Assembly: GCA_963842945.1 (NCBI GenBank)
Contig: CAWJIM010000018.1
Location: forward strand, 64,001-128,000
Source: an uncultured Gemmatimonadales bacterium
Lineage (GTDB): Bacteria; Gemmatimonadota; Gemmatimonadetes; Gemmatimonadales; GWC2-71-9
Reading direction: 5' to 3'
DNA: 64,000 nt
The notes beneath the pieces were generated by a model that searched no databases, was not told where the DNA came from, and saw nothing but the letters and a program-made list of their open reading frames with translations. A program made the position numbers and the translations under genes. Shown here one piece after another: positions 1 through 64,000 of this stretch. How positions within the stretch are numbered: the stretch's first letter is position 1; the number at the start of each line of letters is the position of its first letter.

Positions 1-121
1 CACAACCGGGTGTGGAGCTTCCGGCTCATGTTCGGCAAGGCAGTCGGGCCGTCGTAGGAAGCGGTCTCAGCGGGGCGTTCACGGAGGATTCACAGTATCA
101 TGACCCGCCGGAGGCGCACCG

Positions 122-391
122 ATGGATGAGGATTTGGCCGGCCTCACCCGCGAACAGCTGGTGGAGGAGGTCCGCAGGCTTCGCCAGGGCATTCGCGAGC
201 ACCGCGACAGCACCGGTCAGCAGCTCTGCTGGCATCATCCCGGCCTATGGGGACTCCTTCCCGAGCAGCAGGACCCGCTTCCCACCGTGCCCGATTGGCC
301 TCAGTTCCTCCGGGGCTGCATTCGCTATCGCCAGTCTCTCGACGAGCAACTTCCCCAGGCTCCCCGTTCCGCGGAGGAGTACGACCGATAG
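122..391 (+). CDS. small hypothetical protein
   Basis: 89-aa ORF with GGAGG RBS upstream; protein-like composition (CWHHP motif). Confidence 0.7.
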   Translation: MDEDLAGLTREQLVEEVRRLRQGIREHRDSTGQQLCWHHPGLWGLLPEQQDPLPTVPDWPQFLRGCIRYRQSLDEQLPQAPRSAEEYDR

Positions 392-738
392 CCTCGATTC
401 GACGCTCTGCCCTGCTATTCGCGCTCACCGCGGCGTGTGCCGGAGGAAGCCAGGGGACTGCCACGCCCGACAGCGAGCAGACCCGCGCGAGAATCGAGAA
501 CCGTGCGTCGCTGGATATGGACATCTATGTTCGGCGCAATGATGGCAGGAGCAACCGCCTGGGGTTTGCCACGGGGGGTGAAATCACCTACTTCGCGCTG
601 CCGCCCACCCTGACGGCGGGAGCCGCCTGGGTGCGCTTCGAAGCCAAGCCGGTCCGCGACTCGGGACAACCGGTGGTCAGCGAGATATTCCCGGTGAAGA
701 TGGGGGAGGAGATCAGCTGGTCGATTCCACCCCAGTAA
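388..738 (+). CDS. putative lipoprotein (start uncertain)
   Basis: 3' part of ORF 247..738: RRSALLFALTAAC lipobox followed by a beta-rich domain. Confidence 0.65.
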   Translation: MASIRRSALLFALTAACAGGSQGTATPDSEQTRARIENRASLDMDIYVRRNDGRSNRLGFATGGEITYFALPPTLTAGAAWVRFEAKPVRDSGQPVVSEIFPVKMGEEISWSIPPQ

Positions 739-747
739 GTGGGCTCG

Positions 748-984
748 CTACCAGGCCGCCCGGTCGGGTGACCGTTCACCGGCGCGGCCGATCCGGCTCC
801 AGATCCACTCCGCCAGCACGGTCAGCGCAATCAGGGTGAACAGGGGTGGCCCCAGAAGCGAGGCCAGCAGGCCCTCCTCCCAGTCCCGGGCCCATCCCTT
901 CCGGGCCACCACCGAAAGAACCAGCCCGAACGCCAGATACGCTATCGCAAGCCCGACCGAGTTTGCCAACATGACCAGAGCCAC
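748..984 (-). CDS. small membrane protein
   Basis: 78 aa with two hydrophobic segments. Confidence 0.55.
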   Translation of the reverse strand: MALVMLANSVGLAIAYLAFGLVLSVVARKGWARDWEEGLLASLLGPPLFTLIALTVLAEWIWSRIGRAGERSPDRAAW

Positions 985-1082
985 CGCTAAGAGGTGGCTC
1001 TATATGGCGCGAGGCGGTCAAGTGGAAATCAAGGCCGTGGCTTCTCGCCGGCGCATCGAAGAAGCCGGGGGGGGATGACGGG

Positions 1083-1227
1083 CTTGGCGTCGCCGACGAT
1101 GACCATCGTCTTGCCCTTGATGGCGCGGATCCGATTTTCGGGCCAATTGTTGGGCGCTGCATCTAGAGCCTTGAGTTCTTCGACCAGGGTCGCGAATGAC
1201 CAGCGCGACGACGGTCGCGCTGGCCAT
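1083..1227 (-). pseudogene. alpha/beta-hydrolase gene fragment
   Basis: Minus strand reads FATLVEELKALDAAPNNWPENRIRAIKGKTMVIVGDA, resembling the C-terminal third of alpha/beta hydrolases; no full ORF. Confidence 0.4.
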
Positions 1228-1241
1228 CTCCGCGGCGGGTT

Positions 1242-1745
1242 TCAGCTGCGGCTGGCTCCTGCCGGCACCGCTTCGCCTTTCACGGCCGCCTCGATCGTGG
1301 CGACGTCGATCTTCTTCATCGTCATCATCGCGTCGAACGCGCGCTTGGCGACGTCGCCGCCTCGGGCCATCGCCTCGGTCAGGACGCGCGGCGTGATCTG
1401 CCACGACAGGCCCCATTTGTCCTTGCACCAGCCGCACTCGCTTTCCGCGCCGCCGTTGCCGACGATCGCGTTCCAGTAGCGGTCGGTCTCGGCCTGGTCG
1501 TCGGTCGCGATCTGGAACGAGAACGCCTCGCTGTGCTTGAACGCGGGCCCGCCGTTGAGGCCGATGCAGGGGATGCCGCACACGGTGAACTCGACGGTCA
1601 GCACGTCGCCCTCCTTGCCGCGAGGAAAGTCGCCCGGCGCGCGGTGCACCGCGCCGACCGCGCTGTCGGGGAAGGTCTCGGCGTAGAAGCGCGCCGCTTC
1701 CTCGGCGTCCTCGTCGTACCACAGGCAGATCGTGTTCTTGTTCAT
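1242..1745 (-). CDS. VOC family protein (PhnB / 3-demethylubiquinone-9 3-methyltransferase-like)
   Basis: LNGGP, EAFSFQI, CGWCKDKWGLSWQI, MKKIDVA motifs; AGGAGG RBS. Confidence 0.92.
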   Translation of the reverse strand: MNKNTICLWYDEDAEEAARFYAETFPDSAVGAVHRAPGDFPRGKEGDVLTVEFTVCGIPCIGLNGGPAFKHSEAFSFQIATDDQAETDRYWNAIVGNGGAESECGWCKDKWGLSWQITPRVLTEAMARGGDVAKRAFDAMMTMKKIDVATIEAAVKGEAVPAGASRS

Positions 1746-1957
1746 CGTGCCCTCCTGTTGGCGAAGCTCTTACTAGGTCTCTCGAATGCGTTCCTGAGCA
1801 ATCCTAGTTTTGTCAGGAGGCTATCGTCAACCGCCGAAAGCGGTCTACGATATGTGGAACTGCATAAGCCGTGGGCCACGATTGGGCTAACGCGGAGACT
1901 GCGGTAGACGCTGGGATGGGCATGATGGTGCTGGATCTAAGGTGGACCAAAGGATAG

Positions 1958-1986
1958 TTGACGCTGTGGGTACCGCGCCATAAGGT
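1958..1986 (+). promoter_or_regulatory. sigma70-type promoter
   Basis: TTGACG-17 bp-TAAGGT. Confidence 0.55.
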
Positions 1987-2012
1987 AGCCGCACACTCTG
2001 TAACCTCTGCCA

Positions 2013-2065
2013 CGAAAAGAGCACACCCAGCGAAAGCCGGGCCCGCAAAACCACGGGTCCTAGCC
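2013..2065 (+). promoter_or_regulatory. c-di-GMP-I (GEMM-I)-like riboswitch, 5' half only
   Basis: GAGCACACCCAGC-GAAA-GCCGGGCCCGCAAAACCACGGGTCCTA resembles GEMM-I P2 and the start of P3; 3' strand of P3 not found. Confidence 0.5.
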
Positions 2066-2127
2066 TTCCCCGCGACGCTCTGATCAACGCAACGAAGGAT
2101 TCTGACCCTCACGCTTGGAGGTCTCGA

Positions 2128-2544
2128 TGCGTGACCCTTTACCTCCTGCCCACTACTATCAGTTTTATATCAGCGGCCTGATCACTAATCTGGGGGGGGA
2201 CGCGTATGAGCAGCTCGTCGTCACCCGACCCGATGGGTCCAACAAAGTGCTGCAACGAGGAGTGGACATATACGTCGTGGCTTGGGAGGTTGCGGGATTC
2301 CCGTGCGATCTCCTCGGGGCGCCCCACTTCACCGGTACAGCCAAGGCTGGTGTCCACGGACAGTGTCAGCGGCGGCGCTGACGCCACCGGTTTCAGGCTA
2401 ATCGGCATGGTTACCGACGAGGACGGCCAGCGGTACCATCTCGTGGTGGATTTCCTCGGCAGCGTGGCGCCCGGTAGCACGCTCGAGGACTTCATCTTGG
2501 AGAATCGCGCGGCCAAGATCCAACTGACACCAATCGGACACTGA
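2128..2544 (+). CDS. hypothetical protein, frameshifted near 2340
   Basis: GGAGG RBS + ATG 2128; ORFs 2115..2381 and 2206..2544 join into one protein-like sequence. Confidence 0.45.
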
Positions 2545-2695
2545 GCGTCTGTGGGGTTGCTTGTTCCAGGCGCGGCGCTCTAGACAAAGAGGCAGCAAAA
2601 GAAAAAGGCGCACTAGGCCAATGACTTAGCCAGTCCGCTATCGCCTTTTGCGACTCTCCGGGTACGTTACGGTCACCCTTGGACAGGTACGCGTC

Positions 2696-3019
2696 ATGGA
2701 CCCACAGCTCAGCGGCTTCGCTCTCGGGTTGCTCTTTGGAGCGGCTAAGATCGGCGCAATCGGCACCATCGGCTTCGCGATCGCGTGGTGGCGTACTCGC
2801 CGCAAGCTCCAGCGCCTCGAACGGGCTTTACCTGATCCGGGAGTCCTGAAGGAGCACCTCGCAAACCTTGAGCAGAACTCCGACTATATCGGGGCGAAAC
2901 TGGCAGAACTCGGGGAGACCCAGACCCGGCTGCTACAGCAGCTCGGCTCGCCACCCCGTCTTACCGAGCCCTCACGGCGCGAAGGCGAGGACACACGTCC
3001 TCCGATCACGCCGCATTGA
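2696..3019 (+). CDS. membrane-anchored coiled-coil hypothetical protein
   Basis: N-terminal TM segment, then heptad-like region. Confidence 0.65.
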   Translation: MDPQLSGFALGLLFGAAKIGAIGTIGFAIAWWRTRRKLQRLERALPDPGVLKEHLANLEQNSDYIGAKLAELGETQTRLLQQLGSPPRLTEPSRREGEDTRPPITPH

Positions 3020-3029
3020 CGCCACTGTA

Positions 3030-3069
3030 GCCTAACCAGCGCATGCAGCCGATGCGCGATCCGTTAGGG
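3030..3069 (+). repeat. internally deleted integron attC-like site
   Basis: GCCTAAC..CAGCGCATGCAGCCGA/TGCGCGATCC..GTTAGGG, 10 bp after a stop codon; only 40 bp long. Confidence 0.5.
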
Positions 3070-3282
3070 ACCAGGTATCCAGAGCACTTCTACGGCCGGC
3101 CATTTGGTTTATCCGCACCACCCCGCCCGCCCTTTCCGGGTTTTATCATGAGACGTTAAGCAGCGGAATCCAACTGCCGATCATTTCCAAAGGCGGGCTC
3201 CCAGTCGCAACATCCTTCGAGGCAGCCCTGGGGCATTGCGGCCCTGATTGTTGCACACTCTGCTTGCACCTATGGAGGATTT

Positions 3283-3705
3283 GTGATGCACAAGGTCGTC
3301 GCCCACTATATCGGCGGAAAGGTGGTCAAAGGCATCAGCCACGACATCAATGCGCAGAAGCCTTTCTGCCACATCCGAACGGCAGAGCAGGAGTCGATCT
3401 CCGTAAAACTCAGCGACTTGAAGGCGCTGTTCTTCGTGAAGGATCTTGCCGGCGATTCCAAACGCGACGAGGCGCAGATGCTCGAAGCGCACGACCTACG
3501 TGCTCGGGGAGCGCACCCGATCGAAGTTGAATTTGGTGACGGGGAACGCGTGATGGGACTGACCGCAGGATACCCGCCCCAAGGTGCGTTCTTTTTTGTG
3601 CTGCCGGTCGATGCCCGGAGCAACAACCTCCGAATCCTGGTGAACAAGGCAGCAGTCAAACGCATGGCGAATCAGCCCCTGGCACGGGCACCACGATCAG
3701 CCTGA
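3283..3705 (+). CDS. conserved hypothetical protein (two repeated beta domains)
   Basis: LKALFFVKDL, IEVEFGDGE, FFVLPVD..SNNLRILVN; GGAGG RBS. Confidence 0.8.
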   Translation: MMHKVVAHYIGGKVVKGISHDINAQKPFCHIRTAEQESISVKLSDLKALFFVKDLAGDSKRDEAQMLEAHDLRARGAHPIEVEFGDGERVMGLTAGYPPQGAFFFVLPVDARSNNLRILVNKAAVKRMANQPLARAPRSA

Positions 3706-3745
3706 CTCCTAGCTTCGCCCTTAATAATCGTCTATTGCTGACGGG

Positions 3746-4033
3746 ATGATTTGGAAGCCGACTGACGATGCGGACCGCAGCGTCCGCGAGTGGATGAAGG
3801 CCAGAGGCTGGGAGGTCACCCGCACCAACTATGACTCCGACCGAAAGGTTTACGCCTGGCGGCATGATATCCCGGGCGGCAAATCCCCGACACTCCGGAT
3901 TTCTCAGCAGCTCCTCGAGGACTATCCAGCCTTCATCGTGGTGCACCACCTCGACGAGCTCAAGGTGGCTCGAGCGATCCAGACCCAGCCTGAGATGCGG
4001 CTAGTGAAGAAGTCCGTCAATGCGATGGGATGA
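3746..4033 (+). CDS. hypothetical protein
   Basis: 95-aa ORF with globular composition. Confidence 0.6.
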   Translation: MIWKPTDDADRSVREWMKARGWEVTRTNYDSDRKVYAWRHDIPGGKSPTLRISQQLLEDYPAFIVVHHLDELKVARAIQTQPEMRLVKKSVNAMG

Positions 4034-4059
4034 GCTCAGCTAGCTTGTTGCAGTGTAAG

Positions 4060-4115
4060 TGCCCGGGGCGGGACTCGAACCCGCACGGCCTTTCAGCCAA
4101 GGGATTTTAAGTCCC
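4060..4115 (-). repeat. att direct repeat (3' 56 nt of tRNA-Leu)
   Basis: Identical to 11583-11638. Confidence 0.95.
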
Positions 4116-4713
4116 ACTAAGAGCCTGGAGTACTACACCACAAACAGCATCACGGCGCATCTGGCAACGACTTAGCCGGTGCGCCGTTGCTGTTGATGTA
4201 CTTTGGTGCGCCATGCGTCGGGGGACAGCTCGGGGGACAGTTCGACCGCGACAACACCACGTATTCGAGAGACTCCTAGAAGCCCGCAGGCCGACGAGCA
4301 AGGTGCCGCGGACCCAGAGACTCAGCGCGAACGCAGCACACCGAGCTAATCCGTCGCCATGGTACCCGGGGCTTTGGCGGCACCCGGGTTTCCCCTGTCC
4401 GGCCCTTTTTTGAAAGGATGGATAGGTCAGAGATAGGGAGTGGTGCCCTTACGGGCAAGCAAGACCTTTGTGCAGGGTGGGACTCGGACCGCCACTACCT
4501 CATCAATCGCAACGGCTACCGATTCGTTGGGCTTGTCGATGCCTAAGCCTTACCCCGGGCAGCAAATGTGATAACCTGCACGGTTTCAGAGAGACAGATG
4601 TGCAGCCTGCACGTACAGAAGCCCCAAAATGTGCAGGATGTTCAGATCAAGTTGGCACAAAAGTTCGCACATTAGCGCTGGGTGTTTGTCATAACTCTTA
4701 GGCTGGATGGTAA

Positions 4714-7394
4714 CTACATCTTCGGGTTGACCAACCTCTCGAAGCGCGGGTTGCCGCGGAGAGGCGCGAAGTTCGGATCGATCTTCAGCCAGCCCGGGGT
4801 GAGATAGTACGGAACCTTAAGCAGTGGCTCGAGGTGGTCTAATGCCTGCTCGTGCTCGCCCACCAGGATGTAGATGCGCACGAGCTGGTGCTGCCGGTAC
4901 GGGCCGTAGAGCGCGTCCTTCTCCATCGGATATAGCGAGAGCCCGAGTCGTCCCTCACGGATCGCCTCACTCTTCCTGCCGAGGTAGGCGAGGGAAAGGC
5001 CGTGGACCAGGAGGCGGTCCGGGTTTCCGGGGGTGATCCGAAGCTGCTCCTCGACGTCGATGCGGGCTGAATCGGCGTAGATTCGAGCGCGCGCGGAGTC
5101 GCCGCGATGCCACCAGGTCTGAGCCAGGACGATGCCCCAGACGCTCCGATCATCATCGAACGCGTTGGGTCGCAGGCGCAGCAATAGCTGCTGCTGGTCC
5201 TCGTTCAGAACCCAGTAGAGGTCGTAGTAAGTAGCGAAGAACGCCGCGAGGGCGGCCTGATCTCACCTCCTTGGGGGCCGAGGCTATCACGGACCGTGCC
5301 GCAGGAAGGTCGCCTTCGGCGAGGGCGATCTTTGCCTTGTATTCAATGAGGTCGATGTTATCAGGCGCCAGTGCGAGTGCCCGATCCGCGGCGGCGCGCG
5401 CCTCCGGGAGGCGGCGTAGGTGAAGGAGGACCTGCATAACGTTACGCGGCGGATCGATAGAGCGGGGATCGAATCGCTCAGCTTGTCGGAAGTGGGCCTG
5501 CGCCGAGTCCCACTGGCCGAGGCTCTGCTCGAAATACCCCGCCGCGTTGAGCAGGTCTGCATCGCGCGGCGCCAGCCGCCTTCCGCGTTCGAACTCTGCG
5601 AGTGCGTGTCGGTGATCCCTTACTACCATCTGGTAGTAAAACCCAAGAGCCAAGTGGGTATCCGGACGGCTGGGACCCAAGCGCTGTGCTTGCTCGGCGG
5701 CGTACTGCGCCTTCTGGGCCGCCGCCTGAGTCGGGGTGCTGTTGGTGTAGAGAAACGTGTGCGCGATCGAGAGCTGTACCCAGGCTTGGGCGAACCCGGG
5801 GTCGAGCGACACCGCTTGCTCGTAATAGGCCGCCGCGCGGCGCAGCATTGACGGGTCACTGGAGAACAGCGTCGGCCAAATCTCCCGACCCCTCAGGTAC
5901 GCGTCGTAAGCCTCAGTGTTCGCCGTTGGCTTCTCGGCCAGCTGCCGCCGTGCGCTGTCGCCCAGGGCCAGCCCCAGTTCCTCAGCGACTCTACTGCCGA
6001 TATCGGCGTACATCTGGAACACGTCGGTGAGCGACGCCTCGAACGGCTGCTGCCATTTGATGATCGGCGATGGTCCGCCACTGACCTCCACCAGCTCCGG
6101 GGCCACATGCACTTGGCTAGCTCCCCCGGGCGCCTTACTCCAGCGCACGGTGGCGGTCAGCAGGTAGCGGACGCCCAATTCCTTGGCAATCTGCTGTGGT
6201 TGCCTCGTCGTCTTCTTATACGGCGTGGAGCTTCCGCGAGCGATGACCTGAATCCCCGGCAGCGTGGAGAGCCTGCTCCGCACTTCGTCGGTAACTCCGT
6301 CGGCGAAGTACCTCGCCCTCCGCCGCGCCTAGGTTCTCGAACGGCAACACGGCAAGGAGTCTGGTCTGCTCCTCGCTCCTTGGTGGACGCCACCATGCGA
6401 ATAGCAGCGTGAAAGCGATCAGGATGGTAAGTGCCAGCGTGGCGGCTGATGCGATGACCATCCGCCGTCGCCTGTGGCCCGCCGAAAAGGCAGAACGGGC
6501 ACCAGCCTCCATCTCCGGTGCCGGGAAGATTGGGCTGACCGGAGCGAGCTTGGCCCCCAGCAGAAGCGCGCGGCCCATTTCCGCTGCCGTGGCGAAACGA
6601 TCGGCTGCTAATGGCGCCAGCGCCTGGGTTACTGCACCCTGCACCGCTTCTGGAACTGCCGGACGCACCCGCCGAACCTTTGGGACGGGGTCGCTGAAAC
6701 GCTTGGCGATGATCGCCTGCGCCGTCGGCCCGGTGAACGGCGGCTCGCCCGCCAGCATCTCGTACAGCACGCAGCCCAGGCTGTAGATGTCGCTCGCGGC
6801 CGTCGAGCTCGCTCCGCCGCTGGCCTGCTCCGGGCTCATGTAGGCCGGCGGTGCCGACGCCATCCCGGTCTCGGTCAGCTGCGCGCCACCCGCCTGGCCC
6901 AGCGGCGCGGGCGATCCCGAAGTCGGCCACCAGCGCGTGCCCGCCGCAGAGCAGGATGTTCTCCGGCTTGATGTCGCGATGGACCACGCCCTGGCCGTGG
7001 GCGTAGTCCAGCGCCTCGGCCACTTCGCGCGCGATCCGCAGCGCCTCGTCGACCGGGAGCTGCGGTCTCGCGCTCGAGCCGGTCCCGCAGCGACTCGCCC
7101 TCGACGTAGGGCATGACGTAGTAGAGGAGGCCGTCGGCCTCGCCCGAGTCGTGCAGCGGCAGGATGTGGGGATGCTGCAGCTCGGCCGCGATCTCGATCT
7201 CGCGGAGGAACGCTCGGCGCCGAGCGTGGCCGCGAGCTCGGCTGCAGCACCTTGAGGGCGACCTGGCGGTCGTGCTTCAGGTCGTGCGCGAGGTAGACCG
7301 TGGCCATGCCGCCCCGGCCGAGCTCGCGCTCGATGCGGTAGCGGTCGGCCAGGGCGGTAATAAGGCGGGGGAGGAGCTCTGCTCAGGGGGTCAT
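4714..7394 (-). CDS. Ser/Thr protein kinase with TM, TolB-like and TPR region (multiple frameshifts)
   Basis: [58 protein letters not shown] repeats; LRGNPRF C-terminus. Confidence 0.88.
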
Positions 7395-7487
7395 CCAGCT
7401 AGTGCGAGAAGGTAGAAACATAACTGCTGGCGTTTTTCACGGGCTTTTCACGCACCCATGTCAGCGGCTCGACGGGCTGGAGGGCTG

Positions 7488-7869
7488 ATGAACCCCGAAA
7501 ACCCCGGTAAAAACCCCGGACGGACCATCCCCATGCGAGTTCAGCCGCATGGTGGAGCCCTAAACAGTGGCGGTCGCTATCCCGGCTCTGGCCGGCCGCC
7601 TTCGGTGGTGCGGCAGCGCTGTCGTGGAAGCTTTCTCGAGCGGGTGGCCACCCTGGAAACGATTGCGGACGCAGAGGAGGTGCCAGTGCGAGATCGGATC
7701 CGAGCGATAGATGTTCTGGGCAAGTATGGCCTCACCGCCAGGCCGAGTAGACGTGGAAGAGGTGCGGACCATGCTCAGCCGGACCGTCGCCAAGATCGAG
7801 GAGGTGTGCGATCCGCAGAGCCTGCCGGAGCTGCTGCTGAAGGCGATTGAACCGATCTGGGACGACTGA
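7488..7869 (+). CDS. hypothetical protein, possibly terminase small subunit-like (frameshift near 7740)
   Basis: GGRYPGSGRPP motif followed by helical region DRIRAIDVLGKYG; RBS present. Confidence 0.45.
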
Positions 7870-7912
7870 GGCTCAAGGGCGTATGAACCAGAATAGTGGT
7901 ATTGGAGGCTGT

Positions 7913-8899
7913 ATGAACTGGGCCGTCTTCGTGGGTTCCCTCTGGCTCGCGATTGTCCTGGAGGCCTGCTCAGATCCTCATCCCGAGGCGGGGGTCCTTC
8001 GAGTAAAGATCATCAGCCTCACGGACGTTCCGGGTACGTGGCGGGAGCGGGAGGCGTGCGTCTCTTCTACCGCCTCGATGGGGATGGTCCGGATACGGTC
8101 ATGGTGCTCCACGGCGGCCCCGGATTCAATCTGGAAGGGCTCCGGCCGATCTCGGTCAGCTCGCCCAAAAGCACACGCTCCTCTATTTCGACCAGCGGGG
8201 GAGCGGCCACTCCGAGATGCCCGACACGCTCCGACTCACCGCCGCGCTCATGGTCGAGGACCTGGAGGCACTCCGGCGGGCCTTCCACCTGGACCTCCTC
8301 ACGCTGCTCGGCCATTCCTGGGCGGCGGGCTCGCGGTGCTCTACGCGGCCCGCTATCCCGACCAGGTCCGAAAGCTGATCCTCGTCGGCCCTATGGCACC
8401 GCGGAAGCATCCCTACACCGACCAGTTCCTCGCCAACATGACGGCGCGCCAAGACAGCGCCGAGAAGGCGCGCATGGCACTCTTGGACACCATGTGGGTG
8501 GCCGCCCCAGGCGAGACCTCACTTTGTCGCGAGGGAATGCGGCTATTCCTGCGCAGCGTCGCCGCCACACCCGAGGCCGCGGGTCGCATCAAAGGAGAGA
8601 TGCTTCGGACCCGGAAAACCGCCGGTCGATAGAGGTGCTGCAGCGCCGGGGGGTGCCTCGATCGCTGCCAACGGAGACCCTGACGGCCCCTACGACTGGC
8701 GGCCTCTCGCCCGGCGGTTTCGGCTCCCACTCTGGTGGTACACGGGGATCAGGACCCGATGCCGCTGACCGGCGAGCGAGGAGTGGGTGCGGCGCTTCCC
8801 CACGCGCGGCTCGTGGTGATCCGCGGCGCCGGCCATTACCCCCACGCCGAGCAACCAGACCAGTTCTTTCCTGCCGTCGAGGACTTCCTCACTCGATGA
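7913..8899 (+). CDS. alpha/beta hydrolase (proline iminopeptidase-like), frameshifted
   Basis: VLHGGPG, DQRGSG, GHSW nucleophile elbow, GAGHYPHAEQPDQF. Confidence 0.8.
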
Positions 8900-9033
8900 G
8901 GAACCACAGGCAAGGAGCAGCTTAGGAGAGGACACCCCCCGAGAGAGGGGGAGGGGGGGCCCCCGGGTGTGGCCGTACCCTCAAGCAATCGCGCAGAAAT
9001 TTTGCAAAAATTTTTCGCAGGATCGAGATATTC

Positions 9034-9276
9034 GTGAATGAATATCTATCGGAGAAGTCGCAAGTGAACGCAGCGGGACTCCGGGAACTCCATGCGGCCT
9101 CGCTGCCTACTGCCACTCCGGTTCCAGTGCCGCGAGAATGGCTGCTGGAGCTGTTGACGAACGGGTCTCCCCAATTGCAAACCAGCCGAGCGGATCTCAC
9201 CGCCGAGGAGGTGGCTCCGCTTCTCGGGCACTACGGTGCGGTGGGTATACAGCCATGCCGACCAGCTCGGCGGTAA
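9034..9276 (+). pseudogene. possible truncated excisionase-like HTH protein
   Basis: VPREWLLELL..ADLTAEEVAPLLG resembles the start of a MerR/Xis-type HTH, then degenerates. Confidence 0.35.
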
Positions 9277-9429
9277 GCGGTTTCGAAGCGCTGCCTCCGG
9301 TTCCCAGAGTCAGCTATCCGTCGCCGCATTGAGCGGCGATAAGAGACCTTTGCCAACATCCCGCTCGGTTTTGGCCCTGCTAGGAAGCGCCATCAGTCCC
9401 CCCTATAGAAGCCACGCTAGCACCTATGC

Positions 9430-9861
9430 ATTATCATGACACCGTCTGTGGGCTGTTCGTCGCTCCCGTGGCCCACACCTTGATCTCGGCCATAGTAGGT
9501 GCCGTCGGGCAGGCCTGTGCCATCTACCCACACCTTCATGGTGGACGGCGCGGTCCCATACCTGGGCGATCTCTTGATCCAGGTCGCACTCTTGGTGGAT
9601 GTCCAGTTGAGGGTCCCACCCCCAGTGTTGCTGATGGATAAGGACTGCCCGAGCGGCATCAGCACGCGACGAGTGCTGGCGGGAACGAGTAGGGTAGCAG
9701 AGTCGGAGGCGCCGCCGGCTGAGCAGCGATAGTGGGGGCCGCCGCCGTCAGGCTCTGGGAGGCTGTGGCGGGGCGGTGGGCGTATCTGAGGAACAAGCTG
9801 CCAACACCACAGTGCTGGCGACCGCGAGCGCAGCGTGACCGAAGTACCGACCTTTGGACAT
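9430..9861 (-). CDS. BACON/Ig-like domain lipoprotein, frameshifted or truncated
   Basis: VVLAAC lipobox; ISNTGGGTLNWT..ATW..GTAPS..GL..GTYYG. Confidence 0.6.
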
Positions 9862-10162
9862 ATAGGGCCTTCCGTGCCAGGGGATGCCGGAGCGAGTTCC
9901 AGGCGTGGCACGAGGCCCGAAAGGCGACATTCTGACGTTCACTAGCTACATCATACTTGTAGAACGGGAAAACTGCGTGAAAAGGATCAAGGCACCTGTC
10001 TTGGTGCGTGCCGATGAGGCTACTAGGCGGTGATGAAGTAGCGGAGAAGATGAAAATGAGAGAGGGCTTTGTTCGAGCTACAGCCGTTAGACACCCGCAA
10101 CTGCTCATTTACTTATGTGCTCATGTGTTTATCCTTGGGTATCGACTTAACCCGAGGCGAGT

Positions 10163-10390
10163 ATGGGCACAAGGCAGAAGGGCAGAAAATCCCAATCACA
10201 AAGCGGGCGCTTGTCCAACGCATCAATCGTCATCTCCGAAAGCAAAATGAGGCATTGCGGGGGAAGCGGGGGGAGAATACGGGCGAGTATTACCTTGTGG
10301 ATACAAACCGGAATGCCTAATCGAGGAGAGCGTAGCGATAGAGAAGCTAGGGCGAGAGCTAGGCGTCCTCGATCCCTATGAACGGCGGAG
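10163..10390 (+). CDS. small element-associated hypothetical protein, frameshifted
   Basis: ITKRALVQRINRHL..GEYYLVD..N continues in another frame as IEKLGRELGVLDPYE. Confidence 0.45.
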
Positions 10391-10396
10391 GACCGA

Positions 10397-11569
10397 GATA
10401 AGACGAGCGAACCAGCATCAGAGCGGCGGGAGTTCGGGACCCTGCGGCTGCGTGGCCGCATCTGGTGGCTACGCTACGTGTCGATGGCCGCGGAGCACGA
10501 GGAGAGTTCTCACTCGACCAGCCGCCGGGAGGCCGAGAAGCTCCTTGCCCGTCGCCAAGCGGAGTCGCGGTGGGCAGCTCACTGCTCCAGACCAAAGCGG
10601 GTCACGTTTAGCGATCTGGCCCAGATGATCCGCGACGACTACAGGGTCCGAGGCCGGCGCTCCACCGTGACGCTGGAGGGGAGTCTCGCCAATCTGGAAG
10701 GCGTTCTTCGGTGCCTGCCGGGCGCTCGCCATCACCAGTGACCGCATTACCACCTATGAGCGGGAGCGACTCGACGCTGGAGCCGCACGGGCGACGGTCA
10801 ACAAAGAATTGGCCGCACTCCGTCGGGCCTTCAACCTCGCCGTGAAAGCACGTCGGCTCCCCGTCTCGGCCAAACCCGTCCATCTCAACCCCCGACCCAC
10901 ACAACGCCCGGTCGGGATTCTTTGAGGAGTCTGACTTTCGCGCTGTGGTTGGCAGAATTGCCCGAAGCCCTTCGGCCTGCTCTTGAGTTCGCCTACTTCA
11001 CCGGCTGGCGGGTGCAGGACGAAGTGATGGCCCTGACATGGGCACAAGTCGATTTTGCGGCCGGGACCGTGCGGCTGGAGCCAAACACGACCAAGAGTGG
11101 CAAGGGGCGGACGTTCCCCTTCTCTGCTCTGCCCGAGCTGGCGGCACTCCTGGAGCGGCAGCGGGCGCATACCGACACTGTAGAACGGCGAGAGGGCGCG
11201 GTGATCCCCGACGTATTCCACCGGAACGGCCGGCCGATCAAGAGCTATCACGGCGCATGGTGGGCAGCGTGCAAGCGGGCAGCAGTGGAGAAGCGTGGCG
11301 GGTTAGAGATTGTGGTCCGTCCTCGGGTAGTGGGTCGGACGCCTCACGACTTCCGGCGCACCGCGGCCCGCAATCTCATTCGGGCTGGCGTCCCTCAACA
11401 CGTCGTGATGCAGCTCTGCGGCTGGAAAACGGACGCGATGTTTAGCCGTTACGCGATCGTTGACGAGCGGGACCTGCAGAGTGCGGTAGAAATGCTGGCT
11501 AAGGGGACAACCGGGGGACAATCGAGGGAAAAGGCTTTGAGTGCTGTCCGGAAGAGCAATGCTAAGTGA
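10397..11569 (+). CDS. int: tyrosine recombinase / phage-type integrase (several frameshifts; start uncertain)
   Basis: GTLRLRGRIWWLRY arm-binding region, ATVNKELAALRRAFNLA, FTGWR, TKSG, HDFRRT, CGW, FSRY catalytic motifs. Confidence 0.9.
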
Positions 11570-11582
11570 TTGTCGTGTAACA

Positions 11583-11666
11583 TGCCCGGGGCGGGACTCG
11601 AACCCGCACGGCCTTTCAGCCAAGGGATTTTAAGTCCCTTGCGTCTACCGATTTCGCCACCCGGGC
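11583..11666 (-). tRNA. tRNA-Leu(TAA), CCA not encoded
   Basis: GCCCGGGTGGCGAAATCGGTAGACGCAAGGGAC-TTAAAA-TCCCT.. long variable arm..GGTTCGAGTCCCGCCCCGGGCA. Confidence 0.97.
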
Positions 11667-11690
11667 CTGGGGATGACGAAATATACCGTT

Positions 11691-12878
11691 TCAGCCCGGG
11701 ATCGCTTCCCGCCGCACGCCGGCCGACGCGCGCGTGCTCCAGGTCTCGGGCCACCGGCCAAACCGCGACTGAAAATCCCCCGCGATATCCGCCACGATTC
11801 TCCGCTCCTCCTCGGCCGGCGCCAGGACTACCACCGCACCGCCCCAGCCGGCGCCGGTCAGCCGCGCCCCATACGCCCCGTGCGCGACCGCAGAGTCCAC
11901 GATCAGGTCGGCTTCGGGGATGGTGGACTCGTAGTCATCCCGAAGTGACGCGTGGCCCTCCACCAGCAATCGGCCCAGGCCAACCAGATCGCGCGCCGCC
12001 AGCGCACGGGCCGCCGCCCGGGTGCGAGCCGTCTCGGTGACGACATGGCGCACCCGGGGCACCAGCGGAGGCGGCAGCCGCCGCTCCACCTGCGGCAGGT
12101 CCGCGGGCATGAGCTGCGCCAGATACTCGAGTCCAGGTCTCCAGTCGCGGCAAAAGGCCAACGCCTCCTCGCACTCCTTCCGCCGCTGGTTGAGCGAGCC
12201 GCCGGTGAGCCGGTGCGACAAGCCGGTCTCGACGATCCACAGCCGTCCCGGAAACGGCACCCGCTGAGTGGTCATTGTCGCAGTCTCGAACAGAAGGGCG
12301 GAACCTCGCTCACCCTGCGCCGCTATTGTCTGATCCATCCGGCCGCAGCGGACGCCCACCTGGAAATTCTCCGCCCGGAACGCCACCTCGGCCAGTTGGG
12401 CTGGAGTGAGTCGCTTGCCGGCCAGCAGACTCAGCGCCTTGGCGGCGGACACGGTCAACGCCGCGGAGGACGAAAGGCCAGCGCCGATGGGTAAGGTCGT
12501 CGCAATGGAGAGCTCCGCGCCCGGCGGTGCCACGCGCAGCTCCCGAAGCTCTCGGACCACGCCCACGATGTAATCGGTCCACATCTCGCGGGTGGGTGCG
12601 GCGATCTCGACCTGCTGCACCGATTCATCGGTGTCTGATGTCAACATCCATCCATCGGCCACCCGCGCCGCTATTGCGGTCCGGCGTTCGATCGCTACCG
12701 GCAGCACCGGTCCACCGTTGTAATCGGTGTGCTCGCCGATCAGGTTGACTCGTCCCGGAGCCGACGCGACGATGCTGGGCCGGGTGGAAAAGCGGGAGGT
12801 AAACAGCGAACTTGCCAGCCTTGCCGACGACACAGGACTCACGCTGGACGGCTTTTCTCGGGAGGGACTTTGGGGCAT
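11691..12878 (-). CDS. galK: galactokinase
   Basis: APGRVNLIGEHTDYN, GAGLSSSAA, CGRMDQ, GARLTGAGWGG. Confidence 0.95.
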   Translation of the reverse strand: MPQSPSREKPSSVSPVSSARLASSLFTSRFSTRPSIVASAPGRVNLIGEHTDYNGGPVLPVAIERRTAIAARVADGWMLTSDTDESVQQVEIAAPTREMWTDYIVGVVRELRELRVAPPGAELSIATTLPIGAGLSSSAALTVSAAKALSLLAGKRLTPAQLAEVAFRAENFQVGVRCGRMDQTIAAQGERGSALLFETATMTTQRVPFPGRLWIVETGLSHRLTGGSLNQRRKECEEALAFCRDWRPGLEYLAQLMPADLPQVERRLPPPLVPRVRHVVTETARTRAAARALAARDLVGLGRLLVEGHASLRDDYESTIPEADLIVDSAVAHGAYGARLTGAGWGGAVVVLAPAEEERRIVADIAGDFQSRFGRWPETWSTRASAGVRREAIPG

Positions 12879-12881
12879 TGC

Positions 12882-14411
12882 GTGCGACGCCTCGGAATAG
12901 TGGCTTGCCTGGTACTGCCCTGTCGGGCCGTCGCCCAGCTGCCTCCACTCGGTGTCCCCGGGGGTGTGGTCCGACTGGAGCTGGACGGGAGATTCACGAC
13001 CTTCGATCGCCGTTTTTTCAACGGCCAGCGGGAGGGCTACGGAGCCGACCTCTCCAGCCCGGCGCTCGGCAGCGACCGCATCCCGCTGCTGGCGGATGCG
13101 GATGCACGAGTTGGCCGCATCATCGGCAATGCAGGCTATCGGATCAATCTAGGGGGGCTGACCACCGACGCGCAGGCCAGTGCCGGGACCGGCTTCATCG
13201 GCCTGAGCCTCGGGCTCACCAGTCACATCGCCATTTTCGGCCGCGTGCCGCTGGTGCAAACCAAAGTCCAAAGCTCCAGGCTGCTGGACCCGGCCACGGC
13301 CGATGCCGGAATCAGCCCTTCGATTGACCAGCAGTTTCCCTTCTTCAGCCAGATGGATGCGTCGCTGTCCACCCTCAGCGCCAGGATCTCGGCCGGCGAT
13401 TATGACGCCAATCCCTCCCAGAAAGCGTTAGCCCAGAGCACCCTGGCCGATGCCACCGCACTGCGCGATGATCTCTTCGGTCTGCTGGGCGACCCCACCA
13501 CCGCGGCTCCTGCACTCCCCACGAGCGCGAGCGCAGCGGGTGCCGCAATCGATTCGCGAGTCGTCGCACTCCAGACCACTCTCTCGTCCGATCTCGGGGT
13601 AACCGGATTCACGCTCACTCCGGCACTCCCCGCCAGCGCCATCACCGAGCCCGAACTGACCGGCCTGCTGACCGATCCCACGGGGCCGATAGCCCTGCGG
13701 CTCAACGACGCGACCCAGACCTTTCGCGGCGATGCGGAGGTCGGCACCTCGTTCACGCTGGTGGATCACTGGGACCGTGGGGCTGATCGGGGTGGGTTCC
13801 GCGCTGCCCTCTCGGGACTGGTTCGGCTGCCGACCGGCCTACGGGAAAGCCCGGACCGGCCTCTCGATCTCGGCACGGGTCAGGGTCAGACGGATATCCA
13901 GGTGGATCTGGTCACCGATCTGGGAACGGGCGCGTTCGGAGCGCGTCTCACCGGCAGCTACGTGCGGCAACAGGGTTCAGACATCCTCGTCCGGGTCGCC
14001 AGCCCCAGCCAGCCATTCGCCGGTCGCGACCGGCTGGCCATCGTTCGCCGCGATCCGGGGGACATCGTCGCCCTGGGCGTACATCCCTTCTACCGGCTGG
14101 CTCGCACCTTCGCCCTCACGGCTGGCCTGGACCATTGGACCCACGGCACGGACGTGGTGTCCTATGCCCATCCCGAGCTGCCGGTTCCCGGAGTGGACGC
14201 GAGTCTATACGCCGAGGAAAGCAAAGCGAATGCAACGATGCTGACGGCGGGAGTGACCTACGCCAATCCAGGTGGGCTTCGTCCGGGAGGAAACGGCCTG
14301 CCGGTGGACGCCACCTTGACCTACGAGCGGGTGCTCCGGGCCGGCGGCGGCCGAGTGCCGGACACGCACGCCATCCGGACGACTCTCAACGTGTACTTCG
14401 GTCTTTGGTAG
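12882..14411 (+). CDS. secreted / outer-membrane beta-barrel-like hypothetical protein
   Basis: Signal peptide ending AVA-Q, amphipathic beta strands, C-terminal VYFGLW. Confidence 0.75.
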   Translation: MRRLGIVACLVLPCRAVAQLPPLGVPGGVVRLELDGRFTTFDRRFFNGQREGYGADLSSPALGSDRIPLLADADARVGRIIGNAGYRINLGGLTTDAQASAGTGFIGLSLGLTSHIAIFGRVPLVQTKVQSSRLLDPATADAGISPSIDQQFPFFSQMDASLSTLSARISAGDYDANPSQKALAQSTLADATALRDDLFGLLGDPTTAAPALPTSASAAGAAIDSRVVALQTTLSSDLGVTGFTLTPALPASAITEPELTGLLTDPTGPIALRLNDATQTFRGDAEVGTSFTLVDHWDRGADRGGFRAALSGLVRLPTGLRESPDRPLDLGTGQGQTDIQVDLVTDLGTGAFGARLTGSYVRQQGSDILVRVASPSQPFAGRDRLAIVRRDPGDIVALGVHPFYRLARTFALTAGLDHWTHGTDVVSYAHPELPVPGVDASLYAEESKANATMLTAGVTYANPGGLRPGGNGLPVDATLTYERVLRAGGGRVPDTHAIRTTLNVYFGLW

Positions 14412-16068
14412 CTCGCTCGCTTCGCAGCATGGCCTGGGCATGACGGCGCGCGGCGTCGCCCTCCGCGTCGCCCAGCATCCGGGCAATCTCGTTGATCCGA
14501 TCCTCCCCGTGCAGAACCTGCACGTCGCTGGTGGCAATGCCCCGGCGAGCCTCCTTTGAGACCACCAGATGGTTGTCGGCCCGAGCCGCGATCTGGGGAA
14601 GATGGGTGATCACCAGCACCTGATGGCGTTCCGCGACATCAGCCAGCGCCCCCCCCACCTGCACTCCCACTTCCCCGCCGATTCCCTGATCCACCTCGTC
14701 GAACACCAGCGTTGCGATGGCATCGTGCTTCACCAGCACCACCTTGAGCGCGAGCATGAGGCGGGACAGCTCGCCACCCGAGGCTACCCGGGCGAGGGGC
14801 TTGGCCTCGAGTCCCACGTTGAGCTGGACCATGAGCTGGACGGCCTCTTGCCCGTGAGGTCCCGGCTCCGCGGAGGGGACGAGCACCACCGTGAGCTTTC
14901 CACCAGGGAGACCGAGCTGGGGAAGCAACCGGTTTACCCCGCGCACCAGACGGTCTGCCGCCGCCTGTCTTTTCGCGCTGAGCTGCCGGCATGCCTCCTC
15001 CAGCGTCCGCTCGGCGGCCATACGTCGGGCACCCAACCCGCGCAGGTCGGTGTCAGCGGTATCCAGCAGATCGAGCTCGGCGGCGGACTCCTCCCGGGTG
15101 GCCAGTACGGCCTCGAGCGAGGCTCCATATTTTCCGGTGAGGCGAAACAGAAGGTCGCGGCGTCGCTCCACCGCGGCGAGCCGGTCGGGATCTTCCTGAA
15201 CCGCCGCCGCGTAGTCGGTCGCGAGCCGGCTGAGCTCCGACAGATTGGCGTACGCTCCATCCAGCAGCTCTCGCCATTCGGCAGTGGCGGGGTCGACCCT
15301 CTCCAACGAGGTGAGCGCCCGATTGGCCAGGCCGAGAACGCCGAGGGCGTTTCCTTCGTCGCCTTCCAGCGCGTCGACCATGCGCTGGGCCTGCTCCACC
15401 AGGGCGCGGGCCTGAGTCAGCCGGCGGGCCTCGACCTGAAGCGCCTCATCCTCCCCGGGCTTGATCCCGGCACCGTCGATCTCATCCACCACGTGCCTCA
15501 GATAATCGGCGCGGCGGCGGACTTCATCCCGGCGGGCGGTCAGGGAGGACTCCTCGTCCTTGAGGGTGGAGACCAGCTTATACGTCTCGGCGACCGCGAT
15601 TCGTTCCGCCTCCGCGTGCGCGAACGCGTCGAGAATATTCCGCTGGGCCTCTGGATGCAGCAGAGACTGGGTTTCGTGCTGGCCATGGAGATCCACCAGC
15701 AGTCCGCCCAGCTCACCCAATACCGCTGCGGTGGTGGGGCTGCCATTGACCCAGGCTCGCGATCTTCCCTCGGTGGAGACCTCGCGCCGTACTACCACCC
15801 TGCCGTCTTCCACGTCCAATCCCAGATCTTCGATTCTTCGACGGGTATCTGATTCGATTTCCTCGAATGCTCCTTCCACCACGGCTTTGGCCGCGGTGGG
15901 CCGGACGCTGCCCGCAGCGGCACGCTCGCCCAGCAGAAGTGCCAGGGCATCGACCAACATGGATTTGCCGGCGCCGGTTTCCCCGGTCAGCACGTTGAGA
16001 CCGGGACCAAGGTGCAGGCTTACATCGGCGATGGTGGCGAGATCTCGTACTCGAAGCTCGGTGAGCAT
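14386..16068 (-). CDS. recN: DNA repair protein RecN
   Basis: GETGAGKS, ASGGELSR, FDEVDQG, ITHLPQIA. Confidence 0.97.
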   Translation of the reverse strand: MLTELRVRDLATIADVSLHLGPGLNVLTGETGAGKSMLVDALALLLGERAAAGSVRPTAAKAVVEGAFEEIESDTRRRIEDLGLDVEDGRVVVRREVSTEGRSRAWVNGSPTTAAVLGELGGLLVDLHGQHETQSLLHPEAQRNILDAFAHAEAERIAVAETYKLVSTLKDEESSLTARRDEVRRRADYLRHVVDEIDGAGIKPGEDEALQVEARRLTQARALVEQAQRMVDALEGDEGNALGVLGLANRALTSLERVDPATAEWRELLDGAYANLSELSRLATDYAAAVQEDPDRLAAVERRRDLLFRLTGKYGASLEAVLATREESAAELDLLDTADTDLRGLGARRMAAERTLEEACRQLSAKRQAAADRLVRGVNRLLPQLGLPGGKLTVVLVPSAEPGPHGQEAVQLMVQLNVGLEAKPLARVASGGELSRLMLALKVVLVKHDAIATLVFDEVDQGIGGEVGVQVGGALADVAERHQVLVITHLPQIAARADNHLVVSKEARRGIATSDVQVLHGEDRINEIARMLGDAEGDAARRHAQAMLRSERATKDRSTR

Positions 16069-16076
16069 AGTGCGAC

Positions 16077-16946
16077 TCAGTCCTTCGTCTCCCTCCCGGA
16101 CAGGTCACCCCAATGCAGCTTATGCCGCATCCGGCTGAAGAAGCCTTCGTCTCCCAGCCGGATGAGACAGACTCGGTGATCGGCGCGGCACACCTCTACC
16201 GATTCACCGGGGGCCAGGGTGGTGCCGGTCTGTCCGTCGAACGAAACGAGCAGGTCGTCTGACCAGCCGGCAATCGGCTCAATCACGATGCGATAGGTGG
16301 CCGGCACCACCAGCGGCCGTACCGCCAGCGTGTGAGCGGCGATGGGCGTAACCAGCATCGCCTCCACGCCCGGTACCACAATCGGGCCGCCTGCACTCAG
16401 GCTGTAGGCGGTCGAGCCGGTTGGCGTGGCGACAATGAGGCCATCGGCACTATACGGTCCGACGTTCTCGCCCTGGATGTAGACGTTCACCCGGATGACC
16501 CGGGCCACGCCTCCCTTGTGCACCGCGACGTCGTTCACGGCCATCTGGGTCGAGCGGGTCTCGTTCTCCCCATCCCGGATGCCGGCCCGGAGTGCCTGGC
16601 GGCGCTCGATCAGGTAGCGCCCCGTCACCAGCGCATCGAGAGCAGGATCCAGAGTTTCCGGCGTAACCGAGGTGAGGAAACCCACCCGGCCCAGATTGAC
16701 TCCCAAGATGGGGATCTCCTGAGCATCGAGCAGACGCGCCCCGCGGAGCAAGGTCCCGTCTCCGCCGAAGGTGATCAGCGCATCGAGCCGGACGGAATCA
16801 AAGACGGGGACGTCGCGGCCCCAGAAAGGCGCCAGCCGTGATTCGCTGTAGAGGGAGATCCCCCGGGAGGGAGCGGCAAGAGTCAGTTGCTCCAGCATTC
16901 CTTTGAGGTCCCCGTACCGCGGGTTCCCCACGACCCCGACCTTCAT
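16077..16946 (-). CDS. nadK: NAD kinase
   Basis: GGDGT, ND, DGLIVATPTGSTAYSLSAGGP. Confidence 0.96.
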   Translation of the reverse strand: MKVGVVGNPRYGDLKGMLEQLTLAAPSRGISLYSESRLAPFWGRDVPVFDSVRLDALITFGGDGTLLRGARLLDAQEIPILGVNLGRVGFLTSVTPETLDPALDALVTGRYLIERRQALRAGIRDGENETRSTQMAVNDVAVHKGGVARVIRVNVYIQGENVGPYSADGLIVATPTGSTAYSLSAGGPIVVPGVEAMLVTPIAAHTLAVRPLVVPATYRIVIEPIAGWSDDLLVSFDGQTGTTLAPGESVEVCRADHRVCLIRLGDEGFFSRMRHKLHWGDLSGRETKD

Positions 16947-18839
16947 CGGGCCTCGAGACTTTCCTCGTGCTGCAGCGCGGTGATCCGCCGGGCAATGCCC
17001 GCTGGCGTCAGCCCGTAGGTGTCGAGCTGCTCTGCCCGCGGCGCCTGCTCGATGAGGCGGTCCGGCACTCCCAGGGCCACTACCCTCACCTCGGGATGCG
17101 TCGTCTGCAGAGTCTCTGCCAGATATGCCCCGAATCCGTTGACGATGGTGCCTTCCTCCACGGTCACCAGCACCCGGTGGTGCTGGGCCAGCGATTCGAG
17201 CATGGCCGTATCCATCGGCTTCAGGAAACGGCAGTTCACCACGGCGCAGTCGAGCCCGTCAGGCGCCAGAAGCTCGGCCGCTTCCAGCGCCGGCATCACC
17301 ATGGTGCCGGTGGCCAGGATGGCGACGTCTTTGCCGCGCCGCAACTGTTCCCAGGTTCCGTAGGGCACATCCGGGATCTCCGAGATCGGACTGAGCTCGG
17401 CCGGAGCCTTGTCGCGCGGGTAGCGGGTGCTGAAGGGGCCATGGTGCTGCAGCGCAGTGCGGAGCAGCCCGATCAACTCGTCGCCATCCTTGGGTGCGGT
17501 GACCGTCATTCCCGGCACGGCCAGCAGGTACGCGATGTCGTACAGACCCATGTGGGTCTGCCCATCTTCGCCGACCAGTCCCGCCCGGTCCATGCAGAAG
17601 ATGACCGGCAGCTGCTGCACCGCAACGTCGTGAATGACGTTGTCGTAGGCCCGTTGCAGGAAGGTGCTGTAGATGGCGCAGACCGGCCGAATGCCCTGCG
17701 TGGCCAGGCCGGCGGCGAACGTTACGGCGTGCCCTTCGGCAATGCCGACATCGAAGAACCGCTCCGGGTACTTCTCCTGAAACATCGCCGGTGCCGGTGC
17801 CGGAGGGCATGGCCGCGGTGATGGCGACCATCTCCGGGTGCTCGACGGCCAGCGCCGTGAGACCGGTCCCGAGGACCTGGGTCCAGGTAGGTGGACCACT
17901 CGCCTTCTTTCGTGCCTCCCCGGTGACCGGATCGTACGCCGCCAGGCCGTGCCACTTCTCCTGGTTGGACTCGGCAAAGGAGAAGCCCTTCCCCTTCTGG
18001 GTGATGACGTGAACCACACGGGGACCCTCCATGCCACGCACGAACTTCAGGGTATCGCACAGCTTGGACAGATCGTGGCCGTCGATCGGTCCGAAGTACC
18101 GGAAGCCCAGCTCCTCGAACAGCATGCCGGGGGAGAACAGGTTCTTCACGCTCTCTTCGACATTGCGGGCAAAATCCACCAGACCTTCTCCGAACACTCC
18201 GCCTAGGGCAAAGGTCAGTCCCTTGATCCGCTCGCGCAGCTTGTTGGTACGCGGGTCGGCCACGATCCGTCCCAGCATCTTGCTGATGGCGCCGACGTTG
18301 GGGGAGATGGACATCCCATTGTCGTTGACGATGAGGATGATGTCCCGCTCGGAGTGCCCCGCGTTGTTCATGCCCTCGTACGACAGGCCGCAGGTCAGCG
18401 CGCCATCGCCCACGATGGCCACCACCTTGTGCTGCTCACCCTTGAGGTCGCGCGCCGTGGCTATGCCGAGCGCGGCCGACATGGCAGTGCCCGCGTGACC
18501 GGCACCAAACTGATCGTGCTGGCTCTCGCTTCGCTTCAGAAAGCCGGAAATCCCGTCCCGCTGGCGCAGGCTGGTAAACTGGTCGTTGCGTCCGGTCAGA
18601 AGCTTCCAGGCATAGGCCTGATGCCCGACATCCCAGACAATCTTGTCGACCGGAGACTCGAACTCATAGAGCAGCGCGATGGTGAGCTCGACCACCCCCA
18701 GGCTTGCGCCGATGTGACCGCCGGTGATCGAACAGCCCTCGATGAGGCGGTCGCGAATCTCCTGCGCGAGCTGGGGCAGCTGGTCGCGCTTGAGACGCTT
18801 CAGGTCTAGGGGAGACTTGATTGCGGAGAGCAAGGACAT
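16943..18839 (-). CDS. dxs: 1-deoxy-D-xylulose-5-phosphate synthase (frameshift near 17790)
   Basis: GGHIGASLGVVEL, DVGHQ, GDGA, DVGIAEGHAV, DRAGLVGEDG. Confidence 0.95.
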
Positions 18840-18860
18840 TCGCGAGTGAACCGGTTTCAA

Positions 18861-18948
18861 TCATCCCGAGCGCAGCGAGGGATCCCCAGCCTGGTGCGCT
18901 TGCGACCAGCGGGCAAGATCCCTCGTTCGCTGCGCTCCCTCGGGATGA
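18861..18948. repeat. REP-like palindromic element
   Basis: TCATCCCGAGCGCAGCGAGGGATC...GATCCCTCGTTCGCTGCGCTCCCTCGGGATGA. Confidence 0.8.
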
Positions 18949-18978
18949 GGAATGGGAACGACAGCGGCTTAACTCTTC

Positions 18979-19900
18979 TTAGGATGTCCTGTTTACAATA
19001 TATCCCGCCAGGGCTCCCAGCGCGTCCGACGGGATGCCGGCACGGTCGAGGTGAGCCACTGCCCGGTGAGCCAGCTGTTGGGCCTCCGTCCGCGCCCCCT
19101 CGATCCCGAGCAGGGCTACATAAGTGGACTTGGAGAGCTCGACATCGCGCCCCGCGGGCTTCCCCAGTTCCTCACTGGTGCCGGTGGCGTCGAGCACGTC
19201 GTCCGCAATCTGAAAGGCGAGCCCGATATCTTCGCCGTATGCCGTGAGTGCTTCGAGCTGGGCTGGGGGAGCCTGGGCGGACATCCCGCCCAACCTGCAG
19301 GCCGCGCGGATCAGCGCCCCCGTCTTGCCCCGGTGTACCTCCATGAGCTCCTGCAGCGATAGGCTTCTTCCCTCAGCCTCGAGGTCGAGCCACTGGCCTC
19401 CGACCATGCCGGAGATGCCACCAGCCTCGAAGAGCTCCACCGCCATGTTCCCCAGCGCCGAAGCTGGGAAGCCCGAGATCGCGCACAGCGACCGACAGGA
19501 GCCACCCGGCAACGGGGACCAGCAGGAATCCGACCCGGGTTGCGGTCGGCACGTCAAAAGCCCGATGCGCCGTGGGACGCCCCCGGCGCAGGTCATCATT
19601 GTCCATGCAGGGGAGATCGTCGTGCACCAGGGAGTAGGCGTGAACCGTTTCAACGGCTGCCGCCACCCCGGCAATACCGGATGAGCTGCCGCCGAGGGAA
19701 CGGTACGCGCCGAGCAGGAGCGCGGCCCGAACCCGTTTTCCTGGAGTTCGCAGCGCATACGCCAGCGCCTGTCCGTTGCGTCCTTCCAATTCGGACTGGA
19801 GATGCTCGGACCAATCGCTGAGCAGGGTGTCGATGGACTCCCTGGCCTCGAGCAGCAGATCGGTTGCCGCTGCTGCCGTACCGAAACCCGCCTCACTCAT
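18979..19900 (-). CDS. ispA: polyprenyl (farnesyl) diphosphate synthase (frameshifted)
   Basis: GKRVR, HDDLPCMDNDDLRRGRP, GQWLD, KTG, FQIADD. Confidence 0.93.
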
Positions 19901-20138
19901 CCAGGTCGGTGAGTCTGATGTCGCCGCCGGCCTCCTCCAGCACCGCCTGGACCTTGAGCTCGGCGGCCGCCAGCCGCTCCCGGGCCGACCGGAGCCGGGC
20001 GACCCCTTCCTCGAACAGCGTCAGGGCAGCGTCCAGGTCCACATCGTCAGCTTCCAGCCGGCGGACGATCTCCTCGAGCCGGGCCAGCTCGTCCGCCAGC
20101 GGTGCGCCAGTGGATCCACCATTTCCGGTTTTGGCCAT
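19893..20138 (-). CDS. xseB: exodeoxyribonuclease VII small subunit
   Basis: LEEIVRRLE..LDAALTLFEEG; synteny. Confidence 0.93.
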   Translation of the reverse strand: MAKTGNGGSTGAPLADELARLEEIVRRLEADDVDLDAALTLFEEGVARLRSARERLAAAELKVQAVLEEAGGDIRLTDLDE

Positions 20139-20141
20139 GGT

Positions 20142-21293
20142 CTACTCCACCCGGGCGCGGACGGCGCCGTCTGCTACCCGCAACTGGAAGGGGAGATTCG
20201 GGACGAAGTCGGCTTTCTGCTTGAGCACTCGTCCATCCTCTCCCCGCGCCACTGCGTAGCCACGTCCCAGCACTCGCAGCGGACTCAGCGCATCCAACTG
20301 CACCGCGAGTCGCTCCGTCTGACTCCGCCGTCTCTGGAGTCCCACCTCGATGGCGGCCTGCAGACGGTCGCCGGTACGCGCGAGCCGGGCCGAGGCCAGC
20401 CTGGTCCGAGCGGTAAGCCCGGCAGCGAGTCGGCCGGAGAGATCGTCCACCAATCGCAGCACGTCCCGCCGATCGGGGACAGCCAGCTCCGCGGCGGCGG
20501 ACGGCGTGGCAGCTCGCACATCGGCAACCAGGTCGGTGAGTGAAATGTCCACTTCGTGGCCCACCGCCGAGATGGTGGGCACGCGTACATCGGCCAGCGC
20601 GCGGCACACTGGTTCGCTGTTGAAGGCCGCGAGATCCTCCCTCGCACCGCCGCCGCGCCCCAGGATGCAGAGATCAACCCGGCGCAAGCGATTCACCTGA
20701 CGAAGGGCACGCACCAGCTCTTCGACCGCGCCTTCACCCTGGACTCTGGCGCCGAGCACCAGCAGCCGGACACCGGGCCAGCGCTTGCGGGTGACGGTGA
20801 CAATGTCGTGCACCGCCGCCCCATCGCGGCTGGTCACCAGGGCTATCAGGGAGGGATAGGTCGGGAGCCTGCGCTTGCGAGCGGGGTCGAACAGTCCATC
20901 CTGGTGCAGGAGGGCTCTGACTCGCTCGAGCTCCTGCTGCTGCCGCCCGAGAGCGGAGGTGGGCAGCATCCGGGAAACGACCAGCTGGAATTCGCCCTTC
21001 TCCTCGTACAGCGCGGGCTTGCCCAGCACATACACCTCGGTGCCGTCCGCGGGAGGCTTTCCGGCCCGCATGGTATTCAGCCGAAACATGCAGCAGCGCA
21101 CCTGGCTGCCCGCATCGCGCAGGGTGAAATACCAGTGTCCGCTGGAGTAGGCCTTGCATTGCACCACTTCACCCCGAACCCAGAGCTGGATGCCGTGCTT
21201 CTCGATCAATCGCTTGACCGAAGCACTCAGCTGGGAGACGGACCAGACCTGATCGGTTGCAGCGGGGGACCCCAGGCTCAACGGCAGAGTCAT
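20142..21293 (-). CDS. xseA: exodeoxyribonuclease VII large subunit
   Basis: SGHWYFTL, RGGG, AVGHE.D, TPSAAAE. Confidence 0.96.
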   Translation of the reverse strand: MTLPLSLGSPAATDQVWSVSQLSASVKRLIEKHGIQLWVRGEVVQCKAYSSGHWYFTLRDAGSQVRCCMFRLNTMRAGKPPADGTEVYVLGKPALYEEKGEFQLVVSRMLPTSALGRQQQELERVRALLHQDGLFDPARKRRLPTYPSLIALVTSRDGAAVHDIVTVTRKRWPGVRLLVLGARVQGEGAVEELVRALRQVNRLRRVDLCILGRGGGAREDLAAFNSEPVCRALADVRVPTISAVGHEVDISLTDLVADVRAATPSAAAELAVPDRRDVLRLVDDLSGRLAAGLTARTRLASARLARTGDRLQAAIEVGLQRRRSQTERLAVQLDALSPLRVLGRGYAVARGEDGRVLKQKADFVPNLPFQLRVADGAVRARVE

Positions 21294-21302
21294 ACGGGAA
21301 GA

Positions 21303-22190
21303 CTAATCCAGTGCCGCCTGCTGCATGGCTTGCAGCGTGTTCTGCAGCAGCATGGCGATGGTCATGGGGCCGACGCCGCCGGGCACGGGAGTGATTGCGG
21401 AAGCGACCTGCGACACCGGGCCGTACGCCACATCTCCCACCAGCCGGTACCCTCGGGGCTTGGATGAGTCGTCCACCCGGTTGATGCCCACATCGATCAC
21501 CACCGCGCCGGGCCGAACCATATCAGCGGTGACGAACTCAGCCTTTCCGATGGCTGCGATCAGGATGTCGGCGGTCCGGGTGACCGCCGGAAGATCGCGG
21601 GTCTTCGAATGGCACACCGTCACCGTGGCATCGCCCCCGGGTCCCTGCTGGATCAGGAGGTTGGCCATCGGCCGGCCCACGATGTTCGAGCGTCCGACGA
21701 TCACCGCATTGGCGCCCCGTGTCTCGATCCCGGAGCGGATCAGCATCTGCTGCACTCCGTATGGAGTCGCGGGACGGAATGCGGTCCGGTCGCCGACCAC
21801 CAGCTTGCCTACGTTGACCGGGTGGAACCCGTCCACGTCTTTGGTCGGGTCGATCCGCCGGAGCACCCGCTCCGAGTTGATGTGCTTGGGAAGCGGTAGC
21901 TGGACCAGGATGCCATGGATCTGCTGGTCGGCATTGAGCCGGTCCACCGTCTCCAGCAGCTCCGCTTCGCTGGTGGTGGCGGGGAGCCGCAGGGTGATGG
22001 AATGCATGCCCGCTTCCTCGCAGGCTTTTCCCTTGGAGCGGACGTACACCGCGCTGGCGGGATCTTCTCCTACCAGCACGGCGGCCAGGCCCGGCTTGCG
22101 CCCCTGGGCCGAGAGTTTGCCCACCTGAGCCGCCACTTCGGCGCGGATGGCCTGCGCGATGGCGGTTCCGTCGAGAACTCTGGCCGTCAT
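21303..22190 (-). CDS. folD: methylenetetrahydrofolate dehydrogenase/cyclohydrolase
   Basis: [25 protein letters not shown]. Confidence 0.97.
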
Positions 22191-23767
22191 CGGGCGAAAT
22201 CGACCGCGCGGGTCTCGCGAATGACCACGACCTTGATCTGACCCGGATACTGCAATTCGCTCTCGATCTTCCGGGCGATCGATTCCGACAGCGTGGCCGC
22301 GGCGCCATCGTCGATCCGGTCCGGTGTCACCACCACCCGGATCTCGCGGCCGGCCTGAATGACGTTGCTCTTTTCCACCCCGGCAAAGCCATTGGCGATT
22401 TCTTCCAGCCGGGTCAGACGCTTCACGTAGGTCTCGAACGCCTCGCGGCGTGCCCCGGGGCGGGAGCCGCTGATCGCGTCGGCCGCCTGCACCAGGACCG
22501 ATTCGGCTGACTCGTGCGGCACGTCGTCGTGGTGCGCCTGAATGCAATTGATCACCGCCGCGCTCTCCCCATATTTGCGCGCCACCTCCACCCCCAGTTC
22601 CACGTGCGTGCCCTCGGTGTCATGGGTCAGCACCTTGCCGATGTCGTGCAGGAGACCGCCCCGCTTGGCCAGGCCTATGTCCAGGTGCAGCTCGGCCGCC
22701 ATCATTCCGGCCAGCCAGGCTACCTCTTTCGAGTGATCGAGGATGTTCTGACCGTACGACGTGCGGTAGCGCATACGGCCGATCAGCTTGATCAGCTCGG
22801 CGTGAAGCCCGTGAACGCCGGTGTCGTATGCCGCCTGCTCACCCAGCTCCACCAGCTGCCCGTCCAGCTCGCGCTGGACCTTGAGTACGATCTCCTCGAT
22901 GCGTCCCGGGTGAATCCTGCCATCGGTGATCAGCGCCTCGAGCGAGCGCCGGGCCACTTCCCGCCGGATGGGGTCGAAGCAGGAGATGATCACGGTGTCG
23001 GGTGTGTCATCGATGATCACATCAACGCCGGTGGCGGTTTCGAACGCTCGAATGTTGCGGCCTTCTCTCCCGATGATCCGGCCTTTCATCTCATCACTGG
23101 GGAGCGCCACGGCGGCAACCGTGCTTTCAGCGGTGTGCTCGGCGCCGAGTCGCTGGATGGCGATGGAGATGATTCGGCGGGCATCCCGGTCGGCGGTCCG
23201 GCGAGCCTGCTCCTTGATCTCCCGGACGAGCGCGGCCGCCTGGCCCCGCGCTTCATCTTCTAAGCGTTGAAGAATTTCCCTCTTAGCCTCCTCCGCGGTG
23301 AGTCCGGCGATACGTTCGAGCTTGGCGCGCTGCTCCTGGGCCAGCCGGTCCGCCTCGCCCTCGCGGTTGCGGAGCGCCTGCTCCCGCTGGGTGAGGGCTT
23401 CCTCCCGGTGTCCGGCGTTGCGCTCGCGGGCTTCGATTTCCTCCAGCTTGCGTTCCTGAACCCGGGAGCGCTCCTCGACCCGCCGTTCCAGCCTTTCCCA
23501 TTCCTCCCGGCGGCGTAGGATCTCACGGTCGAGATCCTCCCGCAGCTTGAGGGTTTCCATCTTGGCGCTGAGGAGCAGGTCGGACTTGGTGGATTCGGCG
23601 TCTCGCTGGCCTTCGGTGCGCAACCGGTCGGCTTCGGCCCGGGCGAGCGCCAGAATGCTGCTGCTGCTGCGCCGCTGACTGCGGGTGTAGAGCAGAATGA
23701 ACACCAGGGCAGCGGCCAATCCGGCCGCCACCCCCGCGAGCAGTGGCAGGAGCAGCGATTGGAGCAT
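22187..23767 (-). CDS. rny: ribonuclease Y
   Basis: TM anchor, [13 protein letters not shown] (KH), LLHDIGK (HD). Confidence 0.97.
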
Positions 23768-23776
23768 CGATTGGCC

Positions 23777-24085
23777 TCAGGATGCCGCGCGATTACCGCG
23801 TTTGGCCGGCGGCAGCAGTCGAGCCAGATCGTCGGCCATGGCCGAGATCCGGTCGGCTATTTCGCGGTCGCCCCGTCGCGCCTGAAACAGCTCGTCGGTG
23901 ATGGCGAGTCCGGCGAGAATGGCTGCCTTGTGAGACTCCACCATGGGAAGACTGTCGCGAACGCGTTTCAGGGCTGCGTCGAGATAGGCGGCCACTTCAC
24001 GGGTGTAGTCGGGAGGCACTTCGGATCGGACGGTATACTCCTCGCCTCCGATGAAGACTCGGACTGCGTTCTTAGTCGTGCTCAC
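23777..24085 (-). CDS. zapA: cell division protein ZapA
   Basis: IGGEEYTV..AAILAGLAITDEL; pheT-zapA-rny synteny. Confidence 0.88.
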   Translation of the reverse strand: MSTTKNAVRVFIGGEEYTVRSEVPPDYTREVAAYLDAALKRVRDSLPMVESHKAAILAGLAITDELFQARRGDREIADRISAMADDLARLLPPAKRGNRAAS

Positions 24086-24393
24086 GCGGCTGTGCCTCCG
24101 CCATGCTGTTCGAGAAACGAGACCCGGCCGGTCAACGCCTGAAGCCGGTCCTTGGCGGCATCGATCCGGAGTCTGAGCGCCTGATTCTCCGTCTCCAGTT
24201 CGATGACCCGCTGGCGTGCCTGGGTGAGCTCGGGCCCGGCAAGCACGCCGCCGTTCGCGCGGGCCTGCTGCATTTCGCCTTCCGCCTTCAGTGTTCGCCT
24301 GCGCCAGCCGGCCAACTCCTCGGCCAGGTTCCGGACCACCTGTTCGAGGTCGCTCAACGCATTCTGGTCCGGGCGTTCGTAATAGTAAGACAC
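24082..24393 (-). CDS. coiled-coil protein (ZapB-like by position)
   Basis: Heptad-rich 103 aa between pheT and zapA. Confidence 0.7.
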   Translation of the reverse strand: MSYYYERPDQNALSDLEQVVRNLAEELAGWRRRTLKAEGEMQQARANGGVLAGPELTQARQRVIELETENQALRLRIDAAKDRLQALTGRVSFLEQHGGGTAA

Positions 24394-24395
24394 GC

Positions 24396-26791
24396 TCAGT
24401 CTCCGCTGCCTGCCGCACCAGCATCGCGGCGCTGGATGCCGAGCTCCCCGGCCAGGCCGGCGAGCATACGCTTTTCGACTGCATCAACCTCTGCGTCACG
24501 CAGGGTCCTGTCCGGCGCCCGGAAGGTCAGCCGAAACGCGACGCTGCGAGTGCCGGCCGGGAGCTCGGGACCACGATAGTCGCTCTGGACAGTAACAGAC
24601 TCGAGCAACCCACTGCCCTCGCGCCGAAGGAGCTCCTGCACCTGCTGTGCGGTGATGGACTCTGGCAGAAGCAGGGCCAGCACCCGCTCTGACGACGGAG
24701 TCACGGGCAGGGCAGTAAATCGGATGGGCGATCGCGGAGTCGGATCGAGCAGCAGCTCGAACCCAAAGAGCGGGTCGGCCCAGGGCGGCGCGTCGGCCTC
24801 CAGAAGCCCAGCCTGTCCTACGATATGCCCCCGAGAATCCCGTGCGATCCAGCCGGACCCTTCAACCTGCACCGCGCCTCCGGGAACCGCCAGACCGACC
24901 GCGAACTCGAATTGTCCCTTGAGATCCCACAGATCGATCCGTTCCTCCCCCGAGCCGGACCAGTGTGCCGGCGCCCGCCGGCCGGTCAGCACTCCCGCCA
25001 CGTGTCGTTCCTCTCGGGGCCGCTCCCCTGCCGGTCCGGCTCGAAACACGTTGCCGATCTCGAAGAGACGCACGTCGGGCACGTGCTTAGCCCAGTTGCC
25101 TTCCACCAGCCGCACCAGCCCGGGAAGAAGGCGCCGCCGCAGGTAGCCCTCTGTGCTCGAGAGCGGATTGGCCAGGCGCACGCTCTCTGGCCCGTCCGCC
25201 GGCGCCGTCGGCAGGGGCAGCACCTCCAATAGCCCTTGCCGGGTGAGGCCGGCGCGCACTGTCGGACGCGACCTGCTCAATGGCGGCGTCGGCCAGATGG
25301 CTGGGACGAAATGCGCGAAGGTCGGACGGAAAGTTCTGATACCCGTGGAGCCGAGCTACCTCTTCGATCAGATCGATCTCACGGCTCAGGTCCGGACGCC
25401 AGCTCGGCGCTTCGACCGCGATCCTGTCGTCTTCCGGCTTGGGCACCAGAGTGGCGCCGATGGCGACCAGATAGCTCTCCACCGCGTGCCAGGGCAGGTC
25501 TACCCCGAGCAGGTGAGACACGCGAGAAGGACGGAGGAAGATGCGGGATGGGTTGCCGGGGCCCGGGCCGAGATCGAGCGGCGCCTCGGCCAGCTTGCCG
25601 CCTGCGGTTGCCGCAATGATCTCCACACAGCGGCGAAGCGCTTCGGCCCCACCCCAGCGGTCGATGCCGCGCTCGAACCGGTAACTGGCCTCGGTGGACA
25701 GGCCAAGGGCGCGCCGAGTCCGCCGAATTCCGGCGGGGGTGAAGTAGGCGCACTCGAGGAATACGTCCTCGGTCTCAGCGCTCACCTCCGTGTTGGCGCC
25801 ACCCATCACGCCGGCGACGCCGATCGGTCCAGCCTCATCGGCGATAATCGTCATGCTCGAGTCGAGCGTCCGGGAGACGCCGTCCAGCGTGGTGAGCGTC
25901 TCACCGGACTGGGCTCGACGGGCGATCACGGCCGGCCCGCGAAGCTTCCTCACGTCGTAGGCATGCATCGGCTGATTCAGCTCGAGCAGGACGTAGTTGG
26001 TTGCGTCGACCACATTGTTGATGGCGCGAACGCCAACCGCCTCGAGTCGCCGGGCCAGCCAGTGGGGCGACGGCGCGATCCTGACTCCGCGGATGACCGC
26101 ACCCAGCAGCCTGGGACACCCCTCGATGTCCTCGGTGCCGGCCTGCACTCCGCCGACCACACCCCTGTTCCCCACCCGCCGGACCTGAGGAACATCGATG
26201 GCGGGCTGGGTTGGCAAGGCAGGGAGACGGAACGGGCATCCCGAACGACGCGGCCAGCTCACGCGCGATTCCCTTGTGCCCCAGGAGGTCGGGCCGGTTG
26301 GGACCGATGTCGAGCACCAATCGGTGATCCGCCAGCGGCACGGCCTCGAGCAGCGGGGTTCCGGGAGCGGCGTCGGTCTGCAGCTCCCAGAGACCGTCGC
26401 CATCCTGTCCCAGTCCGAGCTCCCGGGCGGAGCACAGCATTCCCTGCGAGGTCTGCCCTCTCAGCTTTCGCTCCTCGATCCGAAGCCCGCCGGGGAGCGT
26501 CGCCCCGACGGGGGCAAACGGGTACTTCCGTCCCGCCGTGACGTTGGGCGCGCCGCAGACCACGTGCAGCCGCTCGGCGTTACCCCCGTTCACCACGCAG
26601 ACGCGCAGCCGGTCTGCATTCGGGTGAGGCTGCACCTCCTCCACCTCGGCCACGAGCACATCGCTCAGGTCGCCGTGCAGCGGCTCCGCCGCATCGACCG
26701 GCGCGCCCAGCATGGTGAGCCGCTCGGTGAGGTCGCGCACCTCCAACGGTCGGCGGAGGAAATCCTCCAGCCAGCGACGGGAGACGTTCAT
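24396..26791 (-). CDS. pheT: phenylalanyl-tRNA synthetase beta subunit (frameshifts near 26240 and 25265)
   Basis: [44 protein letters not shown] tail. Confidence 0.95.
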
Positions 26792-27886
26792 CCGCTACTG
26801 TGCTCCCCTGCCCCGTTGCCCGCTCCCCCCGCCACGAACTGCCCGAGGAACCGCATGTCCCCGTCGTACAACAGGCGAATGTCTGGTATGCCGTAGCGGA
26901 GCATGGCGATCCGGTGCGGACCCATGCCAAAGGCCCAGCCGGTGTAGCGCTCGGAATCGACACCCGTATGCTCGAACACCACGGGATGAACCATTCCGCA
27001 GCCCAGGATCTCCATCCATCCGGTGCCCTTGCACGCCGGGCAGCCGCTCCCATGGCAGAGCTGACACTCCACGTCCATCTCGGCGGAGGGCTCGGTGAAA
27101 GGGAAGAAGGATGGCCGGAACCGCACCTTGGTAGTTGGGGTGAAGAACCGGTGGGCGAAGTGCACCAGCGTGGCCTTGAGATCGACGAAGGAGATTCCCT
27201 CGTCCACGGCCAGGCCTTCAATCTGAGAGAAGGCCGGCGCATGCGATGGGTCGAAGGGATCATTCCGGTAGACCAGGCCCGGGATCACGACTCTGACCGG
27301 TGGCGGCGATTCGAGCAAGGTTCGGATCTGCACCGGCGAGGTGTGGGTGCGGAGCAGGAGCCGCCCGCCTTGCTCCCCCGGGATCGGAGGGGCATCGACG
27401 TACAACGTGTCGTGCATGTCCATCGCGGGGTGATCCGGGGGAAAGTTCAGCGCGATGAAGTTGTACCAGTCGGTTTCCACTTCGGGGCCGACCGCAACGG
27501 TAAAGCCGATCCCACGGAAGATCTGTACGATTTCGTCGATCACTCGGGTGACGGGATGCTCCGCGCCCACCCACCGGTGCCGGGCCGGCATGGTCAGATC
27601 CAGGCCGGCTTGCTCCTGCTGCCGATGTTCCGCCTCGAGCGCTTCGCTCCTCCGAGCAAAGGCTTCCTCGAACTGCGCCTTCAGCCGATTGACGGCGGCG
27701 CCGTACGACTTGCGCTCTTCAGCCGGCTTGGAGGGCACCGACCGAAGCGCCGCCGTGAGCTCGCCGTGCTTCCGCCCCAGCACGGCCACGATCTCCGCCG
27801 CCAAGCGCGTCGGGAGCGAGGCCGGGCACGGCCGCGAGCCGGGGCAGCAAGCCATCGAGTTCGGGATAACCGGTCGGATCAGACAT
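26788..27886 (-). CDS. pheS: phenylalanyl-tRNA synthetase alpha subunit (frameshift near 27800)
   Basis: HPAMDMHDT, LRTHTSPVQ, FPFTEPS, GCGMVHP. Confidence 0.95.
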
Positions 27887-27973
27887 CGGGATCACGGGTC
27901 GATACGTCAATTACGTACATGGGGCCGCCCGCCCATCGCGAACGGCCCCACAGGGCACCAGGGGCACGTGCGG

Positions 27974-28333
27974 CTACTGGCGATCGGCGCCCTTCGCCAT
28001 CTCGGCGATGCGGGCAAAGGCCTCCAGATCGTGGACTGCGAGATCGGCGAGGACCTTGCGGTTGATGTCCACGCCGGCCTTCCGCAGCCCCGCCATAAAT
28101 CGGCTGTAGCTCATTCCCTGACCCCTGGCCGCCGCATTGATGCGGGTGATCCAGAGGGCGCGGAACTCGCCCTTCTTTTTCCGCCGGTCCCGATAAGCGT
28201 ACCGCATGGCGCGCTCGGCGGTTTCCTTGGCGGATTTGTAGAGCTTGCTCCGGCCGCCGCGAGCGCCTTTGGCGGCCTCCATGATCTTCTTTTTTCTGGC
28301 GTGATGGGCCACGCCGTTCTTGACCCGGGGCAT
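27974..28333 (-). CDS. rplT: 50S ribosomal protein L20
   Basis: [23 protein letters not shown]. Confidence 0.98.
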
Positions 28334-28345
28334 CGGAGTGTGTCC

Positions 28346-28540
28346 TTAGGCCTGAAGGAGACGGCTGACGCGCGGGAAATCGGCGCTACTGACGAGGTCG
28401 CCCTTCTTCAGCCGGTTTTTCCGCTTGCGCGTCTTCTTGGTCAGGATGTGACTGTGGTTCGCGTGCCAGCGCTTGAGCTTGCCACTCCCGGTGGTCTTGA
28501 AGCGCTTCATTGCGGCTCGCTTGGTCTTCTGCTTTGGCAT
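28346..28540 (-). CDS. rpmI: 50S ribosomal protein L35
   Basis: [27 protein letters not shown]. Confidence 0.97.
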
Positions 28541-28654
28541 TTTATTCCTCGTCACTGGGCAGATCCGGGTCACCCCATACCGCCGCTGTATCTACCGCCT
28601 TACCGCACCAGCTCATCGAGGGCCGGGCTCTATCCCAGCCCATGAGGGCTGGGC

Positions 28655-29176
28655 TCACTTCGGCGCCAGCACCATCGTCATGTTGCGGCCTTCGAGCTTG
28701 GCGTCGGACTCGATCTTTCCCACGTCGGCCAGGCTCGCAGCCACCCGATCGAGCACCGCCTTCCCCAGTTCCAGATGCGCCATCTGCCGCCCCCGGAACA
28801 TCATCGTCACCTTGACCTTGTTTCCATCGCCCAGGAACTCGCGCGCATGACGGGTCTTGAAGTCGAAATCATGATCGTCGATGCCTGGCCGGTACTTCAC
28901 TTCCTTGAGCTGAATGACGTGCTGCTTCTTCTTTGCTGCCCGCGCCGCCTTGGCCTCCTCGAACTTGAACTTCCCGTAGTCCATGATCTTGACCACCGGG
29001 GGGCGGGCGGTGGGCGCCACCTCCACAAGATCCAGTCCGCGTTCCATTGCCGCCGCCAAGGCCTCTTCGATCGGCAGCACGCCGAGTTGTTCGCCAGCAG
29101 CGGTGATCACCCGCACCGGGCTGATCCGGATCATCCGGTTGACGCGGATTCGCTTTTCACGATCGTTTGTGGCCAG
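28655..29176 (-). CDS. infC: translation initiation factor IF-3 (probable CTG start)
   Basis: LDLVEVAP, DYGKFK, KVKVTMMFRGRQ; GGAGG-6 nt-CTG. Confidence 0.95.
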   Translation of the reverse strand: MATNDREKRIRVNRMIRISPVRVITAAGEQLGVLPIEEALAAAMERGLDLVEVAPTARPPVVKIMDYGKFKFEEAKAARAAKKKQHVIQLKEVKYRPGIDDHDFDFKTRHAREFLGDGNKVKVTMMFRGRQMAHLELGKAVLDRVAASLADVGKIESDAKLEGRNMTMVLAPK

Positions 29177-29194
29177 TGCATGCCTCCAGGCAAT

Positions 29195-29230
29195 AAAAGA
29201 AAAAGAGCACCCGGCAATGACCGGGTGCCC
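29195..29230 (-). terminator. intrinsic terminator in infC leader
   Basis: GGGCACCCGG-TCATTG-CCGGGTGCTC-TTTTTCTTTT. Confidence 0.85.
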
Positions 29231-29345
29231 ACGACCGAAGCACGGTGGCAGTGCCACCTGAACGCCTCGAAGCCAGGACCCGGCTGCGCTGCGGCATCGG
29301 GCCGGCAGGCTCAGGGTGGAGGAGCCTGAGCTCCTCACTTACAGG
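29195..29345 (-). promoter_or_regulatory. L20-leader-like attenuator RNA
   Basis: AAGTGAGGAGC..GCTCCTCCACCCTGA..TCAGGTGG, then a terminator hairpin with U-tract, upstream of infC-rpmI-rplT. Confidence 0.7.
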
Positions 29346-29350
29346 CCGGG

Positions 29351-29379
29351 AACCTAGCGGGCAAGCGGAGGAGTGTCAA
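29351..29379 (-). promoter_or_regulatory. sigma70 promoter of infC operon
   Basis: TTGACA-17 bp-TAGGTT. Confidence 0.75.
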
Positions 29380-30295
29380 CCGAAAGCTGGGGCACAGGTT
29401 CGGGCGCGGCAGTGATCTCCCGCAGCTCGATTCCCTTCCCCTCGCGCACTGGCCGGGCCATGGCCACCCGGGGATCGTGCTCGAAGATCATCCGCCAACC
29501 GCCTGCCACCGCGTCGGCCAGAAAAGCGCGCTTGCTTTCCAGCGTGCGAAGCGGCTCGAGGTCGTATCCCATGATCCAGGGAAGCGGCAGATGGGCCGTG
29601 GTAGGGAATAAATCGCCGACGAAGACTCCCGTCTCGCCGCCGCTCTCGATCAACAGCACCTGGTGATAGGGCACGTGCCCGGGAGTCACTCGGGCTCGGA
29701 TCCCGGGAAGAATTTCGCCGTCACCGTCCAGCAGCCGCCAGCGATCGGCTGCCGCGACTGGGTCGAAGTTATGGGGCAGGTAGCTGGCCCGGGTACGCTC
29801 GTTGGTATGCCGGGCAAACTCGAGCTCGCCCCGCTGCACGACATAGGTCGCGTTGGGGAACGTCATCCGGATGTGACGACGGGGATCGTTCTCCAGATCG
29901 GGATCCATGGTGGTGTTGCCCCCCGCGTGGTCGAAGTGCAGATGGGTGTTGATCACCCACTTCACCTCCCGGGGAAGGAAGCCGGCAGAGGCCAGCGCAT
30001 CCTCCAGCTGGGTGGCGCCCTCCAGTCCCTGATTCTCCACGCCGTAGATGTCCAGGAACCTGGCGTCCTCCTTGTTACCCAGGGCGGTGTCGATCAGAAC
30101 CAGACCATCGGGATGCTCCACCAGCACACAGCGCATGGCCAGGGGAATGCGGTTGCGGTCATCGGGCTCGATCCGGGTCTTCCAGAGAGTGCGCGGCACG
30201 ACGCCGAACATTGCTCCACCATCCAGCCGCTGCCGGCCGCCTTCGAGCGTATGACAGCGGAGCCGTCCTATGGTGAACGACCTCTGCAGAGTCAA
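29354..30295 (-). CDS. MBL-fold metallo-hydrolase (YtnP-like)
   Basis: LDGGAMFGVVP, THLHFDHAGG, TPGH, WIMGYD. Confidence 0.92.
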   Translation of the reverse strand: MTLQRSFTIGRLRCHTLEGGRQRLDGGAMFGVVPRTLWKTRIEPDDRNRIPLAMRCVLVEHPDGLVLIDTALGNKEDARFLDIYGVENQGLEGATQLEDALASAGFLPREVKWVINTHLHFDHAGGNTTMDPDLENDPRRHIRMTFPNATYVVQRGELEFARHTNERTRASYLPHNFDPVAAADRWRLLDGDGEILPGIRARVTPGHVPYHQVLLIESGGETGVFVGDLFPTTAHLPLPWIMGYDLEPLRTLESKRAFLADAVAGGWRMIFEHDPRVAMARPVREGKGIELREITAAPEPVPQLSVDTPPLAR

Positions 30296-31167
30296 TGCAG
30301 CTCCTCCTGGCAGGAATCCTCGCGGGGAGGCGTAGGCATGGCGCTCCGGCGACGGCGGCGGCGGCGCGAGCGGCGGGACTCGATCGAGGCGAGGTCGTGC
30401 AGCGTGCGCGCACCCTCTTCCCGGGCGAGCATCAGCAATCGCGCCAACAGCTCGGCGGTAACCAGGGCGTCGCCCGCGGCCCGATGCCGGGCGTTGTTGC
30501 GGAAGCCGAAGAATCGGCAAAGGTTGTCCAGCCCGCAGGAACGCACCCCCTTTACCAGGCGGCGCGCGAGCCGGACGGTACAGAGTCGGGTTCCTCCCAG
30601 GGTGAGATCCTGGGACCGCCGCAGCTCTGCGCTGACGAAGTTCCAGTCGAAGCGGGCATTGTGGGCGACGAAGATCCTCCCCGACAGCACCGCCAGAATT
30701 CGCTCAGCCAGCTCGGCAAAGCGAGGCGCGTGACGCACCATCTCGTCGGTGATGTTGGTGATGGCGCAGACGGCACGGGGTATCGGGCGCTCCGGGTTGA
30801 CCAGCGACTCGAACACGATCTCCCGCCGGCTCCCATGGACTACCGCCACCGCGATCTCGGTGATCCGGTCGCCGAACCCCGCTCGCGCGCCGGTCGTCTC
30901 CACGTCCACTACCGCAAAGGCGCAATCATCCAGGAGCGGAGATCCATGGGCCTCGGGCACCAGGGACCAGCGCCCGTCCTCCAGCAGCCGCACCCTCGGG
31001 TCCGCGCCCAGCAGGGCGAAGGCAAGCCGGTCACAGATGGCCCCCGGGGCGTTGAACAGTCCGAGGATGTCGCGGCAGAGCGCAGCGGGAGCGCGCGGCC
31101 CGCCATGCAGCTGGAGCAAGACCCGCTCGAGCAGTGTGCTGTCCGGATAGGCGGAGGTGCCGATCAC
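30292..31167 (-). CDS. DEDDh 3'-5' exonuclease (DNA pol III epsilon-like)
   Basis: VVDVETTG, VAHNARFD, HRAAGDA. Confidence 0.9.
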   Translation of the reverse strand: MIGTSAYPDSTLLERVLLQLHGGPRAPAALCRDILGLFNAPGAICDRLAFALLGADPRVRLLEDGRWSLVPEAHGSPLLDDCAFAVVDVETTGARAGFGDRITEIAVAVVHGSRREIVFESLVNPERPIPRAVCAITNITDEMVRHAPRFAELAERILAVLSGRIFVAHNARFDWNFVSAELRRSQDLTLGGTRLCTVRLARRLVKGVRSCGLDNLCRFFGFRNNARHRAAGDALVTAELLARLLMLAREEGARTLHDLASIESRRSRRRRRRRSAMPTPPREDSCQEELH

Positions 31168-32393
31168 ACCGGCTCCCGGCGGAGCGGAAGCGACATGCAG
31201 CGGGGGCCGCCGCCCCCGCGGGCCAGCTCGCTGCCCTCGACGGTGATCACCGTGCGGTGCTTGGCATCGGTCCAGTCGTCGAACGCGAGAAAAGTCGCCG
31301 CGGGCAGCACCCGGAATCCCGCTGCCATCAGGGCGCACAAGGTCTGCTCGTTGCGCCGGTAGCTCACCAGGGTACCCGGCCGGACCGCCAGGAAATTGCA
31401 CGCCGAGCTCCACTGTTCCCGCTCCTGATTGATCCGCCGCTCGCCGCCGGCAAACACCGGCTGGAGCGGGAGGCCGACCTGGCGCAGGGCGGCGAAGAAG
31501 TCGGGCTCTTCCGTCACACCGTCGGTGCCTTTGCGCCGGTGAATGACCGGCAGCCGCTCGGGTCCCACAAAGAACGGCGGATACACCACGCACAGCTCCT
31601 GGTCGACCTGGCTGAAGATCATGTCGAGGTGAATGGCGGTGGGGGCCTTCGGCATGACCACCACCAGCACGTCGGTGACCTGGCCCCGCTCGAAGACGGT
31701 GTCGCACAGGGTGTCCAGCGCCGCGGGCGAGGTGCGCTCGCTGAAGCCCACGACCAGAAGGTCGGGACGGAGATAGTGCACGTCGCCCCCTTCCAGAGTG
31801 TAGTTGCTTCGCCGCTCTTCCGATCCGTCGTACAGCAGTCCGGAGTTGGCCAGTTCGGGATGAAACCGGAACAGCGCCTTGATCAACAGCTCCTCGGTCC
31901 AGCGCACGCCGTATCGCATCGAGCCGACCACCACGTGGTCGCCGATCACCATGCCGATGTCGCGGGGGAAAAACAGGTTGGGCAGCGGTGGAAACGCAAA
32001 ACCGACTTCGTTGAGGGCCCGGGCGATCGGGCCGCTCTCCTCCTCCGTCCCCTCGATCAGCATCTGCACGATCTCCTCGGCGGGAAGCGCGCTGAGCCGC
32101 TGTCCCAGCTCGTCCGAGGGGACCACGTCCATGGTCTTGCTGATCAGGAAATCGCGGCCGTCTTGTTCATGGAGGATCTCGGTCAGCAGATCCCGTACGT
32201 GATACACCCGGGCGAAACGGCGGAGCACGGAGACAAACTGGCGGTGTTCCCGCTGGGCAATCTCGAGGTCGATGATGTCGTCGTAGAGGTAGTCCTCCCG
32301 GTTGCCCGGCGTAACCGCCTCCAGCTCGCGACCGGGCGTGTGGACGAGGACCGTTTGCAGCGGCCCGATTTCAGAGGTGACGTGAACCGACAT
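31164..32393 (-). CDS. arcA: arginine deiminase
   Basis: VTSEIGPL..VLVHTPG, PLPNLFFPRD, EGGD, HLD, ELARGGGGPRCMS. Confidence 0.9.
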   Translation of the reverse strand: MSVHVTSEIGPLQTVLVHTPGRELEAVTPGNREDYLYDDIIDLEIAQREHRQFVSVLRRFARVYHVRDLLTEILHEQDGRDFLISKTMDVVPSDELGQRLSALPAEEIVQMLIEGTEEESGPIARALNEVGFAFPPLPNLFFPRDIGMVIGDHVVVGSMRYGVRWTEELLIKALFRFHPELANSGLLYDGSEERRSNYTLEGGDVHYLRPDLLVVGFSERTSPAALDTLCDTVFERGQVTDVLVVVMPKAPTAIHLDMIFSQVDQELCVVYPPFFVGPERLPVIHRRKGTDGVTEEPDFFAALRQVGLPLQPVFAGGERRINQEREQWSSACNFLAVRPGTLVSYRRNEQTLCALMAAGFRVLPAATFLAFDDWTDAKHRTVITVEGSELARGGGGPRCMSLPLRREPV

Positions 32394-32438
32394 ACCACAA
32401 ACTATTCGGGGACCTGGAGGGAGGGGTAGGCTCCGCCG

Positions 32439-34131
32439 CTAGTGAGAGGAAGCAGGAGTTGCCGCCCCGGCGCCTCGCAGCACTTTGCCCGGCAACGCGC
32501 GGGTTGCCTTTCCCTCCGCGATCACCGGCACCCCGTTCACCAAGACCCAGCGCATGCCTGCACTCAGCTGATTGGGCTTTTCGAAAGTGGCGAGATCTCT
32601 CACGCTGTCCGGATCGAACACCACGATGTCCGCCCACATTCCGGCCTTGAGCACGCCCCGGTCGGCTAGATGCATCCGCTGGGCCGGCAGCGAGCTGAAC
32701 TTGCGGATGGCATCCTCCAGGCTGAGACCGCTTCTCCTCCCGCACATACTTCCGGAGAATCCGGGGGAAGGTGCCGTACGCCCGAGGGTGAGGGTGCTCC
32801 TGTCCCAGGATGCCATCCGGCGCGGTCCCCTCCGAGTCATTGTTGATCGAGACCCAGGGTTGCCGCAGCGCCAGGGTCACGTCGCGTTCGTCCATGCCGA
32901 AGACCGCCACCGAGGTGAAGGCGCGGTCGGCGATCAGCAGATCGAGCAAGGCGTCGAGCGGGTCGGCCTTCTTCTCCCGGGCGATGGCGCCAAGCGTCTT
33001 GCCCTGGAGCGGCAATAACTCCGGATTCTGTACCGCTCCGATCAGGATGGCATCCGGATTGGAAATCTCCTGCCACGCGTTGTTCTCCCACGAGCCCTGC
33101 GTCTCCATGTCCCGTCGGATCCTTTTCCGGGCCGCCGGGTCCTTGAGCCTTTCGATCAGCTTCTCGGTGCCGCCATCGTGCGCCCAGGGTGGCACCATGG
33201 CCGAGAGCGAGTTGAACCAGGCGGTATAGGCATAGGTGTCGGCCGCGATGTCCACCCCCGCCTTCCGCGCCGAATCGATCTTCCCGATAACCTCCGGCAT
33301 TCGTCCAAAGTTGCGCTTCCCGGCCACCTTGATGTGCCAGATCTCCACCGGCAGCTTGGCCTCCCGCCCGATTCGGATGGCTTCATCCAGGGCGGGCAGA
33401 ATCTCGTCCGACTCGGACCGCATGTGGGTGGCATAGCTGCCGCCGTACCGGGAGGCTTCACTCGCCAGGGCAATCAGCTCGTCGGTTTTGGCATAGGGAG
33501 CCGGAGGGTACTGCAAGGAGGTGGAGAGCCCCATCGCTCCCTCTTCCATGGCTTCCCGCACCAGACGGCGCATCTGCTCCAGCTCCTGCGGCGTGGGCGA
33601 TCGATCGTCGTCCCCGATAACTACGCGGCGCACCTGAGTCGCACCCACATAGTCACCCACATTGATGCCGATGCCCTGGCGTTCCAGCCGGGCAAAGTAC
33701 TGGCCCAGGGTCTGCCAATCGGGTGTGATCTTGAGATGGTCGTAGACGAGGCGATCCGCGGCAATGATTCGGGCGTTCAGCGGGGCGACGCTGCTGCCTT
33801 CTCCGGTAAACTCCGTCGTGATCCCCTGAAATATCTTCGACGGCAGGTCGGGCCGGACCAGAATCGTCAGATCCGACTGACCCAGCATATCGATGAAGCC
33901 GGGAGCCACGACCATACCGCGCGCATCGATTGTCTTCCCCGCCTTCGCCCCGAGCACCGGTCCAATTGCCGCGATCTTGCCGTCGCGGATAGCGATATCG
34001 CCCGCATACCAGGGCGAGCCGGTTCCGTCGACGATGTGGCCGTTCCGGATTACGAGGTCGTAGGATTTCTGCTGACCGGCGAGAAGAGCCGGAGTTGCAG
34101 TGATGATGAGAAGCGAGAGAAGCGCGCGCAT
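32439..34131 (-). CDS. secreted D-aminoacylase-family amidohydrolase (frameshift near 32725)
   Basis: Signal peptide, DGTG, APGFID, HPHPRAYGTFPR, ADIVVFD. Confidence 0.9.
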
Positions 34132-34172
34132 ATCCTGGCACGGGTGAGGGTGGAGATCCACTTCAGGAGAGG

Positions 34173-34793
34173 TTAGCGGCTGGCCAGCGCGTAACTCAAC
34201 GTCTCCAGCTCCAGCGCCAGGTTGACCGTCTTGACCACCACATCGTCGGGAACCGAGAGCTGCACCGGCGCGAAGTTCAGAATGGCTTTGATCCTGAGCC
34301 CCACCAGCCGATCGGTCACCCCCTGGGCCACATCACCTGGGACGACGAGCACCGCCATGTCCACTGGCCGGTGCTGCAGCTCCTTCTCCAGAGTCGCGAT
34401 GTCCAGGACCGTGAGCCCGTTCCACTGCCGCCCGATCTTGGCCGGATCGCTGTCGAAGATGGCCACGATATCAAAGCCCCGCTGCTTGAATCCGCGGTAC
34501 TGCACCAGCGCGCTTCCGATCTTCCCTGCCCCGATCATCCCCACCCGGTAGCGGCGCTTGAGTCCGAGGATCTCGCGCAGCCGATCCGCCAGCTCCGGGA
34601 CCGGATATCCCAGCCCGCGTTTGCCAAACGATCCGAAGAACGAGAGATCCTTGCGGACCTGGGCTGAGGTCGTCCCACCTCGCGACGCCAGGGCGCCGGA
34701 GCTTACAGTACCGATACCCTGTCCTTCGAATTCTTCCAGGAAGCGGAGATACAGCGAGAGACGACGGACAGTAGACTCGGCGACTTTGCGCAT
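34173..34793 (-). CDS. rex: redox-sensing repressor Rex
   Basis: RRLSLYLR, QVRKDLSFFG.FG..G.GY, GAGKIG, ILNFAP. Confidence 0.97.
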   Translation of the reverse strand: MRKVAESTVRRLSLYLRFLEEFEGQGIGTVSSGALASRGGTTSAQVRKDLSFFGSFGKRGLGYPVPELADRLREILGLKRRYRVGMIGAGKIGSALVQYRGFKQRGFDIVAIFDSDPAKIGRQWNGLTVLDIATLEKELQHRPVDMAVLVVPGDVAQGVTDRLVGLRIKAILNFAPVQLSVPDDVVVKTVNLALELETLSYALASR

Positions 34794-34807
34794 GCAGCGT
34801 TGGCTTT

Positions 34808-34853
34808 ATGTGAAATGTTTCACAAAGTTACCGCCTCTGCCACCCTCCGTCAA
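34808..34853 (-). promoter_or_regulatory. rex promoter with Rex operator
   Basis: TTGACG-17 bp-TAACTT abutting TTGTGAA-ACAT-TTCACAT (34808-34825). Confidence 0.85.
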
Positions 34854-35622
34854 CGAGTGCATGGTGAAGCCTCACGAAATCAGCGGGACTCAGCATTTCC
34901 GGCCTGGCGGTTGGATCTATGGCCGCACGCTCGAGTCGTTCTCCCGCCCGAGCGGGCTCCCATCCGGTGAGCTCCCGAACCCCGCGGTGGAGCTGCTTCC
35001 GCCGAAATCCGAACAGACCTACGACCATCGCCCGAAAGCTGTGCTGCTGACCCAGCGGGATCAGCGGCTGCTCCAGCGGGGTGAGACGAAGCACCGCCGA
35101 GTCGACTTGCGGCCGGGGATGAAACGCTCCCGCGGAAACAGAAAACAAACGCTCGGCCCTGGCGACGGCCTGCACTCCGATACTGAGTGCGCCATAGGCC
35201 GATGTTCCGGGGCGAGCCGTTACCCGCTCGGCCACTTCCTTCTGCAGCAGAAAGACGATGCGGCGGGGGAGCGGAGGAGTAAGCGCCTTGTCCAGCAGCG
35301 GTGACGTGATGTTGTAAGGGATGTTTCCGGCGACGAGATAGGGCCCCCCTGCGATGCTCCCCCAATCGACTTTGAGCGCGTCGGCCTCGACCAGCTCGAC
35401 GGAGGGAAACCGCGAGCGGAGCGGAGCAATGAGGTCGCGGTCCTTCTCTATGGCAATGACCCGCGCTGCTCTGCTCACAAGTGCGGCGGTGAGGCTGCCC
35501 GGACCGGGGCCGATTTCGAGTACGGTCTCGTCCGGCCTGGCCTCGAGTGCGTCGGCGATGCGGGCCAGAATGCCGGGGTCGGAAAGAAAGTGCTGACCCA
35601 GGCGGCGCTTCGCCCGGGGCAC
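34828..35622 (-). CDS. rsmA: 16S rRNA m6,6A dimethyltransferase
   Basis: LGQHFL, EIGPGPG, GNIPYNI, QKEVAER, PQVDSA. Confidence 0.96.
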   Translation of the reverse strand: MPRAKRRLGQHFLSDPGILARIADALEARPDETVLEIGPGPGSLTAALVSRAARVIAIEKDRDLIAPLRSRFPSVELVEADALKVDWGSIAGGPYLVAGNIPYNITSPLLDKALTPPLPRRIVFLLQKEVAERVTARPGTSAYGALSIGVQAVARAERLFSVSAGAFHPRPQVDSAVLRLTPLEQPLIPLGQQHSFRAMVVGLFGFRRKQLHRGVRELTGWEPARAGERLERAAIDPTARPEMLSPADFVRLHHALVDGGWQRR

Positions 35623-35623
35623 G

Positions 35624-37186
35624 TCAGATCCGCAGGACCAACAGCGTGCGATCGTCGATCGGATCCCCACCGAAGGACTCGGCATCTGCCAGGGCGGCGT
35701 TGACGATCGACTCAACCGGCTCGGTGCGGTGGGCCGCGAGGCTGGCGAGCAGCCGCTCCTCTCCGTAGGCCTCGCCCGCCTCGTTCCGGGCGTCAACTAG
35801 GCCATCGGTCCAGAGCGCCAACAGGTCGTCTCCCGGAATCCAAGGCACCTGGCGGCGCTGTATCGTGCCCATCGCGGCGAGACCCAGCGGAGGCGCCGTG
35901 GCCTCGAGCCGTTCGGGCGGCCCGGAACGCGGAATCCGGAACGCGTGCGGGTGCCCTGCGCTGGCGTAGGACAGCCGCCGGCCGCTAGGGTCGAGCACCC
36001 CGTAGAACACACTGAAATGCATTTCCGTCGTGGCCAGCTCAGTGGCCAGGCTCTCGAGCAGCGCCGTGAGGGTCTCGTCCGGTGTGGTTTCGGCGGCGGC
36101 GTGGATGCCCGCGGCAGACATCACCAGCGCCATCACCAGAGCGGCGGAGAACCCGTGCGAGGCCACGTCGCCCAGCATGACGCCAACCCGGCCCCGTCCC
36201 AAGCGACTGAAGGTGTAGAAATCACCCCCGACCGAATCGGCCGGCAGACATCGCGCCGCCACCTCGGCGTCTCCCTGAAGCACGGAAGGAGAGGGCAGCA
36301 GCTTCAGCTGGAGATCGTGCGCCAGCTCCAGCTCCCGCTGCAGCCGCTGCTGCTGCAGGTCTCGGTCGACCAGCCGGGCGTTCTCGACGGCCGCACCAAT
36401 CTGGTTGGCCACCGCACCCACCAGCTTCCGGTCGTCCAGGGTGAAGCGGTCTCCACCGATGCGGTCGGTCAGGTTGATTACGCCGACGCAGCGAAGTGCG
36501 GCCCCGTCGGTGCCATAGCAGATCGGCACGCTGATGAACGAGTGCCCCCGGTAGCCCCGGGCATCGCCACACTCGGGCGCCACGGAGTCGGGATTGGTTG
36601 GGTCGAAGGTGATGATCCGCTGCTCCCGAAAGACCCGGGCCGCCACCGAGCACTCGTCATCCACTTCGACGGGATCCAGGCCGTGTGTGGCAAAGCCCCG
36701 TGCCGCGGCGGTTCGGAGCGTGCGGGTGGCATCTTCATAGACCATGATCGATGCCCGGCGCGCGCCCACCACCGCGCTCACCTCCCGCACGATGATCTGT
36801 GCCGCCTCCTCCAGCCGTACGGTGCGCCCCAGGATTTCGCTGATGGCATAGAGGAGATCGATTTCCTCGTAGCGGCCGGCCAGTTCTTCCGCCACGTAGG
36901 CCCGCTGCCGTTCCGATTCGAGAAGCGCACCCACTACCGGGCTGACCCGCTGGGCCGCGCGCTCCAGCCCTGCGACATCGCCGTCGGCGATTTCCAGCCA
37001 TACACCGGGTGCGCCCGGGACCGGCTGGAGCCAGGCCTGACCCTCCGTGGTCCTGGTGAGCCCTGGCTTGGCCGGAAGGACAAGCGACCATCCGGGGTCG
37101 GCCCCGGCGACGACCCGGAGACTTCGCTGATCGGCACGCCAGAGCCGCACCCGTCCGTGGACGAGCGCGCCCAATGCGTGCAGCAC
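35624..37186 (-). CDS. GAF + PP2C (SpoIIE/RsbU-like) phosphatase
   Basis: VGGDFY, GDVASHG, SAGH, TDGL, DDRT. Confidence 0.92.
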   Translation of the reverse strand: MLHALGALVHGRVRLWRADQRSLRVVAGADPGWSLVLPAKPGLTRTTEGQAWLQPVPGAPGVWLEIADGDVAGLERAAQRVSPVVGALLESERQRAYVAEELAGRYEEIDLLYAISEILGRTVRLEEAAQIIVREVSAVVGARRASIMVYEDATRTLRTAAARGFATHGLDPVEVDDECSVAARVFREQRIITFDPTNPDSVAPECGDARGYRGHSFISVPICYGTDGAALRCVGVINLTDRIGGDRFTLDDRKLVGAVANQIGAAVENARLVDRDLQQQRLQRELELAHDLQLKLLPSPSVLQGDAEVAARCLPADSVGGDFYTFSRLGRGRVGVMLGDVASHGFSAALVMALVMSAAGIHAAAETTPDETLTALLESLATELATTEMHFSVFYGVLDPSGRRLSYASAGHPHAFRIPRSGPPERLEATAPPLGLAAMGTIQRRQVPWIPGDDLLALWTDGLVDARNEAGEAYGEERLLASLAAHRTEPVESIVNAALADAESFGGDPIDDRTLLVLRI

Positions 37187-37200
37187 GTGATCGAGGCGCC

Positions 37201-37665
37201 CTACCAGCGGCGCAGTATCATGCAGATGGAGTTCCCCTGCGCGTTGAACTGAACAGCGTCGACGAGCTTGCGAATCAGGAAAAGGCCACGCCCGCTTGCC
37301 TCGTCGAGCTGCTCCGGACGAAGTGGCTCGGGTATGGTGGAGGGATCGAACCCAGGCCCTTCGTCGGTGACATAGACGCTAATGGCTTCGGGCCCCAGCT
37401 CGGCCCGAACGTCCACCCACTTGTTGCAGTCTTCGCAGTTGCCCCGCACGATGGCATTGCTGAGTGCCTCGGAGAGCACGACACGGAGCCGAAAGCGGAC
37501 GCTCTCGGTGGCCTCGTGCCCGGCCAGGCAGTGGCGGGTGACCAGCTCGACTGCCTCTTCGATGCAGTTGACGTCGCTCGGAAGCCGCAGCGTTACCAGG
37601 GTTGCGGCCTCGCGCGAGTCCGGCACCGCGGTGCGGCGGACGCAAAGACGAAGCGGCGAGGTCAT
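37201..37665 (-). CDS. anti-sigma factor / RsbW-like kinase
   Basis: EALSNAIVRG, DEGPGFD, GRGLFLI. Confidence 0.9.
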   Translation of the reverse strand: MTSPLRLCVRRTAVPDSREAATLVTLRLPSDVNCIEEAVELVTRHCLAGHEATESVRFRLRVVLSEALSNAIVRGNCEDCNKWVDVRAELGPEAISVYVTDEGPGFDPSTIPEPLRPEQLDEASGRGLFLIRKLVDAVQFNAQGNSICMILRRW

Positions 37666-37674
37666 GCCCTGGAA

Positions 37675-38010
37675 TTAAAAGCTGGACAGGGCCTGCTCGG
37701 GAGTCTCCGTGATGGCGAACAGGGTGTCCAGCTTGGTCAATTCGAACAATGAGCGGAGGTCGTCGTTGAGGCCGGAGAGACGAAGCTCCCCTCCAGCTTC
37801 GCGAATCCGCTTGGAGACGGAGACCAGCGCGCCGAGACCCGACGAGTCGATATAGCCGGTCCGGGAGAAATCCACCAGCAGCCGCCGGTCTCCGCGATCC
37901 AGCGCCGTCTGGACCAGATCCTTGAGCTCGTGCCGATTCCCGATAATCAGTTGTCCATCCACTTTGACGACGGTGACGCCGCCCGAGTCCTTGCTTTCGC
38001 TGAACCCCAT
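37675..38010 (-). CDS. STAS anti-sigma antagonist (RsbV-like)
   Basis: YIDSSGLGAL motif. Confidence 0.92.
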   Translation of the reverse strand: MGFSESKDSGGVTVVKVDGQLIIGNRHELKDLVQTALDRGDRRLLVDFSRTGYIDSSGLGALVSVSKRIREAGGELRLSGLNDDLRSLFELTKLDTLFAITETPEQALSSF

Positions 38011-38028
38011 CCCGGTTAGTCCCTCACT

Positions 38029-38960
38029 TCATGGTTCTCCGCACTGCAACGCCACCATTGCGGTGACCTCGACAATATCGTCCGCGGTGGCGCCCCGCGA
38101 CAGGTCGGCCATGGGCCGGGCCAGCCCCTGAAGGATGGGGCCAATGGCGATGGCGCCTCCCAAACGCTGGACCAGTTTGTAGCCGATGTTGCCGGCATCG
38201 AGATCCGGAAAGACCAGAACATTGGCCCGTCCGGCGACCGCGGAGCCGGGCGCCTTTCGCTCCCCCACCTCCGGACTCAGTGCCGCATCGGCCTGGAGCT
38301 CTCCGTCGCACAGGATGTTTGGGGCCAGCTGCTGAAAATGGGCGGCCGCCTCCTGTACCCGGGCCACGTGGGGTCCACCCGCACTCCCTTTGGTACTATA
38401 AGAGAGAAAGGCCACCCGGGGCGAGTCTCCCACCAGCCGGTGGCGATCGCGGGCAGCGGCAAGCGCGATTTCGGCCAGCTGGCCCGGCGTTGGTTCCGGC
38501 ACCACGGCACAGTCGGTGAAAGTGAGGACCGTGTCACTTCCGGATAGTACCATATAAAAGGAAGAGCTCACCAGACTCATTCCCGGCGCCGTGCCGATGG
38601 CCCACAGTGCCGCCCGAACCACCTCGCCTGTGGGATATACCGCGCCGGCGACACAGCCGTCGGCTTCACCCAATGCCACGAGCGCCGCGCCGAAGTTGAC
38701 CGGATCGGCCGCGACATCGAGGGCGTGGACTCCGTCTCGAATCCGATCCGGCCTCCGCTCTCGGAGAAACGTGGCGATTTTCCCCAGCCGCGGGTCCTTG
38801 GCCGGATCCAGGCCGTCTCCCCCAGAACGATCGGCTCGACCACCTTCCTGGCCCGAAGCTGCTCGATCGCGCTGCGCACCCGCGCGTCCTCGCCCTCACA
38901 AAGGACCACCCGGGCCTTCCGGCGGGCGGCGCGGTCGATCAGCTGGCCTCGGAAGCTCAC
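38029..38960 (-). CDS. pta: phosphate acetyltransferase (frameshift near 38815)
   Basis: EGEDAR, LSYSTKGS, DGELQADAA, FPDLDAGNIGYK, DLSRG. Confidence 0.9.
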
Positions 38961-39439
38961 GAGCGAAACCGCCGGCCCAAGGCCTTGGCTACAGCCGGAT
39001 GCACCAGGGGGCTCACGTCTCCACCGAAGCGGGCGACTTCGCGCACCAGGCTCGAGCTCAGATAGGTCAGGTCCACCGCCGGCACCAGGAATACCGTTTC
39101 CAGTGAAGGGTGGAGCTGGCGATTCATCAACGCCATCTGGGTCTCGTACTCGAAGTCGCTCACCGCCCGCAGGCCTCGAATGATGATGGTGGCGCCCACC
39201 CCCTTGGCGAACTCCGCCAGCAACCCGTCAAAGGACTCGAAGGACACCCGCTGATCGTTACCGACCGCGGCCCGCAGCATGTCCAACCGCTCCTCCACCG
39301 AGAAGAGCGGCTGCTTCATCAGGTTTACCGCCACGGCAACGATCAGCCGGTCGGCCAGTCCCAGGCTGCGCCGAACCAAATCTTCGTGGCCCCGGGTGGG
39401 CGGATCGAAGGAGCCGGGATAGACCGCGATGCGGGTCAT
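38957..39439 (-). CDS. coaD: pantetheine-phosphate adenylyltransferase
   Basis: YPGSFDP..GH, RGLR..SDFEYE, SSSLVRE. Confidence 0.97.
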   Translation of the reverse strand: MTRIAVYPGSFDPPTRGHEDLVRRSLGLADRLIVAVAVNLMKQPLFSVEERLDMLRAAVGNDQRVSFESFDGLLAEFAKGVGATIIIRGLRAVSDFEYETQMALMNRQLHPSLETVFLVPAVDLTYLSSSLVREVARFGGDVSPLVHPAVAKALGRRFRS

Positions 39440-39951
39440 GAGGCGTGACAGAAGGTGATGGCTGTATCGCCGTAGCGCCGGGTGTCGTCGCCGGCGAGCT
39501 GGAGACCGGCCCGGTGCTCGACGGAAAGCATGCGGGCGAAGGGACGGCGGCGGAAGAGCTGCACGAGCTGTGCAGCGTAATCGATGGTGTACGGCGGATC
39601 GGCCAGGACGACATCGAAGGCGTGCTCCGGCAGCCGCTGGACGAAGCGGATGGCATCACCCCGGTGTACCGTCACCCGGTCATCTACGCCGAGGGCAGCG
39701 ATATTGCTCTCCAATGCTTTGAGCGACGGGGGATTCAGCTCCACGAAGGTGGCCGAGCCGGCTCCGCGAGACAAGGCTTCAAGGCCAAGCGCTCCACTGC
39801 CGGCAAACAGATCGAGTACCCGCGCGCCCTCCAGCGCGTCACCCAGGATACTCATCCACGCCTCGCGCACCCGGTCGGAGGTTGGGCGGACCCGGGCGTC
39901 CTTGGGGGCCGCCAGTTTCCGTCCGCCAAACTGACCCCCCACAACTCTCAC
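39436..39951 (-). CDS. rsmD: 16S rRNA m2G966 methyltransferase
   Basis: RPTSDRVRE, DLFAGSG, DPPY. Confidence 0.94.
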   Translation of the reverse strand: MRVVGGQFGGRKLAAPKDARVRPTSDRVREAWMSILGDALEGARVLDLFAGSGALGLEALSRGAGSATFVELNPPSLKALESNIAALGVDDRVTVHRGDAIRFVQRLPEHAFDVVLADPPYTIDYAAQLVQLFRRRPFARMLSVEHRAGLQLAGDDTRRYGDTAITFCHAS

Positions 39952-39988
39952 TATCCTTTGTGTCCTTTGTGCCTTTGTGGTGAAGATT

Positions 39989-41743
39989 TTACGGAGATAT
40001 ATGCGGCGTGAGCGCGCAGAGCCGCGCCTGGAGACTGCTCATGCCGTTCCAGTCGTCGCATTCAATTCGGAAGGCCACGTCGACCGGTTCGTCTCCCAGC
40101 CAGGGCACCCGGTCGGCCCACTGAAACCCGATGGTCCACAACCGGGTGGTGCCGTCATCCAGAGCTCCCTTGAGGTGGCCGTTGCCCACCACACTGCGGC
40201 TGGTGAAGCGCACGCCGCGGATGCCGAACACCGGGCCGGGATTGCCCTGTCCGCAAGGCTCGAGATAGCGGCAGAGCCGCTCGAGGTCCCGGGTGACCTC
40301 GCGCAAGGAGACCTCCAGGTCGACCCGCTGCTCCGGGCCGAGATCGTCCGGACCGAGCGACTGCCGGGCCACATCGCCAAACCGCTCGCGAAAGGCATCC
40401 AGCTGGCCCCGGCGGATGGTCAGTCCGGCCGCCATATGGTGACCGCCGTAGCGCTCGAGCAAGTCGCCACAGGAGAGCAGCGCCGAATGGAGATTGAATC
40501 GGGAGGTGCTCCGCCCTGAGCCTTTGCCGATTTCGCCGTCAAACGCTATCAGAAACGTGGGCCGCCCGTACCGCTCCACCACGCGAGAGGCGACGATGCC
40601 TACGACTCCGGGATGCCAGCCTTCGCCCGACAAGACGAACCCGGCATCGCGCTCGGGGTGGGCGGTACGCTCGACCTGCTCCAGAGCCTCGTCGAGAATG
40701 CGCTGATCCAGCGCCTGACGCTCCGTGTTGAGCGCCTCGAGCTTCTGGGCCAGGGCTGCCGCTTCTGCCGGATCGTCACACAGGAGGAGCCTGAGCCCGT
40801 CGGTGGCGTCGCCCACCCGGCCGGCCGCGTTGAGCCGGGGTCCCAGAATGAAGCCCAGGTGGTGGGCCTTTATCTCTTTGCCGCTGAGGCCGGTGGCGTC
40901 GAGCAGGGCCCGGATGCCGGGCCAGCGGCTCTCGTGCAGCACCTTGAGGCCGTGCTTGACCAGGATGCGATTCTCTCCCTGCAGCGGCACTACGTCGGCC
41001 ACGGTGGCGAGAGCGACCAGATCGAGAAGGTGAAACGGCAGGTTGGCCGGCAATCCCAGGGCCGGCACCAGGGCCTGCACCAGCTTGAAGGCGATGCCCG
41101 TGCCGCAGAGCTGATTGGCGCCGGAAGTGTCGTCTTCCCTTTGCGGATCGATGACCGAGAGCGCCGGCGGCAGCTGTTCTCCCGGCAAGTGGTGATCGGT
41201 CACGACCACATCGATGCCGGCTGACCGGGCGGCAACAACCGTGTCATACGCGGTAATACCGCAGTCGCAGGTGATCACCAGAGAAGCCCCGGCAGCCCGG
41301 GCAGCCTCCAGGCCGGCCGGCCCGAAGTCGTAGCCATCGCGAAGCCGGTGGGGCAGGAATGGGAGCACGTCGGCCCCGGCGACGCGCAAGGCGCGGGTGA
41401 GTAGCGTCGAGGCGCACTGGCCATCGACATCGTAATCGCCATGCACCAGAATGCGGCCGCCCGACCTGATAGTGGAGACGATGGCCTCCACTGCTTCCGC
41501 CATGCCGGCGAGCCGCCACGGGTCGGAGAGCTCAGCCAGGGCGGGACGCAGGAAGCGACGAGCCGCCTCCTCACTATCGTAGCCACGCTGGACCAGCAGC
41601 CCGGCGAGTGCAGTCGGAAGATTGAGCGCGGTGGCGAGCGCCTGAACCTGGGCTGGATCGGGCCGAGGCACGACTCTCCAGCGCAGCACGGGTGGAGGAA
41701 AGACGCTCACCCTGGGGAGTGTATCGGTTTCGGGAGCAGTCAC
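39989..41743 (-). CDS. recJ: ssDNA exonuclease RecJ
   Basis: GDYDVDG, DCG, DHH, PRLNAAGR, GGH..AAG. Confidence 0.96.
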   Translation of the reverse strand: MTAPETDTLPRVSVFPPPVLRWRVVPRPDPAQVQALATALNLPTALAGLLVQRGYDSEEAARRFLRPALAELSDPWRLAGMAEAVEAIVSTIRSGGRILVHGDYDVDGQCASTLLTRALRVAGADVLPFLPHRLRDGYDFGPAGLEAARAAGASLVITCDCGITAYDTVVAARSAGIDVVVTDHHLPGEQLPPALSVIDPQREDDTSGANQLCGTGIAFKLVQALVPALGLPANLPFHLLDLVALATVADVVPLQGENRILVKHGLKVLHESRWPGIRALLDATGLSGKEIKAHHLGFILGPRLNAAGRVGDATDGLRLLLCDDPAEAAALAQKLEALNTERQALDQRILDEALEQVERTAHPERDAGFVLSGEGWHPGVVGIVASRVVERYGRPTFLIAFDGEIGKGSGRSTSRFNLHSALLSCGDLLERYGGHHMAAGLTIRRGQLDAFRERFGDVARQSLGPDDLGPEQRVDLEVSLREVTRDLERLCRYLEPCGQGNPGPVFGIRGVRFTSRSVVGNGHLKGALDDGTTRLWTIGFQWADRVPWLGDEPVDVAFRIECDDWNGMSSLQARLCALTPHISP

Positions 41744-42459
41744 GCTGATCCGCTCGGCTCAGATGGGTACAGAATTGCGCCGCAGGCTTCACATCCGTCT
41801 ATAACCGAACCCGCCTTGATCTGGCTTCGCCGATTCAGCGTCACCGCGGTATGACAACCCCCGCAGGCGCCGCCCACCAGCGGCACCACAACATCGGTGG
41901 ACCGGCTCCGGCGCAGGCGGTCGTAGCGGGTCCGGAGCGGCCGGTCGATGGTGGCAGCACTCAATTCCCGCTCGCGCAGCGCCGCCGCCCGTTCTACCTC
42001 AAGGGCAGCCCGCCGCTGGCCCAGTAAGGCACGTTCTTCGGCCTGAGACGATTCGATCGTCTTCAGGTTGGATTCCTCGGCCTGAACCCTGATCTCCAGC
42101 TGTACTACGCCGTCGGCGGTCCGAACCCAGTCGCCCTCCTCCTTGGCCATGACCGAGCGGGCCAGGTCGAGCTCCGCCATCACTGCTGAGGCCTCCTTGG
42201 AGGTCTTGACCTGGTCCAGCCGCTGCTTGCGCCGGTCCTGCAGCAGGCGATAGCTCTCGATCTTTGCTTCCAGCTCATCGCGCCGCTGCCGCCCGTCCGC
42301 CAGAGCCCGTTGCGCCGCGTCGAGAGTCTCCCGGGCACGCTGCAGTGCCTGATCGAGCGCCGCCGCATTCCGGTCCAGCGCGGTGAGTCGTTGCTCGGCG
42401 TCGTGGAGGACGGCGTCCTTGGCTTGGAGGTCGAGCAGCTTGATGAGATCGGCGTGCAT
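41740..42459 (-). CDS. coiled-coil C4 zinc-ribbon protein
   Basis: Long coiled coil, CGGC..CEACG. Confidence 0.9.
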   Translation of the reverse strand: MHADLIKLLDLQAKDAVLHDAEQRLTALDRNAAALDQALQRARETLDAAQRALADGRQRRDELEAKIESYRLLQDRRKQRLDQVKTSKEASAVMAELDLARSVMAKEEGDWVRTADGVVQLEIRVQAEESNLKTIESSQAEERALLGQRRAALEVERAAALRERELSAATIDRPLRTRYDRLRRSRSTDVVVPLVGGACGGCHTAVTLNRRSQIKAGSVIDGCEACGAILYPSEPSGSA

Positions 42460-44248
42460 TCAGGAGCCCCTGAGCCGATTGGCAGCTCGGACACCGCGCA
42501 TCACAGTGTACCAGCGGTCCGCCTCGGGATACAACCGCTGGAGCTCCTCTCTGCGCCGCCGCTTCTCACCGGGATCGCTAATGGAGGAGATCTTCTCGTA
42601 CTCGGGTCTGGCACGAAGGATCTGGGAAGCTTGATCAAAGGTCCCCAACTGATCGCTGCCTACAAGCCTTTGGGAGGCTTCCTTCAAGCGGATCCACGCC
42701 GACTCGGCTTCGGGCGACAATGACTCCGGCAGCTGAGCCGTCCCGGCTTCCGAACGCAATAAAGCCTCGAACACTTCCCGCAGTCGCGCGGGACTGGAAC
42801 AGAGCGGGACTGAGCTCCGTCCGGGCCCGCTCGATCCAGTCGAGCGAGGCAAACATGGCCTTCAACAATTGGGTCTCTGGACCGGTCCTGGTGCGGGCCG
42901 GAGTGGCGGGCGCGGCGGCGGGTTGTCTCGGCGCCGGGGCCGGTCCACGTCCCACCTGCTGATATCCACTCCGCACCTCTGCCAGCTCCCGCTCCAGCAC
43001 CTCTTTGCTGATCTTGGTTCGCTCCGACGCCAACGAAAGATACAGCTCTCGAGTGATGGGATCTGCTGCCGCGCGAATGGTTGGGAGCAGGCGATCGACC
43101 GCGTCCCGCAGATGCTCGAACCCATCGAAGTAACCCTTCCGCTCCATGATCTGGATCTTGCGCTCGAACACGTCGACCGCGTCGCGGAGAACCTGGTCCA
43201 GCGCATCCACGCCTCCCGACTTGACCAGCGTGTCCGGATCTTCGCCCGGGGGAAGTGTGGCCACCCGGACCCGCACCTGGTGACGCAGCAGCTCGTCGCC
43301 GGCGCGGAAGGTCGCCTTCAGTCCGGCCTGGTCGCTGTCGTACAGGAGGGTAGCGCTCGAAGCGTAGCGCTTGAGCAAGGCCGCCTGGTCCGCGGTGAGC
43401 GCCGTGCCCAGCGGCGCCACCACATGTTCGACGCCGGCCAGCATCAGCCGCAGCACATCGAAGTACCCCTCCACCAGGATCACCAGTTCTTCTTTTCGGA
43501 TCGGCCCCTTGGCCTGGTGCAGATTGTACAGCTGCTTCCCCTTGTGAAATATCGGGGTCTCCGGGGAGTTGAGGTACTTCGGCTCACCCTCGGTGAGTAG
43601 CCGCCCACCGAACCCGACCACTCTGCCCCGGAGATCATGGATGGGAAAGAGCAGGCGGCCGCGAAACCGGGCGCTCACTTGACCATCGTCCCGCTGGGCC
43701 GCAAGGCCCGCTTCAAGCAGGACTGCATGCTCGATCCCCAGTTTCTGCATCGCCTCGAGGAACGCTTTCCCCTGGGGCGCGAAGCCCAGCCCCAATAGAG
43801 CGGCCGTGTCCAGAGGCACGTCGCGGCGCTCCAGATACTCCCGGGCGATTCTGGCATCCGGCAGCTCCAGCAGCTGACGGGCGAACCAGTCGTGCGCCGC
43901 CGCAACCGCCGTGTACAAGGCCTCGTGCGGATCGGGTCCGGCCCGGTCGGGCCGGTCTGGAATGTTTACGCCCACCCGTTTGGCCGCCTCCCGGACCGCA
44001 TCGGGGTAGCCCAGGCCCATGCGTTTCATGAACCAGGAGAATACGTCGCCCGACTCATGGCACACGAAACAGTAGTAACGCCCTTTCTTGGGGATGACCG
44101 TGAAGTTCCGATTGGTACCTCCGTGGAAGGGACACGGTCCCCGGTAATCGGCACCGGTGCGCTTGAGCGAGACCGACTCTCCGATCAGCGCAACCAGGTC
44201 GGTGCTGTCCCGCACCTGCTCGATGGTATCCTCAGGGATCATGCTCAC
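42460..44248 (-). CDS. dnaG: DNA primase (frameshift near 42790)
   Basis: CPFH zinc finger, KYLNSPET, VEGYFD, DSDQAG, DPD. Confidence 0.95.
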
Positions 44249-46695
44249 GCGGAGAACTCGACGATGGTGACTCCGGTCCCGCCCTGATTGCGCGGCGCGA
44301 ACCCGTATCGCGAGATCCGACGGTCCCGCGACACAACTCGGCGGACTCGCTCCCGCACCGCTCCCGTTCCCATGCCGTGAATGATTCTGAGGTACGGCTG
44401 TTCGGCCAACACGGCCGCGTCCACCGCGGCGACGGTGGCGGTCTCGGCCTCGTCGCCGGTCATGCCCCGGAGGTCGATTTCCAGCGGGGCAGCCGGGCCG
44501 CTGGGCAGATGGGCCGAGTCGCTACGCGTCTTTCGCTGCTCGCGTTTGGACACGCTCGAGACGGTCGAAGGATCTGCCACCATCCTTATGGCGCCGGCAG
44601 CAACCACGACTTTCCCATCGGACCGAATCTCGATGACCTCACCGGTACCCCCGGTCTCCAGTCGGACTGTTGAGCCTATCTCCAGCATATCCGCCCCGCT
44701 TCCCCGCTGCCCCGCTTCCCCGCTGTTCACCAACGCCTGCCCCTGCTCCACGATTGCCTCTTCCACCAGCCTCCGCGCCTCACGGGCAGCCGCGTCGTCC
44801 ACCGCACCGCGTGCTTGAGCCAATGCGTCTTCGACCCTCTGCCTTGCCTCCATCAGGTGCGCGCGGGCAAGTCTTCTTCCCTCCCGGTCGGCCTCTTTCT
44901 CCCGCCGCTTCAACTCTGCGTCGCGTGCGGTTTGACTCTCTTCCTGGACTCTGAGTCGCGCATTCAGGGAATCCAGCTCTATCGTCCGCTCCTCCAGCTC
45001 CTGCTGCCTCATTCGCAATTCTCGTTCGCGCTCCTCGACGGCTGCCAGCAAGGCATCCAATCGCCGTTCCGCATCGGGTACCCGGGCCTCAGCGTCGGCC
45101 AGAATTGCCGGACCAACGCCGAGCCGGCGAGCGATGGCCAGGCCATAGGACCGTCCAGGTACACCTTTGAGGAGGCGGTAAGTCGGCGTGAGAGTGGCTG
45201 CGTCGAACTGAAGAGACGCGTTCACGATACCCTCGGTCTGGCTGGCCAGCTCTTTCAGGGCGCCGAGGTGGGTGGTGGCGAGCGTTACCGAACTGCGCTC
45301 AGTCAGGGAGACCAGGGTGGCCGCCGCCAACGCGGCGCCCTCCACTGGATCGGTCCCACTCCCGATCTCGTCCAGCAGCACGAGGGTGGCCTCGTCCGCC
45401 TGATCCAGTACCTGTCGCAGCATGCGAACGTGAGCGCTGAATGTCGAGAGGCTCGCCGCGATCGATTGCTGGTCTCCGATGTCGGCGTACATGCGCCGGA
45501 AGACCGGCAGGGTGCTTCCCTCACCCACCGGCGGGATGATGCCGGAGGCGGCAAGCGCGGCGGCCAGACCGACGGCCTTGAGCAGGACGGTCTTTCCGCC
45601 CGTGTTTGGACCGGTGACCAGCAGAGTGCGTTCGTCCAGCGCGAGCTCCAGGTCGAAGGGGACCACCTCGATCGTTCCCGGCAGGAGAAGCGGGTGTCGC
45701 CCGTTCACGATCCTGAGAGGAGCGGGCGCTTCGGCCACAGCCGGCTTTTCGCCCCCTACCGCGACGGCGTATCTGGAGCGGGCGACCAGATCATCCACCC
45801 CAACGCACATCTCCACGATTTCCCGGAGTACGGTGAAATGCGGTCGGAGCAGGTCGGTGAGCTCCCGGAGCACCCGGAGCGTCTCCCGCTCCTCCTCAAC
45901 CTGAGCCTCACGCAGCGCATTGCCCAGTTCTATGGTCTCCGAGGGCTCGATGAACAGGGTGCCCGCGCTGCCGGACTCGTCGTGGATGATGCCCGGGGGC
46001 CGGCTCCGGGAATCCCGCCGGACCGGGATGACGTAACGGTTTCCCCGCACTGTCACCGAGGCGTCCGAAGGAGTCGAGCCGCTCTCCAGACCGCGAAGCA
46101 GCGTGTCGAGCCGGCGGAGGAGGCGCTGTCGGGCGGCCTGGACTTCGCGCCGGGCGGCGGCCAGCCGGGGACTTGCCGTGTCCAGCAGGTTTCCATCGGG
46201 GTCCACCGATTGATCCAGCCTCCGCTCCAGCGTCTTCTCCGGCAACGGACGCAGCAACTCAGCGGTAAGCGGCGCGAGATGGGCAATGCGCTCGAGATCG
46301 GCGTGAACCGTTCGCGCGGCTCGGAGGACTTGGAGCAGGGCGACCAGGTCCACGCCTTCGAGCACGCTTCCATTGATGCGTAGCCGGGCGAGGACCTGGG
46401 TGACGTCGGGGATCGCTTCGGAGACTAAACCGTCACCCCGGCGAAAGAGGCCGGCCACCTCGCCCACCCGGTCAAGCTCGGCTCGAATCCAGTTCAGGCC
46501 TTGCGTGGGGCGCCGGCTCCGGACCCGCGCGGCGCCGAGCGGGCCCGCTGCGTGCTCGGCGACCAGATCGAGCACCGCCTGGAATTCGATGGTCTCCAGC
46601 GCGTCGGCAATCTGCGTCTCCGGCAACGGCGACGGGGTGCCGCCCTTGATCTGGGCCGGCACCCCGTCGGGAGAGAGGAATTCCACCTGCGCCAT
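44245..46695 (-). CDS. mutS2: endonuclease MutS2
   Basis: TGPNTGGKT, SLSTFSAH, DEIGSGTDP, Smr IIHGMGTG. Confidence 0.95.
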   Translation of the reverse strand: MAQVEFLSPDGVPAQIKGGTPSPLPETQIADALETIEFQAVLDLVAEHAAGPLGAARVRSRRPTQGLNWIRAELDRVGEVAGLFRRGDGLVSEAIPDVTQVLARLRINGSVLEGVDLVALLQVLRAARTVHADLERIAHLAPLTAELLRPLPEKTLERRLDQSVDPDGNLLDTASPRLAAARREVQAARQRLLRRLDTLLRGLESGSTPSDASVTVRGNRYVIPVRRDSRSRPPGIIHDESGSAGTLFIEPSETIELGNALREAQVEEERETLRVLRELTDLLRPHFTVLREIVEMCVGVDDLVARSRYAVAVGGEKPAVAEAPAPLRIVNGRHPLLLPGTIEVVPFDLELALDERTLLVTGPNTGGKTVLLKAVGLAAALAASGIIPPVGEGSTLPVFRRMYADIGDQQSIAASLSTFSAHVRMLRQVLDQADEATLVLLDEIGSGTDPVEGAALAAATLVSLTERSSVTLATTHLGALKELASQTEGIVNASLQFDAATLTPTYRLLKGVPGRSYGLAIARRLGVGPAILADAEARVPDAERRLDALLAAVEERERELRMRQQELEERTIELDSLNARLRVQEESQTARDAELKRREKEADREGRRLARAHLMEARQRVEDALAQARGAVDDAAAREARRLVEEAIVEQGQALVNSGEAGQRGSGADMLEIGSTVRLETGGTGEVIEIRSDGKVVVAAGAIRMVADPSTVSSVSKREQRKTRSDSAHLPSGPAAPLEIDLRGMTGDEAETATVAAVDAAVLAEQPYLRIIHGMGTGAVRERVRRVVSRDRRISRYGFAPRNQGGTGVTIVEFSA

Positions 46696-47153
46696 CAGCC
46701 GGCCTGCAGCTCCTCACGCACAATCTGGTTGATCAACTTTCCGTCGGCCCGGCCCTTGTACTTCGGCAACACTTGGGACATGACCTTGCCGATGTCCTTG
46801 GCGCCAGCCCCGATCGCACTCCGGACTGCGGCGCGAATCTCCTCCGGATCGACCGCCGGTGGCAGGAACTCCTCCAGAATCTTGATCTGGCCCGCCTCGG
46901 CCTCCGCCAGATCCGGCCGGGCGGCGCTGGTGTACTGCTCCACGGCCTCCCGGCGGATCTTGATGCCCTTGCGGAGGACATCGGTTACCTCATCGTCGGT
47001 GGCGGGCCGGCGGAGCTCGATCTCTCGATTCTTCAGGTTGGCCAGGATCGTACCGAGGACCAGGGTGCGTACTTTATCCTGCGCCTTACGCGCGGCGTTC
47101 AACGCGGCGCGCAGGGTTGAGGCAAGGTCAGACGCGGGGGACACGCGGACCAC
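46695..47153 (-). CDS. GatB/YqeY domain protein
   Basis: KDIGKVM..GRADGK; downstream of rpsU. Confidence 0.9.
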
Positions 47154-47325
47154 GGCGGCTCTTGCGGACTGCGGCGCTCATTTTCCGCTTCCGCTTTTCG
47201 CTCGGCTTTTCGAAGTGACGGTGCTTGCGAAGATCCGACAGAATTCCGGCTTTTTCGCACTTCTTCTTGAACCGCTTTAGTGCCCGCTCGAAGCTCTCGT
47301 CATCGTGAATGATGACCTCTGGCAT
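47128..47325 (-). CDS. rpsU: 30S ribosomal protein S21
   Basis: [23 protein letters not shown]. Confidence 0.96.
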
Positions 47326-47428
47326 TCGCTTACTCACCCCTCTCGGCCCGGTAAGGGCAGAAATTCTAAGAAGTTGGAAAATTATTGGCTGTCCGGCTGG
47401 AGTCAAATATTGTGCGAGAATGATGCCA

Positions 47429-47776
47429 TCACCCTGGAGGCCAACTCAACTTTCTTCCACCAAGCAAATGAAAATGCAGATGATCGACGCTCTGGCCAGC
47501 ATTCTTTCCCGTGTTCGTCACAATCCGGTAGCCATCACGGTCGAGACCTTGCTCGGCTGCCACCTCGGCGGCAAAGGCGAGGAGCCGGCCCAGCAAACGC
47601 TCTCCGTCTGGGCCTTCAGCGTTCCGGACGGCTGCCACGTGGCTGGTGGGAATCACCAGCACGTGCACCGGCGCCTTGGCATCGATGTCCCGGAAGGCCA
47701 GCGCTTCGTCCGAACGCTTGACGATCGTAGCCGGAATCTCTCCGGCCACGATCCGGCAAAACAGGCAGTCAGCCAT
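47429..47776 (-). CDS. HIT (histidine triad) protein
   Basis: CLFC, HLHFH. Confidence 0.95.
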
Positions 47777-48479
47777 GGGCGCTCCGCATCCGGGCGTGGG
47801 TCACCGCCGCAGCGGCGGCAAGGGCGGCGGTCTCGAAGCGAAGGGTGTGGAGGCCCAGGCTCACGAGCCGGTAGCCCGCCGCAACTGCGGTCTCCCGCTC
47901 AGTCGAGGTCAGTCCGCCCTCCGGGCCTATGATAACCGTCACCGCCCCAGCATCCAGCGATGCCGGAGCCGGAGCACCGCACTCATCCGCCAGCCACGCC
48001 GTGCCATCCACCGGTTCTCTCGCGAATGCGCCGAGCGTCTTGGGAGGATCGACGGCGGGGACCCAGGCGGCGCCACATTGTTTGATGGCGTCCAGCGCCG
48101 AGCGGCGGAGCCGGTCCAGGTGAATGTCCTTCAATCGGGTGGCCACTCCGCCAGTCCGCTCGCTCTGGAGCGGGACGATTCTGGTCACTCCCAGCTCGAC
48201 CGATTTCTCCACCATCCAGGAAAACCGGTCCCGGTCGCCCATGGCAACCGCTAGCGTGAGGGGCGCCGAAGGGGGCTGCAGCTGGGCGGAGCCAATCTCC
48301 ACCATCCATTCACGCCCCGATTGGATCAGGGTTCCCGTTCCCATGAAGCCAGCGCCATCCAGGACCTCTACCGTTTCTCCATCCCGGGCGCGCCTGACCT
48401 TCAGATGATGTGCCTCGTGTTCATCCAGGCCGACCCGCTTCCCCGCTCCCCCGGTTCCCCCCGGTATGACCACCTTCAT
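47769..48479 (-). CDS. rsmE: 16S rRNA m3U1498 methyltransferase
   Basis: EKSVELGV, IGPEGG, LRFETA. Confidence 0.93.
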   Translation of the reverse strand: MKVVIPGGTGGAGKRVGLDEHEAHHLKVRRARDGETVEVLDGAGFMGTGTLIQSGREWMVEIGSAQLQPPSAPLTLAVAMGDRDRFSWMVEKSVELGVTRIVPLQSERTGGVATRLKDIHLDRLRRSALDAIKQCGAAWVPAVDPPKTLGAFAREPVDGTAWLADECGAPAPASLDAGAVTVIIGPEGGLTSTERETAVAAGYRLVSLGLHTLRFETAALAAAAAVTHARMRSAHG

Positions 48480-49312
48480 TCCGGGCGCTCGGCAGCCACC
48501 CCCCACCACCCTGCGTCGAGTGTCTCCTGAACTACGCTGAATCCGGCGGCGATGAGATCGCGGCGGAACTGGTCGGCCTCGCTCTGCTCCATTCCGGAGA
48601 AGATGGCAAGGGCTCCCGGCCGGAGTGATGCCGCGATCAGCGGCAGAAGGGTGGTGTTGACGGTCCGCAGAATATTGGAGAGCAGGAGATCGGCCGGACC
48701 GGCCAGGGGAGCCAGGGTCCCGGCGTCGCCCTCGAGAAACTCTACCCGTTCGTCCACGCCGTTCCGGGCAGCATTGCGATGGGCCACCTCGTTCGCTTCG
48801 GCGTCGATCTCGATGCCGATCGCCCTCGCTGCGCCGAGCTTGATGGCGGCTATGGTAAGGATGCCACTCCCGCTTCCGAGGTCGAGCACCCGGTCGCCCG
48901 GTTTGATCAGCCGGCTCAGCAGAGTCAGCGCCGCGCGGGTAGATCCGTGCTCGCCGCTGCCGAACGCGGTTTCGGGGTCGAGCACGACGGTGAGCGGGTC
49001 CGGATCCGCGGCCTCGGGCAACCAGGATGGGACAATCGTGAGTCGGCCCAGCTGACGGGGGCCCAGCCCTTCGCGCCAGCGGGTGGACCAGTCCTCCGCC
49101 TCGATTGGGTGGCGCTCGGTCTCTACTGGTCCGTCCCCGCTTCGGTCCAGCTCGCGGACAAGGGCATTGGCCGCGTCTTCGTCCGGCGCAAAGGCGACCA
49201 GCGTGCCATCGTCACGCTCTTCCACCGCCTGACCGGTTCGTGCCACCAGCCAGGCACCCAACACCTCTCTGCGATCGGCGGCTGCCCGAACGTCGATGGC
49301 CCACCAGCTCAT
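48476..49312 (-). CDS. prmA: ribosomal protein L11 methyltransferase
   Basis: DPETAFGSGEH, DLGSGSGIL; follows dnaJ. Confidence 0.92.
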   Translation of the reverse strand: MSWWAIDVRAAADRREVLGAWLVARTGQAVEERDDGTLVAFAPDEDAANALVRELDRSGDGPVETERHPIEAEDWSTRWREGLGPRQLGRLTIVPSWLPEAADPDPLTVVLDPETAFGSGEHGSTRAALTLLSRLIKPGDRVLDLGSGSGILTIAAIKLGAARAIGIEIDAEANEVAHRNAARNGVDERVEFLEGDAGTLAPLAGPADLLLSNILRTVNTTLLPLIAASLRPGALAIFSGMEQSEADQFRRDLIAAGFSVVQETLDAGWWGVAAERPE

Positions 49313-50439
49313 GCGCCGAGCGCCTCCTTGAGCTTGGACCAGAAGCCGGGCGCGCGCTTGGGTGCCTCTCCTTCGAGCTTGGCAAGCTCGCGGAAAAGCC
49401 GCTCCTGCTCGTCCGTGAGGCGCTCCGGCGTCCACACATGTACTCGCACCAGGAGGTCACCCTTGCTGTCCTGTCCCAGGACCGGAAGTCCCTTTCCCCG
49501 AAGCCGGAGCACCGTCTCCGGCTGAGTACCGGGAGGAATCCGAAGCCGCTCTTCGCCGTACGGCGTGGGCACCTCGTGCTCACCGCCGAGCGCCGCCTGG
49601 GAAAATGCGAGCGGAAGGTCGAAGATCAGGTCGTCGCCCTGACGCTCGAACCGATCGTCCTCCTTGATATCCAGCATCACGAGGAGATCGCCGCTGGGCC
49701 CGTTGCGCGGGCCGGCCGCACCCTGTCCCCTAAGCGTCAGATAGTTGTTGGTGGACACGCCGGCGGGGATATCCACCGTCACACTGCGGTCGCCCCGCAC
49801 CCGGCCCTCGCCCCGGCAGACGTCACAGGTCTCGCGAATGACGCTGCCCTCCCCGCCACAGGTGGGACATGGTGCCACCGAGATGAACTGCCCGAACATG
49901 CTGCGGGTGGCGCGGCGGACCTCGCCGCTCCCGTTGCAGGTGCCGCAGGTGGTCGGCTTGGTCCCGGGCTTCGCTCCGGTGCCCTCGCAGGTGGTACAAC
50001 GCTCCAGACTCTTGAGCTTGACCGTCTTCTTGGCGCCGAGGGCGACCTCCTGCAGTGTGAGCCGAACGGTCACCCGGATGTCCTGGCCCCGCCGCTCTTC
50101 CGCCCTGGTCCGCCGGCCGCCGAAGAGGCCCTCGAGGCCACCCATGGCGCCGAAATCGCGCATGAAGATGTTCAGCGCTTCGCTCAGATCCACGTGGTGA
50201 AAGCCGAAGCCACCGGCAGCTCCGCCGATCCCGGCCCTGCCGTAGCGATCGTAGGCTGCCCGTTTCTGCGGATCGCGCAGGATCTCGTACGCCTCGGTGA
50301 TCTCCTTGAACTTCGCCTCTGCTTCCGGCGACTGGTTCCGGTCCGGATGGTATTCCATCGCCAGCTTCCGGTAGGCCTTCTTGATCTCGGCTTCGGAAGC
50401 GTCCCGGGAGACACCGAGCAGGGCGTAGAATTCGCTCAC
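49309..50439 (-). CDS. dnaJ: chaperone DnaJ
   Basis: HPD, four CxxCxGxG repeats. Confidence 0.98.
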   Translation of the reverse strand: MSEFYALLGVSRDASEAEIKKAYRKLAMEYHPDRNQSPEAEAKFKEITEAYEILRDPQKRAAYDRYGRAGIGGAAGGFGFHHVDLSEALNIFMRDFGAMGGLEGLFGGRRTRAEERRGQDIRVTVRLTLQEVALGAKKTVKLKSLERCTTCEGTGAKPGTKPTTCGTCNGSGEVRRATRSMFGQFISVAPCPTCGGEGSVIRETCDVCRGEGRVRGDRSVTVDIPAGVSTNNYLTLRGQGAAGPRNGPSGDLLVMLDIKEDDRFERQGDDLIFDLPLAFSQAALGGEHEVPTPYGEERLRIPPGTQPETVLRLRGKGLPVLGQDSKGDLLVRVHVWTPERLTDEQERLFRELAKLEGEAPKRAPGFWSKLKEALGA

Positions 50440-51471
50440 TCCAGCAATCCTTCCACCAGACGGCTGGTATGCTCCACCAGGCCGATGATTTTGTCGTAGG
50501 GCATGCGGGTAGGGCCCATCACTCCGATAACACCCTTCAGGCTGCCGGCCTCGTAGGAGGAGGTGACCAGGGTAAAGTCGCTGAGCCTGGCATCGGGATT
50601 TTCGGCCCCGATGGTCACGGAAAGCCCCCGCTGCCGGCGGGATTCCAGCGCCTGTTTCAGGAGATCGCGTCCCTCGGTGAGCCGGAGGAGCTCGCGCATC
50701 CGGGCGTTGGAGGCGAACTCCGGCTGATCCGCCAGCATTTGGGCGCTACCCAGCACCACCCCATACTCGTCCGTTCGACAGATCGAAGAGACCATCGCCC
50801 TCGGCGATGAAGATGTTGAGCAGCTCGCGATCGTCCTCGCTCCCGCAGTCCCGTAGCCGCTCGGAAAGCGTCGCCCGAATATCCTTGAGGGTGAGTCCAG
50901 CCAGCCGCTGATTGAGGATCTTCGCCACCTGCTGCACGGCGTTGGGAGCCACTACCCGGGGGACTTCCACGAAGATCGTGCGGACCACACCGCTCCGGAG
51001 ATTGAACACCAGGAGCAGGCGTTCGGAGCTCACCTGAACCAGCTCGAGTCGCTCCAGCACCACCTGATCCAGAGCGGGCGCCACCGCCACGCCCAGCTCC
51101 TGGGTAAGAACTCCGAGGACCTGGGCGGCTCGCCGGAGAATCTCTTCTACCGCACTACGGGGGACTGCCAGCTCCGCTCGCAGCGTGTGCTGTTGCTCGT
51201 GACTCGGGGGAGACAGCCGCATGATGGCATCCACATACACCCGATAGGCCCGGTCGGTGGGGATCCGCCCGGCGGAGGTGTGCGGATGAAAGAGGAAGCC
51301 CTTGTCTTCCAGTTCGCTCATGGTGTTGCGAATCGTGGCTGGAGAGACGCCCAGACCGAACTTCCGGGCAATCGTCTGACTGCCCGCCGGCTCGGCGGTC
51401 TCGATATACGTCTGCACCACGGCTTCGAGCACCCGAAGCTCGCGCTCGCTCAACTGCTCTGATAGCGGCAT
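50436..51471 (-). CDS. hrcA: heat-inducible repressor HrcA (frameshift near 50770)
   Basis: SPATIRN.M, PHTSAGRIPT, GPTRMPY. Confidence 0.95.
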
Positions 51472-51480
51472 GGAACAAAT

Positions 51481-52579
51481 CTAGACGGAGGCTACCAAGG
51501 CGTCCAAACGGAGCCAACCTTCCGGGGTGAGCCGGATCCGGCCGTCCTGGAGCTCCGCCCACCCGCTTCTGATCCAGGTAGTTCGGAGGGCAGACGCAAT
51601 GCTATGCTCTGGCAGCCCGTCCCTGGTTCGGAGGCCCAAGTACAGCTCCTCCAACCGGATGGCCGATTCGTCCAGCTCCTCCCGGCCGCCCAGGGGTGAG
51701 CCTCCTGCCTGCAGCGCGCGCTCGTATTCGGCCCATTCCCTGACGTTCCACCGGCGTTGCCGGCCGAAGCCACTGTGGGCCGAGGGCCCCAGCCCAATGA
51801 AGGGTGCTCGTTTCCAGTAGGCCGAGTTGTGCCGGGCGCGGCGCCCGGGTAGTGCGGCGTTGGAGACCTCGTAGTGATCGTACCCCCGCTGGCGAGATCG
51901 CCTGATGGGCGGCCAGAAACTCCGCGGCATAGCGCTCCTCGTCCACCGGGGTCAGCTCGCCTCGGCCGGCTCTATGACCCAGCACGGTGTGGGGCTCGAC
52001 TGTGAGGCCGTAGAACGAGAGATGCTCCGGTTCCAGGCCGAACGCGAGGTTCAGGTCTGTTTCCCAGTCCCTGGCGAGGTCGGCCGGAAGGCCGAAAATC
52101 AGATCCAGCGAGAGGTCCTGAAACCCGGCGCAGCGGAGCGCCTCCACCGCGGAGGGTACCTGCTCGGCCGTGTGGACCCGGTGCATCCACTGGAGCACCG
52201 CGGGATCAAATGATTGGACTCCCAACGAAATCCGGTTCACCCCCGCGGCTCGCCAGGAGGCCGATACCGGAAGGGTCACGTCATCGGGGTTGGCTTCCAA
52301 CGTGATCTCGGCGTTCGCCGCAAGTGGCCGGTCGCGGGTGAAGCGGTCGAGCAGTCGGGCGATGGCGTCGGGCGGGACCCGGGACGGCGTGCCTCCACCG
52401 AAGTAGATGGTTTCAATGGCGGGCGATTCATCCCAGACCGGATCTTCCAACCAGAGGGCCCATTCGTCGAGGACTGCGTGGGTGTACGCGGCGGACGGGA
52501 CCTCCCGCCTGACCGCGATGGCAAAGTCGCAGTAGCTGCAGCGCCGGGCGCAAAATGGGACGTGGACATACACGTGCAT
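51481..52579 (-). CDS. hemW: radical SAM heme chaperone HemW (frameshift near 51900)
   Basis: HVPFCARRCSYCDF, GGGTPS, YEVSN, HNSAYW. Confidence 0.92.
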
Positions 52580-52639
52580 GCCTGAATGTAGGCCCCACAT
52601 GGGCGTGGAGGGCAAATAGCCTTGAATGGTCGTATGAGG

Positions 52640-52865
52640 GTGAGCCGGGTGGGCACTCGCGCAGGCTCCGCGACAACCGCTACTCCACCCCCCTGGGAGC
52701 CTGCGGCTCGCACCCACCCGGCTCACGCTGGTGCATGCTGACAAGTCGATCTCAGCGACTCTGAGACCATGCAAATGGAATGGGGATGGGTTCGATGGCA
52801 GCGTCCCAGGGGAAGGGTTGCGTGGTTGTCGCGGACGCTGCCCGAGGACCCATCCCCATTCCATT
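52640..52865. repeat. pair of inverted ~90-nt hairpin elements with conserved loop
   Basis: 52640-52726 (minus) and 52774-52865 (plus) share TCCCAGGGG-N11-GGTTGTCGCGGA closed by covarying stems. Confidence 0.75.
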
Positions 52866-52877
52866 CCCTACCCTGCT

Positions 52878-53993
52878 TCAGAATGACCGACGGACTCGCC
52901 GGAACACCCGGCCCGGCCCCTGCTCTACCACACCAGCAATCTCCAGCCCACACAGAATCCCCAGCACATCGCCAATCGGCCGGCCGCATCGGGTTGCCAA
53001 CTCATCAGGGTGCAGCGGTTGACCGCCGATGAGCTCCGCCAATTCCCGTTCAGCGTGTGACAAGGTCTCCGGCAGGGGCGGCTGAGCTGGACGAGCCACG
53101 CTCCCTTCGGCAGATGGCGCTCCGAGCTCGGGGAAATGCTGCAAGAGGTCGCCCGGATCGAGGAGCGGCGTTGCCCCGTCGCGGATCAACCGGTTGGTAC
53201 CCTCCGAAACCGCGCTGGTGATGTTACCCGGTACGGCCATCACTTCCCTGCCCTGATCCAGCGCAGTTCCCGCGGTGATGAGCGCGCCCGAGCCGACTGC
53301 CGCCTCGACCACTACCGTAACCCGCGACAACCCGCTAATCAGCCGGTTCCTTCGGGGGAAGCTCCCGGCGTGGGGCCGCTCTCCCGGGGGAAACTCGCTG
53401 AGCAGTAGTCCTTCGGCTGCAACCCGCTGGTAGAGTTTGCTGTTGGCCGCGGGATAGACCACCCCGTGACCGTTGCCCAGGACTCCTATCGTGGTTCCCC
53501 CAGCATCGAGTGCCGCGGCATGCGCCACCGCGTCGAGCCCTCGGGCCATGCCGCTCACGATTACCGCGCCGGCCCGAGCGGCCTCTCCCGCAACCTCCCG
53601 GCACACCGAGGCTCCATAGCTCGAATGGTCGCGGCTCCCTACCACTGCGGCCGCTGGACGGGAGAGCAGAGCGCGATCTCCCAGCGCAAACAGGACCGGG
53701 GGCGGGTCGGGAATGTGACGGAGAAGGGTCGGATACTCCTGGTCGTCCGGCAGCAGGACGGTTACACCCAGCTTCTCAGCGGCCTCGAGCGTCTTTTGCC
53801 CGATGTCCAGAGGTGTCTCTTTGAGCGCAGTCGCCATGGCGCGAGAAAACCCGGACACGGTGCATAAAAGCTCGAACGGCGCCGAATGGGCGCCGAGTGG
53901 TGAGGGGTAGGCTGTGAGGAGCGCCGCAAGCCGGGCTGGTCCCATACCCGGCACTTGGGTGAGCGCCAGATACGCGACTCGCTCGTCGGGCAT
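52878..53993 (-). CDS. dprA: DNA processing protein DprA
   Basis: VVGSR, VSGMARGLD, FPRRNRLISG, SGALITA. Confidence 0.95.
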   Translation of the reverse strand: MPDERVAYLALTQVPGMGPARLAALLTAYPSPLGAHSAPFELLCTVSGFSRAMATALKETPLDIGQKTLEAAEKLGVTVLLPDDQEYPTLLRHIPDPPPVLFALGDRALLSRPAAAVVGSRDHSSYGASVCREVAGEAARAGAVIVSGMARGLDAVAHAAALDAGGTTIGVLGNGHGVVYPAANSKLYQRVAAEGLLLSEFPPGERPHAGSFPRRNRLISGLSRVTVVVEAAVGSGALITAGTALDQGREVMAVPGNITSAVSEGTNRLIRDGATPLLDPGDLLQHFPELGAPSAEGSVARPAQPPLPETLSHAERELAELIGGQPLHPDELATRCGRPIGDVLGILCGLEIAGVVEQGPGRVFRRVRRSF

Positions 53994-55030
53994 CACCCGT
54001 CTTCCTCCGACCAGGAGATCTCCGTCTCCGCGGTGTCCGCTTCGCTGCTTTTTGCCTGCTCCACCCATCTCCAGAGAAACTCCTTCAGGTCCTCGATGCC
54101 CTGCCCACTGGCGCTCGAGACGGGAATGATGCCGGCCGCCTCAGGAGCGCTCACAACCGGCAAGGCATCGTCGGGATGAAGGAGATCCGCCTTGGTGAGC
54201 AGAACGACATGGTTCTTCTGGGTGAGCTCCGGGCTGTACGCTTCGATTTCCTGGCGGAGCCGCTGATAGGTTGCCTGGGGATCTTCGCTCTCGAGCGGAA
54301 CCAGGAAGGCAAGCACCCGGGTTCGCTCCACGTGCTGCAGGAAGCGGAAGCCGAGTCCCTTGCCCTGGTGGGCTCCTTCGATGATGCCGGGGATATCGGC
54401 CATGACAAACGTGCGATGGCCCGAGAGTGCGACCACGCCGAGGTTAGGCTCGAGCGTGGTGAACGGATAGTCTGCGATCTTGGGCCGGGCCGCCGATACT
54501 ACCGACAGTAGCGTGCTCTTGCCGGCATTGGGCTCGCCCACCAGTCCCACGTCGGCAATGAGCTTCAGCACCAGCTCGATTTGCCGGTCTTCACCCTCTT
54601 CTCCGGGCTCCCACTCGCGCGGAGCCTGATGAGTGGAGGTGGCGAATCGGGCATTGCCGCGCCCACCACGTCCGCCTCGCGCCACCCTCAGCGTGTCTCC
54701 GGCCTGGAGCACTTCCCCCAGGAGTTGTCCGGTGTCCGCATCGCGAACGACCGTGCCGGGCGGGACCGGGAGATAAATGTCTGCCGATGAAGCGCCGGTC
54801 TGGGTTTTTCCTTTCCCGTGTTCTCCCCGGTCTGCCTTCCAGGTGGTCCGGTACCGGTAATCAAGCAGAGTGGCGAGGTTGGGATCGCCCTTGACGTAGA
54901 CACTGCCGCCGTGGCCACCGTCGCCGCCATCAGGGCCGCCCTTCGGCTTGTACTTGAACCGGGCGAAGGAGCTGGCCCCCGATCCTCCGGTGCCACCCAC
55001 CACTTTCACCACCGCGCGATCGATCAGCAT
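53993..55030 (-). CDS. obgE: GTPase ObgE
   Basis: GGPDGGDGG, GEPNAGKS, YPFTT, DIPG. Confidence 0.97.
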   Translation of the reverse strand: MLIDRAVVKVVGGTGGSGASSFARFKYKPKGGPDGGDGGHGGSVYVKGDPNLATLLDYRYRTTWKADRGEHGKGKTQTGASSADIYLPVPPGTVVRDADTGQLLGEVLQAGDTLRVARGGRGGRGNARFATSTHQAPREWEPGEEGEDRQIELVLKLIADVGLVGEPNAGKSTLLSVVSAARPKIADYPFTTLEPNLGVVALSGHRTFVMADIPGIIEGAHQGKGLGFRFLQHVERTRVLAFLVPLESEDPQATYQRLRQEIEAYSPELTQKNHVVLLTKADLLHPDDALPVVSAPEAAGIIPVSSASGQGIEDLKEFLWRWVEQAKSSEADTAETEISWSEEDG

Positions 55031-55677
55031 CAGTCGGCGGGCGCCCAGCCGTTGCGCACCGTTTTCCAGAGCTCCTTGACCTTTTTCCACTGATCGAACG
55101 AGAGCAGCGGGTTCACGATAGAAAGCGCTCCCTCGATCTGACCGAAGGTGGCGCCGGCGTTCAGCGCCCCGCGAAGATGTGAGTGAAGCTGGCGAGGAGC
55201 CTCCAGCACCGCTGTCTGGGCCACGGTGCAGAGCTCACGCCGCCGGAGGTCGAGGCCGGGACGCGCCAGCGTGCGACCGTAACCCTCGGTGACCATCCAG
55301 CTGTCCACCGCCGGATGCAGCGCGTGGACGCTGTCCCGGAGCTTGCGGTAATTCTCTCCGTAAACCACAGCACACAGCTCCTCGCCTCGCCGAGCCCACT
55401 CGGGCGCGCGCGAGTAGTCCTGATCTGGATCCGAATCTGGCGCCTCGAGGCCGCTCGACTTCCGCCAGACCGTGAAGGCGATGAGCGCGCGCGGGTACCC
55501 CACCATGAGCGCGCTCTGCAGCAGCAGCTCCTCGACCCACATCGCCGGTACCTGCGATGACCGGAGCTGGGTGACCCGCTCCCGGAGCTCCGGTTCGTAG
55601 CCCTGGGCTACGGCGGCAGCGAACCGCACCAGGTCTCGCGTTTGGAGATCGAGGTTGTCCTGTTTCGCCATCATCAT
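55030..55677 (-). CDS. carboxymuconolactone decarboxylase (AhpD-like) family protein
   Basis: GYPRA, GYG..LARPGLD..REL, QL.SH..GALNAGA. Confidence 0.85.
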   Translation of the reverse strand: MMMAKQDNLDLQTRDLVRFAAAVAQGYEPELRERVTQLRSSQVPAMWVEELLLQSALMVGYPRALIAFTVWRKSSGLEAPDSDPDQDYSRAPEWARRGEELCAVVYGENYRKLRDSVHALHPAVDSWMVTEGYGRTLARPGLDLRRRELCTVAQTAVLEAPRQLHSHLRGALNAGATFGQIEGALSIVNPLLSFDQWKKVKELWKTVRNGWAPAD

Positions 55678-55795
55678 AATCCCGTGGAAGACGAACAGCG
55701 GATCGAATCGCCGCGGAGCCTACCATTTCCACTGCCATCGGCTTCAGTGCCAAGAAGATAGCAGAATTGCCCGCCCCGCCTTAGGTTTCGCCGCG

Positions 55796-57304
55796 ATGCC
55801 GTCACCAATCCGCGTTGTCCTCCTGGCGACGGCTTTGGCCGGCGTCGCCCTCCCCGCGCGACTCACCGCACAGGCATCTCCCTACATCCGGTTGGACGAT
55901 CCCCGGCTGCCGCTGCTGGAACACCTGATCTCGCGGGGTGAGATAGAAGATCCCTCGCCCATGCTGCGACCGTTCCGTCGGCGCGATGCCGTGCGGGTTC
56001 TCGCCGCGGCCGACACCGCCGGCGCCTCGAGTCTGTCCCTGATTCAGCGGCTCCGCCGCGAGTTCGGCGACTCGGCCGGCAATGTGTGGACCCTGGGCGG
56101 GCGAGGCGGGCTCCAGGGCTACACCCACGCTCGCCGCGAGCTGCTGCACCCGAGCGGGGCCAGCGGGATCAGTCCCTACGCCGAGGTCCTGGGCGAGCTC
56201 ACCCTGGGAAATCTGGTTCTGGTGACCCGTCCCACCGTCGAGCCCAGATTGACGCACGACCAGGACTGGATCGGCCGGCGGGAGCTCAAGGTGTCCGGCC
56301 GCATGGCCGATGCGTACATCGGTGTGCAGTTCAAGTACGCCGATCTGTCCTACGGCCAGCTGGACCGGAACTGGGGCCCGGTGGGACTGCCGGGTATTCC
56401 GCTCAGCAACTACGGCTACGAGCGGCAGGGACTCACCATCGACATCGGTACCCCCACCATTCGACTCTCTTCCCTGGCCACCGATCTGCAGGATCAGACC
56501 GACAGCCTGGGTCAGACGGTGCATCGATACTACTTCGTGCACCGGCTCCACCTCCGCCCGTCGCGCCGGTTGATCCTCGCGCCCTGGGAAGGAATCATCG
56601 TGTCGGGCGTGGATCGGAACTTCGAAACCCGCTACCGCAATCCGCTTTCCATCGGTTATCTGGCAAACACCATTGGCTTCGGCGACCGGAGTAACGTGAT
56701 GCTGGGGCTGGACGTGCAGTGGCGCCCGTTCCGGCACACCACCCTCCTTGCTCAGTTGGCGCTGGATGACTTCTGGTACGACGACCGGGAGCAAAACCGC
56801 GACCGCTGGGCGCTCACACTGGGGGCTCAGGGCCCACTGGGCAGGAACCTGGGCTGGCAGGCCCTGTACACCCAGGTTTCCAGCCTGGCGCTCCGGGCAT
56901 TCAATCCCGGGGATAATTTCACCGACGCCGGTATAGGCATCGGGCGAAATTTCAGCGACCAGGACCAGCTCACGCTGCGGGTCACCCTCCCGGTGAGAGG
57001 GAGATGGCTGTTGACGCCCGAGCTCACCGTGCTCCGGCAGGGAGAGGGACAGATCAACGATCCCTATCCGGTCCCCGATGCCAACGGCGTGCGGTCGACT
57101 CCAGCACTATTCATCGGCGTGGTGGAGCGAACCTATCGCGGGGCGCTGGGACTGGCTGGGCGCACCGGTCCGCTCGATGTTTCGGCCACTGCCGGCTTTC
57201 ATCACGTAGTGAACAGCGAGCACGAGGAGGGACACAGCGTGGATCGCTTCGAGGGTCGGATTCAGGCCACGCTGGGAATCAGCCGAACGGGAATACTCCG
57301 GTGA
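55796..57304 (+). CDS. capsule assembly Wzi-like outer membrane protein
   Basis: Signal peptide, RNWGP, HRL..P, NP motifs, LDD; upstream of heptose kinase. Confidence 0.7.
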   Translation: MPSPIRVVLLATALAGVALPARLTAQASPYIRLDDPRLPLLEHLISRGEIEDPSPMLRPFRRRDAVRVLAAADTAGASSLSLIQRLRREFGDSAGNVWTLGGRGGLQGYTHARRELLHPSGASGISPYAEVLGELTLGNLVLVTRPTVEPRLTHDQDWIGRRELKVSGRMADAYIGVQFKYADLSYGQLDRNWGPVGLPGIPLSNYGYERQGLTIDIGTPTIRLSSLATDLQDQTDSLGQTVHRYYFVHRLHLRPSRRLILAPWEGIIVSGVDRNFETRYRNPLSIGYLANTIGFGDRSNVMLGLDVQWRPFRHTTLLAQLALDDFWYDDREQNRDRWALTLGAQGPLGRNLGWQALYTQVSSLALRAFNPGDNFTDAGIGIGRNFSDQDQLTLRVTLPVRGRWLLTPELTVLRQGEGQINDPYPVPDANGVRSTPALFIGVVERTYRGALGLAGRTGPLDVSATAGFHHVVNSEHEEGHSVDRFEGRIQATLGISRTGILR

Positions 57305-58332
57305 AGCCACCTCAGCCACTCGCGCGGGAGCGGGTGCTCCAGCTGATCCAGCGGATGCGGAGCAGCCGGGTGGTTGTCGTGGGCGACATCATGCTCGACC
57401 GCTACCTCATTGGCGACACCGAGCGGCTCTCCCCGGAGGCGCCCGTCCCGGTAGTTACCGTGGCCGAGCGGCATGCTGCGCTCGGCGGCGCGGCCAACGT
57501 CGCAGCCAACGTGGCTGCCGTGGGCGCTCGCTGTTTTCTGGTCGGCGCCGTCGGCGACGACGGTGACGGCGCCACAATCCGGCAGGAGCTGGCTGTGGCC
57601 CGGCTGGAGGATCGCTTCGTGCTGACCATTGCCGGGCGGCCCACCACTTCCAAGACCCGGATCATCGCCCGCGGCCAGCAGATCGTCCGCATCGACGACG
57701 AGGTTGACTCTCTGCTCGATGGACAGGACCTGGCCCGGCTGACTGCCGCCGCGCGCGAGGCTTTGGCCGACGCGGACGCGCTGCTCCTGGAGGACTACAA
57801 CAAGGGCGCGCTGTCGCCGACGCTGATTCTGGCGGTCATGGAGGTTGCCCGGCGGCGCGGCATCCCCGTTGTGGTGGACCCGAAGTATCGCCAGTTCTTC
57901 GAGTACGCCGGGGCGACCGTATTCAAGCCTAACCGCCGGGAACTGGAATCCGCTCTGGGCGCGGCAGCGGACCTCGAGAATGGCAACGTACTTCCGGACG
58001 TCCTCACCCGGCTCAAGGTGGACAACCTGCTGGTCACGCTGGGAGCTGAGGGGATGCTGCTGGTCACCAAGGACGGAAGTCTGACGCAGATCCCGAGCAT
58101 AGCCCGGCAGATCTTCGATGTGTCAGGCGCCGGTGACACGGTCACCGCATGGCTTGGAACTGCCCTGGCCGCAGGAGCTACGGTGCGGGAGGCGGCTCAG
58201 CTGGCTAACTACGCCGCCGGGGTGGAGGTCGGGAAACGGGGTGTGGCTACGGTGTCGTCGGAGGAGGTGCTGGCAGTGTACGAGGAGCGGTTCGACCAGA
58301 TCGGCAAGCTTCGCCGGGGAGGTGTGATCTAG
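57301..58332 (+). CDS. rfaE1: D-glycero-beta-D-manno-heptose-7-phosphate kinase
   Basis: GDIMLDRY, RLSPEAPVPV, DYNKG, DVSGAGDT. Confidence 0.93.
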   Translation: MKPPQPLARERVLQLIQRMRSSRVVVVGDIMLDRYLIGDTERLSPEAPVPVVTVAERHAALGGAANVAANVAAVGARCFLVGAVGDDGDGATIRQELAVARLEDRFVLTIAGRPTTSKTRIIARGQQIVRIDDEVDSLLDGQDLARLTAAAREALADADALLLEDYNKGALSPTLILAVMEVARRRGIPVVVDPKYRQFFEYAGATVFKPNRRELESALGAAADLENGNVLPDVLTRLKVDNLLVTLGAEGMLLVTKDGSLTQIPSIARQIFDVSGAGDTVTAWLGTALAAGATVREAAQLANYAAGVEVGKRGVATVSSEEVLAVYEERFDQIGKLRRGGVI

Positions 58333-59459
58333 GATTCGGCCTGGGGCTCAGCGTCTGCCTGCCGCATGCTCCGGCGGACGCCGGTGCCGAAGCCAAGCCA
58401 GACCCGCCAGGTTTCCTTCACGTCTGCGATGTAGGTGCCCAGCCTGGCTGCCGCCTCGGCATACTCGGGCGCCAGCTCCACTGCCCCCGACTCCTCCATT
58501 CGCGTGCGTACCGCTCCTTCACAGTCGGCCAGGGCCACCTCGGCCAGCCGATCCTTGCTCCAGGACTTGGGGGCTCGAATACCGCACTTGGTCAGGAAGT
58601 TGAGCAGATGCCGACGGGTCCACCCCTTGATCCAGGTCTCCATGTCCCGGGCCGGAATCACCAGGCCGCTATCCAGCACTAGGCGAGATGAATCGGGAAC
58701 GTCGAGGCCCCACCGCTGGGTCTCGTAGCGGCAGACGCTGGCCAGGGACCGGGGGGTGGCTGGCTCCGCCACGATGTGCCGGAGGGCGTCCACGGCGTGG
58801 GCCCGGGAACCGAGGGGAAGCCGCGCCAGGATGGCGAGCAGTACCTGAAAGCTGCTGTCGTGCGGCGGGATCGGGGATCGCAGCGCATCGGGAGGAAGGG
58901 GGGCCCAGCAGGCCCAGTATTCCATTTCCTGCGCCATTTCCGATACGAAAGAATTCCGCCGCTCGAGCAGCTCGTTGATGCCCACCAGCGAAAAGCTGTG
59001 CGGGGCCATAACCGCGGCCAGGTAGTCCGAGGCCTCGCTAGCCATGATGAAGCCGGAAAAGAACTCGTGGGCAGCGAGCATGATGAGCGCGACCCGAAGG
59101 TCCAGGTACCCCACTTCGGTGCCCCGCTCGAGATGGCGGTCGAGCGGGGTTGCCATGACAGCCCGGGCCAAGTCGTGATACTTCCGGAGAACCTGCTCGC
59201 TGGTTCCGCGGACATCCGGATCGGCCCGCCGGACCCGCCAGAGATATTCGGCCAGTGCGTCCACATCCCCTCGGCGGACTCGCTCCCGGATCCAGGGAGA
59301 GAAGTCCTGACAGGGGATGCAGCTCGAGGGCTTGTGGGTCCGCGAGAGGCAGGGAAACTCGCGGTGCCCCCGCCCGGCGGCGTAACCCAGCAGATCGCTG
59401 GAAATGGGATCTTCCAGAGCGAGAACACCGCCCGATATCCGAAACTCTTCGTACCTCAA
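58329..59459 (-). CDS. hypothetical protein
   Basis: 376-aa uninterrupted ORF, helical, convergent with rfaE1. Confidence 0.7.
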   Translation of the reverse strand: MRYEEFRISGGVLALEDPISSDLLGYAAGRGHREFPCLSRTHKPSSCIPCQDFSPWIRERVRRGDVDALAEYLWRVRRADPDVRGTSEQVLRKYHDLARAVMATPLDRHLERGTEVGYLDLRVALIMLAAHEFFSGFIMASEASDYLAAVMAPHSFSLVGINELLERRNSFVSEMAQEMEYWACWAPLPPDALRSPIPPHDSSFQVLLAILARLPLGSRAHAVDALRHIVAEPATPRSLASVCRYETQRWGLDVPDSSRLVLDSGLVIPARDMETWIKGWTRRHLLNFLTKCGIRAPKSWSKDRLAEVALADCEGAVRTRMEESGAVELAPEYAEAAARLGTYIADVKETWRVWLGFGTGVRRSMRQADAEPQAES

Positions 59460-59617
59460 AAGTTACCCCTAAGCAAATAGCGACTTGGAATGTTTCGCCG
59501 GACCGGAAAGACGGCAAGGGCCGGGGACACCGTTCAAGGGGCCAAATCCCGCGTCTGGAAGGTAAACCGGGCCAGATGGGCGCGGCACAGGGGAGTTCTT
59601 GCTGATGGCAATGAGAA

Positions 59618-59691
59618 TGGGCGATGAGGGGCTCGAACCCCCGACCTCGCGCATGTGAGGCGCGCGCTCTAACCAGCTGAGCTAATCGCCC
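59618..59691 (-). tRNA. tRNA-Val(CAC), CCA not encoded
   Basis: GGGCGATTAGCTCAGCTGGTTAGAGCGCGCGC-CTCACAT-GCGCGAGGTCGGGGGTTCGAGCCCCTCATCGCCCA. Confidence 0.96.
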
Positions 59692-59703
59692 GAACCCGGG
59701 CGG

Positions 59704-59732
59704 AGTCTACACCCGGCTCTGCCGAGTGGCAA
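59704..59732 (-). promoter_or_regulatory. sigma70 promoter of tRNA-Val
   Basis: TTGCCA-17 bp-TAGACT. Confidence 0.7.
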
Positions 59733-59736
59733 GCAG

Positions 59737-59767
59737 AAAAAAGCCCCGCGATCTCGCAGGGCTTTTT
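59737..59767. terminator. intrinsic terminator (bidirectional shape)
   Basis: AAAAAAGCCC..GGGCTTTTT hairpin. Confidence 0.8.
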
Positions 59768-59798
59768 CGATCAGATCTGAACTGACTGAGAACCCGAG

Positions 59799-60926
59799 CT
59801 ACCTGCAGCTCTTGAACGGCTTGCTGCGGGCCTTGGTCCCCAGAGCGCTCAGGGCCGCCTTGATGTCCGAGCGAGCCATGTACTGGGCGTTGTACTTCCA
59901 GTTGAGGAAGGCACAGGGATAGGAGTTGCTGAGCAAGGCAGATCCCAAGGTCTTGAGCTGAGTGGCGGTCATGGATCCCCACCCACTGTAATAGCCCCGC
60001 AGGCCACCGTTCTTGGTTGCGGCGAGCTGATTCATCCCAACCACCAAGGAAAGTCCCGCCGCCTTGGCGTAATTCACGTTCGAGTTCAGGTAGTTGGTGA
60101 CCGAGCCGAACCGCAGGGTGTACTGAGCCCAGGCACCGTCCAGATAGCTGTAGCGGTAGCCCTTGAGATAGGTGGGCGGGGAGCGAACGAGGGTGGCCAT
60201 CCCGGGCCAGATCGACTTGCTGAACTTGGCCATGGCATCGAGGGTCTGGCGAGAGACCGTGGTGCCATTCCAGTTGCTGGGATCGTGCGGCTCATCGATC
60301 AGCCGGTGGCCAATGATGGTGCCGTCGGTGATGTACGGGTTCAGGTTGAGACCCTTGTACCGCGACACCAGGGACCTCCACTTGTCGAAGCTGAAGTGGC
60401 CGGCGCCGTCCTTGAAGTAGCGTTCGTTACCGACCATCACCACCATAACGCGGGTGCCGCTGCGGCGCGCCGCCTCGAGATAGCTGAGGAGGGCGGACGG
60501 GCCGGGGTTGCTGAGCGCGCCGCTGTAGCGGCCGTAGAGCTCCTTCGGCAGCTGGGTGACGCCGAGGGGGATGCCGCCCCGGTACAGCAGGTTCGACATT
60601 CCAGGCGCGGCCGCGATGGCGCTGGGCGCGGAGAAGTTAAAGGGCCCATTGTCCTCTTCGACCGGATCGTCGTCGGTGTTGTAGATCGGCCTACCGCCGG
60701 TGGGATCGTTCGGATCGGTGGCGCCGAGGGTGTCCTCCAGCGTCAGGGCAGTGGGATCGGCCGCACTGGGCTCGACCGCTGCGGGGACTACAGGCTGCTC
60801 TTCGGCTGGGGTGCTGCTGGTGATCTGATCGGCTGAGTCGCAGGCGGCAAAGCTCAGGGCAGCAAGGGCAATCAGGGACGCTCGAAATCGTGCCGGACGC
60901 CGATTCAGATGCAGGGTGTAGGTCAT
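59799..60926 (-). CDS. lipoprotein with glycoside-hydrolase-like domain (paralog 1)
   Basis: SFAAC lipobox; DGTIIGHRLIDEPHDPSNW, YLDGAWAQY, YPCAFLNW. Confidence 0.8.
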   Translation of the reverse strand: MTYTLHLNRRPARFRASLIALAALSFAACDSADQITSSTPAEEQPVVPAAVEPSAADPTALTLEDTLGATDPNDPTGGRPIYNTDDDPVEEDNGPFNFSAPSAIAAAPGMSNLLYRGGIPLGVTQLPKELYGRYSGALSNPGPSALLSYLEAARRSGTRVMVVMVGNERYFKDGAGHFSFDKWRSLVSRYKGLNLNPYITDGTIIGHRLIDEPHDPSNWNGTTVSRQTLDAMAKFSKSIWPGMATLVRSPPTYLKGYRYSYLDGAWAQYTLRFGSVTNYLNSNVNYAKAAGLSLVVGMNQLAATKNGGLRGYYSGWGSMTATQLKTLGSALLSNSYPCAFLNWKYNAQYMARSDIKAALSALGTKARSKPFKSCR

Positions 60927-60969
60927 ACGTAACGTTCCTCTCTCCGTCGAAAGAATGAAGGAGACTCCA

Positions 60970-61049
60970 CGGTTTGGTCGCGGCAGGCGAGGGGCCGACG
61001 CCGGCAGGGCCGGGTACGGCGGCTCATCGCGCGAGTTCTGACGCGAGGG
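60970..61049 (-). promoter_or_regulatory. conserved leader motif, copy 1
   Basis: Collinear similarity to 62670-62748. Confidence 0.6.
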
Positions 61050-61324
61050 GAAAGGCTACAATTAGCCTTTGGCCCGACTGTGTTGTGTTACGGGGTGTTG
61101 CTGAGACTACGGGGAAATAGTCGTACAGGGCGCGATGGAATGACCACCGGGTAGCGATCATCTCGTTGTCATGAGTGCCCGCGCCGGATACAGAATCGTG
61201 ACGTCAGTCACTTTTGTCAAGGGCCAAATTCCTAAGTCGTGCCTGAGTCACGATCTACAAAGAAGTTGCGGATGGGAGGACTCCATCCCGTGGGCCGGAG
61301 CGGAAGACTCTGGCTGTTGGTCCC

Positions 61325-61360
61325 AATAACACAGAACCCCCGGCGAAACCGGGGGCTCTG
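61325..61360 (-). terminator. probable intrinsic terminator
   Basis: CAGAGCCCCCGG..CCGGGGGTTCTG followed by TGTTATT. Confidence 0.65.
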
Positions 61361-61381
61361 GTCAAGTGCGGTGGGGAAATA

Positions 61382-62641
61382 TCAAGGGAAGCTGATCGTA
61401 ACCTTGTTGGAACAGCGCGATGTTCCGGTCTCGCAGATCCAATAGGTATACTGGCCGGAGCTCTTGGGATGGTTTCTCCAGCGGCCGTCGTTCTCGATCG
61501 TCCTGCTGAGCGTTGCGTTGCGGTGCACTTTCACCGATGCGCCTGAGGCGCCCAACCAGGTGAGCACGTTGTAGCGAATCCGGTTCTGTACCATCGAGGT
61601 CACCTTGAGTGCAATGCCGCTGACTCCAGGCAGCGAAGGCGGTGGCGGCTCGTCCGGCGGAGGAGGAGGAGCAGATGCACCGTTTCCGCAGGAGCGGGAC
61701 GCATGCGCCCGGGCCTTCTGCGCCAGGGAGGACATCGCCGTTCTGATTTCGGGCCGTGACATATACGAATCACGATACTGCCAGCTGATGAAGGCGCAGG
61801 GATAGCTGTCGGACAGGAGCGCCGAGCCCCAGGTCTCGAGCTGCTGCGGGCTGAGCTCGGTACCCTTTAGGGTTCCCAGGCTGATGTTCAGTCCCACCAC
61901 CAGAGCCAGACCCTTGCTCTTGGCCGAGGCGACGTTGGCCGCGAGGAACGCCCTGGGGTCGCCGAAACGCTCGGTGTACTGGGCCCAGGCCGCATCCAGG
62001 TACTTGTAGGTGGTAGTGAAATTGTCCATGTACGTCGGAGAGGCCCGTACGATGGTGTTCATGCCAGGCCAGAGTGACTTGCTGTATTTGGCCATTTCGT
62101 CGACCATAGAGCCCGGAATCGGTTCGCCGTTCCAGTTTGCCGGATCATTGGGCTCATCGATCAGGTAGTGCCCGATGACAGTCCCATCGGCTACGTAGGA
62201 GCTGAGGTTCAGCCCTTTGTACCGATTGATCCGCTCCTTCCACAGGCTCAAGCTGAAGTGTCCCTGCCCGTCCCGGAAGTACTTTTGATCGCCCCCCATC
62301 GCGAGGATCACCCGGCCGCCCCGGGCCTTGATCTCGGCCAGAGTCCTCAGCATGAGGTCGGGAGAAATGTTCATCTTGGCGCCGTTGAGGACGTTGCCGA
62401 ACGCCTCAGTGGGCTGAGCGAAAGTGCCGAAGGGAATCCCGCCGGCGAAGGTGGCGGAGAGCGAAGGCGCCACGGTGCTGGTGGCGACGGGGGCCGGCTC
62501 ACTGAGGCTGATGACTTCTGGTTCGTCGGAGTTGGGTGCGACTTGGTCGGTGTTGCAGGCGGCGATGGCGGCGGTGAGCGCGATCAACGGCAATGCTCGG
62601 TGACCGGCGGTCCGTCGGGCCAACTTGAACAGGTAGGTCAT
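61382..62641 (-). CDS. lipoprotein with glycoside-hydrolase-like domain plus C-terminal beta domain (paralog 2)
   Basis: AIAAC lipobox; DGTVIGHYLIDEPNDPANW, YLDAAWAQY; Pro linker; ENDG..YTYWICE..CSN. Confidence 0.8.
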   Translation of the reverse strand: MTYLFKLARRTAGHRALPLIALTAAIAACNTDQVAPNSDEPEVISLSEPAPVATSTVAPSLSATFAGGIPFGTFAQPTEAFGNVLNGAKMNISPDLMLRTLAEIKARGGRVILAMGGDQKYFRDGQGHFSLSLWKERINRYKGLNLSSYVADGTVIGHYLIDEPNDPANWNGEPIPGSMVDEMAKYSKSLWPGMNTIVRASPTYMDNFTTTYKYLDAAWAQYTERFGDPRAFLAANVASAKSKGLALVVGLNISLGTLKGTELSPQQLETWGSALLSDSYPCAFISWQYRDSYMSRPEIRTAMSSLAQKARAHASRSCGNGASAPPPPPDEPPPPSLPGVSGIALKVTSMVQNRIRYNVLTWLGASGASVKVHRNATLSRTIENDGRWRNHPKSSGQYTYWICETGTSRCSNKVTISFP

Positions 62642-62669
62642 GCTGTCGCCTTCCGATAGCTGAGGGTGG

Positions 62670-62748
62670 CGGTACGTCGCGGTCAGTTCGGTGGGCCGGC
62701 GCCGGCGTAGCGGTGCGGCGGCTCATCGAGATCGGGCTGACCCGAGGG
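62670..62748 (-). promoter_or_regulatory. conserved leader motif, copy 2
   Basis: Collinear similarity to 60970-61049. Confidence 0.6.
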
Positions 62749-62970
62749 ACGAGAGAGGGACTCGACCCGAAGTACGGCGGCTACGGGACTTGCGCGGGTG
62801 GCCCTGAAGGCAGGCCCTGCCGCGTTGGTCGAGTATCGGTCAGGAACGTGGGAGCTTTAGCGCCTAGTGTGCGATTGGACTGACCAGCAGAGGTTCAGGA
62901 CGGACCTTAGCAGCGCGGGGGGAGTGTGGCTGGGCGGCTTGAGCAGGCTAACTCGGCGGTCCCTTCGTGA

Positions 62971-64000
62971 TCAAGTTTCCTCATTTCGCACACTGCCTGG
63001 GGGTACCCCCACCGAGATCGTCTGCGCAGGCGGCGGCTCGTTCACTGTATGCTGCGCGGTAGCGGAGCTGCCTTGGAAGCTCGCGTTTCCCTCATAGGTG
63101 GCGCTGATTGTTCGGCTGCCGGTTCCGTTGGGGGTGTAGCTGCAGTTCCCCGAGGGTGCACTTCCGGTGCAGCCGCCGCCACTTTCATCAGTGATGGTGA
63201 CGGTGCCACCGGGAGTTCCTGACCCAGAGGTGACGGTGAAGCTCACGGTAATCTGCTGCCCCGGATCGGAGGGCTCAGGGTTGTGATTCGTGATGGTCGT
63301 GGTGGTGGCAGCCGGCTGTGGCGGCGGCGGTTCATTCACGGTGTGCTGGTCCGTGTCGCTGCTGCCCTGGAAGCTCTGGTTCCCCTCGTAGGTTGCAGTG
63401 ATGGTTCGACTCCCACTCCCGCTGGGGGTATAGCTACAGCTGCCGGAGGGAGCATTCCCCGTACATCCGCCACCGTTCGCGTCACTTATTCGCACCGTCC
63501 CGTTCGGAGTGCCCGAACTCGAGGTCACGCTAAAGGTCACCGTGATCTGCTGCCCCGGATCCGATGGATCTGGATTGTCACTCGTGAGCTCCGTCGTCGT
63601 AGTTCGCCGGGGGCGGCGCCTTGGCCTCCGCGTCGTGGTCTCTGCTATCGGTGCCACCCCGATCGTCCGTCACCACCAGAGTGACCTTGTACTTGCCGGG
63701 CGTCGTGTACGTATGACTCGGATTCGTCTCAGTCGAGCTGGTGCCGTCGCCGAAGGTCCAGCTGTGGCTCTGGATCGTCCCGTCATCGTCGGTGCTGCGA
63801 TCCTGGAACCCGCAGGTCATGTCAGTGCAGTGGACCTCGAATTCGGCATGCGGCGCCTTGTTCTCAGGCGGTGGTGGGGGCGCCTTGGCCTCTGCGTCAT
63901 GGTCCCTGCTATCGGTCCCACCCCGATCGTCCGTCACCACCAGAGTGACCTTGTACTTGCCGGGCGTGGTGTACGTATGACTCGGATTCGTCTCCGTCGA
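62971..64000 (-). CDS. PKD + bacterial Ig-like repeat surface protein (5'-partial; frameshift near 63600)
   Basis: WTFGDG..NPSHTY..PGKYKVTLVVTDD PKD repeats; two Ig-like repeats (PS.PGQ.IT..TP.GTV..TATYEG). Confidence 0.85.

Follow-up and report, generated by a model that had tools for sequence, protein, structure and literature searches.

The window, by which we mean the whole 64-kb stretch of genome G000 analyzed here (G and L labels denote genomes and loci, respectively), contains a 298-nt spacer between two Pfam-identified genes: dprA, the upstream neighbor (52878..54068, minus strand; PF02481), and a hemW-like radical SAM gene, the downstream neighbor (51481..52579, minus strand; PF04055). 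Two hairpins, A and B, occupy this spacer head to head and begin 13 nt past the dprA stop codon. Both hemW and hrcA (50436-51471, minus strand) are broken across two frames in the assembly, probably because of assembly indels.

Hairpin A (52637..52729; folding strand minus) consists of arms at 52637-52653 and 52713-52729, a 10-bp inner stem at 52660-52669 and 52696-52705, and a G-rich loop of 26 nt (52670..52695, minus strand) with a conserved CAGGGG start and GG-N-TGTC end. Hairpin B (52774..52865; folding strand plus) has arms at 52774-52806 and 52833-52865, an inner stem likewise of 10 bp, a G-rich 26-nt loop (52807..52832, plus strand) and a purine internal loop formed by GAT on the 5' side (52794..52796, plus strand) and CGA on the 3' side (52843..52845, plus strand), which could pair as tandem G-A. 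Both units belong to what we call type A below, and scored 84 and 105.9 bits, respectively, with our covariance model R1; orthologues of A are found at loci L013 and L031. The first-pass annotation had described two such hairpins, with the G-rich strand minus in A and plus in B, and the coordinates bear out their place between hemW and dprA as well as the inner stem and loop sizes. On these strands both are predicted to be very stable (RNA folding z = -5.99 for A and -5.98 for B; none of 200 shuffles was equally stable), the opposite strands fold too (z of -4.41 and -8.05 in the shuffle test), and DNA folding parameters gave the same picture. The spacer between the units (52730..52773, no strand assigned) carries a weak third palindrome. 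Its annotated words exist (TGCATG at 52732, TCTCAG at 52750, CTGAGA at 52761 and CATGCA at 52768), but it did not rise above chance (z -1.09; 31 of 200 shuffles were as good) and was not kept at the orthologous site in L013 or L031.

A and B are 72% complementary over 58 nt. A contig from public DNA run X2, which may be the source sample, matched 52783-52871 with no differences, and L013 and L031 carry the A/B pair at their orthologous sites; therefore, the pair is not an assembly artefact. With regard to expression, a -10-like hexamer, TACATT (52585..52590, minus strand), lies 5 nt upstream of the hemW start, and TA[GC]ATT, CATATT or a close variant stands 5-7 nt before this start in 90 of the 92 genus genomes. 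This suggests that hemW is probably leaderless, and thus that the A/B pair would lie outside the hemW leader, in the 3' region of dprA. Neither a U-tract terminator nor a sigma-70 promoter was found at the window's A/B pair. RNA runs X19 and X20 matched only 5% of the words, and no contig crossed the hairpins. The idea that hemW extends N-terminally across the hairpins was rejected: the frame stays open for 96 codons in the window and 97 in L013 but for just 55 in L031.

Distribution and conserved structure of the hairpin family

Hairpins A and B are copies of an apparently undescribed, genus-restricted family of imperfect palindromes of ~95-100 nt. The annotation had recognized no known family here, in agreement with our searches: at the gathering threshold, Rfam matched two tRNAs in the whole window and nothing at the hairpins, and at E up to 1 there were no matches in seven loci carrying types A, B, C and E (the sister types are described below). 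No description of the family was found in the literature searched; the supplementary repeat lists of PMC6006769 and PMC3733652 may contain relatives.

The annotation had counted two copies and proposed a covariance-model search of Gemmatimonadota genomes. Profile searches revealed ten type-A copies in G000, namely the A/B pair, a second head-to-head pair on contig C5 and six singles. Model R1 found the family in 17 of the 103 genus genomes (1-21 matches each, with opposite-strand echoes counted), and a broader model, R2, which adds sister type B, in 34 of 103; G096 alone holds ~20 very similar copies. When 150 genomes of the order and 150 of the phylum were surveyed, all matches but one (E 5e-4) fell in the genus, the best 27 candidates per genome being scored, so that weak copies may be missed. 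The type A/B family thus appears not convincingly present outside the genus. An exact pattern gave 39 matches in genome contigs, of which the 24 titled Gemmatimonadales or Gemmatimonadaceae were full hairpins (L015 weakly); the other 15 were at most partial, with E no better than 0.02, and were discarded. The same pattern occurred at 17 metagenome loci and in no viral contig. One unpublished genome, G047, contributes one of the 103 genus genomes and one tree row, and no claim depends on it alone.

Comparison of 69 type-A copies (alignment A3) revealed a fold that is maintained while its sequence changes. In the stems, 90.4% of cells are paired versus 75.3% after shuffling, and none of 500 shuffles reached the observed values, although the copies are kin and this count is no probability; slid-alignment controls gave 35-46% pairing. 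Changes on both sides were observed in 29 of the 33 stem pairs. Identity averages 60% in the outer stems and reaches 96% at the loop start. On the G-rich strand, G-T combinations far exceed A-C in the stems (154:11 in the 69 copies; 38:3 among 18 representatives below 80% identity; 17 versus 3 once the three commonest columns are removed, p 0.003), and therefore the G-rich strand is the folding strand. G-T/G-U and G-A pairs do not separate a DNA fold from an RNA fold. Covariation, the G-T bias and a conserved loop core support the earlier proposal that selection acts on a single-stranded fold and its loop sequence.

Several details of the motif needed revision. A loop of exactly 26 nt holds for A and B, but in the family this length is found in 41 of 69 copies, the others having 25 (23 copies), 24 (three), 21 (one) or 27 nt (one). 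The middle of the loop, annotated as 11 free positions, retains G at alignment columns 51, 52 and 55 in 65, 68 and 62 of the 69 copies. Around it lies a fixed core, AGGG/GTC (A43/G67, G44-C66, G45/T65 and G46/G64), whereas the stems are free in sequence. The CGA/CGAG internal loop of the annotation exists, but is better described as a symmetric 3x3 purine loop, Y-G-R-N-G opposite C-N-G-A-G, with G28 conserved in 68, G81 in 69 and A82 in 66 of 69 copies; when the third base of the loop is G, its partner switches to C. These two properties suggest tandem G-A pairs. A GNA mini-hairpin reading of the internal loop was rejected, as A occupies the third position in just 37 of 69 copies and a G there goes along with a C opposite. 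Likewise, a G-quadruplex in the terminal loop was rejected: four GG runs occur in 48 of 69 copies versus 41.5 in shuffles, and the window's hairpin B has just three runs.

Sister types, genomic placement and candidate enzymes

Hairpins of four further types, B to E, adjoin type-A copies. All have a long outer stem, and most copies seen have the same purine loop: the internal loop is CGGAG or CGAAG opposite CGGAG in type B and TGRAG opposite CGRAA in type C, and type D and upper-clade type E are alike in it. An AGGG start and GTC end of the terminal loop are common to A, B and D, and C and D share the inner stem GCGTCAG/CTGCAGC. Type D measures ~140 nt and combines a variable terminal stem and two G-A loops with a fixed heterodimer pairing. 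G000 has nine type-D units, eight of them in head-to-head pairs (loci L434-L438; C3:184825-185000, C4:92900-93260, C21:162630-162990, C24:168960-169310 and C24:480750-481100), and 13 and four matches were found in G118 and G023, respectively. A genus-wide C/D pattern allowing two mismatches matched like its control and was excluded from the counts. Type E is present in 38 of 103 genomes versus four control matches. The link of E to the superfamily is weaker than that of the other types because, in other clades, type E lacks the purine internal loop and some of its copies pair throughout. In G093, the segment C3:846374-847044 consists of tandem type-E pairs with a 219-bp period and is BIME-2-like.

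All 90 type-A copies examined fall outside called genes. The 104 distinct A-E sites comprise 42 convergent, 53 tandem and 9 divergent gaps, compared with 130, 737 and 215 among 1082 background gaps, so that convergent gaps are enriched for A-E (42/104 vs 130/1082, p 7e-12); these context counts rest on gene calls from a crude codon-score script. Where genes are in tandem, the G-rich strand is sense in 25 cases and antisense in 20 (orthologous copies included), so that unit orientation does not depend on transcription. Local GC skew was too flat for a comparison of replication strands. Units occur singly, tail-to-tail and in mixed-type clusters, and adjacent units are oppositely oriented in 58 of 60 cases.

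Comparison of relatives revealed both gain and replacement. Of the 104 sites, 15 recur between genomes, ten of them with a different mix of types. An insertion of ~180 bp in G096 is missing in all four relatives, which have short spacers there, and a second is missing in four of five, the fifth (G071) having a type-E pair at that place. With relatives just ~80% identical, neither a target duplication nor sharp ends were discernible at filled and empty sites. The dprA-hemW spacer itself measures between 5 and 1151 nt across 86 genomes (75 nt or less in 40), and its filling differs between genomes, with palindromes of type A, B, C or E or of the GIY-YIG kind; type A occupies it in five of 92 genomes (four by pattern plus L062), and close relatives of G000 are without the A/B pair. 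Orthologous copies at the hemW and M50 sites show double changes that preserve pairing, and in several orthologous pairs single changes disrupt base pairing.

The annotation had suggested looking for co-occurring HUH/RAYT or GIY-YIG genes, but no cognate gene was found beside the copies. A-E patterns lay within 350 bp of none of 53 Y1 loci, two of 47 GIY-YIG loci (both with their own different palindromes), one of 31 DUF559 loci (a pattern-only match), none of nine GxxExxY loci and none of four reverse transcriptase (RT) loci; one type B lies ~700 bp from a Y1 (L127). In all-vs-all BLAST of the ORFs around 47 loci, only orthologous housekeeping neighbors recurred. RT is present in one of five carrier genomes, neither G000 nor G096.

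Y1, GIY-YIG, DUF559 and GxxExxY genes are each flanked by a different repeat of their own. Small GIY-YIG genes (such as L078, L082, L091, L093, L106, L111 and L179) are flanked by GTCATCC(C/T)GAGC-type palindromes at 17 of 47 loci, several of them inside the dprA-hemW spacer; these palindromes resemble CGTC REPs and form a family separate from type A. Across the phylum, DUF559 endonuclease genes have short C/G palindromes with a G-rich tail on both sides (L386, L395-L424), and strong DUF559 matches occur in 44 of 401 genomes and in none of 24 in the genus of G000. Descent of our family from these G-rich tails was not convincing (22.9 vs 20.9 for letter shuffles and 22.2 +/- 0.33 for G-run-preserving shuffles). 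A second Y1 family is flanked by its own palindromes with a CCGA foot and a GCGAC...GTCGC stem, a REPtron-like arrangement (L125-L127, L318, L319, L321, L322), and CACCACGGAG-type repeats flank GxxExxY genes (L425-L430). Finally, ~80 sites in G000 carry intergenic inverted arrays of 7-9-mers.

A Y1 gene is present in 29 of the 34 A/B-carrying genomes versus 21 of the 69 others, a co-occurrence that amounts to about two clade-level losses on the tree (FastTree, hemW+dprA, 92 of 103 genomes). G007, which is 97% complete, lacks a Y1 candidate but has repeated type D with the purine loop, and the Y1-negative genomes G012 and G083 are rich in type E. The sole Y1 of G000 is an intact, single-copy gene at a fixed place beside atpH with subclass-1.2 motifs (C21:326695-327147, equivalent to L040:1483-1935, plus strand; orthologues at L120-L124, L260-L284 and L306-L324). 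A GGCAC...GC motif, which we take to resemble a sigma54 promoter, is conserved upstream in 38 of 42 loci, often with AAACATA further up. This gene is apparently a vertically inherited, domesticated HUH nuclease. It is the best candidate seen for the enzyme that spreads A-E, a role that we would assign to it tentatively and with more doubt than confidence. Subclass 1.2 Y1 genes have so far been reported without typical terminal hairpins.

Relation to known repeats and alternative explanations

The family is multi-copy, intergenic and patchy, shows gain and type replacement, forms alternating clusters, and maintains the fold of its G-rich strand. REPs are described as intergenic, clustered palindromes with mismatched stems that are read as ssDNA by TnpA-REP (PMC6006769, PMC3733652, PMC3686654). 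Our family resembles REP, REPIN and BIME elements, and especially the long bulged subclass 2.2, in being composed of intergenic, multi-copy, lineage-specific imperfect palindromes with a stem-bulge-stem layout, inverted doublets, alternating clusters, one folding strand and classes that replace each other among relatives. However, its units measure ~95-150 nt, whereas REPs are given as 21-65 nt; its conserved loop has 25-26 nt instead of 2-5 nt; and it has a symmetric purine loop in place of a bulge of 1-3 nt (PMC6006769, PMC3686654). Furthermore, no Y1 gene in the 53 loci is flanked by family hairpins, and among REP feet sought 0-2 nt 5' of the stem, GTAG occurs in none of 69 copies, GTGG in 12 (control 2) and GCGG in 13, none of them at the window's copies. 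The family is therefore not filed as REP, from which it differs in length, GTAG foot and flanking RAYT.

Other known repeats are also similar in part. CGTC REPs are described in PMC3733652 as dispersed palindromes, mostly head-to-head heterodimers, without a dedicated transposase, and the family shares the dispersal, the head-to-head arrangement and the lack of a flanking enzyme of this kind with them; however, its stems are ~30 bp long compared with 8-9 bp in CGTC REPs (PMC3733652), and none of 69 copies has a CGTC tag at the foot. Like ERIC/IRU, RUP, Correia and CIR elements as outlined in PMC2229807, it measures 100-200 bp, forms long stem-loops, is intergenic and is presumed non-autonomous, but no terminal TA or target duplication was seen, its sister types share internal motifs, and it does not consist, as CIR does, of two arms with a GANTC site. 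TnpA-Y1 genes of subclass 2.6 and class 3 likewise come with hairpins of atypical secondary structure that are copied to other places in the genome, but those hairpins flank their Y1 gene (PMC6006769).

On balance, we think that the family probably works like REP/REPIN/BIME elements, i.e. as non-coding, non-autonomous DNA that multiplies within the chromosome, is then passed on vertically, and is read as ssDNA by a trans-acting enzyme. An earlier suggestion that the hairpins are the ends of a non-autonomous, REPIN-like ssDNA element fits as far as the REPIN-like and non-autonomous character is concerned; the word "ends" does not, as each hairpin is a whole unit and occurs alone. By analogy with TnpA-REP and IS200/IS605 (PMC6006769), the G-rich strand would fold while single-stranded, at a replication fork or in a transcription bubble, and a trans-acting protein, most likely, as with REPs, an ssDNA nuclease of the HUH/Y1 type, would read the G-A loop and the loop core and nick near the hairpin foot. 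Copies might then be inserted at or beside existing palindromes just downstream of genes and be transcribed passively in 3' regions, where they may stabilize or terminate mRNA, in the present case at the 3' end of dprA.

The alternative that the fold matters chiefly as RNA, either as 3'-UTR stabilizers or terminators or by binding a host RNA-binding protein through the G-A loop and the G-rich loop, with spread being secondary or RNA-routed, is unlikely. In its favor, tandem G-A loops are common RNA motifs, the hairpins are enriched downstream of genes (convergent gaps in 42 of 104 sites vs a 12% background), old orthologous copies persist and keep their pairing at the hemW and M50 sites, and E. 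coli REP325, a terminator and stabilizer in a 3'UTR, offers a precedent (bioRxiv 10.64898/2026.03.23.713779). However, the G-rich strand is on the mRNA in just 25 of the 45 tandem cases, yet only this strand keeps G-T/G-A pairing; the window's pair has neither of the signals sought, U-tract or sigma-70; RT was found in one of five carrier genomes, and not in G000 or G096; and an RNA role leaves the new insertions unexplained. The more specific idea that the pair controls hemW in cis, as a regulatory RNA or an aptamer switch with kissing loops, deserves almost no credence. Retention of the A/B pair at the site in three genomes would agree with it, and cross-pairing is the predicted fold in L013, but separate hairpins are favored in the window and L031, and the kissing or switching that had been proposed is not supported as a function. 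Loop complementarity follows automatically from A and B forming an inverted pair, and many copies stand alone or have a partner of another type. A new ncRNA or aptamer class at dprA-hemW, another earlier candidate, is not supported, in view of ten dispersed copies with unrelated neighbors, the near-even strand counts (25 vs 20) and the lack of the pair in most relatives (type A in just five of 92 spacers), and the -10-like hexamer directly before hemW points to a leaderless mRNA.

Covariation could also arise from arm-to-arm template switching or gene conversion without selection, the elements being inert remnants. Palindromes do self-correct through template switching, some type-E copies of other clades are fully paired, and several orthologous pairs carry single changes that break pairs. 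Nevertheless, this explanation seems improbable: such correction should remove mismatches, whereas the G-A loop (68/69, 69/69 and 66/69) and the unpaired core persist as the stems diverge to ~60% identity, G-T but not A-C is kept (17 vs 3, p 0.003), and types B to E have this purine loop as well. Very improbable, in turn, is that A and B represent a MITE's terminal repeats, or sites for cassette recombination that resemble attC. Their 72% complementarity over 58 nt recalls the former, and attC sites have a comparable anatomy, with a stem, an internal loop, a second stem, a large loop and a single folding strand. This reading is largely refuted by single units and alternating arrays: units stand alone, tail-to-tail or in mixed-type clusters, and orientation alternates in 58 of 60 cases rather than following a direct order around cassette ORFs. 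In addition, no target duplication was seen (relatives being ~80% identical), and there is no invariant AAC/GTT core in A3.

Returning to the REP-like reading, one may go further and regard A-E as one superfamily that shares a G-A loop recognition module, swaps its other modules, and owes its spread to an unlinked, trans-acting enzyme, which might be the atpH-side subclass-1.2 Y1 with its sigma54-like promoter. We consider this whole scheme unlikely as it stands; if true, it would describe REP-like repeats served by an enzyme that the host controls and that is not linked to them. For CGTC REPs, PMC3733652 raises as an open question how "orphan" palindromes spread when no transposase flanks them. 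The present family offers a defined substrate, with its determinants (G-A loop, loop core and folding strand), and one testable candidate enzyme. It also carries a caution for RNA-motif screens, as strong covariation here belongs to a mobile repeat and not to a riboswitch. With this family, REP-like repeats gain a long and structurally rich member from a soil lineage that is abundant but little studied, and in which orthologous sites trade hairpin types while the G-A loop is retained.
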